NCBI GenBank assembly: GCA_951406725.2 | Contig: OX597831.1 | Location: forward strand, 49,786,001-49,850,000 | DNA length: 64,000 nt | Direction of reading: 5' to 3' | From: Octopus vulgaris | Lineage: Eukaryota | Shown: positions 1-64,000 of the stretch, piece after piece | How positions within the stretch are numbered: the first letter of the stretch is position 1 | Layout of the letters: each line of letters opens with the position of its first letter | Translations under genes and position numbers: made by a program | Notes under the pieces: generated by a model | Seen by the model: only the letters and a program-made list of their open reading frames with translations | Told to the model about the DNA's origin: nothing | The model's database searches: none

Positions 1-111
1 AAATCCTCGGGTTGATATCGTCGAGTAAAGCTTTGAAGGTGGTACGGCACCATCATCCCAGTATCGTGACAGAAATAAGTAGCAGAATAAAATCTTATAC
101 ACACAAACACA

Positions 112-186
<75 letters not shown>

Positions 187-211
187 ACACACACAAACAC
201 ACACACACACA

Positions 212-243
<32 letters not shown>

Positions 244-533
244 CAGTGGAATTCGAACAACATGGCCATATACATATGTGTATTATATATATGTATATAC
301 TTATATATAAAGAGAGAAAGAGAAAGAGATTGAGGGAGAGAGAGAGGGGAGGGATACAGAAAGAGAGCGAGTGAGAGAGTGAGAGAGATAGAAGAGATAT
401 ATAACGATTAGAGAAAGAGAGAGAAAGAGAGAGAGAGAAAGAGAGAGAGAGAAAGAGAGAGAGTGAGAGATACATATATACAGGGATATATTTATTCACG
501 TATATAATTTTCACGTATATGCAGGTGTATATA

Positions 534-602
<69 letters not shown>

Positions 603-751
603 AGGGCAAGACCGCTAGGTAGTCGGCCGTATGCTAGAAATAGATCACCAACGATCAAACTACAAAGAATGTTCTCTAGAGGAAAATTCAGCGAAACACC
701 AGAACAATTAGGCGGGCAAGACAGATGAAAATTATATAAAAGAGCAGAATT

Positions 752-831
752 AATCACATACCGGCGGTTTCAACTATTAACAAAAGAATTACTTACATAA
801 TCCAAATGTCCGTAGTTTCGTCAGTGCGATC
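752..831 (-). ncRNA. Type I hammerhead ribozyme
   Basis: Minus strand: gatcgca-CTGACGA-aacta...tagtt-GAAAC-cgccg-GTA-tgtgatt; stem I 7 bp (with G-U), stem II 5 bp, stem III near-palindrome ACCGCCGGT. Confidence 0.8.
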
Positions 832-1282
832 GTTCCGACAAATGTAATTTGAAAAAACTAACCACAGCTTTCTGTGTCAAAACAGACACGTGTTTAGTTT
901 TACCGATTACATTAGGGATAATTTCAAATGTCTTAGTTCTAGCGCGCTAAAAATTCCGAAAGCGAAGAACTGCAGTAAATAATTTACTGCGGTTAGTGCT
1001 GTCTATTATAGAACATATTAATTTCAATATTTAAATAATGAGGGAGATAAATTAATATCAATTTAAAACCAGTAGCCTAGCATACAAAATTCTGAAAAAT
1101 CAGAGAAAATTCTAATACATGTGTATATTCAAAGGCCAAGACCACTAGGTAGTTGGCCGCATGCTAGAAATAGATCACCAACGATCAAACTACAAAGAAT
1201 GTTCTCTAGAGGAAAATTCAGCGAAACACCAGAACAATTAGGCGGGCAAGACAGATGAAAATTATATAAAAAAAACAGAATT

Positions 1283-1362
1283 AATCACATACCGGCGGTT
1301 TCAACTATTAACAAAAGAATTACTTACATAATCCAAATGTCCGTAGTTTCGTCAGTGCGATC
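1283..1362 (-). ncRNA. Type I hammerhead ribozyme (second copy)
   Basis: Same sequence as 752-831. Confidence 0.8.
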
Positions 1363-3158
1363 GTTCCGACAAATGTAATTTGAAAAACTAACCCCAGCTT
1401 TCTGTGCCAAAACAGACATATATTAATATTTGAAGCTTTTTAAACAATGAATCTAAGTTTCACGTCGCCAATTATTCAAATGACAGACGTAGAAATGTAC
1501 CGTGATTAAGCAAAAAAATTCTCATTCATTGAAATTTCATTGGTTAGAAAATGCTCGTTTGAAATCCATCATCCGTTCATTTATTCAACTTTATTCACCG
1601 AACAGTTGATAAGTCCTTGTAAATCCATCTTTTCATAATTTTCTCTATTACGAGTATAAAATTTGTACATACAAGTAAAACAGCTATTAGTTATGAAGTT
1701 TTACTCTTAATGGATATAGAATTGTTTTCTCTTTAATTATGTCCTTGATTCAGTTCGTGTCAAATCCTTATGTGGAAAATAACCTATTTTAGCCTGTAGC
1801 TGGTTGAAAATTTCAGCACAGATAAACGAACAAAATTGAAAATTTTAAAGTAAATTGACATATTGAAGAGCAGTTTAACTGCAAATGAGCTATATTATAG
1901 ATTATATTCCAAGGTAAATCTAATAACTTGTATGTATTACCGACCCTTAGATGAAGTACATTATTTCGAATTTCATAATAGTTTACATTTGTTTCATTTA
2001 TATACAGAAATGCTACCAAATAGTCCGAATTTGCATTACCCCTAATTGTTGTAGGATCGGCAACGAACTCCTCACGATTAAGCAGTCTACAGGATATTAT
2101 ATGAAAATTACAATGCAAATTGGTGCCTAATTTTATCAGATTTTTTGTGTACATTGTAAATTAGATTCTGGAAAGAGTACACATGGAAACCATCCACGTT
2201 AATTTTGATGATAACCTACAGAAGAGAGAACAGGAGATACTTGAATTCATGATTGATAAATACTTACAAAAATTCACGAGTGATACCTGAAAGAATTCAG
2301 TGAAGGAATATTGTGATTAATGCTAGAAAATAATTACTTCTCTATCTGACAATCAATAATTCCTCCAAAACGAAAGGCACAGTTAAGTCATCCTACTTCC
2401 CCAACACTGCATGTTTTCGAAGAAAAATATCTGTATCCAATTAAAGTTTACTTTTGATAACAGGCTTAAGACTTAAGACTTATTTAAAAGGAATCTTGAA
2501 AATCTATCTCCTTGGTCTTCTTGAGTTTTTGAAATAAAATTGCGGAGGAACATAGTAGATTTCACATATTAATCAATAACATTCATGAATAATTTAAGTT
2601 TAGTTTTTAACGAAAAAAAAAAAACATGTTCATTCAGGTCATCCTATTCATTGAGGGAAATGAAATTGTGACAGCTGATCTCAACTATATACCTGCAGCT
2701 ACTAGGATGTTAGATTTAGTGATCTACCACATGCTGAAAGAGACATTTCATTTAATATGACGCGTCATATGTGAGTTGAAGATTGAAATAGAATACAGAT
2801 ACAGTTGGAAGAAATTAAATATTCCTTCGGAGATAAAAATATTCGGAAGACTTGATTAAGTTTTCCTGATACGATCATAGAAAAACGCATCTCAATATTG
2901 ATTAGGAAGAAAATTTTGCATTGAAGAGGAGAACGAATGAAACCATTCTCTTTGTAGTCACTTACAATGCTGGAAGCCAAAATAAAACCAGGATATTTTC
3001 CATTCCTACACCAATTAAGAAATCTGAATGAAATTATTAAAAAGGTATAGATTGACAATAATCGGCAATCGCTACATGATCTAAAGGAAAGTTACTCTTC
3101 TCGTAATATAGGCAGATTTACATACTAAGAAGAATGATGCAGGCAAGGAAATGTAAAG

Positions 3159-3412
3159 TGGAGACGCGTGGCTTAGTGGTTAGGGTGTCAGCATCATGAT
3201 CGTAAGATTGTGGTTTTGATTCCTGGACCGGGCGACGCGTTGAGTACTTGAGCAAAACACTTCATTTCACGTTGCTCCAGTTCACTCAGCTGGCAAAAAT
3301 GAGTAACGCTGCGATGGACAGGCGTCCCGTCCAGCTGGGGAACACATACGCCATAGAAACCGGGAAACCGGACCCATGAGTCTGGCTAGACTTTAAAAGG
3401 GCGCATTTATTT
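3159..3412 (+). mobile_element. tRNA-derived SINE (first member of a SINE dimer)
   Basis: A-box TGGCTTAGTGG, B-box-like GGTTTTGATTCC; 3' tail shared with the adjacent SINE; the dimer is flanked by a 13-bp TSD aggaaatgtaaag (3146-3158, 3725-3737). Confidence 0.85.
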
Positions 3413-3413
3413 T

Positions 3414-3724
3414 GTGGAGGCGCAATGGCCCAGTGGTTAGGAAAGCGGACTCGCGGTCGGAGGATCGCAGTTTCGATTTCCAGACCGGGCGTTGTGCGTG
3501 TTTAATGAGCGAAAACACCTCCACGAATCTCTGGCAGGTGGTGGTGGCGACCCCTGTTGTACTCTTTCGCCTCAACTTTCTCCCACTCTTTCTTCCTGCT
3601 TCTTGAGTAACGCTGCGATAGATTGGCGTCCCGTCCAGCTGGGGGGAACACATACGCCATAGAAACCGGGAGACCGGGCCCATAAGCCTGGCTAGGCTTG
3701 AAAAGGGCGCATAAAAAAATATAT
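3414..3724 (+). mobile_element. tRNA(Arg)-like SINE (group A head; possibly octopus OR type)
   Basis: A-box TGGCCCAGTGG, B-box GTTTCGATTTCC, A-rich end; same head as 13431-13819 and 27721-28029. Confidence 0.85.
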
Positions 3725-4437
3725 AGGAAATGTAAAGAATTGTTAAGATGTATGATGTTATTGAACTAGGTGAATATATGAAAACCAAAAATGGAAAGGT
3801 GCTCAATATTAATCAAATATGAAATGCAAATAAAAAGAATGAAAATTCACTGCATAACGTATGCAGCGCAAATATAACTATATCGGCCAAAATATCAGAT
3901 TTAATACGAAGAGTTAGGGTGGATGCATAAACAACAAATCAAAGAAAAACAATTTGCTCCGAATACTCCGTGTTATGAATATTTAGATATTTGTGCAAAT
4001 TGGAGATTAAGGATGTTTTAATTAAGGGAATAAAACAAATATAATGCAGAAGGCCGTTACAAAATATGTTTTCAATCTCAAATTAAACAGAAAATAAATA
4101 CTGACAATATACCATATATAGTTTCACTGCTTAAATAGTGGGTATAGTGGTTGAAAGTTATAACATTTTTATCATATTATCCGAACTAGGTCACAGCAAC
4201 TTAATAGTTTTTAAAAATATATCTTTAATAGTTTTTACTGTCTTTGAATTTCTGAAATTACTCACACATATTCATATCGTTTATTAAACATGGGTCCAGA
4301 GAAGTACTCAGTACAATCGTATACTGCATTAGTTTATTTTGGCGTGTTTAATGATCCCTTCCTTTGGCGATTCTCTTCCGAGCAGCCACCTTATCAGATA
4401 AACTGGGAAACTCTCTCTCTCTCCCTCTCTCTGTATA

Positions 4438-4477
<40 letters not shown>

Positions 4478-4490
4478 TATATATGATAAA

Positions 4491-4558
<68 letters not shown>

Positions 4559-4559
4559 T

Positions 4560-5188
4560 ATATCTCTAGCTGCCCAGTCCTGGCTAAGAAGGAATATATT
4601 CACAGACATGACAGAGTTGGAACCTACATACATTGGAATAACCTACATACATTATGGAATAACAACAGAAAAAAGATGGTATAAGCACACACCAGAAAAG
4701 GTCACAGAAAACGAGAAAGCAACCATACTCTGGGATATGCCGATACACACAGATAGAGAAATTAAGGCCAACAGACCAGATATAGTTGTCAGAGATCATG
4801 AAGAAAAAAATGCTTTCTAATTGATGTATCAATACCGGCAGATGACAACGTGTCTCTAAAAGAAATGGAGAAACTCTCAAAATACAAAGACCTGGAAATA
4901 GAGGTAACTAGAATGTGGAACCTGAAAACAGAAACAATTCCTATCATAGTAGGTGCATTAGGCATGATAAAAAAATATTCAGACAAATACATAACAAAAA
5001 CACCAGGACTTACAAACACATATAACATACAGAAAATTGCACTACTAGGCACTGCACACATCCTACGCAGAACACTTTCCATACAATAACCATCAGAGCA
5101 TCACAACAAATCACAGCACATACCCAAGGCACACAGAGCTGCGCTCGGTAGTGAAGTGAAAGCACGCTATAAAAATAAAACTACTGAA
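4560..5188 (+). mobile_element. 3' end of an R4/Dong-like non-LTR retrotransposon with restriction-like endonuclease, inserted in (TAA)n
   Basis: WDMPIHTDREIKANRPDIVV..LIDVSIP..KEMEKLSKYKDL..IIVGALG (PD-(D/E)xK type), -1 frameshift in the A-run at ~4805; (TAA)n on both sides. Confidence 0.85.
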
Positions 5189-5377
5189 TGATAATAATAA
5201 TAATAATAATAATAAGAAGAAGAAGAAGAAGAAGAAGAAGAAAAAAAAGAAGAAGAAGAAGAAGAAGAAGAAGAAGAAGAAGAAGAAGAAGAAGAAGAAG
5301 AAGAAAAAGAAGAATATGATTCAATATAATATAAGGTAATATAATATAATATAATGTAATATAATATAATAATATAA

Positions 5378-5790
5378 GTACACGAAGAGCCAGGATCCTG
5401 TTAGTAGTTGACCTCTTTGGTGTTAAACTTGGTAGACCTATAATTGTTGCAGCTGCGGCGGTCAACTTTGCCTTTTCTGAGTGGGATAATTTTGCTCCAT
5501 ATCCAGTGACGCAGTATGAGGCCTCTTCTCTTTTGCAGCAGGCAAACTGATTTTTATTATTTCCCATGGATTCCACAAACAGACTGACTTCCCATCTTTC
5601 AGCTGATTTACCGCCGTACGAACCTTGTCTTCGAACAGCAGATCACAGCTGACTGGACGGTAGGTCACCAGTGATGAAGGCATCGTGGTATTCAGATCTG
5701 TAATAGGCGGGTCCCCCTTATAGAACTCCTTAAAGTATGACACCCAGGTAGTCACCACCTTGGGCTGCTCCACAATCAGAGTCTAAGATT
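5378..5790 (-). pseudogene. RTE-like LINE reverse transcriptase fragment
   Basis: KVRTAVNQLKDGK..PWEIIK and PKRSTTNRILALRVL motifs, with internal deletion. Confidence 0.65.
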
Positions 5791-5953
5791 CTAGAACACC
5801 AAGAGGAAGGCTTCAGCCCCACCTGAGCATAACACTGCTTTCAGGGTCTTAGATTTCAGTCGAAATCTCAACTGGGACACAAGAAACAGCTGTAAGACTG
5901 AATTTTTAGATGTTTGCCTTGCGTTAACGTTTGTTGTCAGCTTTAACAAATAC

Positions 5954-6076
<123 letters not shown>

Positions 6077-7457
6077 CATATATATGAGCATATATATATA
6101 TATTTATATGTATATATATATATATACATATATATACACACACACGCATATATATATATATATACACATATATCTAAGTGTCTCTCTCTCTTTCTCTCTC
6201 TCTCTCACTCTCTCTCTCTCTCTCTACACACATATATATATATATATAATGCTCATTTGTTAAAATGCTTTAGGTTGAACAACTGTATATATATGTAGGT
6301 ATGGTATGTATGTATTTACGTATGCATGTATGTATGTTTGTATATATGAATGTATCTATGTATCTATGAATACATATATCCAAATATGCATGTATGAGCA
6401 TACTCTGAATCGGCGGCTGGTGGGGTGGATATATATATCTTTTCCTGGGATACATATGTGTTGGTGTGTATGCAGAGATGATAGTGTTTGAACGTTTTAG
6501 TACTTATATTCCTGTGGGAGTTCCTGAAAGACGTATGACTAGACGGTATCCGTTCATTACCTTACCGTCTTTTCCTTGCGTGCAGTGAACGGTGGAACAA
6601 GATGCTTTTATGAATTTTTATGCATTGTATGTTATTGTAGGTAGATTTGGTTGCTCTTTCTAGCAGATCACTCATGTAAGTCTTCCCTGGTTCGTTCAAT
6701 TTATCAGTGTGAACAAGAGCTTGTGTGTGGCAGGGGTTTGTGTGTGTTTGTGTATGTTTGTGTGTGAGTGTATGTGTGTGTGTATGAGTGTGTGAGTGTG
6801 CGTGGTTATTTCCATCTGACATCTGTTAACTAAGAAGTTTAACCTTGTTAAAAAATATCCGCAGAGAGTGTTGGGTGTTCGTTAAGCGGAAACTAAGGAT
6901 TGTAATGACATATTTTCTTAACAAGATATGAAAATACCTTTTAACTGCAATACGATATTCAGATCGATATTTATCAATTACTATTCTCACTGCATCACTT
7001 TCTACAGCTGCACTTGAACTGCTGAAGAAGCAATGAAAAAAGAGAGAGACAGAGAAAAAAAAAAAGATTTGCGAATGAATATAAATAAGAATTATAAAAA
7101 GAAATATAAAATAAGCATGAAAAGTAACATCCCCACCATTCCTCGTAAAATGCACTGAATGATTTTTGAAAAGAAAAATATTTGATATTTTAACTTAGAA
7201 ATCTCGTGCTATAAAGTTGAAGGCAATCTTTTGAGATTGCTCGAGTTTGGAAGCATGATTATGGGCGGGAGGTATCAAATGAGCTGTAATTCTGATTGCT
7301 AACATCATTGGCCTCGGTTATTTGCAATCCAAGTGGCTGGTGTGGTAGCTAGACGATAAAATACGGCAATACCTTAGGGTAGAATCTGAGCAGAGCATGG
7401 CGAGCTAATGGAAGATTTAACAAATTTATTGTACAGTACTTCAAATATTTTGTAGTA

Positions 7458-7590
7458 GGCGGCGAATTGACCAAGTTGTTGCGGCATTTGAACAGAATGC
7501 TGCGTAGTATTTAGTTCGAATCTCTCCGTTGTGAGTTCAAACCTCACCGAGATCAACTATGTTTTTCATCCTTCCGAGATCAATAAAACT
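7458..7590 (+). mobile_element. Degenerate group C SINE (Meta-domain-like)
   Basis: Similar to 56955-57186 (ggcggcga...gagttcaaa...tttcatccttcc). Confidence 0.55.
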
Positions 7591-8390
7591 GTACTTGTCC
7601 GAAGCAGACTGGTGGGATTATAAATGAATCAGATGAGATAAGTTGAGATAACAGTCTCAGAATGCGCATTCTGAATTAAAATTCGCTTCCTGTCATCAAA
7701 GAAGAGTAAATTTTCCTTTCAGTAATCCGAAAAATCAATGAAAATATAGTTTGCTTTTCTCGATCGGAACTTCGACAAACCAAAACCGCCACGTCTTATT
7801 GTGTGTCCAATATTAGTCACATTTGTCAGCGGTTATATTTTTCTCTTTCACATATTTATGAATATGTATCATTTCAGTTTTTTTTATGCACATCTTCCTC
7901 CAGGTGGACCAACCCAGGTTGATCAAGCAAAGACACAGGTCTGTGCTTGAATTACCTCTTTTCAGCCATGAAATTTGAGCCTTAATTTGAGAAATGACTA
8001 GCAGTTATTTTTTCTTGGAAAAAATGTGAATCATAGTACAGTAGGTTTAGAAGACGTTAGAACCAACGAAGTGAGTACCGCTGCTTGAACACCTGAGTCA
8101 AATCCTTAAATGAAATATGAGACTAAATAGCATTGATTTTTACTTCACGCTACCGAAGACCTGGAACTTAGGCATGAAATGGGTGGTTTAATTTGACACC
8201 GTGCGGTTAAATATATGCTCATTAGCGTGTATTAAATACATCGTATGTGCATTATTGTTTGTACGTACTTATTACGGAGGAAGAAGGCGGTCGTTTCTTT
8301 TCTGCGCGCTTGTTCGTATGCTTTGGTGTATTTGTGCTTATGTACGTACGTGTATATACACATACATACATACATACATACATACACACA

Positions 8391-8495
<105 letters not shown>

Positions 8496-8510
8496 GAGTT
8501 AGACCGCTAG

Positions 8511-8670
8511 CCACTGCACATTCTTTATTTTCTCTTTCTGTGTTCATTTCTGTGGAAGAGCGTTGGCTCGAAACGTTAAAGACTTTTTCACTTCCCGAGC
8601 GTTATACTAATATATCTGTTTGTTGTCTACACGACCTGTCTTCGTCTTTTGTTTTTTTTGTGTGAATTCT

Positions 8671-8673
<3 letters not shown>
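8511..8673 (+). mobile_element. ~170-bp dispersed repeat carrying a minimal hammerhead-like motif (8546-8581)
   Basis: Homologous to 32970-33152 and 41982-42181; ttt-CTGTGGA-A-gagc gttg gctc-GAAAC-GTT-aaa; flanked by (TA)n. Confidence 0.7.
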
Positions 8674-8740
<67 letters not shown>

Positions 8741-8792
8741 CGGATGAATTTGATCAGATAAAATGCTTAAATAGTATTGACTATTAATTCTG

Positions 8793-9235
8793 CCATGACG
8801 GGAAACCGTTGGGCCAGCGGATTTCCAAGATATAGCTCCTCAGATCATCACAGATACTACTCCATGTTTAACAGTTGGAATAAGGCAGTCGGGATCAAAT
8901 ACTTCTTTTGGCTGTCTCCACACGTATACTCGACCGGTGGTCGGAAATAAGGTAAAGGGTGACTCGACCGAGAAAATAACGTTCTTCCACTGCTCTAAGG
9001 ACCAATTTTGTAGGTTTTTACTTCACTCTTAACGCTTTGCAACGTTTATTTTTGAAAGCAGTGGTTTTCTGATTGCAGCCCTCCCGTGAAATCCGGCTTT
9101 GTGCAGTTCCCGAAGAAGAGTTTTTGTTGAAACTGGGTTCTCGGTGGGGTTATTAAGCTCTGCAGTAATTTGGGGAACTGTACTTTTGTGATCCTTTTTC
9201 ATAATTCGTGTAAGAGTCCGACGGTTCGTATCTAA
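8793..9235 (-). pseudogene. Tc1-family transposase fragment
   Basis: RELHKAGFHGRAAIRKPLL..WSLEQWKNVIFSVES..GRVYVWR..PTVKHG..SVMI, with stops. Confidence 0.8.
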
Positions 9236-9499
9236 AATATCTGGTTCTCTAAGGAAAACTTCTGCAACAACAAACTACTTTAAGAAAAATGGCTCACTCT
9301 TGTAAATAAATTTTCTCAAAATACTGAGAATTGGTCAAAACCTCTCAGATGTAAGCTAACCACCGCCGGCGTCACAAAGCTCTCGAGTTTCTCTAAATGT
9401 AACTTAGTAAACAGAAACAACTGTGAAACGTTCAACTTAGAAACATCTTGAAAACTCAATTCTCAGAAAGAATGTCTACTGATTTTGAAAATGTCTACT

Positions 9500-10392
9500 G
9501 TTTTTGAAACTATCATGAAGCAATTTGTCTTTCTTGACAAGATTAAGAAATGTTAAACGGCTCTAATGTTGAAAGTTATTGACGATGTTTTTGGATAACA
9601 CATGGAATCATGTGATGTTAATTACTTGAATATTAATATCCTCATATACACAGCTGCAATCACTCTCAAAGAATACGTAGGAGATATCTGCAGCATACAC
9701 AGTAATGAATTACTAAACAAAAGTATTCTAGATGGAAAACAGAAATTGAAGACAACGTTAGCGATCTGCGCAGCCATAATCGATGATTAACGAAGATAAG
9801 AAAATGTAAGAGGAATAATGAGTTTACACCTCATCAGTTACGTCTTATGAATAAATTAACAAAACTCTATGGTGGCTCTTCACACCAAGCTCTTGAAGGA
9901 GGTTAATTACTCTACAACTCAAATGAGGGTGTTGAGCGAAAATCTTCGCTACTGCAGGTGAATTACTGGGTGAGCCTGAATAAATCACAAGTATGCTTCT
10001 AACCTACAGACATTATACTGAGAGATGTGGAAGAAAAATATTACCGTCAAGACAGTCCCATCATAAATCTTGAATCATTCTGGCAGAAAATCCGGAACGA
10101 ACAGAGGGATCTCAACCTTAATGCATCGTAGCAGAACATCAACAGTAAAACAAATGTAATTGACCCGGAAATTTCCACTATAGCTGTACGGAGAAGGCAC
10201 CTTTAAGGGACATAATAGTTGCATACTGGTATAAGAGACTGACATTTCATAAGAAATCTAAAATATGCATAAATCATAAGCACTATGGAAAGCCAAATTG
10301 CCATACTGACATTGGTTTGTTATAACAAAGAAAAATCTTGTAGTCAAGAATGAAACCACTGAATTGGCTGAAAACTACAGACCCATAGCTAA
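9500..10392 (+). pseudogene. Decayed non-LTR retrotransposon, RT N-terminal region (R4/NeSL-like)
   Basis: ESFWQKI, VAYWYKRLTFH and KNETTELAENYRPIA motifs; 5' boundary approximate. Confidence 0.55.
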
Positions 10393-10841
10393 TTACTCCG
10401 GATAAGTTTAACCTTACTCGTCGCCCTCCACTTTCTTTTTTCATATTCTTATTTTTTTTCCTTCAGAAGTTTAGACATTTATTCACTCCCATATATTATT
10501 TCTTCCTAAATATTCTTTCGCTTTTCTTCTCTAACTCTGTGCTTTTCACGCATTTCCGATCGAATCTTCTGCATAAAAGAAAGGCTCTGTTAGGGGCTTG
10601 AGGAACCTGAAGTAGCACGGACTCCGAATCAATATGTTTTGAATATCATTGAATATCATACATCTTTTCACCTCTTTACCGATTTTATCGAACCGCACCG
10701 TTACTAGAATGTAAAGAAACACCGGCAATTTAAGCGGTGGTACAGGATAAACACAAGCGCGCACACACACACACACACACACGCACACATATAGACACTA
10801 CACATATACATATACATGTACGTACATATACATATACACAT

Positions 10842-10889
<48 letters not shown>

Positions 10890-10893
10890 GTAC

Positions 10894-11055
10894 ACGACGG
10901 GATTCTTTCTGTTTTCGTCTACCAAATCCACTCTCAAGGCGTTGATCTGCCTAAGGCTATAGTAAAAGAACTGTCAAGATGCCACGCAGTGGAACTGAAC
11001 CCGGCGCTATATAGTTGGGAAGCAAACTTCTTACTACATAGCAACACCTGCGCCT
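10894..11055 (-). mobile_element. Group B SINE, 5' part
   Basis: Reverse complement of the ggcgcagg...tttggtagacg head. Confidence 0.75.
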
Positions 11056-11443
11056 ATCCGTTCACTTTTACTTTTTTTTTTTATAATCTGATGTATATAT
11101 TTCTAGATCTATGGTTCCAATTGTGTAGGAGTGTATGTGACTGCGCTTTATGCCCATTACTTACGCAAGACGTCGATCTCAATATTCTAAAGAAAGAATA
11201 AAAATATTCTATATTCTATGGGTGAAGAATCGGAAAGTCTACGGATTCTACTAAATTCCGGTCATCGGCAATACTAATATAATGTTAACTATTCACTTGA
11301 AGATAACTTCATTTCTAAAGGTCAAAAATAGATAGCAATAACCATGAAAATAATTGTCACAATTCGTGCGAAAAGCTTTATAAAAATATAAATAATAATA
11401 CTTGTGGATAGAGTAGCGTGTACCCCTGTTTGTGTCTGTATGC

Positions 11444-11501
<58 letters not shown>

Positions 11502-11520
11502 GTATATATATATATATGTA

Positions 11521-11610
<90 letters not shown>

Positions 11611-11624
11611 GTATATATATAGAG

Positions 11625-11682
11625 AGATGCATATATATGAATATATGTACACATACATACGATTACTCACCAAACACACACA

Positions 11683-11761
<79 letters not shown>

Positions 11762-11824
11762 GATGCATATATATGAATATATGTACACATACATACGATT
11801 ACTCACCAAACACACACAGTGTGC

Positions 11825-11826
<2 letters not shown>
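11625..11826. repeat. ~136-bp period tandem duplication inside a (TA)n field
   Basis: agatgcatata...ccaaacacacacagtgtgcat at 11625-11690 and 11761-11826. Confidence 0.8.
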
Positions 11827-11882
<56 letters not shown>

Positions 11883-13130
11883 CATGTGTGTCGATATATA
11901 TGTACATACGTATCCATTTATACATACGTATATATATATATACATGTATATATACACATATATATATATTCATATATATATATGCATATATTTATTCATA
12001 TATATATATTTATACATACATACATATCACCTTGAGTGCGTGTACCTTTGCGCATAAGTGTGTAGTTGTTCGTTGCAACCCATTCGATATTTTAAAATAA
12101 TAAAGTCTTTCTTTATCCTTATTTTTTATTCTTGATACTTGATACTTCTGATTCTCATCTCCTATTTGGTATTCTGTAAAGAATACTATTGATTCAAACT
12201 TTGGCAATCCTATCACATAGCTATTTAGGACCTATTTTCAGCTTCACTAATTTCGATGGTTAGTTCTATATTCTGGTTTCTTCCTGTCTACCAATTCTTC
12301 TAGTTTCCTGCTTATCCCGTCTGTCTACCTGTCAGTATGTTTGTATGTGTGCTCGTATGTATGTATGTATATATACGCATTTGTGGGTGTGTATGTATGT
12401 AACTCGCTATCAGGTAATCAATCTATCTATCTGTTCGATTTCACCCTGTTTTGTATTTGTATATACTTGCTCTTTGAGCTGTGAGCGTTTGTGTGTGTAT
12501 GTACGTATATATATATATATATATATATATACATTCATATATATTCATGTACATACATATATATATATAAATATGTATGCATATGTGTGTGTATGTATAT
12601 ATGTATATATATATATGTGTATGTATGTATTTATTTCACACGCAATTCTTTATGTGACCGTGTATATGTGTTTGTGTGTTTGCATTTACACACGTATATA
12701 TTTATAAATACAAGCATGTGTATGTGTGTGTATGTGTGTCTGCGCGTGTGTATGTGTGTGTATATGCATAGATAGGTACGTACGCCCAAATACATGCATG
12801 CCTACATACATGTGTGTGTTTTTGTGTATGCTGCATGCATGTATGTCCGGATGTCTGTACGTACGTATGTATGTATGAATTTCTAAACATACTGGAAACA
12901 GCATGATATATAGGTAAAAATATACAAACGATATACCTAAGACGTCTGCAGGCTCATTCAAATAGCAACAAATTTTCTGTTTGTTTTCGATATTTACTGT
13001 ATTCTAGGCGTATATAGAGTATGATATTTTAATTTATTTTCGTAATTAACCTTGAATTTATCTTAGCTGTATTACAACACACTTTTGGCATTAATGTTCA
13101 CATCATATCCTTAATATAATGACTGAATTA

Positions 13131-13174
<44 letters not shown>

Positions 13175-13211
13175 GTATGTATGTATGTATGTATGTATGT
13201 ATGTATGTATG

Positions 13212-13258
<47 letters not shown>

Positions 13259-13430
13259 TTTAAATTTCAAAGTCAGTTTTAAACGCGTAATGATTTATAA
13301 AAATCTAATTACTTAAGCGGAAAAAATATCAGAAAAGTCATTTCTATTGATTTTACAAATGAGATTTTTCCTAGATAATTATTGTGATTAGTGATTCTAA
13401 AATTACTGACACAACAAATATACTTGAAGT

Positions 13431-13819
13431 GGTGGAAGCACTCCGTCGGTTACGACGACGAGGGTTCCGGTTGATCCGAATCAACGGAACAGCTTGCTCG
13501 TGAAATTAACGTGTAAGTGGCTGAGCACTCCACAGACACCTGTACCCTTAACGTAGTTCTCGGGGATATTCAGCGTGACACAGAGAGTGACAAGGCCGGC
13601 CCTTTGAAATACAGGTACAACAGAAACAGGAAGTAACAGTGAGAGAAAGTTGTGGTGAAAGAGTACAGCAGGGATCACCACCATCCCCTGCCGGAGCCTC
13701 GTGGAGCTTTTTAGGTGTTTTCGCTCAATAAACACTCACAACGCCCGGTCTGGGAATCGAAACCGCGATCCTATGAGCGCGAGTCCGCTGCCCTAACCAC
13801 TGGGCCATTGCGCCTCCAC
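13431..13819 (-). mobile_element. Full-length group A tRNA(Arg)-like SINE with tail type 2
   Basis: A/B boxes on minus strand; 11-bp TSD atacttgaagt (13420-13430, 13820-13830). Confidence 0.9.
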
Positions 13820-13849
13820 ATACTTGAAGTAGAGAACACATAAAAGCAA

Positions 13850-14260
13850 GTTATGATAAACATGATGAGTTTTTCCCAGTGGTGTATAAATGAAAATATT
13901 TTTTGAACTTCCAACACGTGCGCATCCAACATGCAATTGTCCCTCGTAGGAGCACGGCCCCTTTAGTCGCAAACCAGCTACTGACAATGTATGTCCTTGC
14001 GATTTGTTGATGGACATTGTAAAACCTGACTGGAAACTGTAAATCTTTTAAATTTTACAGTTAAATCGGTAGGTATTAATGGAATACTAGTAATGAATAC
14101 ATTATCACCTGCTCCACATACAATGAGTACAGAAGCTTCTATAACATGTAGCATGAGTCTTACTCATTGCAGAATTTTTGAAGATCTAAATTTCTTGGTG
14201 CCCCAATATTCAAGTCAAGCTTATGAGGAAGTAAATCTGCTGGTTCCAGTGATTTTCAAA
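13850..14260 (-). pseudogene. Helitron Pif1-like helicase C-terminal fragment
   Basis: IPLIPTDL..FK..FPV..MSINKSQGHTL..GL.L..PC..GQL.V.C.RVG (SF1 motifs V/VI). Confidence 0.8.
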
Positions 14261-14291
14261 AAATAAAAAGAACAACAACTCTCGCTTCAAA

Positions 14292-14630
14292 GGTTCGACA
14301 CCAACTGTCGCATCAACGGTCCGACACCAAATGTCACATCGACGGTAAGACGCCAAACGTCACATCAACAGTCCGACCTCAATTGTCGCATCAACGGCTC
14401 CACACTAATTGTCGCATCAACAGTACGACACCGACTGTCGCATCAATGGTCAGACGCCAACTGTCGCATCAACGAACCGACACCAACTGCCGCATCAACG
14501 GCTCCACAGTAATTGTCGAATCGACCGTCCGGCACAAACTGTTGCATCAAAGGTCAAACGCCAACTGTGTACCAACGGACCGACACCAACTGTCGCATCA
14601 ACGGACCGGTACCAACTGTCGCACCAAAGC
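14292..14630. repeat. 26-bp minisatellite, ~13 diverged units
   Basis: Consensus GACACCAACTGTCGCATCAACGGTCC. Confidence 0.9.
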
Positions 14631-14791
14631 GAATCAGGGTGTTAAAGGAAGAAGTTATCAAGAAAGTGTGTCTAAATAAAATAATAATATAATTCTCGAA
14701 GGTGAAACTAAAGCTAAACGGAGTAAACGTAAGAAAAGTTTTTAAAAAATTTACTACCAGGAAATGAATACTAAGCATCCCCTCTCTCTCT

Positions 14792-14859
<68 letters not shown>

Positions 14860-15520
14860 TTATGTATACAGAGAGTGTGAGACCGAGACTGAGAAGGTGT
14901 GAGAGAGTGAGGGGGAGTTTATAGGATGCCATTTGGCTTCCATTTCTAGCTGCGGCGATGACAATGTAGTAGTTGTTTTTTATCGTTTCATACTAACTTA
15001 ATTAACGAGAGAGAAAGGGGTGGACACACCCACTAACACACTAACAACAGCACGTCACTGCAAAAACTAACCGTGGAGTCAAATTTTCTTTGAATGATGA
15101 ATATCTCCCGTCCCTTAAAAGAATATAGCTCCAAATTTGAGGACAACATATAGCTGAGTCTAAAGACCTTCCATGGCCAAGTTTGAACATAACTGGTTAA
15201 ATGGTTTTTGAGTGCATTGGTAACAGACAAACAAACAAGCAATTATATACATTGAGAGAGATTATATCTGACACCGAAATTTCGCTGGCATTTCAAAAGC
15301 CTGGCATGAATTTTACTAGCATATTTCAGAAAAATATAATTGTTTCTAATATTCCCTCAGTCGCTTATTGTAGACTTTAGACGCAATAGAAATATAAGGA
15401 AGATATTAGCCACTCCTTCCAACTCACACAAATCTACAATTGGAGTTTATGAACGCTGCACCCACACCGAAAAACAGCCTCAAGAGGAGTAAGCTCTGTT
15501 TATTTCGTTTAAAGTTAATC

Positions 15521-16640
15521 GCCATAGTAGTGTGGCTGTTTCATATTGCTACTAGTTTAACCCCAGGCAGATCTTCCGCCAGCTGGCTATGGGTGCAACA
15601 CTGCACTCTGTACTTACATATTGCCAGCAGGCAGATTAATATGGCGATTAACTGCTTGTTAGTATATTTACTACTCACATCTCGTATTGAGATTTTACAA
15701 CTAGCTATTTTGCTTACTACATATCAGTAACCGATGGTCGCCTTATTTACAATATATTGCTAGCTAGAGTAGACTCGGATCCTGCCACCGAATGAATACG
15801 AGAAACGATGGAAGGATGTGATGAGAAAGGTGGGTGTCATTAACCCAGCTTAATCATTGATGAAAGGAAAAGATAATTGCTGGGCCTTATAGGCTGCCGG
15901 GTTCGATCTTTTTGAACTTTTATTCATTTTCTTTCTCTGTTTTCGTTTTTTTTTTTAAAAGTTCTAGTTAAAGGTTAAAATTGATCGTTACATAAAATAT
16001 TTTTTAATAAAATTTTAAACTTAATGCTCATTCGATCTCATTTATCATTTTTGTATTTGTTTGTCTTGTAATGTCCTTGTCTATGTACGATCAGTTTGAT
16101 CATAATAAAGACTTTATCTTTCTGGTGACCTGATGTTCGCGCCTGAGGATGAGCAAACTAGCTCGAAAGCCAATCGGTCTCGTTATCCTGTCGTCAGCTG
16201 GAGGATGGTAGGGGTTCGCTCCCCTGCTGGCAATATATATATGTACAGGGTGCAGTGCTGAACCAATAACCAGCTGGTAGAAGATTGACCTGGAGTTAAA
16301 CTAGTAGTAACGTGGAACAGCTATATTAATGTGGCCATTATCTTTACTTGTTAGAATAGATATTACTCTCATCTCTTACTGAGATTCTACAACTAGCTAG
16401 CACCTACCATCCTCTAGGTCGAGTTAGTCAAGCAGTCCTGTCGTCTGCTGGATGATGGTAGTGAATCGCTCCTCTGCTGGCAATATATATGTACAGGGTG
16501 CAGTGCTGCGCCGATGATCATCTGACAGAAGATCTGCCTGGGGTTAAACTAGAAGTAACGAGGAACAGCCACTTTGATGTGGCGATTAACTTTATTTGTT
16601 AGTATACTTACTACACTCTCTTGAGATTTTACAACTACCT
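15521..16640. repeat. Rearranged repeat: 250-bp tandem pair plus an inverted partial copy (pLTR-like)
   Basis: 16187-16400 ~ 16437-16640; 15521-15631 is the reverse complement of 16223-16335; 15645-15706 is a direct copy of the unit end. Confidence 0.7.
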
Positions 16641-16750
16641 ACTTATATAATTATATATAATTATATATATATATATATATGTATGTGTATGTATATATAT
16701 ATACACATATATATATATATATATACATATACATACATACATGCATTCAT

Positions 16751-16781
<31 letters not shown>

Positions 16782-16784
16782 ATC

Positions 16785-17130
16785 GCGACCTTCCTACCCA
16801 AACACTTGATACCAGGTTCAGTCTCACTGCATCGCATATTGGGCAAGAGTATTCAACTATAACCTCGGTCTGACCAGATCCTTGTGAGTGGATTTGGTTG
16901 ACAGAAACTAAAAGAAGCCCGACAATTATGTATATGTATGTATGTGTGTGTGTGTGTGTGTGTTTGTGTGTATGTTCAGCCATCACCACTTAACACCCAG
17001 TGTTCATGTGTTTATGTCCCCGTAAGATAGCGGTTCAGCAAAAGAAAAGCGACGGAATAAATACTAGATTTAAGAAATAAGTCTTGGTGTCGAATATACT
17101 TTTCAAATGACTAAAACAAAGTAAAAAGTA
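16785..17130 (+). mobile_element. Group B SINE, diverged
   Basis: ttgggcaag..ccttgtgagtggatttgg..internal (TG)n..tail. Confidence 0.75.
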
Positions 17131-17159
17131 AGAATATATACATGTATATACATACACAT

Positions 17160-17217
<58 letters not shown>

Positions 17218-17256
17218 CATACGCACACACACACACACGCAAACATAAACACACAA

Positions 17257-17301
<45 letters not shown>

Positions 17302-17599
17302 AAGGATTCTGGAGAGAATCGGCCATTTATATGGTATGCACACGATTGGCTTTAATCAACCTGTAAGCACCACTTTCAATCGGATCAATTTACTGAAGTA
17401 ATCTTGTCAGATATTTAGGCTGTGAATACAGAGAGAATCCATTGCTACGAGTATTTACCGTCTAGGGGCTTCGGCTGACGGATAGATGCATTCCCACTGC
17501 GAGAATTGTTTGTTCTATTGCTCTGAAATTAATAAAATAATAAAATAAATATATACAAATTATAAAAATAATAAAAATATAGAGTTCAGTACTGTTTTT

Positions 17600-17669
17600 A
17601 CTTCGCGGATTTTCGCCTATCGCGCGGGGTTTAGAACGTAACACCCGCAATAGTCGAGGGATTACTGTA
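17600..17669 (+). mobile_element. Terminus of a Tigger/pogo-like MITE
   Basis: Ends ...cccgcaatagtcgagggattactg|ta. Confidence 0.4.
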
Positions 17670-18417
17670 TGTCGATCCTATGATGAACACGTTTTTTTAT
17701 TATGATGTAATATGTAATATAATGACTCCTCAAATTAAAAAAATGCGTACGAAACAGCTGTAATGTATCCACACACTCTTTTTTAAAAGCTTTAATTTTT
17801 ACATAGAATCAAAAAGAGTCTCACAGAAAATATATTTGTGTATACATTCCGAAATTCACAAAATAAGTTTGAAATATATAACAGAAGTAGCAGACAAAAA
17901 GAGAAAAGAGTTCACGTAAGTTTTCCTTATAGGAGTAGCTTTAGTGAATAAATTTTTGTCTGCATGTTGCATATGTGTGTGCGTGTGTGAGTCTATGTGT
18001 ATAGGTGTGTGTGTGTGTGTGTGTATGTATCCTCAATGTGAGAAACATAGACATCATAGTTAGCTTCCGGGTTATCATTTTGAAGTAGTATTGATCTAAA
18101 ATGAATTAAATATTAAATATTATAAATAATAGATGAAAATCATTCAGGTTACATAGATTATATGTAGTGATACTCGCTTCCTCTGTTACCAGGAATAAAT
18201 AAGAAATCGAGTTACTGATTTCCACAAATGTTGAAACAAGATAGACCTGTAGTTCTGAATCTTTGTCTTCTGTAACGAAGCCAGATATGTACTTACAAGA
18301 TGCATGCCTTTATACCGTTTCTACGATTTCTGATATATATATGTGTGTGTGTGTGTGTGTATGCATTTATATATATTATATATATCTATATATACTATAT
18401 ATATATATATATGTATA

Positions 18418-19006
18418 ACGATAAATCTCAGAGCGAGTTATAAACAGTAGCGGTAACACATCGTGACGCATATTTGCCATTTGAATATGGCTAACCCCTA
18501 AGGGTGGATGCTACTGTAGTTTGTAGCCCCAGGAAGATACCTCCTCCAGCTGGCTATAGACACACTATCTGTGCCCTATCAGTATTTGTGAAGGGAAGTC
18601 ATCCTTCCCGTCTTCAACTTATGATACACACGGACTCGAGTTTCAAGGTGTTTACCTATCATCAGCGTGTGACAATCATAGTTGTCGACGAGAATTCAGT
18701 TTCCCTCACAAATACATATACTTTTTCCAGTGTCGATTGACACTGATATTGAAGAAGTGAAATCAAACAATGATAAATCTCAGAGCGAGTTATAAACAGT
18801 AGCGGTAACACATCTTGACGCATATTTGCCATTTGAATATGGCTAACCCCTAAACACCTTGAAACTCGAGTCCGTGTGTATCATAAGTTGAAGACGGGAA
18901 GGATGACTTCCCTTCACAAATACTGATAGGGCACAGATAGTGTGTCTATAGCCAGCTGGAGGAGGTATCTTCCTGGGGCTACAAACTACAGTAGCATCCA
19001 CCCTTA
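18418..19006 (-). mobile_element. Candidate retrozyme: 352-bp unit (1.24 copies) plus a 5'-inverted segment
   Basis: 18420-18501 repeats at 18772-18853; 18852-19006 is an inverted copy of ~18499-18653; homologous to 61148-61680. Confidence 0.85.
18627..18671 (-). ncRNA. Type I hammerhead ribozyme
   Basis: cacacg-CTGATGA-taggt aaac acctt-GAAAC-TCGA-GTC-cgtgtg; palindromic stem III ACTCGAGT; U.U at the first stem II pair. Confidence 0.85.
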
Positions 19007-19029
19007 AACCTCGCTAAGATAAATATTTC

Positions 19030-19098
19030 AATCACCTGAAGATTGACTGTAACTCGAATTTTTACGAATTGGACAGCCATGAAACGATCGTAGTGTTA
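19030..19098 (+). ncRNA. Type I hammerhead ribozyme (imperfect stems)
   Basis: cac-CTGAAGA-t tgactgt...acagcca t-GAAAC-GATC-GTA-gtg; palindrome ACGATCGT. Confidence 0.65.
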
Positions 19099-19301
19099 TA
19101 CTCATTTCTTTTTTAATAATTTTGATTTATATTTAAAATAATATTAATTAATTAATCTTATGTATTGGCTTAAGTTTTTCATTGTATGATTTGCCTAAAA
19201 GTGGTTTTATCTCTAATTTAATATAATATAATATTTTACTATAAGATTGGATTCAATCCTAAATCTGATTTTTCCCTGTAAGTTTGGTTTTATTCCCTAA
19301 T

Positions 19302-19373
<72 letters not shown>

Positions 19374-19379
19374 CATACA

Positions 19380-20850
19380 CGTTGGACTATACATACTCCA
19401 CCAGCTCCAAATACATTTCCCTAACCTCAAGGGCGGCCTCTACAGAGATGACGCCTTGCTAGTTACCGAGAGCGTAAATAAATCTTCTTTAGAATGAGCT
19501 AGAAAAGATCTACACAAATATTTCTGTAGCCTAAACCTGTCTATTGCGTTTGAAAATTCTCGCAAAACTACTAACTTTTTAAACGTAACTTTAAACTTAG
19601 AAACCTACCAATACCACAAACCTAACGAATGCCTTAAATACCTAAACATTCATTCCAATCACCAAAAATCCACGTCTGATAACATAGTCAAGGGTACTGG
19701 ATCCGTATATCCGACCCCTCTTTCACTGAGGAAATATTCAATAATCACGCACCATATTACACCAAGCGCTCGCTGCCAGCGGCTTCTCCCAACAAATAAA
19801 ATACATCCCTAACATCAGGCTCAAACAACATATATCTCAAATCACATCACAACGACACACCAACCATCACAATCACAACAGACCTCATATACACTTTGCT
19901 AGAACCTAGGAAGGACAACCTAGACCCCACACGCACACAAATAACACTAGGTCAAAAGCTAAAACAACTAAAACAATTAACAACAACGGGTCATGCACCC
20001 CCTCCATTTTCCAAAACTATAGATAGCATTACCTCTAAGCACCTAAAATGTAGTGGACGCTTTTTTCTATGGTATACACCCCACTTCTCACTAAATGTTA
20101 AGGACTTAGCTAAATCCTTCTTTAATGTACTGGACTCCAACTTCCCTCGTCGTAATAAATATTACTCTATCTTTAATAGATACACCCTGAAGCTATCCTA
20201 TTCCACCCCAGCCAACTTCGAGTCTATCATAACAGCCCCTAATAAAGAAAACCTTTCCCTCTACTATCAAAACTCACACCATAGCAATTCTAAATACACG
20301 AGCGCCCGACATGTACACAGCTCCAGCATCGAGCCCCATATGTTAGACCACAACCCAACCCATCCTACTAACAACATCCAAAATAATACCACAACTTCCA
20401 CCACTCTTAGAGACAGAATAATTAACAACAATAGCACTAACAACAACAACAACAATAATAATAAAAATAATAATAAAAATAATAAAAATAAAAATGATAA
20501 AAATAAAAATAATAATAATGATAATAATAATAATCGTAATATTAATGATAATAATAATGATAATAATTATAATAATAATAATAATAATAACTATAATAAT
20601 AATAATAATAATAAAAATAATAACAATAATAATAATAATAATAATAATTATAATACTAACTTAGACTTTTCTATCCCCATCTCTAACCTATCCTCTGACA
20701 GTATTACCTCCTTCATTCCTGAAAGTAATGCCCAATATACACCCACTTGTAACTGCGGTCCTGGGTCCATCTGCACTCTACAAACCCATTGTAGAAGATC
20801 TAATATAATTTATAAATGCACCGTCCTCAACACATTACACAATTCTACAG

Positions 20851-20897
<47 letters not shown>

Positions 20898-21265
20898 ATC
20901 AACCATAAATTTTAAACAGTGATATGCCGCTCATCTCAATTCTTTTAGATACACGAAACACAGTAAATCCACAATAAAAACCAGTCACATACATCATCTT
21001 AAAAATAGAAATATTCCCTACACTTTGTCAAGATCCATGATAGACTCAGGGCTTCCATACCAAGGACAACGCTTAGACTGTAAGTTATGCCTTAATGAGG
21101 CATTCCACATATTAAACGCATATTAAAACACAACTCCTCAACGCTACTAAACAAATATTATGAGGCCCTAAGTACATGCAACCACCGCTATTTTCATACT
21201 TTCAAATTTCACCACAAATCTCAATGCAACCTAAATAATCACACAGTATATATCCACAACACTAC
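19380..21265 (+). pseudogene. Penelope-like retroelement 3' half (RT C-terminus, linker, GIY-YIG endonuclease)
   Basis: GLYRDDAL, NFLNVTLNL, KPNECLKYLNIHSNH, WYTPHFS..KLSYST, CNC..NIIYKCTV..YIG, CKLCLNE..CNHR; frameshifts and stops; (AAT)n in the linker. Confidence 0.85.
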
Positions 21266-21451
21266 TTAGGTAATTCCTCACCCAAACACTACTTATCTCC
21301 ATTTTAATTTTTAATCTTTAATTCACTCCCCTATCTAACTTTAAGTATCACAATCATTTAATACTACATATATGGACATACAAGCGGATATAGATGTGTG
21401 TGTAAATGTGTGTACAGGTATTTTATGTATGTATTTGTATGAGGGTGTATG

Positions 21452-21495
<44 letters not shown>

Positions 21496-21639
21496 CTTGT
21501 GTGCATGTATATATATATATATATATATATATACTAATATATATTAATAAGTGTGTATATGTGTATATATGTATACGTAGGTACCTGTATGTGCACATGC
21601 ATGTAAATGTAAATGCGTGTGCACCTGGGCGCACATATG

Positions 21640-22323
21640 AGCATATGCATCGAGTATTTTTGACACCTCAACTCAAGCAACAATTGCATTACCGAATCAT
21701 TACTGGTGACGAAAAATGGTGCCTGTACATCAATATGACGCAGCGTAAGGAATGGTTTAGTCCCGGTAAACAAGCGACACCGCGCGTGAAACAAGATCTT
21801 CATCCGTATGGTAGGAATGGTAAGGGATTATCCATTACGAATTGCTTGAACGAAGCCAAAATGTCAACACAAAACTCTATGTTCAACAGATGGAACGACT
21901 CAACACGGCTATTGAAGAGAAAGGACATAATGGAGTTCTTCTGCTGCACGACAACGCCCGCCCTCATGTCGCCAATATGACCAAGGAAGCCATTCAAACG
22001 CATGGGTAGGAAGTGCTGCTATATCCGTCGTACTCTCCTGATTTGGCACCAACGGATTTCCACCTCTTTCGATCTCTTTCAAATGCTATGCGCGGAGTTT
22101 CGTTGTATACTGATGCAGAATCGAGAGCTTAGTTGGATCAATTTTTCGAGTCGAAATCGGTTGATTTCTACGAATGAGGTATTGAAAATCTTGTTGAACT
22201 TGGGAAGAAGTTGTAAACAACAAGGGTGAATGCATTATTCATTAATTAGTTGTTACTTTTTTTATTAAACCTTTAAAAAATTTATATTATGAAAACGGCG
22301 GGAACTTAGTTGCCAACCCAATA
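21640..22323 (+). mobile_element. Decayed mariner element, 3' part with right TIR
   Basis: RIITGDEKW, LLHDNARPH, YSPDLAPTDFHLF; TIR ...aacttagttgccaacccaa|ta. Confidence 0.85.
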
Positions 22324-22544
22324 TTTCACATTCTTTTACTCCTTATCATCTCATCTAATCCTGTCTGTCCTCCACACCTCTCCCTTCTTCCCATCACACT
22401 ATCTTGACCACCATCAAGCACTCCTTTTCTCACCTTTTTCTTCACTCTTTTCACTTACTGTTTTTTCTTTCTCTCCTTTTTTTCCTCTCGTACTTCCTTT
22501 CCTTTTCTCATCCTGTTTTAAATTTGACCTATCTCCTCTTTCTA

Positions 22545-22628
<84 letters not shown>

Positions 22629-22649
22629 TATTTATCTAATGTGCGTGTG

Positions 22650-22745
22650 TGTGTGTATGTATATATACCAAATACAATTGTGTAAACTTAGTATATAATT
22701 ACATGTTGCCGCGAACCTGTGAGTAGGGATTATTACGTTTATATG

Positions 22746-22812
<67 letters not shown>

Positions 22813-22971
22813 TTATTTATTTATTTATTTCGAACTCAAATATTTTCTCACGCCGTCTCTGATGAAGGGATATCCATATTATATCCCAGAAACAACTGTA
22901 AGACTATTTCACTATAAATGTCCTAAAATCTCACAGCCTTGGCTTTGTTAACTCGCTCTGTCTAATAATTT

Positions 22972-23047
<76 letters not shown>

Positions 23048-23131
23048 GTATGTATATATACCAAATACAATTGTGTAAGTTTAGTATATAATTACATGTT
23101 GCCGCGAACCTGTGAGTAGGGATTATTACGT

Positions 23132-23140
<9 letters not shown>
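22650..23140 (+). repeat. ~393-bp period partial tandem repeat enclosing a hammerhead
   Basis: ccaaatacaattgtg...attattacgttt at 22668 and 23061. Confidence 0.75.
22855..22904 (+). ncRNA. Type I hammerhead ribozyme
   Basis: gtct-CTGATGA-a gggatat ccatatt atatccc a-GAAAC-aact-GTA-agac. Confidence 0.7.
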
Positions 23141-23177
<37 letters not shown>

Positions 23178-23634
23178 TTATTTATGTATATAATGTATGT
23201 ATGTATACAAACATATATATGTATACTCACACACACACACATATATATATATATATGTATATTTAAAAGCAACGCAATTATTCTTATGTGTAGATTCGCG
23301 CGCAACGTATAATTATATACTAAGATTATACAAGTGCATTTGCTATTTGCTGACGCAGGTCATTAATAGTTCATTTGGAATTCAATGCATGACTTTTTGT
23401 ATGCCTGTACATCTGTACGACTCTCTTTCTCTCTCTCTCTCTCTCTCGTTCTCTCTCTCTCTCTCTCTCACAAGCATACACCCACACGCATACATACACA
23501 CGCAATCCGACACCCAGATATACATACATTTGTATGCTCTGATACACATCAACACATTCCGTCATATACACTCACAACCACAAGCAGGATAACGCACTTA
23601 TAGATGCTTATAGTTTAATCGCTCGTTAGTTCTA

Positions 23635-23711
<77 letters not shown>

Positions 23712-23714
<3 letters not shown>

Positions 23715-25318
23715 TTGCGGCCAAAATGTTCAGAACGGCATTGTTTTCGTCAGAAAAGTAGGTATGAGTTTTTATTAAAGTTGTTTTATAAGCTATAATT
23801 TTCACAGACAATAAATACAATATTAATTGTTATTGTCTGAGATTTTGGTGTAATTTGAGAGGATTTAGTGATTTACTGCAAAACCCATGGCGGCCAAAAT
23901 GATCAGAACGGTTGAAAAAATAACAAAATAATCAAAAATGACAGAGAATACTGGAATTATTTAATATTTAGTGTGAAGCCCTTTAGCTTCAATCACACTC
24001 TGACATCTTCGACTGCATGAGGAAATTAAATTTTCAATTTCTTGCTGGATGATCTTATTCCATTCTTCCTGAAGGACATTCCATAATTGCTCAGTTGTTT
24101 TAGGATTTCTGACTTTCGAACGTTCTAGAATATTCCACACATTTTCAATAGGATTGAGATTTGGGCTTTGAGCTGGCCAATCCATAACAATAACCTTTTC
24201 AGCCTTGAGGAAGTTCACGACCACCTTAGCCTTGTGACATGGGGCATTGTCCTGCATGAATATGGGTGGTCGCTTAGTTGAATTTCTCAGCACAGGCAAG
24301 ACATGATCTTTTACAAGTTGTCTATAAACTCCTGCATTTAACTTTCCATGTAATCGCACCAAAGGGCTCACACAATCTCCAGATATCATTCCCCAAACCA
24401 TGACACTTCCTCCACCGAATTTAACACTAGTCTTAAGGCATTTAGGCAACAATTTTTCACCTACTTTTCTACGAACGTACCTTTTCCCATCTGAGCCTAA
24501 TAGCATAAACTTAGATTCATCACTGAAATGCACCGTTTGCCATTTTTCTTGAGACCACAACACATGTTCGGTTGCAAAGGTAAGACGACACTTTTTATTC
24601 TTGGAGCTGATCAGTAGCTTCACTATAGGTGCTCTTGCTTGTAGGTCATGTTCAACTAAACGACGAGACACAGTTTTTCGAGATAAAGTTTTCTTCAATA
24701 CAATGCTCATTTTCCGAGAAACAGCAGCAGCAGTTTTAAATCAGTCCTTTTTAACCAACTTTACCATAGCACGATCTTCTCTCTTGGTCGTTTTTCTTGG
24801 CCTACCTGTAAACTTTCTTGCTTCACACGAACCACAATCATCGTAGACCTTACGAATACCGTGTACAACACTTTTTGACTTGTTAACAATATTTGCAATA
24901 GATCCAATACTTAAATTATCCTTCCTTCGAAGCTTAATAATCTGCTGACGAATTGGTAACGGAGTAAGTGGCATTATATTAACAAAGTACACTGCAAATA
25001 TTCTTACTAATGTTTAGTAAACGAACCGTCACGTAAACAAATTCAAAACATTAGAGTTCGACGGTTAAATATACTAAAACACGGAGTTAAAGCAACCGTT
25101 CTATGATCATTTTGGCCGCCATGGGTTTTGCAGAAAATCACTAAATCATCCATAACTTTTGTATTATCCTCTCAAATTACAATAAAATCTCAGGCGATAA
25201 CAAATAATATCGTATTTGTTGTCTGTGAAAATTATAGAATATAAAACAACTTTGATAAAAAATTATATCTACTTTTCTGACGAAAACAATGCCGTTCTGA
25301 ACATTTTGGCCGCAACTA
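23712..25318 (-). mobile_element. Full-length Tc1 transposon with long IR/DR-type TIRs, inserted in (TA)n
   Basis: Termini CAGTTGCGGCCAAAATGTTCAGAACGG / CCGTTCTGAACATTTTGGCCGCAACT; inner direct repeat GCGGCCAAAATGATCAGAACGG ~180 bp inside each end. Confidence 0.95.
23961..24974 (-). pseudogene. Tc1 DD34E transposase (~337 codons) with one in-frame premature TGA at 24741-24743
   Basis: The two listed ORFs are in the same frame; GRPRK, FSDESK, QDNAPCH-34aa-E, WPAQSPNLNPIE. Confidence 0.92.
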
Positions 25319-25338
25319 TATATATATATATATATATA

Positions 25339-25409
<71 letters not shown>

Positions 25410-25459
25410 GCACGCACAAACAAATATGACGGAATTGATGAGTGTCTGTGTTTGAGTAC

Positions 25460-25510
<51 letters not shown>

Positions 25511-25690
25511 TGTACTTTATTCTGACATATTTTCGAAGTGCATATTCTATATAGAGTATATATCATCAGAAAATCAAAGACTTGTCGACATCAAAATGCA
25601 AAAACTTTATGACCGCTCTCAAGACCATGAAAAATATATAGAAATTATCACTAAATACAGTACACACACACACACACACACACATGCATA

Positions 25691-25735
<45 letters not shown>

Positions 25736-26034
25736 GTTCAGAATTTGAGGAAACAATAACCACGTAAGGGATTGTTAAAAACTATCCGGATGCCGACTAG
25801 GTTGAACCAAATATATTGATAGAAGGTTCCTCAATATATATGTATAAATAGTCTCATAAAATTAAAAAGTCATTAAAAGAAAATGGGAAAGAAAAATTTA
25901 AAAAGATGCTTGGTTCATTTTATTTGTATTACGATGGGAAAATTAATGCAAATTAGAAGATTAAAGGATATACATATAAGAAAGGAACTAGAGCAAGTGT
26001 AAAAGGGACTGCATCAACAAAATATCTAAAAAGA

Positions 26035-26135
26035 TATTCCACATATGTTTCAATATAACAGTATTTTATAATGATCAAATATTGTAACTTCTAAAGATGT
26101 AAAGTGCGGTATAGTGTTAGATCTCGTCAGGAAAA
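26035..26135 (-). ncRNA. Hammerhead-like motif with mutated cleavage triplet (GUG)
   Basis: ttc-CTGACGA-gat c taaca...tgtta t att-GAAAC-ATAT-GTG-gaa; palindrome ACATATGT. Confidence 0.5.
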
Positions 26136-26436
26136 ATAAGTATTTTCTAGTCATGAGTTATTTGAGGACTATGTTTAGGAATTTTCAGATGTAAACTAAT
26201 TTGAAAGATGCAGAGATCATGTGATCAGAAATTTATCGCTTAAAATTTAGCTACTATTGTACGTTAAAATGGTACTAAAAGATCAAATTTATTTGGAAAA
26301 TATATATGTTAGATTTATAAAGGTATATGTGAGGGAGGTGGTAGAAAGAAGGATATAGCTTATCGTGAGGGATATAATATATACCAGACAGAAAGTATAC
26401 GAATTCGGCACGGAAGGAGTATGATTTCAGAACGTA

Positions 26437-26508
<72 letters not shown>

Positions 26509-26595
26509 ACACACATACACACACACACATATATATATATATATATTCATATATATATATATATGTATATGTATAAGCATATATACATATATATG

Positions 26596-26673
<78 letters not shown>

Positions 26674-27683
26674 AATATATGCATACTCATACGAACAAGT
26701 ATATACACACATATAGCGAGAGACCGAGGAAGAGAGTTAGATAGTCGTATATACATTAACAGAGATCAAATGTCCAATAAAACAATTGTTTGACTATGTG
26801 GGACTGTGCCTTTGTTCTTGTATGCGAGCATGAATGCGTGGACTCACATGTTGCCTTCAAAGTATCTCCGTCGAAGTAACTGTATGCCGTGTCAATTTTT
26901 TTCAAATTTCCTCTAACGACGCCAGTATTTATTAATAATTCTCTTTCCCATTGTTTGCAATTATTGTCATTCAAGTAACACTAGTTCATAAGTTCAAATA
27001 CAACGTTTAATGTAAAACTTATTGACTAAAATACGAGTTTGTTTCCATCGAATTAAGGTTTAACCGCCTACTCTCATGCAGTTTTCTTTCTTCCTATTAG
27101 CTACGACTATACCGAGCACCATAGCGTTTCCTATGTTATGGTAAAGAATTTGTCATTAATGTTAGGAAATAGAAGTTATTCAGAAAGTAGTTCTAACGGT
27201 TGCGTATATTTACACATTTTCAACGAACTGAATTGCTTAAGGAGGACATTTGAAGACGGAAATTTGATGTTATTAAAAGAAATACCAGCGCAGTTACTGA
27301 AAACGACATTGTAAATATTGATATAAGCCAATGATAAAAGAGTGATTTATATTGTCAAGAGACCACAAATTTGGTTGTCGATTAAATGTATCGTAGTATT
27401 TAACGGTTATTTTATCGACCCGGTCACCAGGAAGAAAGTTTACGGATTCGGAGTGGAAGGAATACAATTTCAGAATGTAAGCAAATAGTGCAAAGAATAT
27501 TTATTGTTCGATGTTCCAGCTAACCAGACAATACATAGATAATGACAAAATTTGGGGGACTTCTTATAAAATTTGCACATATGCATTTACACAAACACAT
27601 ACGCACAAATACGTCGAGGCTTATTCCATATTCAAGGCTAGAAATATTTCTAGTATATAAATATAGATAACGTACAGCATAAC

Positions 27684-27720
<37 letters not shown>

Positions 27721-27727
<7 letters not shown>

Positions 27728-28029
27728 ATCACGTGACCGACCAGACCATCAGAATGTTGCTACACATCGCTGGTCACAATGCGTTCGCATTGTTTTTGCC
27801 TTCGAATGACGCCACTCCGCTGGCTAAGCGAGCAGGCGAACAGAAGAAAGAATGAGAGAAAGAGTGGTGAAAGAGTACAGCGGGGATCTCCACCCCCTGC
27901 CGGGGAGCCTCGTGGAGCTTTTAGGTGTTTTCGCTCAATAAACACTCACAACGCCCTGTCTGGGAATCGAAACCGCGATCCTGCGGTCGCGAGTCCGCTG
28001 TCCTAACCACTGGGCCATTGCGCCTCCAC
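27721..28029 (-). mobile_element. Group A tRNA(Arg)-like SINE with tail type 3
   Basis: Head nearly identical to the 13431-13819 SINE; different 3' region. Confidence 0.85.
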
Positions 28030-28050
28030 ACACACACACACACACACACT

Positions 28051-28107
<57 letters not shown>

Positions 28108-28135
28108 TATATGCAGCTAAGTATATGTCCGGTTA

Positions 28136-28182
28136 TAGAGTGACCAATGGTTTCACATCCACGGAGGACTCGTCAGGATCTA
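28136..28182 (-). ncRNA. Degenerate hammerhead downstream of a PLE endonuclease remnant
   Basis: CTGACGA-gtcc tccgt ggat gt-GAAACC-att-GGTC; stem I partly mismatched. Confidence 0.45.
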
Positions 28183-28399
28183 CAGCCGAAGGCCATATAG
28201 TTCTTCCAATCTCGGGGTAGAAATCTGTTACGGTCAGTTAGTAAATGAAGAATAAACAATCCGAGTCGACGACGACGGGTTATCTTCCTTAGCACCCTTA
28301 GACCAGTTCATATAGGTAAAAAAAATTGGAACGTTGAACTCTGCCTTTAGGGTGCTTTTAGCTCTTAAGGACCTTCGCAGATCTGATCGATGAATGGGG

Positions 28400-28730
28400 A
28401 ATCTCATGCTTACAGCAGTTAGCGTTTATTAGTGGATGCAGGGACTGTCAATTTCTTGCCAGGAATTCAATGATTCTAATTCCAAGGAGTCTTTGAGTAT
28501 CCTTGCTCGCTCAGCTATGCAAAGCTTGTACTGTCTGCTCCCGTTTATATAAGATCTCGGCGACTCTACGATCCTCCACTTGATATCGTATGGGGTTCCT
28601 TCATCTTTGAGGCACCGCACGTGGCTTACCAGGATGTGACGAATAATCTTTCCGGAATCCTGAAAGAGGACCTATGGTTGTGCCGGCACCGCTTGTAGGC
28701 AGTTTCGGCCGACCCAAGTTATTTCCGGAC
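28400..28730 (-). pseudogene. Penelope-like GIY-YIG endonuclease C-terminal fragment
   Basis: LKDEGTPYDIKWRIV..Y...KLCIAE..IL...LNS..E..SPCIH. Confidence 0.7.
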
Positions 28731-29094
28731 TTGAGTGTTGGTTGTGTTCACATTTCTCGCATATTTTCCGTTGCTTCCAGACCTGGAGAAGTAGATGCTA
28801 TCGCTGATATTACTGGAGCTGTCATCGGTGCTGTCATTACGGAGCGTGGTTCTTCTGATATCGGTGTGGCTATTGATATATTAGTCAATCCTGGCTGTAG
28901 TGTTGCTGCTGTTGTCGCTGATGATGATGTGGATGCCGTCGTCGAAAATACTGGGCGTGGGGCCAGTAACTTCACTGTTGCTGCTGGTGTTGGCACGGTC
29001 ATCATCTTCGGTCGTTGCGCTGGTGTTGGGGTCACTAGTCTCAGTTTTTGTGTTTCTGTGTTGTTGCCGTCGTTGTTGTTAGATGAGCCGTTGC

Positions 29095-29156
<62 letters not shown>

Positions 29157-29583
29157 GGAGAATAAACATCAAATTCGAGTCAACGATTGTATATAACACC
29201 ACGCTCCTATACATATGATCATATATAAAAGGAATACTAATATAAAAAAGCACAGACGGTAAAAATTATATATGCATATAAAAATACAAAATATATAGGA
29301 AGGCCTATCAAGAAAACAATCGACTAAAGTAAGTAATCAAAACGGATTACTAAAGCGTGTCAGGCGACTAAAAGATATTAATCGACTAAAAAATGTATAC
29401 TCCCCTCAATTAAAAATATGTCAAAATAGTTCGTTTCATAAAAACCATGGTAGGTTGAAGTCCAAGGAGCGTAAGAGAGTTCTACAAAATTAAGTAAAAA
29501 CACATCTATAGCCATTTTTTAGTCGACTGATTTTTTTTAGCTTAGAAAGGTTTTTAGTTTTTTAGTATATGCACTTGTATATA

Positions 29584-30090
29584 TACTAGACTTGAAACGG
29601 CCCTTCAGGCGGCATTAGTTCTCTTTCCTGCAGAGAGCACATTTGAGGCATTCGGTCCCACTAACGAGCCGCTTTGCGCCCCTCTACCCTTTGAGTAATG
29701 TAAAGCCTAAACCTATTTATGCAAATGTGCTAAGCACTAATGCTGATCATAGTTAAATCTATAAGCGTAGGAGCGAGGTAAATGCGGTAAAAATAGGGCG
29801 GGGGTAGTGGGGCCCCATATAAGCGGTCCTTCAGAAATCGAACTTCCATACGATACACCCTGGGAGTTTTTGGTATGAAATTCATTGTCATTGCTCCGAA
29901 TTGGTTGTCAGTGCCATGTATTTAGTTTAAAATGCAGTAAAAATAGGGGGTCAGTGGGCCCCAATTAGGCGGCCCTTAAAACTATAGAACCCCTTAGGAC
30001 ATTCCCTGGTTTGAGTTTCTATCTCCTTGCACCAACAGTCTAGGGGGAGTAAACGAACATAAAGACTTAACAGACCAAGAAACGTCGCTC
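29584..30090 (-). mobile_element. Probable non-autonomous Helitron-like repeat
   Basis: ACTAG end next to a GC-rich hairpin-like segment; internal ~150-bp subrepeat (aaaataggg..agtggg(g)cccca..gcgg.cctt at ~29790 and ~29940). Confidence 0.35.
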
Positions 30091-30107
30091 AAATTAACGC
30101 AAATTTG

Positions 30108-30520
30108 TACAAATGCACCATCCTCAACAATCTACACAATTCTACAACCGTATATATTGGATCAATTATAAATTTTAAACATCGATACGCTGCTCATCTC
30201 AATTATTTTTAATATGAGAAACAGAGTAAATCCACACCCTTCGCCCGTCACATACATCATCTCAAAAGTAAGAATAGTCCATATAATTTGTCATGGTCCA
30301 TAATAACATTAAGACTTCCATACCAGGATCAACGCTCATCCTGTAAGTTATGCCTAAAAGAGGCATTCTACATATTAAAACACAACTCTTCAGTACTACT
30401 AAATAAGTATGATGAGGCCCTAGCTACATGCAACCACCGCTTTTTTCATACCTTCAATTATTACCACAGATCTAAATGTAGCCTAAATCACCACACAGTA
30501 CATATACCGAACACCCCTTA
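30108..30520 (+). pseudogene. Second copy of the Penelope-like GIY-YIG 3' end (homologous to 20810-21260)
   Basis: YKCTILNNLHNSTTVYIGS..CKLCLKEAFYIL..LLNKYDEALATCNHR. Confidence 0.8.
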
Positions 30521-30645
30521 CATAGTATTTGACTTTCCAATGTTTTATTTAACTTATTTGACTTTGCATTGTCCTAATTCTTTAACTTTTCAATTATTAA
30601 TTTTAATTTTTTAATTGTTTAATAATACATATATAAACATGTAGG

Positions 30646-30710
<65 letters not shown>

Positions 30711-30834
30711 GTGTGTGTCTGTGTGTACGTGTACATGTGTGTGTATGTGTATATATATATTTGCAGATATGCGCATGGGTATAGGTACATAAGTATGCTG
30801 GCCTATATAATAGTGCATATAGACATGTACGCGC

Positions 30835-30871
<37 letters not shown>

Positions 30872-31337
30872 CACACATACTCACACTCATCTTTCTTTCT
30901 CTCTCTGATTCATCAGTCCCCACTATCCCTGTAGCTAGTACAATATATACCTACGTCTAGTTTTAGAAACTTGACCATTATATCTTATTATTTTTCCCTT
31001 CCTTTTTGAAGTTTACTAATTAAGAAATAAATATATTGCTGAACCGATAAGGATAACATATCCATTGTCTTTTGTCATGCTAAAAGATTCGTCAGTTATT
31101 CATCAAATCAAACATGAGCTTCTTGAAAAAGAAGTCGAAAGCAATGGATAACGTGATCCTAGTTATATATTATCAAAAAAGAAAAGATTTAGATGGTCAC
31201 TACTGGAACAGTCTTGTCCAGTTTGGCCTGATCTAGGACTACTAAACAAAGAGAAATATTTTGAAAGTCTTTATATGTGGAGAAACAGCAATTACAGCTA
31301 TTGTGTGATAATTGTAATTATAGTAATATTCTTTCCT

Positions 31338-31545
31338 AATCTAGGTACACGGCCCGAAAGATTGTGGAAGGGGACTAGTCAATTAGATCGACTCCAGTAC
31401 GCAACTGGAACTTAATTTATCGATCCCGAAAGGATGAAAGGCAAAGTCAACTTCGGCGGAATTTTAACTCAGAACGTAAAAGCAGACGAAATACCGCTCA
31501 GCATTTCACCCGGCGTATTAACGTTTCCGCTAGCTCACCACCTTT
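31338..31545 (-). mobile_element. Group C SINE (Meta-domain-like)
   Basis: Reverse complement of 44465-44660. Confidence 0.8.
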
Positions 31546-31957
31546 TAATTATAGTAATATTGATTCATTGAAATACCTTGCAGAGGGTGTTGCTGTTGTA
31601 GATGTTTAAGTTCGAGTAAATAAATGAATTATTGGAGTAGATTCAAGCCATGACTATCCTGTCTTTTTCTTATATCAAGCACTACCTTGTATATTACATT
31701 CTTCCTTCTTGAAGACAATAGAATGTGATTTGAGGAAGATTTAGTTGCTATTTCTAGCTCATTGGGTAAGTACTGAGAACAAAGCTGGAAAACCACTCGC
31801 TGACATAGGAAATATCAAATATCGCCTGCTTTCAAATTTCAAACCAACCGCTGAATGAGTTTCTAAAATCCCACAAGGTTTACGAAGAAAATGTTTAATC
31901 AAATACAAACAACATGAGCTTAAATTTATAAAACTAAAGACTCATTAATTTTCACAG

Positions 31958-32080
31958 CACAGAAGGACTCCTACAGATTCTTTATATTCTTCTCAATGGA
32001 AGTTGGAGCATACAAGGCATTCCCACTCCAGGTTTTACCATCCTGGTTGCCTCCCACTGGCTCCGTGCAGATTTGAGATG
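31958..32080 (+). other. Possible isolated internal exon (123 nt), product unknown
   Basis: ttttcacag| acceptor, ATG|gtaagc donor, GC-richer unique sequence, two open frames; no homology recognised. Confidence 0.25.
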
Positions 32081-32404
32081 GTAAGCTACGAAATTTAATC
32101 GTGTACAGTAATTAAATTGTTGACGCTGTATCACATTTTAGAAAATGTGACAGCAATTCTATTCCTAACTAAAATAACGTTGAGTCGATTCAACAAGTCA
32201 CTAAAAATAGTAATGTAAATATGGTTCCTAAAATAGCCAGATAAAAGCTCACGTGGCTGCAAAAAAAAAAAATTAATTTCGATTATGGCTGATGAGTAAC
32301 ATTAAAATGCAGAATATGGCTTCATTCACTCTCATGTAACAGAAAGTATTAATGCAATTTAAAATAGGAAACTAAAAAAAGTAATGATAATATGGTGTAT
32401 ACAA

Positions 32405-32545
32405 GTCATAATCATCATCATCACCATCACCATCACCATCACCATCACCATCATCATCACCATCATCACCATCATCATCACCATCATCATCACCATCATC
32501 GACAACACCACCACCACCACCGCCGCCGCCGTCACCACCACCGCA
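32405..32545. repeat. (CAT/CAC/CGC)n trinucleotide microsatellite
   Basis: Direct inspection. Confidence 0.9.
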
Positions 32546-32817
32546 TAATCAGTAAAAGAACACTCAATATGTTTCGTTAATTATATTTTCAATGATTTCT
32601 TTCCGTGAATATGTTTTGTTCTGCGAAGGAAGTTATGAGTTTCTTGTTAACAATTTGAAAATCTGTAACTAGTAACACATTGCCTATGTTTTTAAGCTGA
32701 AACGGAATGATCTACTGTGTCAGTTTCTCATTCTAATGCAAGCTCAGACTCTTCTTGAGATCGTTGTTGTTGTTACAAATTGATGATGCATTGGTGAAGT
32801 GTCATCGACATCTTACT

Positions 32818-32858
<41 letters not shown>

Positions 32859-32886
32859 CCATTATCGGTAGGAACCTTTTAAAAAA

Positions 32887-32969
<83 letters not shown>

Positions 32970-33152
32970 GAGTTTACGAAAAAAAACAAAAGACGAAGAC
33001 AGGTGGCGTACAAAACAAACTGATGTATTAGTATAACGCTCAGGAATAGAAAAAGTCTTTTACGCTTCGAGCCTACGCTCTCTACAGAAAGGGATACAGA
33101 AAAAACAAGGAGAGAAAAAAATGTGTGTAGTGGCTAACAATCTATCATGGCG
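32970..33152 (-). mobile_element. ~170-bp dispersed repeat with minimal hammerhead-like motif (33057-33091)
   Basis: cttt-CTGTAGA-gagc gtag gctc-GAAGC-GTA-aaag; homolog of 8511-8673. Confidence 0.7.
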
Positions 33153-33175
33153 ACTGATATATATATATATATGGC

Positions 33176-33219
<44 letters not shown>

Positions 33220-33322
33220 CATTTTAAAAAGGTTCCTACCGGTAATGGTTATATTTCCATACCGAAATCTACCCGGAACTAATTGTTGATTTTGAAATCA
33301 ATAATAACTTAGCCTTATATTA

Positions 33323-33365
<43 letters not shown>

Positions 33366-33714
33366 TCGTGTTGATGTGAGCCTGCGTGTGTATATCTCGA
33401 TCTATACAAAGATGAGATTTATCATCTGCTCCTTCTTTTCATCTTTTTATCAGTTTTCGCTTAACACCATCCAACTATCGCACGTACTATTATACATGCT
33501 CTGCTATACCAATGAATTTACAAATTATTTCCATGCACCAATTTGCAATACAACATACATCTAACTTTGCCTTGTATACTTTACTAATATTGCTGAGGTG
33601 AGTCAACTGAGTTGGAGAAGATTGCAATTACCTTGCGTGATAATGAGAATCAGCTTTAGAAGACACACGTATTTTCTAAAACTTAAAAGTATCGATAGCT
33701 TTTACCACACTCGG

Positions 33715-33910
33715 TACATGGCCAACAATTTCGAAGAGGGGATGAGTTGAATTCATCGACCCCAGAAAAGTTCAACTCGGCGGAATTTGAAAACAGAACG
33801 TGAAGACGAACAAAATGCCGCTAAGCAATCTGAGTTCAAAATCTTGCTGAGGCCGACCTTCTCTATCATCTTTCGGGGTCAATAAATCAGTTACCAGTTG
33901 AGCACTGGGA
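33715..33910. mobile_element. Rearranged, degenerate group C SINE fragments in both orientations
   Basis: ctcggcggaatttgaa (minus) followed by ctgagttcaaa..tttcggggtcaataaa (plus). Confidence 0.5.
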
Positions 33911-34443
33911 CCGCAGATTTCAAGGATTATTACTATAATGTTAGTATTCTTTTTAAAGAAAAAATGTTTCGCAAAAATTGTTTCCTCTCATGTTTTCAAC
34001 TTTTATCTGTTTCTTCCCACTTCGACTGTCTTCTCTTATCCGTTGTATTTTCTTTCGTCATTTCTTGGTTAATTTCTCCAGACATTGTACGTGTGATATA
34101 ATCACTTTCCTATTTCATTTACACCATGTTTTACTATTTTATCTTAAATGCTAGGTCCATCTTCCTTTTTACATTACACTCGCACCTGACATATCATCCA
34201 TCTCTCTCCACATTTTTATCACAGGAAATGCAATTACATCAAAAAATCATTCTCCCATAGCACCTCACATCACACGATTAATCTTAGGTTTTCGGAAAAA
34301 TTGCAGAAAGCTATAGAAACGCTTGGAAAGAGAACAGCAGGCCGCAGGGGGGCCTTCGTAAATAAAGTGAGGGAGTTAGAGATTCAGAGCCCAGGTTGTT
34401 CAAACTCTGCAGATTCATTTGACAGATTTATTTGACACCTGAA

Positions 34444-34635
<192 letters not shown>

Positions 34636-35200
34636 ACACATACACACATACATACATACATACACACAAACGCACATACAAGCACATCGCTTTCTAAGAT
34701 GAGTTTTCTGATATTCATTCAAGTGAAATACCTGTTTGCTGTTATTACCGTATACTTGGCTGAGTATTCTACAAACGCCGGCATTCTTAACGCAATCTTC
34801 ATGGATTAAAAGCCTATTGCAGGGTGAAAATCATGGATCTGTGAATTATAGGTATAGTCTATTCATCGGGCTATAATACTGTTTCCGTTTATGCAATTTC
34901 ACTTGAAAGGACTCAATGCGTAAATAAAAAAGGAATAGGTTATTATACGTGTGAGAAAATGTGTATATGCATTTCCAATTCCTGCTTATTACTTTCTTAT
35001 GTAACTATTGTATAATACTTGCTGTCACTTCAGTGTTGAATCCGTATGTTTTTTTTCTTTCTATCAATTCCTGATTGTCATTGAAGTATATTCTACGTTT
35101 AGTTTTTCTGTTCTCATCATCACTCGCTCATCCATTTAGAATGATCAAAACAGTTTACTTCCCCGCTGCTCCAGCTCTCAATCTGTAACATTTCCCCTTA

Positions 35201-35606
35201 GGCGCAGGAGTGGCTGTGTGGTAAGTAGCTTGTTTACCGACCACATGGTTCCGGGTTCAATCCCACTGGGTGGCACCTTGGGCAAGTGTCTTCTACTATA
35301 GCCTCGGGCCGACCAAAGCCTTGTGAGTGGATTTGGTAGACAGAAACTGAAAGAAGCCCGTCGTATATATGTATATATATATTCGTGTGTGTGTTTGTGT
35401 GTCTGTGTTTGTCCTCCTAGCATTGCTTGACAACCGATGCTGGTGTGTTTATGTCCCCGTTACTTAGCGGTTCGGCGAAAGAGACCGATAGAATAAGTAC
35501 TGGGCTTACAAAAGAATAAGTCCCGGGGTCGATTTGCTCGATTAAAGGCGGTGCTCCAGCATGGCCGCAGTCAAATGACTGAAATAAGTAAGAGAGTAAG
35601 AGAGTA
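35201..35606 (+). mobile_element. Full-length group B tRNA-derived SINE
   Basis: A-box TGGCTGTGTGG, B-box GGTTCAATCCC, CCTTGGGCAAG, internal (TA)(TG)n, tail ending in (gtaagaga)n. Confidence 0.9.
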
Positions 35607-36793
35607 TATGTAACTCGTCCTTAGTCCCATTCTTTCTTTCTCTATCATGTTCGTCTTTGCCTTTTCTTTGTCGCTGTTTCCACTTCTCTAATACTACCAT
35701 CATTTCTTTCACCTCCCTGCTATCCAAATCTTTCTTCCCTCCCTGTCATCTTATTAAAATACTAAAGAAAACATTCTCAAAGGTATTAGATCTATAGACT
35801 GTCTGATATGCTGCGTTATCCTCGATTTTATGCCAATAATTGGTGTACACTCACATTCGTTTCTAATATATATGAAACGACAAGCAATGGAACCGCTGTA
35901 GAACTGCAATGAAACCGCAATTGACCTTACAGAGGGCTCAAGAGTTTTACAGGAAGAGAGCATAACGTACACCCCAATGAACATGAACGTTTCTTCAAAT
36001 TCTTCTCGAAGCGTGATGTGTATATCCATTTCGAGATTTTTCAATAATTAGTATTGCTCCAACTACAGAGTCATGCATTAGACTTGAATTACCAGAGAAT
36101 TATCTCCAATGGAATGCATCGAGAGAGCTTTGTGTGTCTTGGGTTTTGTGAAGAGATGTGTGGGACAATAGATCTCAATTAGGACGAGTAGCAGTAGCAT
36201 TGACAGGTGTCTTCCGACAGATCTTACCAATGACCCCAGATGAAAAGAAAACGATGAAATTCACATTTGTCTGAATGGATCAAAGTAAAATCTCCTAGTG
36301 TCTTGTTAATGCTATCTCTAGAGATTTCCTGTAGAAATTATAGACAGCACTGATTTGTTACGACGTTTCGTATCTGAGTTCGACTAAAGTAAGCAATAAT
36401 GATATTGAAAATTTAAAAAAATGAGTAATGAGTAACACAGTAGAACAAAATATTGACTTATAAAGCGTTTAGCATACTTTGTAGTATACTATGGTTGCAT
36501 AACGAAATACGGCGTCCCTACAAGTCATTAATCTTCTATTGTCTATATACATGAATGTAATTTTGCCAATAATTTCCTATTGGCAAAAATTGAAGAGGAA
36601 AGGTTTCCTTCTGATAGTATCAGGGGTCATTCACCCAACTCTTATGGAGATAATGTTACTTCATTGGGAGGAATATATTGTTTATTGAATAATGATTTTT
36701 CTCATAGGCGCAAAATGACGACGTCCTTTCGACAGCGCGAACTCTAATAAAAATTGCACTAAAAACTAAATTGTTACAAAAATTGAATTAGAT

Positions 36794-37027
36794 TTACTCT
36801 TACTCTTTTACTCTACTACTTGTTTCAGTCATGTGACTGTGGTCATGCTGGAGCACCGCCTTTAGTCGAGCAAATCGACCCCAGAACTTATTCTTTGTAA
36901 GCCTAGTACTTATTCTATCGGTTCATTTGGCTAACCACTAAGTTACGGGGACGTAAACACACCAGCATCGGTTGTCAAGCGATGTTGGGGGGACAAACAC
37001 AGACACACAACACATACACACATTCAT

Positions 37028-37090
<63 letters not shown>

Positions 37091-37232
37091 CATATATACG
37101 ACGGGCTTCTTTCAGTTTCCGTCTACCAAATCCACTCACAAGGCTTTGGTCGGCCCAAGGCTATAGTAGAAGGCACCTGCCGAAGGTGCCATGCAGTGAG
37201 ACTGAACCCGGAACCATGTGGTTCGTAAGCAA
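36794..37232 (-). mobile_element. Group B SINE
   Basis: Reverse complement of 35201-35606. Confidence 0.9.
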
Positions 37233-37771
37233 GAATACAACAACGTATAAAACCTCATTCTCACTGACATTTGTTGGAAGGGGTTGAGCAGAGTCAGTTT
37301 ATATACACTATTCAAATCTCGATAGGGTTGGCTTTACTTTTACCTCTGTCGCGGATATTAGAAATTGTGTATTAGAAATAGACTAAACTCAGTTATATGA
37401 ACTATAAACACGCATAACAACATTTATATATTCTAATCAAAATATGGATCATGTTCTCTGAATAAAGTACCGACCCCTATACTATATGAAGTATAGGGAT
37501 CGGTCGAATTACACGGGTGTGAGTTGAAGGCACGGCCGTAGATCAATTGCTGAAACAATTTGGAGGAAAGACCAAATTGAATGAACGGAACTTTGACAAT
37601 TAGCTGTAATATATATATCCTGAAAGCACAATTTTAAAGCTATATTAAATATTTAAAGAAAATAATTTGCTCGTGGAATAAATGAAAAGCGTAACAAACA
37701 TAAAGCAGCAACATAACTCATGTAGCGAGAGAAAATACAGATATGTTAGGCATGGAAAACATGCAAAGATC

Positions 37772-37892
37772 GTATGTATGTATGTATGTATGTATGTATG
37801 TATGTATGTATGTATGTATGTATGTATGTATGTATGTATGTATGTATGTATGTATGCATGTATGTATGTATGCATGCATACATGTATGTATG
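37772..37892. repeat. (ATGT)n microsatellite
   Basis: Direct inspection. Confidence 0.95.
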
Positions 37893-37896
37893 TAAT

Positions 37897-37930
<34 letters not shown>

Positions 37931-38605
37931 GCTTGTCAAAATATTTAAATCAAATGCTGCAAGCATTCTAGCGAATTAACTGCAAACACCAGTAGAGACT
38001 CTAATTTAAAACAGTGTATTATCTGTATAGCGGTGTGTGCATGAGAATTATAGATAGATTATACAAAGATATACGAATATGTGCGAGTGTATGTATGTAT
38101 GTATGTTTGTATGTATGTATGTATGCTTCTACGTATGCGTGTCTCTGTACGTGATTGGCTTATCCGTATGGTTCGGAGTTTCGCTTGACGACCAATTTCC
38201 GGAGACCTCACCTATTTTCTGGTATAATGTTCGAGTGTCTTTAACCATAGAATTGTGTCGAACTAAGATTTGTGAGCATGTAAACCGGTTCGACGGAGGG
38301 TACCGTTCGCCCAAAATGACCAGCCTTGCTCCACCATATATGATGAAGATTCTGTTTGAAAATTACGTCAAAGATTCACGTGTCTCGGCGTCTCATTAAT
38401 GAACTAAATCAATGAGCCTCCAATTCAGTTGATCAGACACCTCTGGACTCATAATCGAGTCATTTTTAGTCTCTCTTTTTTCGGTAAACGCACACACACG
38501 CACGCACACAGACGCACACACACACACACGCGCGCGCGCATATATATATATTTATACATATCTATATATGGAGAGAGGGAGATGGATATATATATATATA
38601 TATAT

Positions 38606-39282
38606 GGGTACTTATATGTACTCATGATTTCTGTGGCGAGTAAACAATATGTGGAAATTGACGATTTAAAAGTCTGTTATCAGTATATTGGCATTGAAGT
38701 AATTGTGTTTAGCCCTCATTTATAAGTTGTTTATAATTTTAACCGTAAAGGTATTTTAATATACTGCCACATTTTTTGATGGAATTTTTTCTGTAAAAAA
38801 AAACTTCATCCTATATTAGTAGTAGACTTATTACTACTCGCTATAGGGACTGGTAACCACTACAACCTGTAGTGGAGAACAGACAACACGTTGTGCTGAA
38901 GCTGACCAAAGAATTTTATTTTTAGATATATCTGGGGTACTTATATGTACTCATGATTTTTGCTTCGGCTTTTTTCCGTGGGCGCAAGTAAGTATCTTAT
39001 TTATATCCTTTCGTATGTTCTACTGATGAGGAAATAATCTTTTATGAGATTAATTCCAAAATTGATTCAATATAGAAATAACGAACTTTTTAAGAAAATT
39101 CTATCGGCCGGCTTCCCCGACTTCAGTTCTTCGTGCTTTTTTTCTGTAGCGAGTAAATAATATGTGGAAATTGATTTAAAAGTCTGTTATCAGTATATTG
39201 GCATTGAAATAATTTTCTTTAGCCCTCATTTATAAGTTGTTTATAATTTTAACCGTAAAAGTATTTCAATATGCTGCCACAT
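38606..39282 (+). repeat. ~513-bp period partial tandem repeat enclosing a hammerhead relic
   Basis: 38628-38772 ~ 39141-39283; gggtacttatatgtactcatgattt at 38606 and 38935. Confidence 0.75.
39018..39077 (+). ncRNA. Type I hammerhead with G12->A substitution (probably inactive)
   Basis: ttcta-CTGATGA-ggaa a taatct..agatta a ttcc-AAAA-ttgattcaa-TA-tagaa. Confidence 0.6.
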
Positions 39283-39290
39283 TATGCTGC

Positions 39291-39351
<61 letters not shown>

Positions 39352-39509
39352 CACCAGAATGGACGAAAGCGCTAATATATGATATAAGATATAAGTTATA
39401 TGGTGTATAATAACATGTAATATACAAATAAATATCTGTAAATAGAAAACCATCCGAATTTCTGAGTACCTCATTTCTTCTAATATAAAATACCTGTACA
39501 TCTCCAAAC

Positions 39510-39580
<71 letters not shown>

Positions 39581-39653
39581 CATATATATATGTATATGTA
39601 TACATACATATATACATACATGCATACCTATATACATACAAGCATGCATGCAA

Positions 39654-39693
<40 letters not shown>

Positions 39694-39738
39694 AACGGCG
39701 GTGCAGCAGTATGGCCGCATCTCTGAGCTAAAACTAGA

Positions 39739-39853
<115 letters not shown>

Positions 39854-40461
39854 TACATGTTTAGGGCACTCAGACACAAACGAATTTCAAATTCTACACT
39901 TGGCGCTCCAATGGTAACTAATGAAAACAGCCCCTGATAAACATATACATCTGTAGATATTGCAGCCCAAACTCAAATGATGTCGTTGTTTTTGGATAAT
40001 TGCAAATTGAGGCTTCATTTTCTCTCAGCGTTGACGGGGAAAAAAATGACTGTACCTGACCGGATTCAAATCTGAATAGATCGTTAATGAAGTACTATGA
40101 GCAAACACTCTGTATTTAGTGGCTTCCTATAGCTATTAATTATATTTCTGTCTGATGACATGTCAAATAATATTCTGTCTCAGATGAGAATGATATCAGG
40201 TGCAAAACAAATTAATGGGATTATTGTTTCTATCCACAGTCACATTGAAAAACGCTAAATGTTTACAATTTTTAGAATGCTTCATCGGCTCCCATGTGTT
40301 GTATAAAACAGCTTCACTTTAAACTATAATGTTACAGAAGAGAATAGCAGCCTTTAATACATAGTCAACGCATATTTTTTGGCCTGTATGATTTACGTAC
40401 AAGTTAACGTGAAGACATTTATGTAGCTTAAATGGACCAATTAAATAAGTATATTAAAATA

Positions 40462-40667
40462 CAAGGGGATAATGAAAAGTTCCTGGCTTTAAAAATCTCG
40501 TGAAAGACCTGGTTATGGGCCCAACCTTCCGAGTTCTTTTATGAGACTTAGAAAACCTGAAGGACCAGCGTGTAAATCTGAGACGGATGGGTTGAACGAT
40601 GTCATAATAAACTGATCCTCATGTATTTTCTTTCACCCACAGCCAGGAACTTTTCAGCGCCATTTCT
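40462..40667. mobile_element. Mariner-type MITE
   Basis: Inverted repeat gaaaagttcctggct / agccaggaacttttc, with TA flanks. Confidence 0.55.
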
Positions 40668-40819
40668 TATATAGTTCCACACAGCATTTTTGCTGTTGAT
40701 TAGTCACAGTTCTACACCGATCTAGTAGCTCAATCATCCAGCTGTTCCAATCGCATCATTTCAATGATAAGTAGTTGGGATTTGTCTGTAGAAATTTAGC
40801 CGTTCTTTCTAGGAAGCCG

Positions 40820-41080
40820 AACACCCACAAAAAGATCCCCTCCTCTGTTCATCGAATTTTTTATTCTTTGGGTCATAATGATCGAGCACATCTAAAATTA
40901 AAGGCATCCCAGTCATGCCCAAACTTTCGTGTATTCCAAAGGATAAAAACGGCATCATCCAATGTCATAAATTTTCCTTTAAAGGCAGTGAGCCATAATT
41001 TCAAGAAGACTTGAAACCTATCTCTCTCAGATCGAGCGACAATTTAGAAGACACTTGACAAGCGGGTTTGATGTTGGTGT
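40820..41080 (-). pseudogene. Possible Gypsy-type protease-region remnant
   Basis: AFKGK..VFILWNTRKFGHDWDAFN weakly resembles the ..LFGxDW..F motif. Confidence 0.25.
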
Positions 41081-41449
41081 CGCTGAGATTTCGACCATCA
41101 AAAAAGATCACATGAATTCTCAGAACAAGAATACTTACAGCTAAGACAAATATTAATCTGTTTTAAACAAAAGTATTCCTAGACATCTTTTCTTTTTTCT
41201 AATGATAAATATGATACAAATCAAAGCTTCCGAAATTTGTGACGGTCGCATTCAATATTTTGATAATAAAATATAAGTCAAAGGCATATGAACTTTTGAA
41301 AGTTTCTGGTGCTGTGAAATTTATCAAAGCACATTCAGTGAAAAAACTGTTCAGTGATGCCTTATGTTTAATTTTTTCAATGCTGTGTGTCTATTATATA
41401 TGTGTATTGTATGTATGCATAATGTGTGTCTATGTATGTATGCATATAT

Positions 41450-41503
<54 letters not shown>

Positions 41504-41538
41504 ATATATATATATATGTGTGTGTGTATATATATATA

Positions 41539-41611
<73 letters not shown>

Positions 41612-41947
41612 TATTTATTAATTCATAAACGAATATAAGGAAAAAAATTATATTAATGATTTTTATCAAGTAGTCAACAAGCTATAAAAATTTATAGACA
41701 ATTAATACATCAAATCAATAATAATGTAGATATGTATATAATTATATCAAGGGAGATAGGATGAAAACGACCTGTCTCCAGCATGATTGAAGCGCCGATA
41801 CCTTCAAAAAGTTACCAAAACCTCCTGGTAGACATACACATGGCTGAAAGCGGTCTAGTGATTGAAAATTAAAAAGACCTCACGTTAATTGTAAACTGGC
41901 TCCAATATCTTCGTCAAGAAAATATAAGTCCTATCTTCCTTGACATA

Positions 41948-41981
<34 letters not shown>

Positions 41982-41982
<1 letters not shown>

Positions 41983-42181
41983 GGAAAGTTTACGAAAATA
42001 AACAAAAGACGAAGGCAGGTGGAGTACAAACAAACAAATGTATTAGTATAGCACTCAGGAATAGAAAAAGTCTTTTAAGTTTCGAGCCTACGCTCTTCGA
42101 CAGAAAGATACACAGAAAAAAACGAGGAGAGAAACAAGGAGACAAAAAAATGCGTGTAGGAGCTAACGATCTATCATGGCG
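41982..42181 (-). mobile_element. ~170-190-bp dispersed repeat with minimal hammerhead-like motif (42071-42108)
   Basis: tcttt-CTGTCGA-A-gagc gtag gctc-GAAAC-TTA-aaaga; homolog of 8511-8673. Confidence 0.7.
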
Positions 42182-42197
42182 TCCTGATATATATATA

Positions 42198-42306
42198 TTT
42201 GCTTCAAACCACATGATTCCAGGTTCAGTCCCACTGCGTGGCATATTGGGCAAGTATTTTCTACTATAGCCTCGGGCTGACCAAAGCCTTATGAGTGGAT
42301 TTGGTA
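42198..42306 (+). mobile_element. Group B SINE head fragment
   Basis: ggttcagtcccactgcgtggca..ttgggcaag. Confidence 0.7.
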
Positions 42307-42586
42307 TGCGGTATATTAATACCACTTGTTAAAATCAGAACCACTGCTCCAAAAACCTCCATAAATATGTTGATAAAATACACACGAGCAATGCAATGAA
42401 TATTTAAAAAAATATGCGTGTCCTTGCTTTGAATACATAGATAAGTAATACATATTTCAATACCAATTGATTTTACGCTTTGCATGACAAACATTCTTTG
42501 CGATCTTCAGTTGAAAACATCATTTAACATCTATTTTAAAAATATTCGCTACGTTTGCTCGTGTGCGTTTCTAACTTTAAACGTCC

Positions 42587-43432
42587 GTATCCTTTCCTTT
42601 TGAACGGTACATGTCAACACAATTTCTAGTTAACTAAACACTTTTAAACTTCGTATACTGGTAGAATGTGTTTATAAAACATAATTTTTTCTTGGCTTTA
42701 TTGAGAAAATTCTATAGTTTGCAAGATATTTCGTCTGAAATTTCGAGCATTTAGGCAATTTTAACCAATCACCTACCTCCATTTGGGCTGAAAACATTCC
42801 GTGCTGTATGAATATGTCCCCCGTTTAAGAAACAGATTGGGTTTATTTACATTTGCGAAGAAAAACGATACCCTTCTCCCACCCCTAACCCTAAACCTAA
42901 CCCTAACCCTAATCCTAACCCTAACCCTAACTCCTACCCTAAATCTAAAATAGATTGAAATGCAATAGATCTATACTAGGGTTATAATTATGGGTGACAT
43001 TTTCATTTGACACCTCTAGAAAAAATCCCATTTTCCGTAGCGGTGTCGTATGAAATTATCACCCATAATTATAACACTAGTATCGATCTATTGCATTTCA
43101 ATCTATTTTAGATTTAGGGTTAGAGTTAGGGTTAGGGTGGGGGAAGGGTATCTTTTTTCTTCGCAAATGTAAACAAACCCAATCTGTTTCTTAAACGAGG
43201 AACATATTCATACAGCACGGAATGTTTTCACCCCAAACGGAGGTCAGCGATTGGTTAAAATTGCCGAAATGCTCGAAATTTCAGACGAAATATCTTGCAA
43301 ACTATAGAATTTTCTCAATAAAGCCAAGAAAAAATGATGTTTTATAAACACATTCTACCAGTATACGAAGTTTAAAAGTGTTTAGTTAACTAGAAATTGT
43401 GTTGACATGTGCCGTTGAAAAGGAAAAGATCC
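42587..43432. mobile_element. 846-bp foldback/MITE (almost entirely inverted repeat) with 8-bp TSD and internal (CCCTAA)n
   Basis: Arms ~42587-43018 / ~43037-43432; TSD aaacgtcc at 42579-42586 and 43433-43440. Confidence 0.9.
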
Positions 43433-43533
43433 AAACGTCCCGCTCCGTTTAAAAGAAACTATCGTAAACAACAAAATTCAAATAAGGTAGTATTATTGCC
43501 GTTATTTACAGTAATAATAAGGTGGCTAGCAAG

Positions 43534-43586
<53 letters not shown>

Positions 43587-44044
43587 GTGTTCTCTAAGAG
43601 GAATGGGAGTATTGTTCGAATATTTTTAGATTAATATAGTCTCATTATGTGTACGTTTATGCCGTGGGCAGAAAGCGTAGCATATATATGTGTGATTGTA
43701 TAGCTATATTTATCGCACACCAACTTCAGACACTTCCTCAGCATACGCCATAGTTCAAAGTCAAGGAAAAGCAATTTACTTCAAAACAACTCCTGTAATA
43801 GTTAACCGACATTTAAACCAACGAAATTCCTTTACACTTCTTTAAACCGCAGCGCACAGACAATACATATTTATCTTCGTGCTTATCAAGCATTCTATTA
43901 CGTTACTTTTGTTTCAAAACATTCGGCCTCACCAAAACCACTACTACAACTACAAGTCCAGTAACTCTGTTCTTATCAGATTCCATTGAATATTAATCAC
44001 GTAGCATAAATTCATTTTGATCGCATTCATATGTCGTTAGTAAG

Positions 44045-44665
44045 GCTATAAACTAGCAGAAACGTTAACACGCCGGGCGAAATGCTTAGCAGTATTTCGT
44101 CTGCCGTTACGTTCTGAGTTCAAATTCCGCCGAGGTCGACTTTGCCTTTCATCCTTTCGGGGTCGATAAATTAATTACCAGTTACGCATTGGGGTCGATG
44201 TAATCGATTTAATCCGTTTGTCTGTCCTTGTTTGTACCCTCTGTGTTTAGCCCCTTGTGGGTAGTAAAGAAATAGAAATAGGTATTTCGTCTGCCGTTAC
44301 GTTCTGAGTTCAAATTCCGCCGAGGTCGACTTTGCCTTTCATCCTTTCGGGGTCGATTAATTAAGTACCAGTTATGCATTGGTGTCGATGTAATCGATTT
44401 AATCCGTTTGTCTTTCTTTGTTTGTCCCCTCTATGTGTAGCCCCTTGTGGGCAGTAAAGAAATAAGAAACGTTAACACACTGGGCGAAATGCTTAACGGT
44501 ATTTCGTCTGTCTTTACGTTCTGATTTCAAATTCCACCGAGATCGGCTTTGCATTTCATCCTTTCGGTGTCGATAAATTAAGTACCAGTAGCGTACTGCG
44601 GCCGAACTTTTCGACTGGCCCCCTTCCTCAAACTTTCGAGCCTTGCGCCTAGAGTAGGAAAGATT
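44045..44665 (+). mobile_element. Three tandem group C SINE copies
   Basis: gtatttcgtctg..gagttcaaattcc..tttcatcctttcgg at ~44092, 44282 and 44499. Confidence 0.9.
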
Positions 44666-45352
44666 CATATGTTGTTAATTTTCTCCTCTTTTTTACCTAT
44701 ATTTAAGTATTTATGCATGTATTCATATAGTAATTGTATAGAATTCTTTATAATTCAGTTATGTTATCTCATGGTTGAGCGTGACAGTTACTCCCCATAC
44801 ACAGTGCATGTAAGAATACCATCATCTAAACAATACACATGCAAAAAATATCACTATCTGTTTAATGAATGAAGCTGAAACAAAAAATTTCATTGGCGTC
44901 TGAATCAGATCCAGCTGTGAATGATTATTATTCAGTTCTTCGTCAATTATCGTATTGAGAACTTTGCAAAATTGCATACACAATCCCCTGATGTCATTCT
45001 CGCTCTATATGTATATATATGTATACATACATATATACATATACATATACAAACAACTAATGTAGGATAAAATTTTTTTCGAAAAAATTTTGTCAATGGC
45101 CAGCATATCAAAAAATACCTTTAAAGGTTAAATTTATAAATAAGGCAAATATAATAAATAAGGGCAAAAGAAAATTTCTAATGCCAAATATGCCGAAAAA
45201 AAAAAGACAAAATTGTCAATAACCATTATAATTTATGCGTCTCGAAACAAGCCGATAGAAATTTCTAAAAAATCCATTATTACCGTATTGGTTCGAATTT
45301 CGGGGTTAATTCATAAGAATTTTCCCCTTCGCGGCGATAAATACGTAAGACA

Positions 45353-45484
45353 TAAATGAAATACTTACTCATACCCATGGAAAAAGCAAAATAGGACTTA
45401 CATTTTGGATATATTTGGGGTACTTAGGTCTGCTCAGGACTTAGTGCTTGCTTTTTCCATGGGTATGAGTAAGTATTTCATTTA
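45353..45484. repeat. Perfect 37-bp inverted repeat with 58-bp spacer
   Basis: taaatgaaatacttactcatacccatggaaaaagcaa and its reverse complement. Confidence 0.85.
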
Positions 45485-45709
45485 GTAATTTCAATTAGTA
45501 GGAAGTAATATAATGTACTATTGACTATGTATATTTGCATCTAGATACTAATATGTGTATGTTTATTATCACAATATTAAGTTGAAAACTGAAACATTGA
45601 ATGTGGAACATATATATGTTTACTAATTTATATTATTTATTTACATCATTATGTATATGTATATTTTTATATTTATAGGAGTGTGAGTATATGCACTAAT
45701 ATGTATATG

Positions 45710-45842
45710 TATATCTCCGAAGAGGCCTTATGATATTTTTGTAAATGTCTCATTTATATCTATATATTGACCTACCATATAAGGCTAATATTGGTAAAAT
45801 GAGACATACTTATCTACATGGCCGAAACAGCTGTAAGATGTA
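45710..45842 (+). ncRNA. Type I hammerhead with long stem II and U4->C core change
   Basis: tatatct-CCGAAGA-ggcc..atgtctcattt..aaatgagacat..ggcc-GAAAC-AGCT-GTA-agatgta. Confidence 0.65.
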
Positions 45843-46252
45843 ATCTATACTTATATTCATATTTACTTATATTTATATTCTCTTTTTTATATATATTCTA
45901 CTTATTATACATTACTCTTTTATGTACACTTTTTTATGTACATTCCTTTATGTACACTGAATTGTTCTGCTTTTTTATGTTTAACCCTACAGTCTCTTAT
46001 GTGGTGGTTTAATAAAGTATGTGATTGAGTATTATCTGGTAATTGATATTTGATTTAGATGCATTTCTCCATTTTCTTATCTTGTATATATATATATATA
46101 TATATATTTAAATTATAGCTTATGGTATCTACGAGATACCGCTATGCTGAAAATAGTAGCCAGGATCTGACTCTAAGACCACATTAAGTGTTCATATAGC
46201 ACAAGGAGAGAAGACAGAAAAACAAAATAAAACTAGTAAAAATTACTGGTTA

Positions 46253-46311
46253 ATTGCAGATCCCGGATTTCTGGCTTTGGATTTAGAAATGATTTGCCTC
46301 ATCAGTGGAAT
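46253..46311 (-). ncRNA. Type I hammerhead-like motif
   Basis: attcca-CTGATGA-ggc..gcc a-GAAA-tccggga-TC-tgcaat; near-palindrome ATCCGGGAT; one stem I mismatch. Confidence 0.55.
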
Positions 46312-46331
46312 ATACGCACAGAGAAACATAA

Positions 46332-46404
<73 letters not shown>

Positions 46405-46433
46405 CAACATACGAATACTTACATATACGAACG

Positions 46434-46465
<32 letters not shown>

Positions 46466-46660
46466 TAAATATAATAATAATAATAATAATAAAAATAAAA
46501 AATATATATATATAAAAATTTATAAGTATTAATTAATATTAAAAATTAAAAAAAAATTTTAACTTTATATTTAAATAATTTAAATTTTCAATTAATTTTA
46601 TTTCTATGTTTTGGTTTATATTTTTCAGTTTGGTTTTCCTAATAGTGCTTTTATCTCTAA

Positions 46661-46717
<57 letters not shown>

Positions 46718-46885
46718 TCTCTCTCTCTCTCTGTATATATATATATATATATATACACGCACACGCACATATATGTGTATACGTATATAACTGCGGCTAT
46801 AAGCAGCATCTCGGCTATCACACCAACACCAATTTACGTAGGAACGTGGTTAACATAGCGATCAAATAACAATGTACATGTTACA

Positions 46886-46937
46886 CCTTTTGATGAAGCG
46901 AACAATGATTAGTTATATCCCTGAAAATTATTAAAGG
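46886..46937 (+). ncRNA. Decayed hammerhead relic (resembles the 22855 family)
   Basis: cctt-TTGATGA-agcga..tccct-GAAA-atta-TTA-aagg. Confidence 0.35.
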
Positions 46938-47208
46938 AGCGCTTCATCAATCTAAGGCATGGATATCAAATAGCTGTGTTGTTATATCAAAGAGTGAATA
47001 ACAATAATTATAATTGATGGAAATCAGTCAAATCAATCTTAGGCACGTTTTGGTGAATGACCGTTACTTCATATTACATACGAAATTACGTAGGTAATTT
47101 CTTGAACTTGGAAAAATACAAGGCCAGAACGTAGCGTCCTAATTGTAGCTGAAGTTGGAACTTGAATTTGAATATTTTGCTGGGTAGTGTTTGGATGGAT
47201 AAAAGTAA

Positions 47209-47337
47209 GGAGTGGCTGTGTGGTAAATAGGTTGCTTACTAACCACATGGTACTGGGTTCAGTCCCACTGCGTGGCACCTTGGGCAGGCGTCTTCCTTGT
47301 GAGTGGATTTGGTAGACGGAACTGAAAGAAGCCCGTC

Positions 47338-47425
<88 letters not shown>

Positions 47426-47625
47426 CTGTATATGTTTGTGTATCTGTGTTGGTCCCCCAACATCGCTTGACAGCCGATCTGGTGTATTTACGTCCCCGTA
47501 ACTTAGCGGTTCGGCAAAAGAGACCGATAGAATAATTACTAGGCTTACAAAGAATAAGTCTTGGGATCGATTTGCTCGACTAAAGGGGTGCTCCAGCATG
47601 GCCACAGTCAAATGACTGAAACAAG
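47209..47625 (+). mobile_element. Group B SINE with internal deletion and expanded (TA)n
   Basis: Homology to 35201-35606. Confidence 0.88.
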
Positions 47626-48452
47626 TGTGGGGGGGAGTATACTCTTTAAACAACACGATTGTAATGCGTGTAAATTAGAGGAACCATTTTTCTCCTTATA
47701 ACTTTGTCATGCGCATTTCTAATTGAGTTACCTAATGGTTTGGAGAAGGAGCTTTTATTTGGCCATGGGTTTTAGATAGCGCGATTTTTTTTGGGGGGGG
47801 GATTTCTAAGCATCAGTGTTCAAAAACCGTTGGGTTTCCTGAGCTACATGGGCATAGATTTCGAACAATTTTAGTAGGGATTGGGGAATAAATGTTCATT
47901 TTAGAGAGAAAAAAATAAAGGTGTGTCAATTATACCTCTCTCTCTATCACACCCCATTCATTGTGTTTTTTTATACTCTCTTTCTCTCTTTATCACCTTT
48001 CTCTCTTTATCACCTTTATCTCCCCATTCCTACTTTCAAATTATCTCGACTGACCACTAACTGGTACACTTTCCTTTTTCTTTTTTCTTTCTTTCCTTTA
48101 CTCCTCTCTTCCTGTTTTTCTTCTTTTTTATTTTTTATTATTTTATTATTATTCTTATTATTCTTATTTTATTCTCTTTCTTTTTTCTTTTTTCTCTTTA
48201 TTCTCCTTATTCTCTCTTGTTTTCAATTTGACTTTACTAATGCATTTCGTACTCTTAGGTCACTTTAAATAAAACCCTTGATTCAATAACACTCATAATA
48301 TATTGGAATCTTATATGTATTCCATCCTGCCTAAATAATGGATCTACAAATACAATATCCCTGCATATCTCACATCTATTTTCATTCCTCCACTTCCCTC
48401 TCTATTTCATATCTTATCTAGAATAACTATTGCTTAACCATTTTCTCAAACC

Positions 48453-48500
48453 GTCTCCGACGAAGGGATATGATAAGTATCCTAGGAACAGCTGTAATGC
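48453..48500 (+). ncRNA. Decayed hammerhead relic, same family as 22855-22904
   Basis: ttttctca..ccgtct-CCGACGA-agggata..tatccta-GGAAC-AGCT-GTA. Confidence 0.45.
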
Positions 48501-48698
48501 CTATTTATATGTTGGGTTTTTTAAAAATCTCATTACGGAACAAAATATTTTATATACACACGCTGATATATGACCTAATTTGGCCCTCTTATTCGCATAG
48601 TCACCGAACCTGGAACTTAACTATGGTCTATCCATAGTACTTACTCAGCAACATTACCTGACACCTTTGGGTCTCACTGACACCACTACTTCTCATAA

Positions 48699-48826
<128 letters not shown>

Positions 48827-49569
48827 GTCACAGAGAGCGATTTAGCTTGCACCCAGCCTCGTTTGGAGCGCGGTCTTGAGAAGTTAAACAACTGATGAAA
48901 TATCGATGTCTATCGTTTCTGAATGGGACCTAATGCGAGCTATTTCGCTTGTTTATGACTTCTAGGTTTATTTAATACCAATGCATGGATGTGAATATAT
49001 TCTCTTAACGCCTATAAGCGCAGCCTCCTCACGGACTAGCAAAATACATACCCTTGTATATGTGTGTTCGATATTGTTCATATATATATATATATCTTTA
49101 CAGGAGAAGGTTCATGCATATTACACCTACAAGCTCTTCACGTGTTCGCCTGTGTTCGAACATTAATCTTAATTCTAAATGCAACATTTCCTACCGTCAA
49201 CTTCAAATTATCCTTCAAGGAATACTATTGAATAAATGAGAATAAATGCTAAAACTTACACTTATCTCGAAGAAATTCTTTTATTTTAATCTCAAAATGT
49301 TGGATTTAGAACATATATTTCTATGGACAATTATGTGCTTATGTATCCATGCATACATACATGCATATGTGTGTGTGTGTGTGTGTGTGTTTGTGTTCTA
49401 GAGGCTATTTTAAAAGCGATATTAAAATATTTAGAGTAAAAGTTTGATCATAAAGTCATTGCTTATCCATGCGAAATTATGGATATAAATACAGAAGTAT
49501 TAAACTGTCCAGAAATACATTTTAGATTATAGGATGATATTTTAATATTTTAATATTTTTGAGGTAATT

Positions 49570-50300
49570 TATAACGAAGATTTGCGTAAATCACTTACAC
49601 CATGGAGAAATTTATTTCAATAGTAGTTAAGTACTGGCGTTTACGTTTTGCGTTCTGATTCCGTCGGAGTGGTCTTGGTAGTTTAATCGTTATGAAGAGG
49701 CAAAATGTTCCTTGCTGAATTTGAAGCCAAGCGTAAACCCTACAAGCATAGCAGTGAAGTTGTTGTGGAATAGTAACCGCCATCACATTTCACACTTGGA
49801 AAATTTAGCTCTCCGCAATTATTTCATTGAAATACTTTCATAGTGGTTCAGTTTCTTCGGTGGATTCACCTTCTATTTTTTAATTAGTTATTTTATTTCT
49901 CATTCCATGAAATTTTAAAATCCTACTATTTTCTTGTTTAAAAGTTGTTTATATCCTAATACTAATTTCGCAGCAGTACTTTAAATTTTTCCACCGAGGG
50001 CGTTGTTACAACAAGAGCTTTGATATATAAATCCCTTCGATTCTGCTTTTTCAGGTTTTAAATTTTTGCCACTTTCACGTACTTCCCTCCACCGGTAGAA
50101 TACGATTTAGAATTTGCGTCAGAATTACATTTGAAACCAAACTTTAGTAAACTAACTGTCCGTTTTGCGAAAGATCTAAGTTGCTTGCTTTTTAGCGTCA
50201 TACTCCCTACAAATTCGTGTCATTAAGTTACCACTTAATTTCTAGTTTCTCCTTTACAGATAAGGTTTTGCATTTTTTCTCTGGGTTACTATTGTTCTAT
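49570..50300 (-). pseudogene. Highly decayed Tigger/pogo transposase
   Basis: KKCKTLSVKEKLEI (CENP-B-type HTH start), WREVRESGKNL, KLPRPLR..PV..YY; many frameshifts. Confidence 0.45.
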
Positions 50301-51015
50301 GAAAGTTATGGGTGTAATTTTGAGGAATGAAAGTACACATTCCCAAAAAATGTATGAGGACAAATATATTTGTGAAATGCTAACATCACGCTCAAAAAAA
50401 TAAAAAATTTTTACTGGTTGGGTGTAACAAGCTAAGTCTTCATATATTTTTCAGTCTCCTTAAGTCTTCCAGCCACCCTGTATATATACATCTCACTTTA
50501 TTTATAGTATTCAAAAGAAAATTAAGTGATTAATATATATATTTAGAATTAACGTGATATATATATATATATATAACGAAGTAATGGCGCAAAGCAGTGT
50601 TTACGTATAATCACTCTTTATGTTAGTTGAAATATGTTTGTCACATATCTCAACTGCTAAAGGCAAATATATTGCAGTTACTGTGGAGAAAAATCTTTCT
50701 TATAGTAAAAAGGTGTGATAATTCCCATCTTTCGGGAATCACAGACATCGATGTTTCGGGTCTATTGGCTCTTGCCGATGAGAGGCAACTCCGAACGAAC
50801 TAAATAAAGCTTGTCACTTTATATATAATTCAGTCAACACATTAACCGATTTGCGCTAGTAGATCGTCCGATCGAGATAAATAACGATGTAACATCGATG
50901 TCTCAGATTCTCAAGAGATGGCGACACTGAACGAATTGGATGTTTTCAAACATTTTTACCATAAAAGAGATTTTGTCTTAACGGTAACTGCAGTTGAAAT
51001 GTGTGACAAACATAC

Positions 51016-51117
51016 TTCAAGTAACCTAAATTGTGTCAAACTTCTTCCAGTGGCTGAAGCATAGCTGTCAGTTGGAACTGGTTCGCACTCCATTCTCTGC
51101 TTCTTGTCTACTTCACC
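51016..51117 (-). other. Possible isolated exon (GEVDKKQRMECEPVPTDSYASATGRSLTQFRLLE), product unknown
   Basis: ttttcttccccattcatag| acceptor, GAA|gtatgt donor, one open frame; boundaries +/-2. Confidence 0.25.
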
Positions 51118-51276
51118 TATGAATGGGGAAGAAAACAATTGTAATTTTACAAACAGCAACACCAATTCAACAGTTTAACAATGATATTCAACAAGTAGGT
51201 TCACCCTTAAGGGAGATCTTCTACAAGTATATAACAATTTAAGTCACAATTTAACTCACAGGGATCAAAAATGATG

Positions 51277-51339
<63 letters not shown>

Positions 51340-51388
51340 CATTATTATTATTATTTGTTTATTCTTTAACACAACATTATTATTATTT

Positions 51389-51673
51389 TCTTCAGAATGT
51401 CACAGGCAGTACTAGTCTACATTGTTTACAGGTAGAGCAACTAACACCTAGCGAACGGACTTAAATCTTTCACTAGGACTTATCATTATTAATTTTTTTT
51501 CGCACAGAATTATTTTTGTCTTCAGAATGATGTAGCTAGTACCTGTCTTCATTGTTTACTGGTAGCACTACTAGCACAAATCGACCTTAATTAAATCCTT
51601 CACACGGACTTATTATTATTATTATTATTATTATTATCATTATTATTATTATTAGTATTATTATTACTACTAC

Positions 51674-51757
<84 letters not shown>

Positions 51758-51905
51758 CATTATTATTATCATTATTATTATTTTTTTTTCCTTCCACTCA
51801 GAATTATGTTTCTCATCAGAATGCCGCAGGTAGTACCAGTCTACATTGTTTACCGGAAGCGCTACTGGCACATAGCGACCTGACTTAAATCCTACAAACG
51901 GATTT
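51389..51905 (+). repeat. Three diverged ~95-bp units separated by (TTA)n
   Basis: tcagaatg..gtctacattgtttac..ttaaatcc..ggactta at ~51390, 51520 and 51815. Confidence 0.75.
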
Positions 51906-52306
51906 ATATTAATTTTCACTGTGTGTATTTCAGCTCTGTGTTAGAGTTCCAGTTTTATCAGACAGTTTTTCTTCAAAATCTTTTTATCAATCGTGTCTGA
52001 GTAGAGTCATCCTCTTTTCGTGCTTTATAGAATATATATTTTTTTGACTGTGTGTATGTTATTCTCTCTGTCTGTAGTTCAGTTCCGTGTTATTTCAAAT
52101 CCTACTTCGGAATCTATTTTTCACAGCGTATGTACGAATCTTCGTCGCCACTGATATACACTGCATTATGGCGCCATAGTTCGTTGTCTGCGTGACTGAC
52201 CCGTACGGCGTACCTGGCCAACTGACCCTGTCCCCTATTTTGGGGGTGTCCGTCACAACAAGTTCAAATATGTAACAAAGGCATTCCAAATAACCTAAAC
52301 TCTGAA

Positions 52307-52383
<77 letters not shown>

Positions 52384-52384
52384 C

Positions 52385-52457
<73 letters not shown>

Positions 52458-52477
52458 GGACTTATTCAAATTATTTT

Positions 52478-52566
52478 ACTTCCGACACATGTTTCGAAGA
52501 TATCACTGGTATTATTCCAAAGGAATAAAATGGTGTAAAACAATATAATCTTCTCTTCAGGGAAGT
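52478..52566 (-). ncRNA. Canonical type I hammerhead ribozyme
   Basis: acttcc-CTGAAGA-gaagat...atcttc-GAAAC-atgt-GTC-ggaagt; all core nucleotides and stems intact. Confidence 0.85.
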
Positions 52567-52903
52567 GAAGAAAAGAAACTCGTCTATAAGACATTTTAAC
52601 AGAAAATGATGAATGTGTATAGTGATAATACATATGTATAATACCAGTGATATCTTCGAAACATGTGTCGGAAGTAAAAGAATTCGAATAACACATGCGT
52701 TTAACTCCATTTATTTATTTATATATATTATACATAATATTTCACGTAAACCCGAAGTTTCTACCTTTAAAAACAAGGAGTTGCAACCTTTTTACTTGTA
52801 TGCTTTTTTTCTACCCTGGTAGCTATTTATATATATTTTCCGTGTTAATTGTTAACAAGGGAAAATGCCCACATCTATATATATTATATATACATACATA
52901 TAA

Positions 52904-52953
<50 letters not shown>

Positions 52954-52984
52954 AAACAATGGAAAACAATGAGAGATATAATCT

Positions 52985-53158
52985 ATCTACAGTATTGTTT
53001 TGCTACGGTGAAAATACGTTTGTAAAGCTTCAGTAAATTTCGATATATACTAAACTCTTATTTTCATCTCGGAGAAAAGTGAACATAGTTAGATTATATG
53101 TGTATATATTGGAGCTTTACAAACATTGTTGCACCGTAGCAGAATGATATTATTGATA
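52985..53158. repeat. Imperfect ~50-bp inverted repeat (MITE-like)
   Basis: tgctacggtg..gtttgtaaagct / agctttacaaac..caccgtagca. Confidence 0.55.
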
Positions 53159-54840
53159 AATCATGTCTTCCAATCTTTTCCTTCGTTAAATTTTTTTACT
53201 TCTTGATACGAAGGCAAAAAATACTAGAAAATAATTCCCAAGGTAGAAAAGGTTACGAGTGTATAATATATGTTATAGATTGCAAAGATGCTATCTCTTA
53301 AATCTGCATCTTCGCTTTTCCCCATGTGCAGTTTACGCTATCTCAATATCGAGCGTTTAAGAAAAACTATCCCTCCAAAATAATGCGCTTCATGATTCAT
53401 TGTAAACTTCTAAACAGAATAACTACAGTATTTTCATAAATGCTGGCAATATGCTTTAATAGTGTGATTCTATTCAGTGGTATATCCCAATCTTTTATAC
53501 ATATATATTCGTGTCGTATGTCAATGTATAATAACATTGTCGTATGTCAATGTATAATAACAGAATATTCCATAGCCAAAGCTGCAAATGAATTTTGTCG
53601 ACAGAAAGCGGTATTGATTTGTTTATCTTTTCGTAATCAAACCATTTCTACAACAGGTCGATAAAAGAAGTAACAGACTTAAAAAAATACATAACTTGCT
53701 CGGTTAACTCATTCAAGAATTGAAAAAAATTTAAAGAGTGTGACAGAGTTAAGAAAATTTCGGAGAAAAATTCTTTGTTGTACTTTCGTTATATTTCATT
53801 ATATTTTGACTTCAGATACCGCCAGTCTGCTCTGTTTCCATCTCTCAGAGCAGAGGGGTGGGGGTGGGGGATAAAATATGTATCAGTGGCAAACTTGTAC
53901 AAATCTTTGTACAAATATGTTGTTAATAATGAGCAAAAAAATCTAAGATGGAAGGCATTATCCACTTACTTTATGCAGATGCATTAAAATCCATCTATGG
54001 CTGTATTATTTAATGTGCCATTTTAATTATAAGAGCAGAGTTTGGAATATGAGGATGACTAGTCTACTACTTCTAGTAGGTCTTTCTCCTATGCAGTGGC
54101 TTCTTCGGTGGCACAATATAACGTATCTACTATATTTACTTTGTGGTGCACTACACACGAGGCTGTTCTTTTCCGTTTTCTGTTGCACGTGACTTTTTCT
54201 AAGAGATGAAGTTGCTAGAATATTGTCATTTTGTGGTTTCACACACACAAAAAAACACACTTAACAGAACCGTAGTCGAATCCAAGACACACATATAGAT
54301 ATAGATAGATAGATAGAGAGAGAGAGAGGGATGATGAGAGAGAGAGAAAGAAGGGAGAAAGAAAATGGAAAGAAAGAGAAAAAGAAAGAAGGAGAGCAAA
54401 AGATAAATAAAAGCCAAAAAGATCGACTCTAGTTCTTGTCTAGTACTTACTGGCACAGGAAAGATGACAAAAAAGACTGAAATAGTTTGAACTTGAAGTC
54501 ATGGAGTCGGCAGACATGTCCGCATTGGATTCTATCCGACACCCTTCGTTTTCTTTAATTGTTTCATATTTCTGTGGGTTTTTTTTTCCTTCGAAATTCA
54601 TTTACAATCATTATTAGCTGTTGTGATTCTCCAACGAACAGTTAATTTACACGATTTGCGTCTACGTCATTTAACATATTACCACATTGCTACATTACAA
54701 AAAACTTTGCACAACTGATTATATGGCATTTCAAATATATGAACGATTAAAGTGGCCGTACGGAGATTAGCAAAGTTGGTAAAATACAAAAACAAAAAAT
54801 GAGACGCAACGACAGCCATATAAAGACATCAGATATATAT

Positions 54841-55006
54841 AGGCGCAGGCACAAATTGGTGGTAAGAAGCTTCCTTCCCAACCACGTGGTTCCAGGTTCT
54901 GTCCCACTGCGTGGCACCGTAGGCAAGTGTCTTCTACTATAGCCTCGGGCCTATCAAAGACTTGTGAGTGGATTTGGTAGACGTAAACTGAAAGAAGCTC
55001 GTCGTA

Positions 55007-55057
<51 letters not shown>

Positions 55058-55142
55058 ATGCGTGTATATGTTTGTGTATCTGTGTTTGTACCCCAATATT
55101 GCTTGACAACCGATGTTGGTGTGTTTACTTACCCGTCGTATG

Positions 55143-55173
<31 letters not shown>

Positions 55174-55420
55174 CTGTGTTTGTTCCCCCACCATCGCTTG
55201 ACAACCGATGTTGGTGTGTTTACTTACCCGTAACTTAGCAGTTCGGCAAAAGAACCGATAGAATAAGTATCAAGCTTTAAAAAGTAAGTATCGGACTTGT
55301 TACATTCGAAACTTGTTACATTCGAAAACTTCTTCATGGGTTAAATTCGACTCAAAATGTTCTTCAAAGCGGTTCCTCAACATGGCAGTAATCTAAGATT
55401 GAAATAAGAAAAAGGTAAAA
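54841..55420 (+). mobile_element. Group B SINE with internal duplication
   Basis: gcttgacaaccgatgttggtgtgtttacttacccg occurs twice (55101, 55196). Confidence 0.85.
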
Positions 55421-55889
55421 AGGATATGTCAACCTAACCCTAGGATTTTTAGGTAATATTCAGCTTAGTCAGAAATGGGAAGCATGTGTCAGTAAATTTC
55501 AAACACGTACCGTTCTTGTGGTACTTCATACGCATGTCGATCAAAATCAGAAACTACATGCTATCCCGCTCCTCATAACATCAGGTAGTCTCAATGACAC
55601 TACAAATTCTCCGGGATGTATTGATAAGTGAATAAGTCATGAAAGGAATTTGTTCAAAGTAAATATGTATGAAAAATTTTTACAAAATGCAGGAGTGTCG
55701 ATTCTGCATTTCTTTAAACTTGTGAAGTAGCAGCCGTCTTCCTCTCAAAATCCGAAAACCCACTTCATTGAAGAATATGTTTAAACGCGTGAAGTAAGAG
55801 CCGTCTTTCTATCAAAAACAGACACCCACTTCACTGACGAATTTGTCCATAACGGCACCGAACATACATACATACATACATACATACAT

Positions 55890-55980
<91 letters not shown>

Positions 55981-56340
55981 CATATATTTGAGTAGTAGAC
56001 TTAATCTATCGTTTGCTTTTAAACTATCATTATTGGTCACATATATTAAGTCTTGCGAAGACATGAACCGTATTGCAAACACCTAAGGTCTTGGACACGG
56101 GTCGGAGACAGAGCCCTTTTACCTCTAAGCCTAGAACACATACACATAAAGAAGGAAGGTTGAAGTGCATTTGGAGTTTCGAAAAGATATATTTACATTT
56201 ACTGAACCGGCTTCACAATTTTATGTTTTCTGAAAATAGTGTAGTATGAAGCATAGCACTGCTTATTTTGACTATGAATAATGTTCGAATATTTTTCGCT
56301 TGTTCAAAAGAAGGTTATATTTTCCATTACTTTAAGGATC

Positions 56341-56746
56341 CTTTACTCTTTTTTACTCTTTTACTTGTTTCAGTCATTTGACTGCGGCCATGCTGGAGCA
56401 CCGACTTTAATCGAGCAACTCGACCCCGGGACTTATTCTTTTGTAAGCCCAGCACTTATTCTATCGGTCTCTTCTGCCGAACCGCTAAGTAACGAGGACA
56501 TGAACACACCAGCATCGGTTGTCAAGCAATGCTAGGGGGACAAACACAGACACACAAACACACACATGCATATATATATATATACGACAGGCTTCTTTCA
56601 GTTTCCGTCTACCAAATCCACTCACAAGGCTTTGGTCGGCCCGAGGCTATAGTAGAAGACACTTGCCCAAGGTGCCACGCAGTGGGACTGAACCCGGAAC
56701 CATGTGGTTGGTAAACAAGCTACTTACCACACAGCTACTCCTGCGC
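56341..56746 (-). mobile_element. Full-length group B SINE
   Basis: Reverse complement of 57905-58312. Confidence 0.9.
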
Positions 56747-56779
56747 TTTTCTTTACATCTTTTTTGAAAATAAAGGCAA

Positions 56780-57790
56780 GTAAGTAATACATTGTAATCG
56801 TCGTGACATTCTTCGATCTTTGTATAGCTGGTCAGAATTTGTCTTATCCTGAGCAGACTAGATACTCATCTCGTATAAGCAAATACTTACCCTGACTCTC
56901 ACTCATTGCGGCTTCAAGTGGAGTTGAATGACGAACGGTATGATACACTCATTAAGGCGGCGAGCTGGCAGAACCGTTAGCACGCCGGGCGAAATGCTTA
57001 GCCGTATTTCGTCTGCCGTTACGTTCTGAGTTCAAATTCCGCCGACATCGACTTTGTCTTTCATCCTTTCGGGGTCGATAAATTAAGTACCAGTTACCCA
57101 CTGGGGTCGATATAATCGACTTAATCCGTTTGTCTGTCATTGTTTGTCCACTCTGTGTTTAGCCCCTTGAGGGTAGTAAAGAAATAGGTATGATACACTC
57201 ATTGAGGCAGATTGCAGAAAAATTACGTGACAGAAATCAGCAATTGACCGTATTTTGTGGACCTTACCAAGGCATTAGATTCGGTACACCAAGGTGTTCA
57301 CCGGAAAGTAGTAAAGAAAATCGAGCAAGTGATAACATGCTAATTGATTTCATTTCCGTTCATGAGGATATGAGAGCTGCATGTATATTTTGTAAATCAT
57401 CTCAGTTCTTTCGGAGTTGGCAATGGTACTATGAAAGGATATCTTTTTGTTGTCATAACTTCTCAGTAATGCATTTAAGACAATGGTAAATGATTCAGAT
57501 TGGATCCCTGTACTAGCGTAAGATCGTTTAATCACTGGAGAATCAAGGCGAAATCACTGAATAGGAAGAAAGTTATTCTTAATAATCTACCTGCTGATAA
57601 TGTAACTCATGTGACAACATTTTCTTTAGAAGCTCAATAGTTGAATGCTCTTTTTAAAGCTTGTGGCACCGTTAAAAAAAACAAAACAAAGTAATTTATA
57701 TCCTGAGCCAAATTTTTAATCAAAGAAAAGAATACATGATCCGCCGTGCAGTTTCTAGCAAATCGTATAAAATGGAAATCTTTCATTTAA
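56780..57790 (+). pseudogene. Decayed RTE-like LINE RT, interrupted by a SINE
   Basis: LPDS..CGF..GMIHSLRQIAEKLRDRNQQL..FVDLTKALDSV..HEDM; boundaries approximate. Confidence 0.7.
56955..57186 (+). mobile_element. Full-length group C SINE (Meta-domain-like)
   Basis: B-box GAGTTCAAATTCC; central tttcatcctttcggggtcgataaattaagtacca; TSD ggtatgatacactcatt (56937-56953, 57187-57203). Confidence 0.9.
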
Positions 57791-57904
57791 AAAGCAATAT
57801 TCAATTTTTCTATGTTACTAGAAAACTAATGCGAAATTGGAAATCATAAATGTAGTCAAATGAAATAGGTTCCTTTCGTAAATTGGAAACATTATGTCTA
57901 AAGA

Positions 57905-58312
57905 GGCGCAGGAGTGGCTGTGTGGTAAGTAGCTTGCTAACCAACCACATGGTTCCGGGTTCAGTCCCACTGCGTGGCATCTTGGGCAAGTGTCTTCTGC
58001 TATAGCCCCGGGCCGACCAATGCCTTGTGAGTGGATTTGGTAGACGGAAACTGAAAGAAGCCTGTCGTATATATGTATATATATATATATATATGTGTAT
58101 GTGTGTGTGTTTGTCCCCCTAGCATTGCTTGACAACCGATGCTGGTGTGTTTACGTCCCCGTACCACTTAGCGGTTCGGCAAAAGAGACCGATAGAATAA
58201 GTACTGGGCTTACAAATAATAAGTCCCGGGGTCGATTTGCTCGACTAAAGGCGGTGCTCCAGCATGGCCGCAGTCAAATGACTGAAACAAGTAAAAGAGT
58301 AAAAGAGTAAAA
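57905..58312 (+). mobile_element. Full-length group B SINE
   Basis: A/B boxes; tail ending in (gtaaaaga)n. Confidence 0.92.
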
Positions 58313-60123
58313 GAGAGAGAGAGAGAGTAAGCTAAAATGTGTATTAACATAGAGTCCTTTGAGCTTTAGTTTGTTGATGCGATACTTGGATTCTTTATAT
58401 TCGATATGGCGTCTCTGATATTGATCTTTTCGTGTCAGATATTGAAGCTATACTTATTTAGTGTTAATTTTGATGGGATGGCTGTTAAATTTGGATAAGA
58501 TAGGATATATACCCAAGGATCTACTAAATTATCAATTTCATGATAAAGCACGTTGTGCTTAGAGAGGTCTGTTATGATATAAAAAAATTGAACGAAAATT
58601 GAATTTATCTAATTTAATATATCCATAATATCATACAAAATAAGAGACATATAGTGGAAATTTATAGAAGAAAATGATATGATGTAATAATAGATTTTGT
58701 GGCTTCAAGTAAAGATAAATTGACAAAAACACATCGAAAAGCAGCAATTTTAATCCAATTTACCATCAGGTTTATCCGATCGTGCTGTGATTAATGAGTG
58801 CGGTTTTGTTTGTAAACCTAGAGCCGATTTGAATGATCAACACAAACATAAACATTAGGATATTGACTGAACGGTTGGAGCGTCACGCTTGGAGATCAAC
58901 AAGAAAGTTCATCCAAACACACACACTCGCACACATACACATACTTATACGCACGCGCACACACACAAACGCACACTTGTATGAGTGTGTGCGTATATAT
59001 ATATATGTGTGTATATATATGAATGTATGTAAGGTATGTGTGCGCATGTATTTAGCATCCAATTTGTACTATTTTTGCCGAGTAACAAGTTGAGCAGATT
59101 TTATATGACGTAACCTCTTTATCGGATCTCTTCGAGTCAACCAATCACTTTCTAAGAAATATTGACGCAGATTCACAAAACATCATTATCGCGAATCTAT
59201 TTGCCTATGATTAAGATGATTTGATGTTGAAGATCTACATCACTCCTATAAGCAGTTCTTTCTTAAAATCTCCTACAAACACAAGTTGCATTGATTATCG
59301 GGATTTGAACGAGAGAAATCTGGAAAAGAACGAAGTTAAAATAATAATATAGTATACCTGAATATATTCTGGTTGGGTGCAGCAACTTTGAATTAATCTG
59401 ATGTACAAATGCTATGGCTGTCTTTTTTTTTTACACTCGCTTCCTTATATGCAAGGGCCTAAACAAAGAAACGTATACCTGTCTATAAAATAATGATACA
59501 GACATAAATCGATATGAAAGTAAGAAATTTAGATTAAAATATCTTCGCTCTTTGCATTTACTTTTTCGTTTAAACTAAGTATTATATAAGACTGCACAGA
59601 GGCATTGCTTAGTGATATGTCTGTATACACATATGGATATATATATATATATATAGCTATGTATCTAACAACATATATGCGTACACACACACATATATAT
59701 ATGCGTGTGTACTTGTATATGAATGTATATGTGTATACATATATATATATGTGAATGTATACGTATATATATATATTTATATATATATATATATATGTGA
59801 GTGTGTGTGTGTGTGTGTATGTGTGTGCGAGTGTGTATCATGTATGAATACATTTAGATATACATAAATATATACATATATTTTTTTATACACGCACATA
59901 TTTTATTTTTTTTATCTAGTTTCAGCTCACGTGCTGTGGCCATGCTGGGGCACCGCCATTTCAAAAGATATATGCAATAAAGAAAAAAAATGTTACACAC
60001 GCAGACACACACACATATATCTTTGTATGTGTGTGTGTGTGAGTGTGTGTGTGAGTGTGTGTGAGTGTGTGTGTGTGTGAGTGTGTGTGCGTGTGTCTGA
60101 AAAAGATCGAATACGAGGAACTA

Positions 60124-60692
60124 TTGGGTTGTCCGGAAGGTTCGTGCCGATTTATAGTAGATTACCTTTCGACTTATTTTATTTAGAACGTGGTTGAGTC
60201 CATAAAATAGGACTTGACTACACCTCCGTTTAGAGCACTGTTAAAGCTATCTTTTCGTGCAAGAAGGTTTATGTTCCTATAACCTGTGTTAATTCTGTAA
60301 CTCTTTAAAATGGAAGATAAGAAATTTCCTTTTCGGCACTTGATGCTTCGGGAGCCAGACAAAAATCGCTGCGGCTCTGCTGGGATGTGTTACCCCACCT
60401 TCCATATTCACCAGATATTGCTCCTTCGGATTTCCACTTATTCAGGTCTCTGCAGAATAGTCTTAATGGTAAAAATTTCAATTCATTGGATGACGTAAAA
60501 AGATACCTTAATGAATTATTTGCCATGAAACTACCTCAATTCTGGGAAGAGGGTATTTTCAAGTTAAAGGAAAGATAGAGACGCATTGTGCAACAAAATG
60601 GTTCATATTTGGTTATTAAAATTGTAATGGCAAGTATTTATTGACCTTTTTCTTTCCTTTAAAAATCGGCACGAACTTTCCGGACAACCCAA
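60124..60692 (+). mobile_element. Internally deleted mariner element
   Basis: ~30-bp TIRs ttgggttgtccggaaggttcgtgccgattt / aaatcggcacgaactttccggacaacccaa, TA TSD; MEDKK..FRHLML joined to WDVLPHLPYSPDIAPSDFHLF. Confidence 0.92.
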
Positions 60693-61147
60693 TAGTTTCT
60701 CCTGCTGAACCACGCGATGAATATCATTGCGTCACCGTCGTCCATCTTCAGCATTACGAAAACAGCGGCGGCGACGATAACGATAGTGTTGTTGATGACG
60801 TTGATAATAACGATCAGGATTATCGTCATTAATTCTCCAATGCTGATATATCTTTATATCGTCCAGTATTTCGAAAGAATCGGCTTCAGAATACAGATGT
60901 AGACTTTCAGTACTTATAGGCGAAATTGTGATGGGAATTTTGCTGAGATTAAAAGACATCCTTCTTTATTTGTGTGTCAAAGAACCATAGCGGATTTTTG
61001 ACACCGGCATTTTAATTTTTCGTTTTAGTGGGTATGGTATAGTCGATTCTATCGATCACAGTATATGATTGGAGCTTAATTTATCTCTGGATATCCTTTT
61101 TGCTTATTTATATATATCCTTTTTGCTTATTTATATATATATAAATA

Positions 61148-61682
61148 CTCCTTCACAAAAACTGAGAGGACACAGATAGTGTGTCTCTAGCCAGCTGGAG
61201 GAGATATCTTCCTGGGGCTACAAACTACAGTAGCATCCACCCTTAGCGGTTAGCCATATTCAAATGGCAAATATGCGTCACGATGTGTTACCGCTACTGT
61301 TTATAACTCGCTCTGAGATTTATCATTGTTTGATTTCACTTTTTCAATATCAGTGTCAATCGACACTGGAAAAAGTATATGTATTTGTGAAGGGAGCTGA
61401 CTTCTCGTCGACAACCATGATTGTCACACGCTGATGAAAGGTAAACACCTTGAAACTCGGGTCCGTGTGTATCATGAGTTGAAGACGGGGAGGATGACTC
61501 CCCTTCACAAATACTGAGAGGACACAGATAGTGTGTCTATAGCCAGCTGGAGGAGATATCTTCCTGGGGCTACAAACTACAGTAGCATCCACCCTTAGGG
61601 GTTAGCCATATTCAAATGGCAAATATGCGTCACGATGTGTTACCGCTACTGTTTATAACTCGCTCTGAGATTTATCATTGTT
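61148..61682 (+). mobile_element. Candidate retrozyme: 352-bp unit, ~1.5 copies
   Basis: 61150-61329 repeats at 61502-61682; reverse-complement homolog of 18418-18853; ends in (TA)n. Confidence 0.85.
61425..61469 (+). ncRNA. Canonical type I hammerhead ribozyme
   Basis: cacacg-CTGATGA-aaggt aaac acctt-GAAAC-tcgg-GTC-cgtgtg; stem I extends to 61381/61514. Confidence 0.9.
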
Positions 61683-61920
61683 ATATATATATATATATAT
61701 AATCCAAGATTTTATTTTTGTACTTATGGGAGTTACTGTCTTCGGAGACGTATATTGTCGTTCATTTTTTGAAATGACGAGTAGACAGACAGCAGACGAC
61801 TGATGACGGGTCGACTTTGTGTTACTTGTCCTATTTTTTCCTCTTGTGGTTTATGTATTTAACTTATTTGTTTTCGTATTTCATGTTATTTACTGTTGGT
61901 GACGTCCTGTACTCATATAT

Positions 61921-61951
<31 letters not shown>

Positions 61952-62054
61952 GTATATACCGGAGTAAACACATAAATGTGAAACAAGATGGAAAAAAGAG
62001 TACTCAAATACCAGTGGTAGAGTAATATGCTTTATTTAAAGCAGCAGAAAATTC

Positions 62055-62108
62055 AACAAAATCTGTTACTCTGAGTTTCTCGTTGCCGTTCATCAGACAG
62101 TTTTTGTT
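62055..62108 (-). ncRNA. Minimal type I hammerhead (minus arm of palindrome)
   Basis: ctgt-CTGATGA-a cg gcaa cg a-GAAAC-tcaga-GTA-acag. Confidence 0.65.
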
Positions 62109-62116
62109 AGAATTCT

Positions 62117-62170
62117 AACAAAAACTGTCTGATGAACGGTAACGAGAAACTCAGAGTAACAGATTTTGTT
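62117..62170 (+). ncRNA. Minimal type I hammerhead (plus arm of palindrome)
   Basis: aacaaaa a ctgt-CTGATGA-a cg gtaa cg a-GAAAC-tcaga-GTA-acag a ttttgtt. Confidence 0.65.
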
Positions 62171-62189
62171 GAATTTTCTGCTGCTTTAA

Positions 62190-62265
<76 letters not shown>

Positions 62266-62400
62266 ATATGTAATCCTAGCAGTTGCCGTGTTTCCTTTTA
62301 AATCGGCTAACCACAGCGTAGGTCCATGAATGAATGATGTAAATCATTGAATTATAAAATTATATAAAATCTCCGTTCTCCTGATTATTATTACTTATAC

Positions 62401-62441
<41 letters not shown>

Positions 62442-62639
62442 TGTGTTTATGTATATGTGTGCAAGCGCGTTTAATGTGTTTACACATATATACATGCAGA
62501 CATAGATATATTCATACACACACATCTGTATTTATAAATACATAAATATATTCATATATATATATATATATATATATAAGCATATATGTATATATGCACG
62601 CGCGCACACACACACATACGAGAAATGATGAATAAGTAT

Positions 62640-62900
62640 ATGGGAATTCAACCCATATTGTCGAAAAGGGCCTTAGGCTCTACTCAGACGAATATGGGAA
62701 GTTGCTGGAAACTGTGATCAATCAAGGGCTGGGGACAACTTCTTGCCATATTTTCCTAAAATGTCAGAGCTGTTCCTCGGAGAATTTCTACGACTTCACT
62801 CGTCTTACTTTCTGGCCAACTAATTCGCTCGATCATAATCGCATGGATATCTATGTATAGAACACTATTGAAAAATACACCAACCTCTCTGCCTGCAGTA
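62640..62900 (+). pseudogene. Decayed Tc1/mariner (maT-like) transposase catalytic fragment
   Basis: ENFYDF..FWPTNSLDHNRMDIYV..IEKYTN resembles WPPNSPDLNPLDYYVW. Confidence 0.5.
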
Positions 62901-62979
62901 CCATACATATATACGTGTGGTGGTAGTGGTGGTGGTAGTATGTGAGTGTGTGTGTGTTATATTTTGTATTTTTATTTTT

Positions 62980-63198
62980 TTATTTTACTTTTTACAGTCA
63001 CTGGACTGCAGTCATGATAGGACACTGCCTTGAAAAAGTTTTAGTTAAATCAATTGATCACAGGACTTATTTTTTAAAGTTTGGTACTTATTCTATCGGG
63101 CTCTTTTGCCGAACGGCTAAGTTACGGAGACGTAAACACACCAATTCTGCTTGCAAAGCCATGGTAGGGCGCAAACATAGACACACAAACACACACAC

Positions 63199-63267
<69 letters not shown>

Positions 63268-63658
63268 TTACGGAGATGTACTCGCATAGCAAGTGATTTG
63301 ATCTGAGATCGTGTGCTGAATCGAAAACAATTGCGAAAACAATTGCAGCGCGGAAGGTGTTTGTAGGCCATTTAAGAAACACACAAAAGCCGTTCGAGTG
63401 TTTGTAACCATTTCAAAAACTTCGAACGGCTTTTGTGTGTTTCTTAAATGGCTTACAAACACCTTCCACGCTGCAATTGTGTATATATATATGTATATGA
63501 TAGGCTTCTTTCAGTTTCCGTCTACCAAATCCACCCACAAGGCTTTGATCAGCCCAAAGCTATAGAGGACACTTGTCAAATGCATCAGGTAGTGAGACTG
63601 AATCCGGAACCATGTGGTTGGGAAGCAAGTTTCTTACTAAGCAGCCATACCTACGCTT
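62980..63658 (-). mobile_element. Diverged group B SINE interrupted by a palindromic insert (63270-63480)
   Basis: Tail at 62980-63200 and head at 63500-63658. Confidence 0.75.
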
Positions 63659-64000
63659 ATGTATATATATCATAAAATTGCTTACAACTGATACCAGAGA
63701 AGAAAATGCTAAGGAAACCATTTTAGTTACTTTGGTCTCTTTCCTTCTTTTCTTTATACATACACAGACATACAGTCACACACACACACTCACACATACA
63801 CACACACACATACACACATATATAGAGATTTACATACATATAAATACACAGGGCTTTTTATTGTGAAAATTTAGTGTTGACCCGTGAATGCAAACCAAAA
63901 AGCGATTCATCCAGGATATATTTAACTGGTAAGCGAGAGAAACCTAAAGTGAAGTTTTTGAAAACGGGTCCACTGGAACGGCCTTCACAGATTTACAATA

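Follow-up and report, generated by a model that had tools for sequence, protein, structure and literature searches.

A two-armed retrozyme copy in Octopus vulgaris: junctions of a (TA)n-inserting hammerhead family that probably uses a Penelope-like reverse transcriptase

Results

Two retrozyme copies in the window

The window is a stretch of 64,000 nucleotides of Octopus vulgaris DNA (contig OX597831.1, positions 49,786,001 to 49,850,000), and a period scan of it gave 352 as the best period in two regions. The unit was numbered u1-u352 after window positions 61331-61682. The features of the two regions are as follows:

18340..18416, no strand: TG/TA microsatellite, the target at the T end of the focal copy
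18417..18853, minus: main (tail-bearing, T) arm of the focal copy, u265-352 plus u1-349; 437 nt, 1.24 units
18417..18459, minus: 43-nt 'tail' of the focal copy, between the family-wide ends u306 (18460) and u349 (18417)
18627..18671, minus: complete type I hammerhead motif of the focal copy, predicted cut between 18633 and 18632
18851..19006, plus: inverted arm of the focal copy, u112-267; 156 nt, identical to 18499-18654
19004..19307, plus: repeat X, a solo pLTR-like end of a Penelope-like element, unrelated to the retrozyme; (TA)n follows at 19308-19377
19370-20450, plus: decayed Penelope-like RT fragment
61150..61682, plus: second, independent copy, a single arm of u172-352 plus u1-352; 533 nt, with (TA)n at the end
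61425..61469, plus: hammerhead motif in the second copy; helix II has A-U at its base, and the cut is predicted after 61463

Segment 18417-18501 recurs at 18769-18853 and segment 61150-61330 at 61502-61682, so that the 352-bp period reported by the first-pass annotation was confirmed in both places, and the second copy, which had been put at 61148-61682, is present but starts at about 61150. In the focal copy the order is (TA)n, main arm (minus), inverted arm (plus) and repeat X; its arms are joined head-to-head, with 3-nt overlaps at 18851-18853 and 19004-19006, and total 590 nt (1.68 units), in agreement with the earlier reconstruction of a template of ~1.7 units. The flipped segment described there proved to be an exact inverted duplicate, 18851-19006 being the reverse complement of 18499-18654 at 156 of 156 positions. 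That template was also said to cross the cut site twice, which holds as one crossing per focal arm, with the inverted arm carrying the 3′ ribozyme half only (predicted cut after 18872). The two copies had been thought to end at nearly the same point; they share an end class, which has two common forms, u349 (seen in the focal arm) and u352 (seen in the second copy). The T arm of the focal copy is typical of the family.

The hammerhead motif and the fold of the unit

The unit carries a type I hammerhead motif at u95-139, with a helix II of 4-5 bp, and self-cleavage is predicted after u133. In the focal copy the motif consists of a 6-bp helix I, CUGAUGA, a helix II of 4 bp whose base is U.U, GAAA and a palindromic helix III of 2 bp. 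A search of Rfam returned no match to the motif, whether at the gathering score or with E values of up to 5, and the active fold of the isolated focal motif (-5.9) was less stable than its MFE (-11.5). The columns of the ribozyme core are 98% conserved, against 91% overall, and helix II shows a compensatory change. Circular folding of the unit gave z = -4.6 and -7.4 (40 shuffles each). In a 20-copy alignment 95.9% of the cells are paired, and of the 82 pairs 15 vary on both sides, compared with 10.0 in shuffles (none of 500 reached 15), a covariation that comes from about three subfamilies and from a structure drawn on that alignment itself. Each window copy has one complete motif, and hence neither can release a monomer; two consecutive ribozymes occur in neither of them, and at least two same-strand cores were found in 29 of the 138 insertions analysed below.

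Elsewhere in the window (585-1418, minus) lies an unrelated hammerhead tandem with a period of about 531 nt; it has two same-strand motifs (predicted cuts near 1290 and 759) and could therefore release a monomer. Hammerhead-like motifs with different stems were also seen near Penelope-like loci (L215:3170-3245, minus, and L199), and further hammerhead families are likely.

A dispersed family with at least three subfamilies

An exact-pattern search found 632 exact ribozyme cores genome-wide (2.8 Gb). An exact 22-mer of the unit gave 263 matches and its reversed control 0, which excludes chance, and a pattern allowing one mismatch gave 350 matches, with 0 or 1 in the pattern controls; the DNA search scored 40 of 2,672 candidates. 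Copies lie on most chromosomes. Subfamily A has a unit of 352 nt, subfamily B one of 353 nt, about 88% identical and in longer arrays, and subfamily C is older, about 80% identical, with the same unit in 25 loci; across the three, units measure 352-354 nt and arrays reach about 7 units. The unit is low in GC and has no ORF or LTR features. This is a dispersed non-LTR retrozyme family with at least three subfamilies, and the class assignment made by the first-pass annotation stands on the tandem 352-354-nt unit, its low GC, one hammerhead per unit, dispersal and duplications of more than 4 bp. Open-access literature, searched by titles and abstract openings, yielded nothing on this family or on retrozyme junction mapping.

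The unit is present in sequencing runs of four organisms; of the runs listed, none is recorded as RNA. In two runs guessed to be RNA the contigs, which cannot show ends or circles, hold the unit in natural order and cover it and the neighbouring repeat X equally. A variant contig that dominated RNA depth was set aside, since it is subfamily B, under-counted in DNA by the identity cut-off.

Two end classes and the pairing of arms

Junctions were mapped in 138 distinct insertions (100 of A and 38 of B; 108 in an earlier pass). The sample is not random: it was drawn from the best full-length matches, the first listed pattern matches and B loci partly chosen for multiple matches, it excludes clusters of less than 100 nt, clusters within 60 nt of a locus edge and subfamily C, and it counts local duplicates at two loci (L071 and L107) twice.

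The outer ends fall into two classes, S at u300-310 (mostly u306) and T at u345-352 (mostly u349 and u352), so that the unit has two fixed ends 43-46 nt apart. An AT-rich flank, mostly (TA)n, adjoins 141 of 158 S/T outer ends, and exact u306-(TA) junctions number 692 genome-wide (control 0). Target duplications of 12-13 bp were found at four non-TA targets (L027, L079, L101 and L114; 8 candidates listed), and none is visible at the focal copy. The first-pass annotation described a 5′ inversion in this copy; in the family a head-to-head arrangement of inverted arms is no rarity but the most frequent one (82 of 138 insertions). These 82 comprise 64 S+T, 1 S+S, 1 T+T and 16 with one other end; thus 64 of the 66 two-armed insertions in which both ends are canonical have one end of each class (p=3e-17 vs 50%), and the pattern-ascertained part of the earlier pass gave S+T in 33 of 34. 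Arm length did not distinguish a leader from a follower, the S arm being longer in 23 of 45. The T end at L003:2201-2260 carries the unit's final 25 nt in triplicate, as though reverse transcription had begun anew several times.

The junctions show what is expected of Penelope-type insertion, namely two internal starts (a tail), an inverted truncated partner and an AT-rich target. Mobilisation of that type, as proposed earlier, gained support from the TA target, the two fixed ends and the 64/66 one-of-each pairing. The fixed priming site that had been suggested was retained in part: the ends of the 138 insertions, placed on the unit, argue for fixed internal initiation, but at two starts (u306 and u349/352) rather than one.

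The outer end of the focal inverted arm

The inverted arm of the focal copy ends at u267 and the main arm begins at u265, with a 3-nt microhomology. Ends at u267 that adjoin TA are rare (3, vs 692 at u306), so that the focal copy needs a special cause, and a role of u267 as a third regular start was rejected on these counts. In L1 elements, twin priming produces a 5′ inversion in which the flipped segment is contiguous with the main block, and the focal copy is alike in contiguity and microhomology, but it has no poly(A) end, and across the octopus family the second arm has its own fixed start. That the whole family inserts by L1-style twin priming, in a single pass of one RNA, would account for the contiguous focal arms, for a similar case at L014 and for the rarity of u267-TA ends. 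Against this, contiguity within 8 nt was found in 12 of 67 insertions, vs about 6 by chance, and several of these were unit-boundary artefacts; tail-arm inner ends lay at u300-315 in 5 of 64 (2.9 expected), the arms often overlap in template coordinates, and the other two-armed u267 copy (L037/L263) is not contiguous. Moreover, u262-273 is a general stop hot spot, with 16 of 219 inner ends vs 7.5 expected, a post hoc comparison. For the family, this reading is very unlikely; for the focal copy alone it is plausible, with about an even chance. The inversion resembling twin priming that had been noted at this copy is thus upheld as far as contiguity goes and fails as a family rule, and a single 1.7-unit pass is only one reading of the focal copy.

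Two causes of the u267 end are about equally likely. Local twin priming where the first cDNA had stalled would produce the contiguity of the focal arms; alternatively, a cryptic start or a microhomology deletion, combined with a stop at the u262-273 hot spot, might have produced the same end.

The second focal arm meets repeat X through 3 shared bases, without duplication, and X begins there at its usual 5′ edge. Repeat X is a high-copy element with its own minimal hammerhead motif (19033-19095), two ends (x231 and about x305) and inversions or head-to-head copies. In contrast to the retrozyme, most X copies start no more than about 15 nt from a single 5′ point and have no tandem units; an intron of about 900 nt, present in L151/L216, is absent from the window copy. 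The parent Penelope-like element of X was not found. Private changes number 5/297 in X and 3/590 in the retrozyme, and since this leaves their age order at p=0.13, the junction may also stem from one chimeric event in which the template was switched from X. A search for the focal insertion's empty site did not recover it.

Candidate mobilisers and the solo pLTR explanation

Two young, intact families of Penelope-like elements were found in the genome, each encoding an RT, a Cys linker and, at the C-terminus, a GIY-YIG domain, in a partial search that scored 150 of 6,136 GIY-YIG candidates. In the 781-aa family (L198-L207) the nearest copies are 0.3-0.6% apart in 9 of 10, and there are also an ORF upstream and, in the pLTR, an apparent intron; for the 775-aa family (L208 and further matches) 131 of 131 scored matches were identical. 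Both end in (TA)n, with paired ends about 38-40 and 30-35 nt apart. The start region of the unit was no more similar to the ends of NepA, NepB and X than to shuffles (p 0.19-0.98). These two apparently active Neptune-type elements are candidate mobilisers that share no sequence homology with the unit; the Neptune/Nematis label is provisional, following the linker motif described in PMC8557442 rather than a tree.

Alternatively, the repeat might be nothing other than a solo pLTR belonging to an autonomous Penelope-like element. It shares its ends, inversions and target with genuine solo pLTRs, X among them, homology to pLTRs is described for Xenopus retrozymes (bioRxiv 10.64898/2026.07.22.740005), and with 150 of 6,136 candidates scored a parent could be missed. 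However, the sequence returns to u1 after u352, and the older, 80%-identical subfamily has the same unit in its 25 copies. Fragments of Penelope-like elements occur in the 1.3-kb flanks of a few of the 108 insertions and differ by locus, and in the 50 GIY-YIG and X loci nothing matches the unit but one separate copy of the retrozyme, in L208. Nor does the unit run on into an RT ORF in those flanks or in those 50 loci, and the absence of a common continuation around the 108 insertions bears out the earlier preference for a retrozyme over a pLTR joined to an RT ORF. The solo pLTR explanation is largely excluded, and we regard it as extremely improbable.

The decayed RT fragment at 19370-20450, which we take to be Naiad-like by its motifs (without Pfam support), has 14,449 candidates in the genome, and those scored are mostly broken. 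It was rejected as a partner, as (TA)n lies in between and its relatives, of 44-76% identity, are for the most part broken.

A circular or a linear template

Arms run through the cleavage site. The first-pass annotation had proposed copying of more than one monomer, and indeed 106 of 219 arms exceed one unit and 24 exceed two, the longest measuring 2,439 nt; of the 219 inner ends, just 4 fall within u128-140, where 8.1 are expected. These results excluded a cleaved linear monomer as template, and the position of the starts, 173 and 216-219 nt downstream of the cut, indicated that priming is internal.

Each insertion carries one sequence haplotype. At 24 subfamily-diagnostic sites discordance was 28/959 (2.9%) between the arms of one insertion, 20/551 (3.6%) within arms and 40% between insertions. 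Variants fixed across all covering units of an insertion comprise 473 shared and 23 private ones, and only 4 are partly shared; 15 of the 23 private variants span both arms, and they fill all units in L218 (5/5) and L220 (6/6). The simplest account of this concordance would be a circular monomer, although homogeneous source arrays would give the same concordance as a circle.

A partly shared variant at u226 in subfamily B was apparent only, and vanished on realignment to the B unit. At u171 in subfamily A, a C-to-T change differs between arms in 7 insertions (L024, L056, L060, L084, L086, L103 and L040), 6 times in the S arm; the numbers are small.

The same family with the same two-start insertion could have used an uncleaved linear multimer, transcribed from tandem arrays, with no circle. 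No circular or monomer RNA was seen in the contigs of the four runs, 29 of 138 insertions have at least two same-strand cores and are possible sources, and in L220 one variant follows an identical unit order in the two arms, which a heterogeneous multimer template would produce. For the anole Penelope-like element, uncleaved RNA is the main substrate and ribozyme cleavage is dispensable in vitro (PMC11167929). On the other hand, linear copying would be expected only to shorten arrays, yet arms reach the length given above; the private variants of L218 and L220 are in all units; and it is in multimers that palindromic hammerheads should be able to cut, since a short palindromic helix III impedes cleavage of monomers and works in dimers (PMC4209133). 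We consider the linear multimer unlikely. The junction signature fits a Penelope-like RT that primes both DNA strands on a circular monomer.

A LINE inserted in the retrozyme

A two-ORF LINE of 4.6-5.3 kb, with zinc knuckle, RT and zf-RVT domains, lies at the same site in two retrozyme copies from different subfamilies, with a 20-bp duplication of u75-94, just upstream of the hammerhead. In 20 of 21 pattern matches, from subfamilies A and B, u75 directly follows the LINE 3′ end; the pattern was built from three retrozyme-linked copies, and other LINE subfamilies could differ. The loci are L266:540-5839, L267 and L268-L288, and in L283 there are apparently two LINE insertions in tandem. We presume that this LINE belongs to Tx1. 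Tx1 elements that target transposons are known (PMC4494074), and open-access literature linking Tx1 with retrozymes was not found.

Discussion

The octopus family agrees with metazoan non-LTR retrozymes (Cervera and de la Pena 2020, PMC7229834) in its short tandem unit (about 350 nt in axolotl), GC below 45%, the absence of an ORF, a stable circular fold, one type I hammerhead per unit and duplications of more than 4 bp. Mussel repeats of 350-390 nt, similar to the unit, yield circRNA, and axolotl HHR_Amex2 resembles the focal motif in having a helix III of 2 bp and a helix II with U.U at its base (PMC7229834). In contrast, the octopus copies are mostly dispersed arms of 1-2.5 units, their circle and cleavage are predictions from sequence, and their fixed paired ends and head-to-head inversions are undescribed in the main text of that paper.

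Insertions of Penelope-like elements likewise show partial tandems, an inverted 5′-truncated partner and a tail that is often one-ended (Craig 2021, PMC8557442), as well as AT-rich or (TA)n targets and two RT starts downstream of the cut (PMC8557442; Frangieh 2024, PMC11167929). In vitro, the RT of the anole element starts at two adjacent internal sites, and the tail is the span between them (PMC11167929). The octopus unit differs in having no RT/endonuclease ORF, a tail of 43-46 nt rather than 30-40, and no detectable homology to the local Penelope-like ends tested. Retrozymes of Xenopus also co-occur with Penelope-like elements, as mono-, di- and multimers, and their mobilisation by these elements has been proposed (Li, Clavereau, Pollet 2026, bioRxiv 10.64898/2026.07.22.740005); 1 of 9 predicted Xenopus dimers was cleaved in vitro (bioRxiv 2026.07.22.740005). 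There the link is drawn from homology and distribution, and in the octopus from insertion junctions, with no parent pLTR found.

The focal element is probably a dead-end copy of a (TA)n-inserting, two-ended retrozyme family that borrows a Penelope-like RT acting on a circular RNA monomer. Paired hammerheads would cleave the transcripts of tandem source arrays, and the resulting monomers would be ligated into circles; the weak palindromic helix III would let the circle survive while multimers are cut. A Neptune-type RT-endonuclease would then nick both strands of the (TA)n target, one cDNA would start at u349/352 and the other at u306, and each would roll a variable distance before the two are joined head to head. 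A more specific version, which we put forward tentatively, is that a Neptune RT-endonuclease dimer primes both strands simultaneously on one 352-nt circle, with one subunit per start, and rolls through the hammerhead, and that the LINE parasitises the retrozyme and would have its RNA ends cleaved by the hammerheads on either side.

The retrozyme class and its link to Penelope-like elements have already been proposed in print, from co-occurrence and homology; what the octopus family adds is the junction evidence, the one-start-per-strand rule, the candidate enzymes and the site-specific LINE. If confirmed, targeting of a retrozyme by the LINE would be a new target type for site-specific retrotransposons. 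The Penelope integration signature can be read directly in the retrozyme junctions, with a near-strict rule of one start per strand and one haplotype per insertion, and with two intact young Neptune-type proteins and a 352-nt template, the question of a circular versus a linear template for Penelope-like elements becomes a simple assay.

Follow-up and report, generated by a model that had tools for sequence, protein, structure and literature searches.

A non-coding 352-nt tandem unit with an extended type I hammerhead is probably a metazoan non-LTR retrozyme

Two insertions of a 352-nt tandem unit

The window (the whole 64,000-nt stretch of DNA analysed here, from contig OX597831.1 of Octopus vulgaris) is AT-rich and microsatellite-dense, and contains a Tc1-type transposase and several retroelement remnants. 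Insertion A (61150..61679, forward strand) consists of 1.5 head-to-tail copies of a 352-nt unit and carries one hammerhead. At a period of 352, the letters of insertion A agree at 167 of 170 positions, and its first and second repeats are identical at 175 of 178. The complete unit lies at 61328..61679 (+); its GC content is 43% and its longest Met-started ORF is 56 aa, and a GC content below 50% together with a lack of coding capacity is characteristic of retrozymes, as are units that repeat head to tail, measure 150-450 bp and carry a single type I hammerhead.

Insertion B is on the opposite strand. Its main part (18417..18853, reverse strand) is 437 nt long (1.24 units), carries a hammerhead at 18671-18627 and ends in TA-rich DNA; it is joined by an inverted 5' piece (18851..19006, +) that corresponds to unit positions 61442-61597 and spans the cleavage site. 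The units of copies A and B differ at 15 of 352 positions, and no ORF was found next to either copy within the window. Each insertion holds one complete hammerhead, to which B adds an inverted partial one; two consecutive units with complete ribozymes, which mark an active copy and not membership of the family, occur in neither. With two copies in 64 kb and a large family of contigs (described below), the unit is dispersed in many copies, as retrozymes are.

The predicted circular fold of the unit is branched and stable (−128.6 kcal/mol; z −6.9 for A against 60 shuffles, z −5.4 for B), in keeping with the self-paired circles predicted for retrozymes. The antisense strand folds equally well (z −7.0).

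Several other features were observed in the window. A Tc1-type transposase frame of 259 aa (23961-24740, −; Pfam DDE_3 and HTH_Tnp_Tc3_2; best relatives 81% identical) lies within inverted arms at 23692-23864 and 25166-25338. A pair of 304-nt inverted arms, 94% complementary and 250 nt apart (42581-43438), adjoins (CCCTAA)n at 42883-42942, and a 164-nt near-perfect palindrome (98.8%; 62031-62194) adjoins a (TA)n run. There are also a minisatellite of about 14 copies of 26-nt units (14272-14627), a SINE-like 190-nt repeat in two tandem copies (44092-44469), the SINE-like repeats of the window being reminiscent of octopus genomes, and a CTGATGA..GAAA core-like match with a long hairpin and weak helices I and III (22859-22900, +), which is probably chance or a relic.

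The unit carries a canonical type I hammerhead on one strand

A pattern scan located the type I hammerhead of copy A at 61425..61469 (+), with a predicted cut after C61463. Helix I has 6 bp (CACACG/CGUGUG, 61425-30/61464-69); it is followed by the core CUGAUGA (61431-37), helix II (61438-51, 4-5 bp), GAAA (61452-55) and then GUC, and helix III has 2 bp and a near-palindromic loop. The core elements CUGANGA, GAAA and NUH, the three helices and the open helix I are those of the canonical metazoan type I motif, for which the available text of PMC4209133 gives a helix I of 6 bp, a helix II of about 4 bp, a helix III of 1-2 bp and a palindromic loop; the helix lengths and the palindromic loop of the unit agree with this description. 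The same text states that the weak palindromic helix III of the motif is rescued by dimers, and the predicted self-duplex of loop III here has an energy of −10.3 kcal/mol in A and −12.1 kcal/mol in B. Copy B carries a perfect ACUCGAGU palindrome in loop III and U.U at 10.1/11.1, at the base of helix II, which is also a feature of HHR_Amex2 of axolotl (PMC7229834, available part). This pair is A-U in A and G-C in one subfamily; G10.1-C11.1 is usual, not obligatory. An internal loop (UGU/U) comes next after helix I, and loop 2 varies among contigs.

The Rfam model Hammerhead_1 (RF00163) matched over its full length (model 1-45) with 22.1 bits and E 0.0011 in a 76-nt search, below the gathering score of 34. 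Rfam at gathering gave 0 matches in the whole window, and a search of 1 kb at E ≤ 5 gave no ribozyme. The catalytic fold lies 6.3 kcal/mol above the MFE of the circle, and helix III has a pair probability of 0 in the predicted monomer. Among retrozyme dimers tested elsewhere, 1 of 9 cleaved, according to the available text of a preprint (10.64898/2026.07.22.740005).

No antisense hammerhead was found in A, and B has one core-like 7-mer on that strand, only 3 nt before GAAA, so the ribozyme in both polarities that characterises viroid-like replicons is absent from both copies. The preliminary description had expected a replicating structured circRNA. A circle is the expected product of the known class to which we compare the unit (PMC7229834, available part); replication from RNA to RNA is the portion of this expectation that found no support, for lack of the antisense hammerhead. 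The least probable of the explanations weighed here is that of a viroid-like circular RNA with RNA-to-RNA replication, for which the genomic copies would be by-products. Its size, its compact fold and its high sequence variety would suit such an RNA, and RNA-to-RNA steps have been raised as a possibility for retrozymes (PMC7229834 and PMC7761336, available parts). Besides the missing antisense hammerhead, the branched fold speaks against it, the variety is accounted for by thousands of DNA contigs with genomic flanks, and pattern scans of viral and metagenome contigs returned 0 and 0 matches.

The extended helix I has a stable predicted fold, and two copies give covariation at chance level

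Below the ribozyme, four more helices are stacked at 61381..61514 (+), all where the preliminary description had placed them. This region folds at −63.9 kcal/mol (z −7.9), and none of 200 shuffles folded as well. The letter changes that the description had reported between the copies were also recovered: C61416/G61476 corresponds to A18680/T18620 of the forward strand in copy B, which is U-A in the sense of the element, and G61490 is A in copy B, which turns U61403-G into U-A in the next helix.

The use that had been made of these changes, as compensatory evidence for structure, did not survive a test against chance. One double change was observed (p = 0.12), and 5 broken pairs compared with 5.7 expected. 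The description had left out the pair-breaking differences: 6 of the 15 differences break pairs of the MFE fold, and 5 do so with the catalytic fold imposed. The 15 differences between A and B also offer 15 combinations that would turn one Watson-Crick pair into another, 3 of them in helices of 6 bp. The lone compensatory pair 61416/61476 is ordinary by itself; it is terminal, stands beside a bulged A and has a pair probability of 0.49 in copy B. CpG decay was considered as a cause of this change and rejected, since neither base is in a CpG.

The null result of the two-copy test and the equal folding of both strands would both be expected if the unit were a DNA-level inverted repeat, of a satellite or MITE-like repeat, with double changes owed to gene conversion or chance and the ribozyme a dead relic. 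We regard this explanation as highly improbable, on the family-level and insertion data given below.

A local hairpin, GGGGAG/CUCCCC, may form at 61487..61503 (+); it was identified post hoc and is mutually exclusive with the long stem. Its pair G61490-C61500 is A-U in copy B (G61490A, C61500T), a double change, and the distant relative described below has a hairpin at the matching place. In predicted folds of the cleaved monomer the hairpin dominates up to 260 nt, and the long stem prevails by 300 nt. A folding switch at this site is possible and is offered as a lead only, picked post hoc among the 15 possible combinations.

A predicted branched 3' domain ends at the shared insertion boundary

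The 3' part of the unit (61540..61679, +) is predicted to form a branched domain with the helices TAGCC/GGCTA, GGAGGA/TCTTCC, ACAGTAGC/GCTACTGT and GCCAT/ATGGC and a TGAGATT motif; it ends at the insertion boundary shared by A and B. The gccat/atggc hairpin reported earlier is well predicted (pair probability 0.91-0.99). The reported gctac/gtagc pairing, read as a local hairpin (61569-61586, coordinates as interpreted), has a probability of 0.0 in both copies; if the long-range helix ACAGTAGC/GCTACTGT was meant, the pairing is upheld. Similarly, for the hairpin said to span the unit junction, the insertion end does lie in the ATCA/TGAT loop, and the outer ctgagatt/aatatcag arm is not predicted (0.0 in both copies). 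The places of the local gctac/gtagc hairpin and of this outer arm are taken by the rival helices TAGCC/GGCTA, ACAGTAGC/GCTACTGT and CAGTGTC/GACACTG (0.96-1.0 in copy A). The ATCA/TGAT junction helix itself is weak, with pair probabilities of 0.39-0.52 in A and 0.15-0.20 in B.

Family-level variants spare predicted pairs and the catalytic core

The 352-nt stretch was present in 20 of 24 listed runs (9 studies, three organism labels). Contigs of four runs were aligned to one unit (61200-61551), and 3,619, 2,772, 1,729 and 97 contigs matched, counted as distinct contigs, not as copy number. The depth profile was set aside, since summed unitig depths do not give copy number. End-to-start joints at 352 nt were found in 11, 8, 8 and 2 contigs of the four runs, a signal that circles and tandem DNA would give alike.

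The reference for testing the variants was copy A's fold, in which the catalytic core had been set by hand, and phylogeny and linkage were ignored; 39 of 69 rows entered the test, and 61247 C>G was dropped as the unit's own letter in the second repeat. The results showed that 9 of the 39 variants break pairs compared with 17.1 expected (p = 0.0017), which is fewer than chance, and that 19 fall at unpaired positions (12.9 expected, p = 0.03). One-sided changes that keep a pair were not enriched (5 of 39; 7.5 expected). Pairs changed on both sides numbered 3 against 0.74 expected (p = 0.03; 39 of 69 rows), namely 61354/61365, 61416/61476 and 61438/61451. In 3 of 4 runs, the two variants of 61354/61365 occur at the same depth. 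In run X15, which is putatively RNA but has genomic-looking flanks and was used for variant linkage only, one contig (depth 73.6) has both sides of 61354/61365 and of 61438/61451; judging from its total of 18 differences, 61416/61476 is likely changed on both sides in this contig as well. Further double changes were recognised by eye in GGGT/ACCC of helix II and in three 3' hairpins (GGAGGC/GCCTCC, GCCAC/GTGG and GTCCT/AGGAC), drawn from 24 of 456 loose ends and 12 of 44 joint letters.

Not all variation fits the fold. Summed depths were 66, 84, 81 and 83% for C61416T and 97, 87, 98 and 76% for G61476A, a mismatch in runs X1 and X5; copies with C.A at 61416/61476 may be common. The long stem is also disrupted by G61407A and by T61408G, and among 40 of the 69 variant rows neither has a matching change in its partner.

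Six of the 45 ribozyme positions vary. Four of them belong to the 9 positions that tolerate change (p = 0.01), and the 10.1/11.1 pair accounts for the remaining two. Variation thus sits at N7, in loops II and III and in the 10.1/11.1 pair, and the core is spared (rows among 40 of 69), which argues against the ribozyme being a dead relic in a DNA-level repeat. The kept G.U pairs at 61404, 61506 and 61507 are strand-specific, and this also argues against conservation of an inverted repeat as DNA. The earlier claim of selection on RNA structure is supported, on grounds other than those first given: the sparing of pairs by family variants, the double changes and the covariation with the distant relative speak for it, and the comparison of two copies on which it had been founded is at chance level.

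A distant relative in the window retains the 3' fold

A relaxed scan recovered five hammerhead-like cores in the window compared with 0.12 per shuffled window. One of them, at 16143-16179, belongs to a decayed distant relative of the unit (F2; 15510..16650, +) with an inverted piece (15510-15631) and a TA-rich 3' flank. Three F2 copies of the 3' domain (16186-16399, 16436-16641 and 15628-15710, +) were identified. Segments of F2 are collinear with the unit with scores of 52, 36 and 34 compared with shuffle maxima of 32; a fourth, with 27, is not significant. The last F2 copy ends about 12 nt past the TGAGATT motif. An apparent spacing of 690 nt (15628 to 16318) was also noted in F2.

In an alignment of six segments from the two lineages, the 3' fold of copy A is kept in 87.9% of 165 cells, compared with 34-42% when the fold is slid. 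The covariation score of the 3' domain alignment exceeded all 500 of 500 shuffles. Seven pairs have double changes, and 22 of 500 shuffles gave as many or more. One pair reads A-U, C-G or U-A depending on the alignment row. Agreement is incomplete: helix 6 fails in the six-segment alignment (60% paired), helix 4 is absent from F2, and RNAalifold recovered helices 1, 2 and 5 and missed helix 3. The predicted folding of the F2 segments does not exceed that of shuffles (z 0.27, −0.70, −1.24 and 0.09), a result that the DNA-level explanation would also predict. A covariance model (R1) recovered the segments on which it was trained, together with their repeats, and beyond these a single match at E 0.98; Rfam gave no ribozyme match on two decayed cores (that of F2 and the one at 28176-28142).

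Insertion anatomy is Penelope-like

Insertions A and B stop at a common unit position (61679/61327), before TA-rich DNA. Behind A, GTT still fits the unit and is followed by (TA)n (61680..61702), and the 5' flank (61091..61140) is a 23-bp tandem duplication with TA runs. No clean target-site duplication was found in the TA-rich flanks of the insertions; non-LTR retrozymes are characterised by the absence of an LTR, PBS or PPT, and by target-site duplications of >4 bp when present. Just before the 5' junction of A (61091-61149), a 7-nt piece matches the element, possibly a template jump.

The contigs gave similar end points. Loose ends behind 61327 (13, 8 and 1 contigs) run into AT-rich DNA, and so do those at a second end point, 61281/61284 (20, 17, 19 and 18 contigs). 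Both end points lie in or beside weak predicted hairpin loops (0.4-0.5). That the 3' ends are fixed while the 5' ends vary points to reverse transcription, and the ends of the element are not inverted repeats; both observations oppose a satellite or MITE-like repeat.

The inverted 5' piece of B is identical to its main part at 156 of 156 positions, and its outer end lies 3 nt from the template position where the main part starts. This geometry is the pattern of twin priming in L1 inversions. Together, the two parts of B need a template of 590 nt, or 1.7 units, that crosses the cleavage site twice. At 11 of 12 diagnostic sites, the repeats inside one insertion agree with each other on the allele of that insertion. 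The 590-nt span, the complete identity and the shared alleles fit one circle read for more than one round, and also a transcript that came from a homogeneous array and had not been cut.

Penelope-like elements are marked by partial tandems, 5' inversions and (TA)n targets (PMC8557442, available part), and the insertions have the partial tandem, the inverted 5' piece and the microsatellite target of Penelope-like pseudo-LTRs. Three Penelope-like remnants were assigned in the window by tblastn and motifs. The largest is a broken Hydra-like element (19381..21203, +) with an RT, a CxCX5C linker and, C-terminally, a GIY-YIG domain, which is not part of the unit; expansions of (AAT)n and (TA)n split its sequence. 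The CxCX5C linker, (TA)n targets and hammerheads are described for the Hydra clade (PMC8557442, available part). An endonuclease remnant lies at 28665-28348 (−), and about 170 nt past it are a decayed hammerhead-like core (28176-28142, −) and then TA/CA repeats. A second Hydra-like endonuclease remnant (30105..30485, +) shares 78% identity with that near 20900-21270. The Penelope-like fragments had no Pfam match, and among 7 relatives Pfam gave GIY-YIG for 2, both below the cut-off. Searches with Penelope fragments likewise returned no matches.

These neighbours bear on whether an autonomous Penelope-like element has the unit as its pseudo-LTR (3' module), with copies that are 5'-truncated and a fold that serves the parent RNA, so that no free circle is needed. 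We consider this unlikely. The Penelope-like anatomy of the insertions is in its favour, as are the homology of retrozymes and pLTRs in Xenopus (preprint 10.64898/2026.07.22.740005, available text), the hammerhead-like core that follows one Penelope-like remnant in the window, and about 340 extra nt of uncertain origin in F2 (15740-16085), upstream of its hammerhead-like core. However, tblastn with 150 endonuclease relatives gave no match at 15-16 kb, and neither copy of the unit adjoins an ORF. What lies upstream of the full unit is another copy of the unit, and in contigs the end of one unit runs into the start of the next at 352. No significant similarity to the unit was seen in the tails of the three Penelope-like remnants (an equal score was reached by 18, 181 and 10 of 200 shuffles), and within the window the unit was not found adjoining or homologous to the end of an RT-GIY-YIG element. 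The dissimilar tails leave the Hydra-like elements as no more than candidate helpers.

Discussion

We conclude, with a probability of about 0.78, that the 352-nt unit is a metazoan non-LTR retrozyme, non-coding and multi-copy, whose type I hammerhead has an extended helix I and which is predicted to be copied by a Penelope-like RT into (TA)n. As in the metazoan non-LTR retrozymes of PMC7229834 (available part), there is a type I hammerhead in a tandem, non-coding unit with GC below 50% and a compact predicted circle, and the reported sizes of 350-390 bp in mussel and 330 and 350 bp in axolotl (Cervera and de la Pena 2020, PMC7229834, available part) bracket its length. Unlike the metazoan retrozymes studied, the unit has an extended helix I of about 50 bp; it is further set apart from known retrozymes by 3' entry points that are fixed and precede (TA)n, by a 5' inversion and by a 3' domain that is conserved. 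A and B hold one complete ribozyme each.

The relation to pseudo-LTR hammerheads of Penelope-like elements in the Hydra clade (PMC4209133; PMC8557442; available parts) is close in the type I hammerhead, the partial tandems, the inverted 5'-truncated piece and the (TA)n targets, whereas the unit has no ORF and its motif, with helix III and a helix II of 4-5 bp, is canonical and not minimal. The pLTR-derived retrozymes of vertebrates (Li, Clavereau, Pollet 2026, 10.64898/2026.07.22.740005, available text) likewise co-occur with Penelope-like elements and mix monomers with short tandems, but no parent pLTR was found here within the window. By the definition of 'active retrozyme' in the available text of that preprint, neither A nor B is one. 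Hammerhead viroid-like replicons share the size class, the hammerhead and the stable circular fold; unlike them, the unit has its ribozyme on one strand only and is DNA-encoded and dispersed by retrotransposition-like insertions.

Reading the unit as a retrozyme, we propose that longer transcripts would be cut and circularised, after which a Penelope-like reverse transcriptase would return copies to (TA)n DNA. Array transcripts quite probably self-cleave after C61463, probably as dimers via the palindromic loop III, and the long stem would juxtapose the 5'-OH and cyclic-phosphate ends of the monomer for a host ligase. We lean slightly towards the circle, rather than an uncut multimer, as the template, which would be read for more than one round from a fixed entry near 61679 (in other subfamilies near 61633-61636). 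A (TA)n-targeting Penelope-like element is a reasonably likely helper, and the Hydra-like ones would be the local candidates; for retrozymes in general, the available text of PMC7761336 reports no conserved motif that points to a helper. Structure would be conserved because only well-folded source copies spread, and inserted copies like A and B would then decay neutrally. Selection on retrotransposition-competent source copies explains the covariation, which thus needs no RNA replication.

A more specific proposal, which we put forward tentatively and consider rather doubtful, is that 61540-61679, which ends a few bases past TGAGATT in a hairpin loop that is the end point of independent insertions, is a cis signal that docks a Hydra-type Penelope RT on the circular RNA for rolling-circle, target-primed copying into (TA)n, and that the hairpin at 61487-61503 acts as a switch by which the cut monomer is released to close the long stem for ligation.

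In the literature available to us in full text, with subscription papers and key supplements mostly outside its scope, no report of an octopus retrozyme was found. Within the same scope there was no prior account of fixed entry points of this kind, of twin priming with hammerhead and Penelope-like sequences, or of retrozyme insertion into microsatellites, where the one match was a plant paper. Octopus is not among the hosts studied in PMC7229834, according to its main text, and the 35 genomes of preprint 10.64898/2026.07.22.740005 include, in its available text, four invertebrates (three insects and one coral) and no mollusc. The main text and supplement of the Octopus vulgaris repeat paper PMC13282606, as far as available, mention no ribozyme, retrozyme or hammerhead. 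In the giant squid genome, 235 Hammerhead_1 matches have been reported (PMC6962438, available part).

Animal retrozymes are known, and their mobilisation is still a model. The window offers three handles on it, namely a fixed 3' entry point, an inversion with identical parts that crosses the ribozyme junction twice, and a 3' domain kept in F2, and so opens both the helper and the circular-template model to testing. If the host is a cephalopod, the retrozyme class would be extended to cephalopods, and if the 3' domain is indeed an RT docking signal, it would supply the missing helper-recognition element of animal retrozymes.
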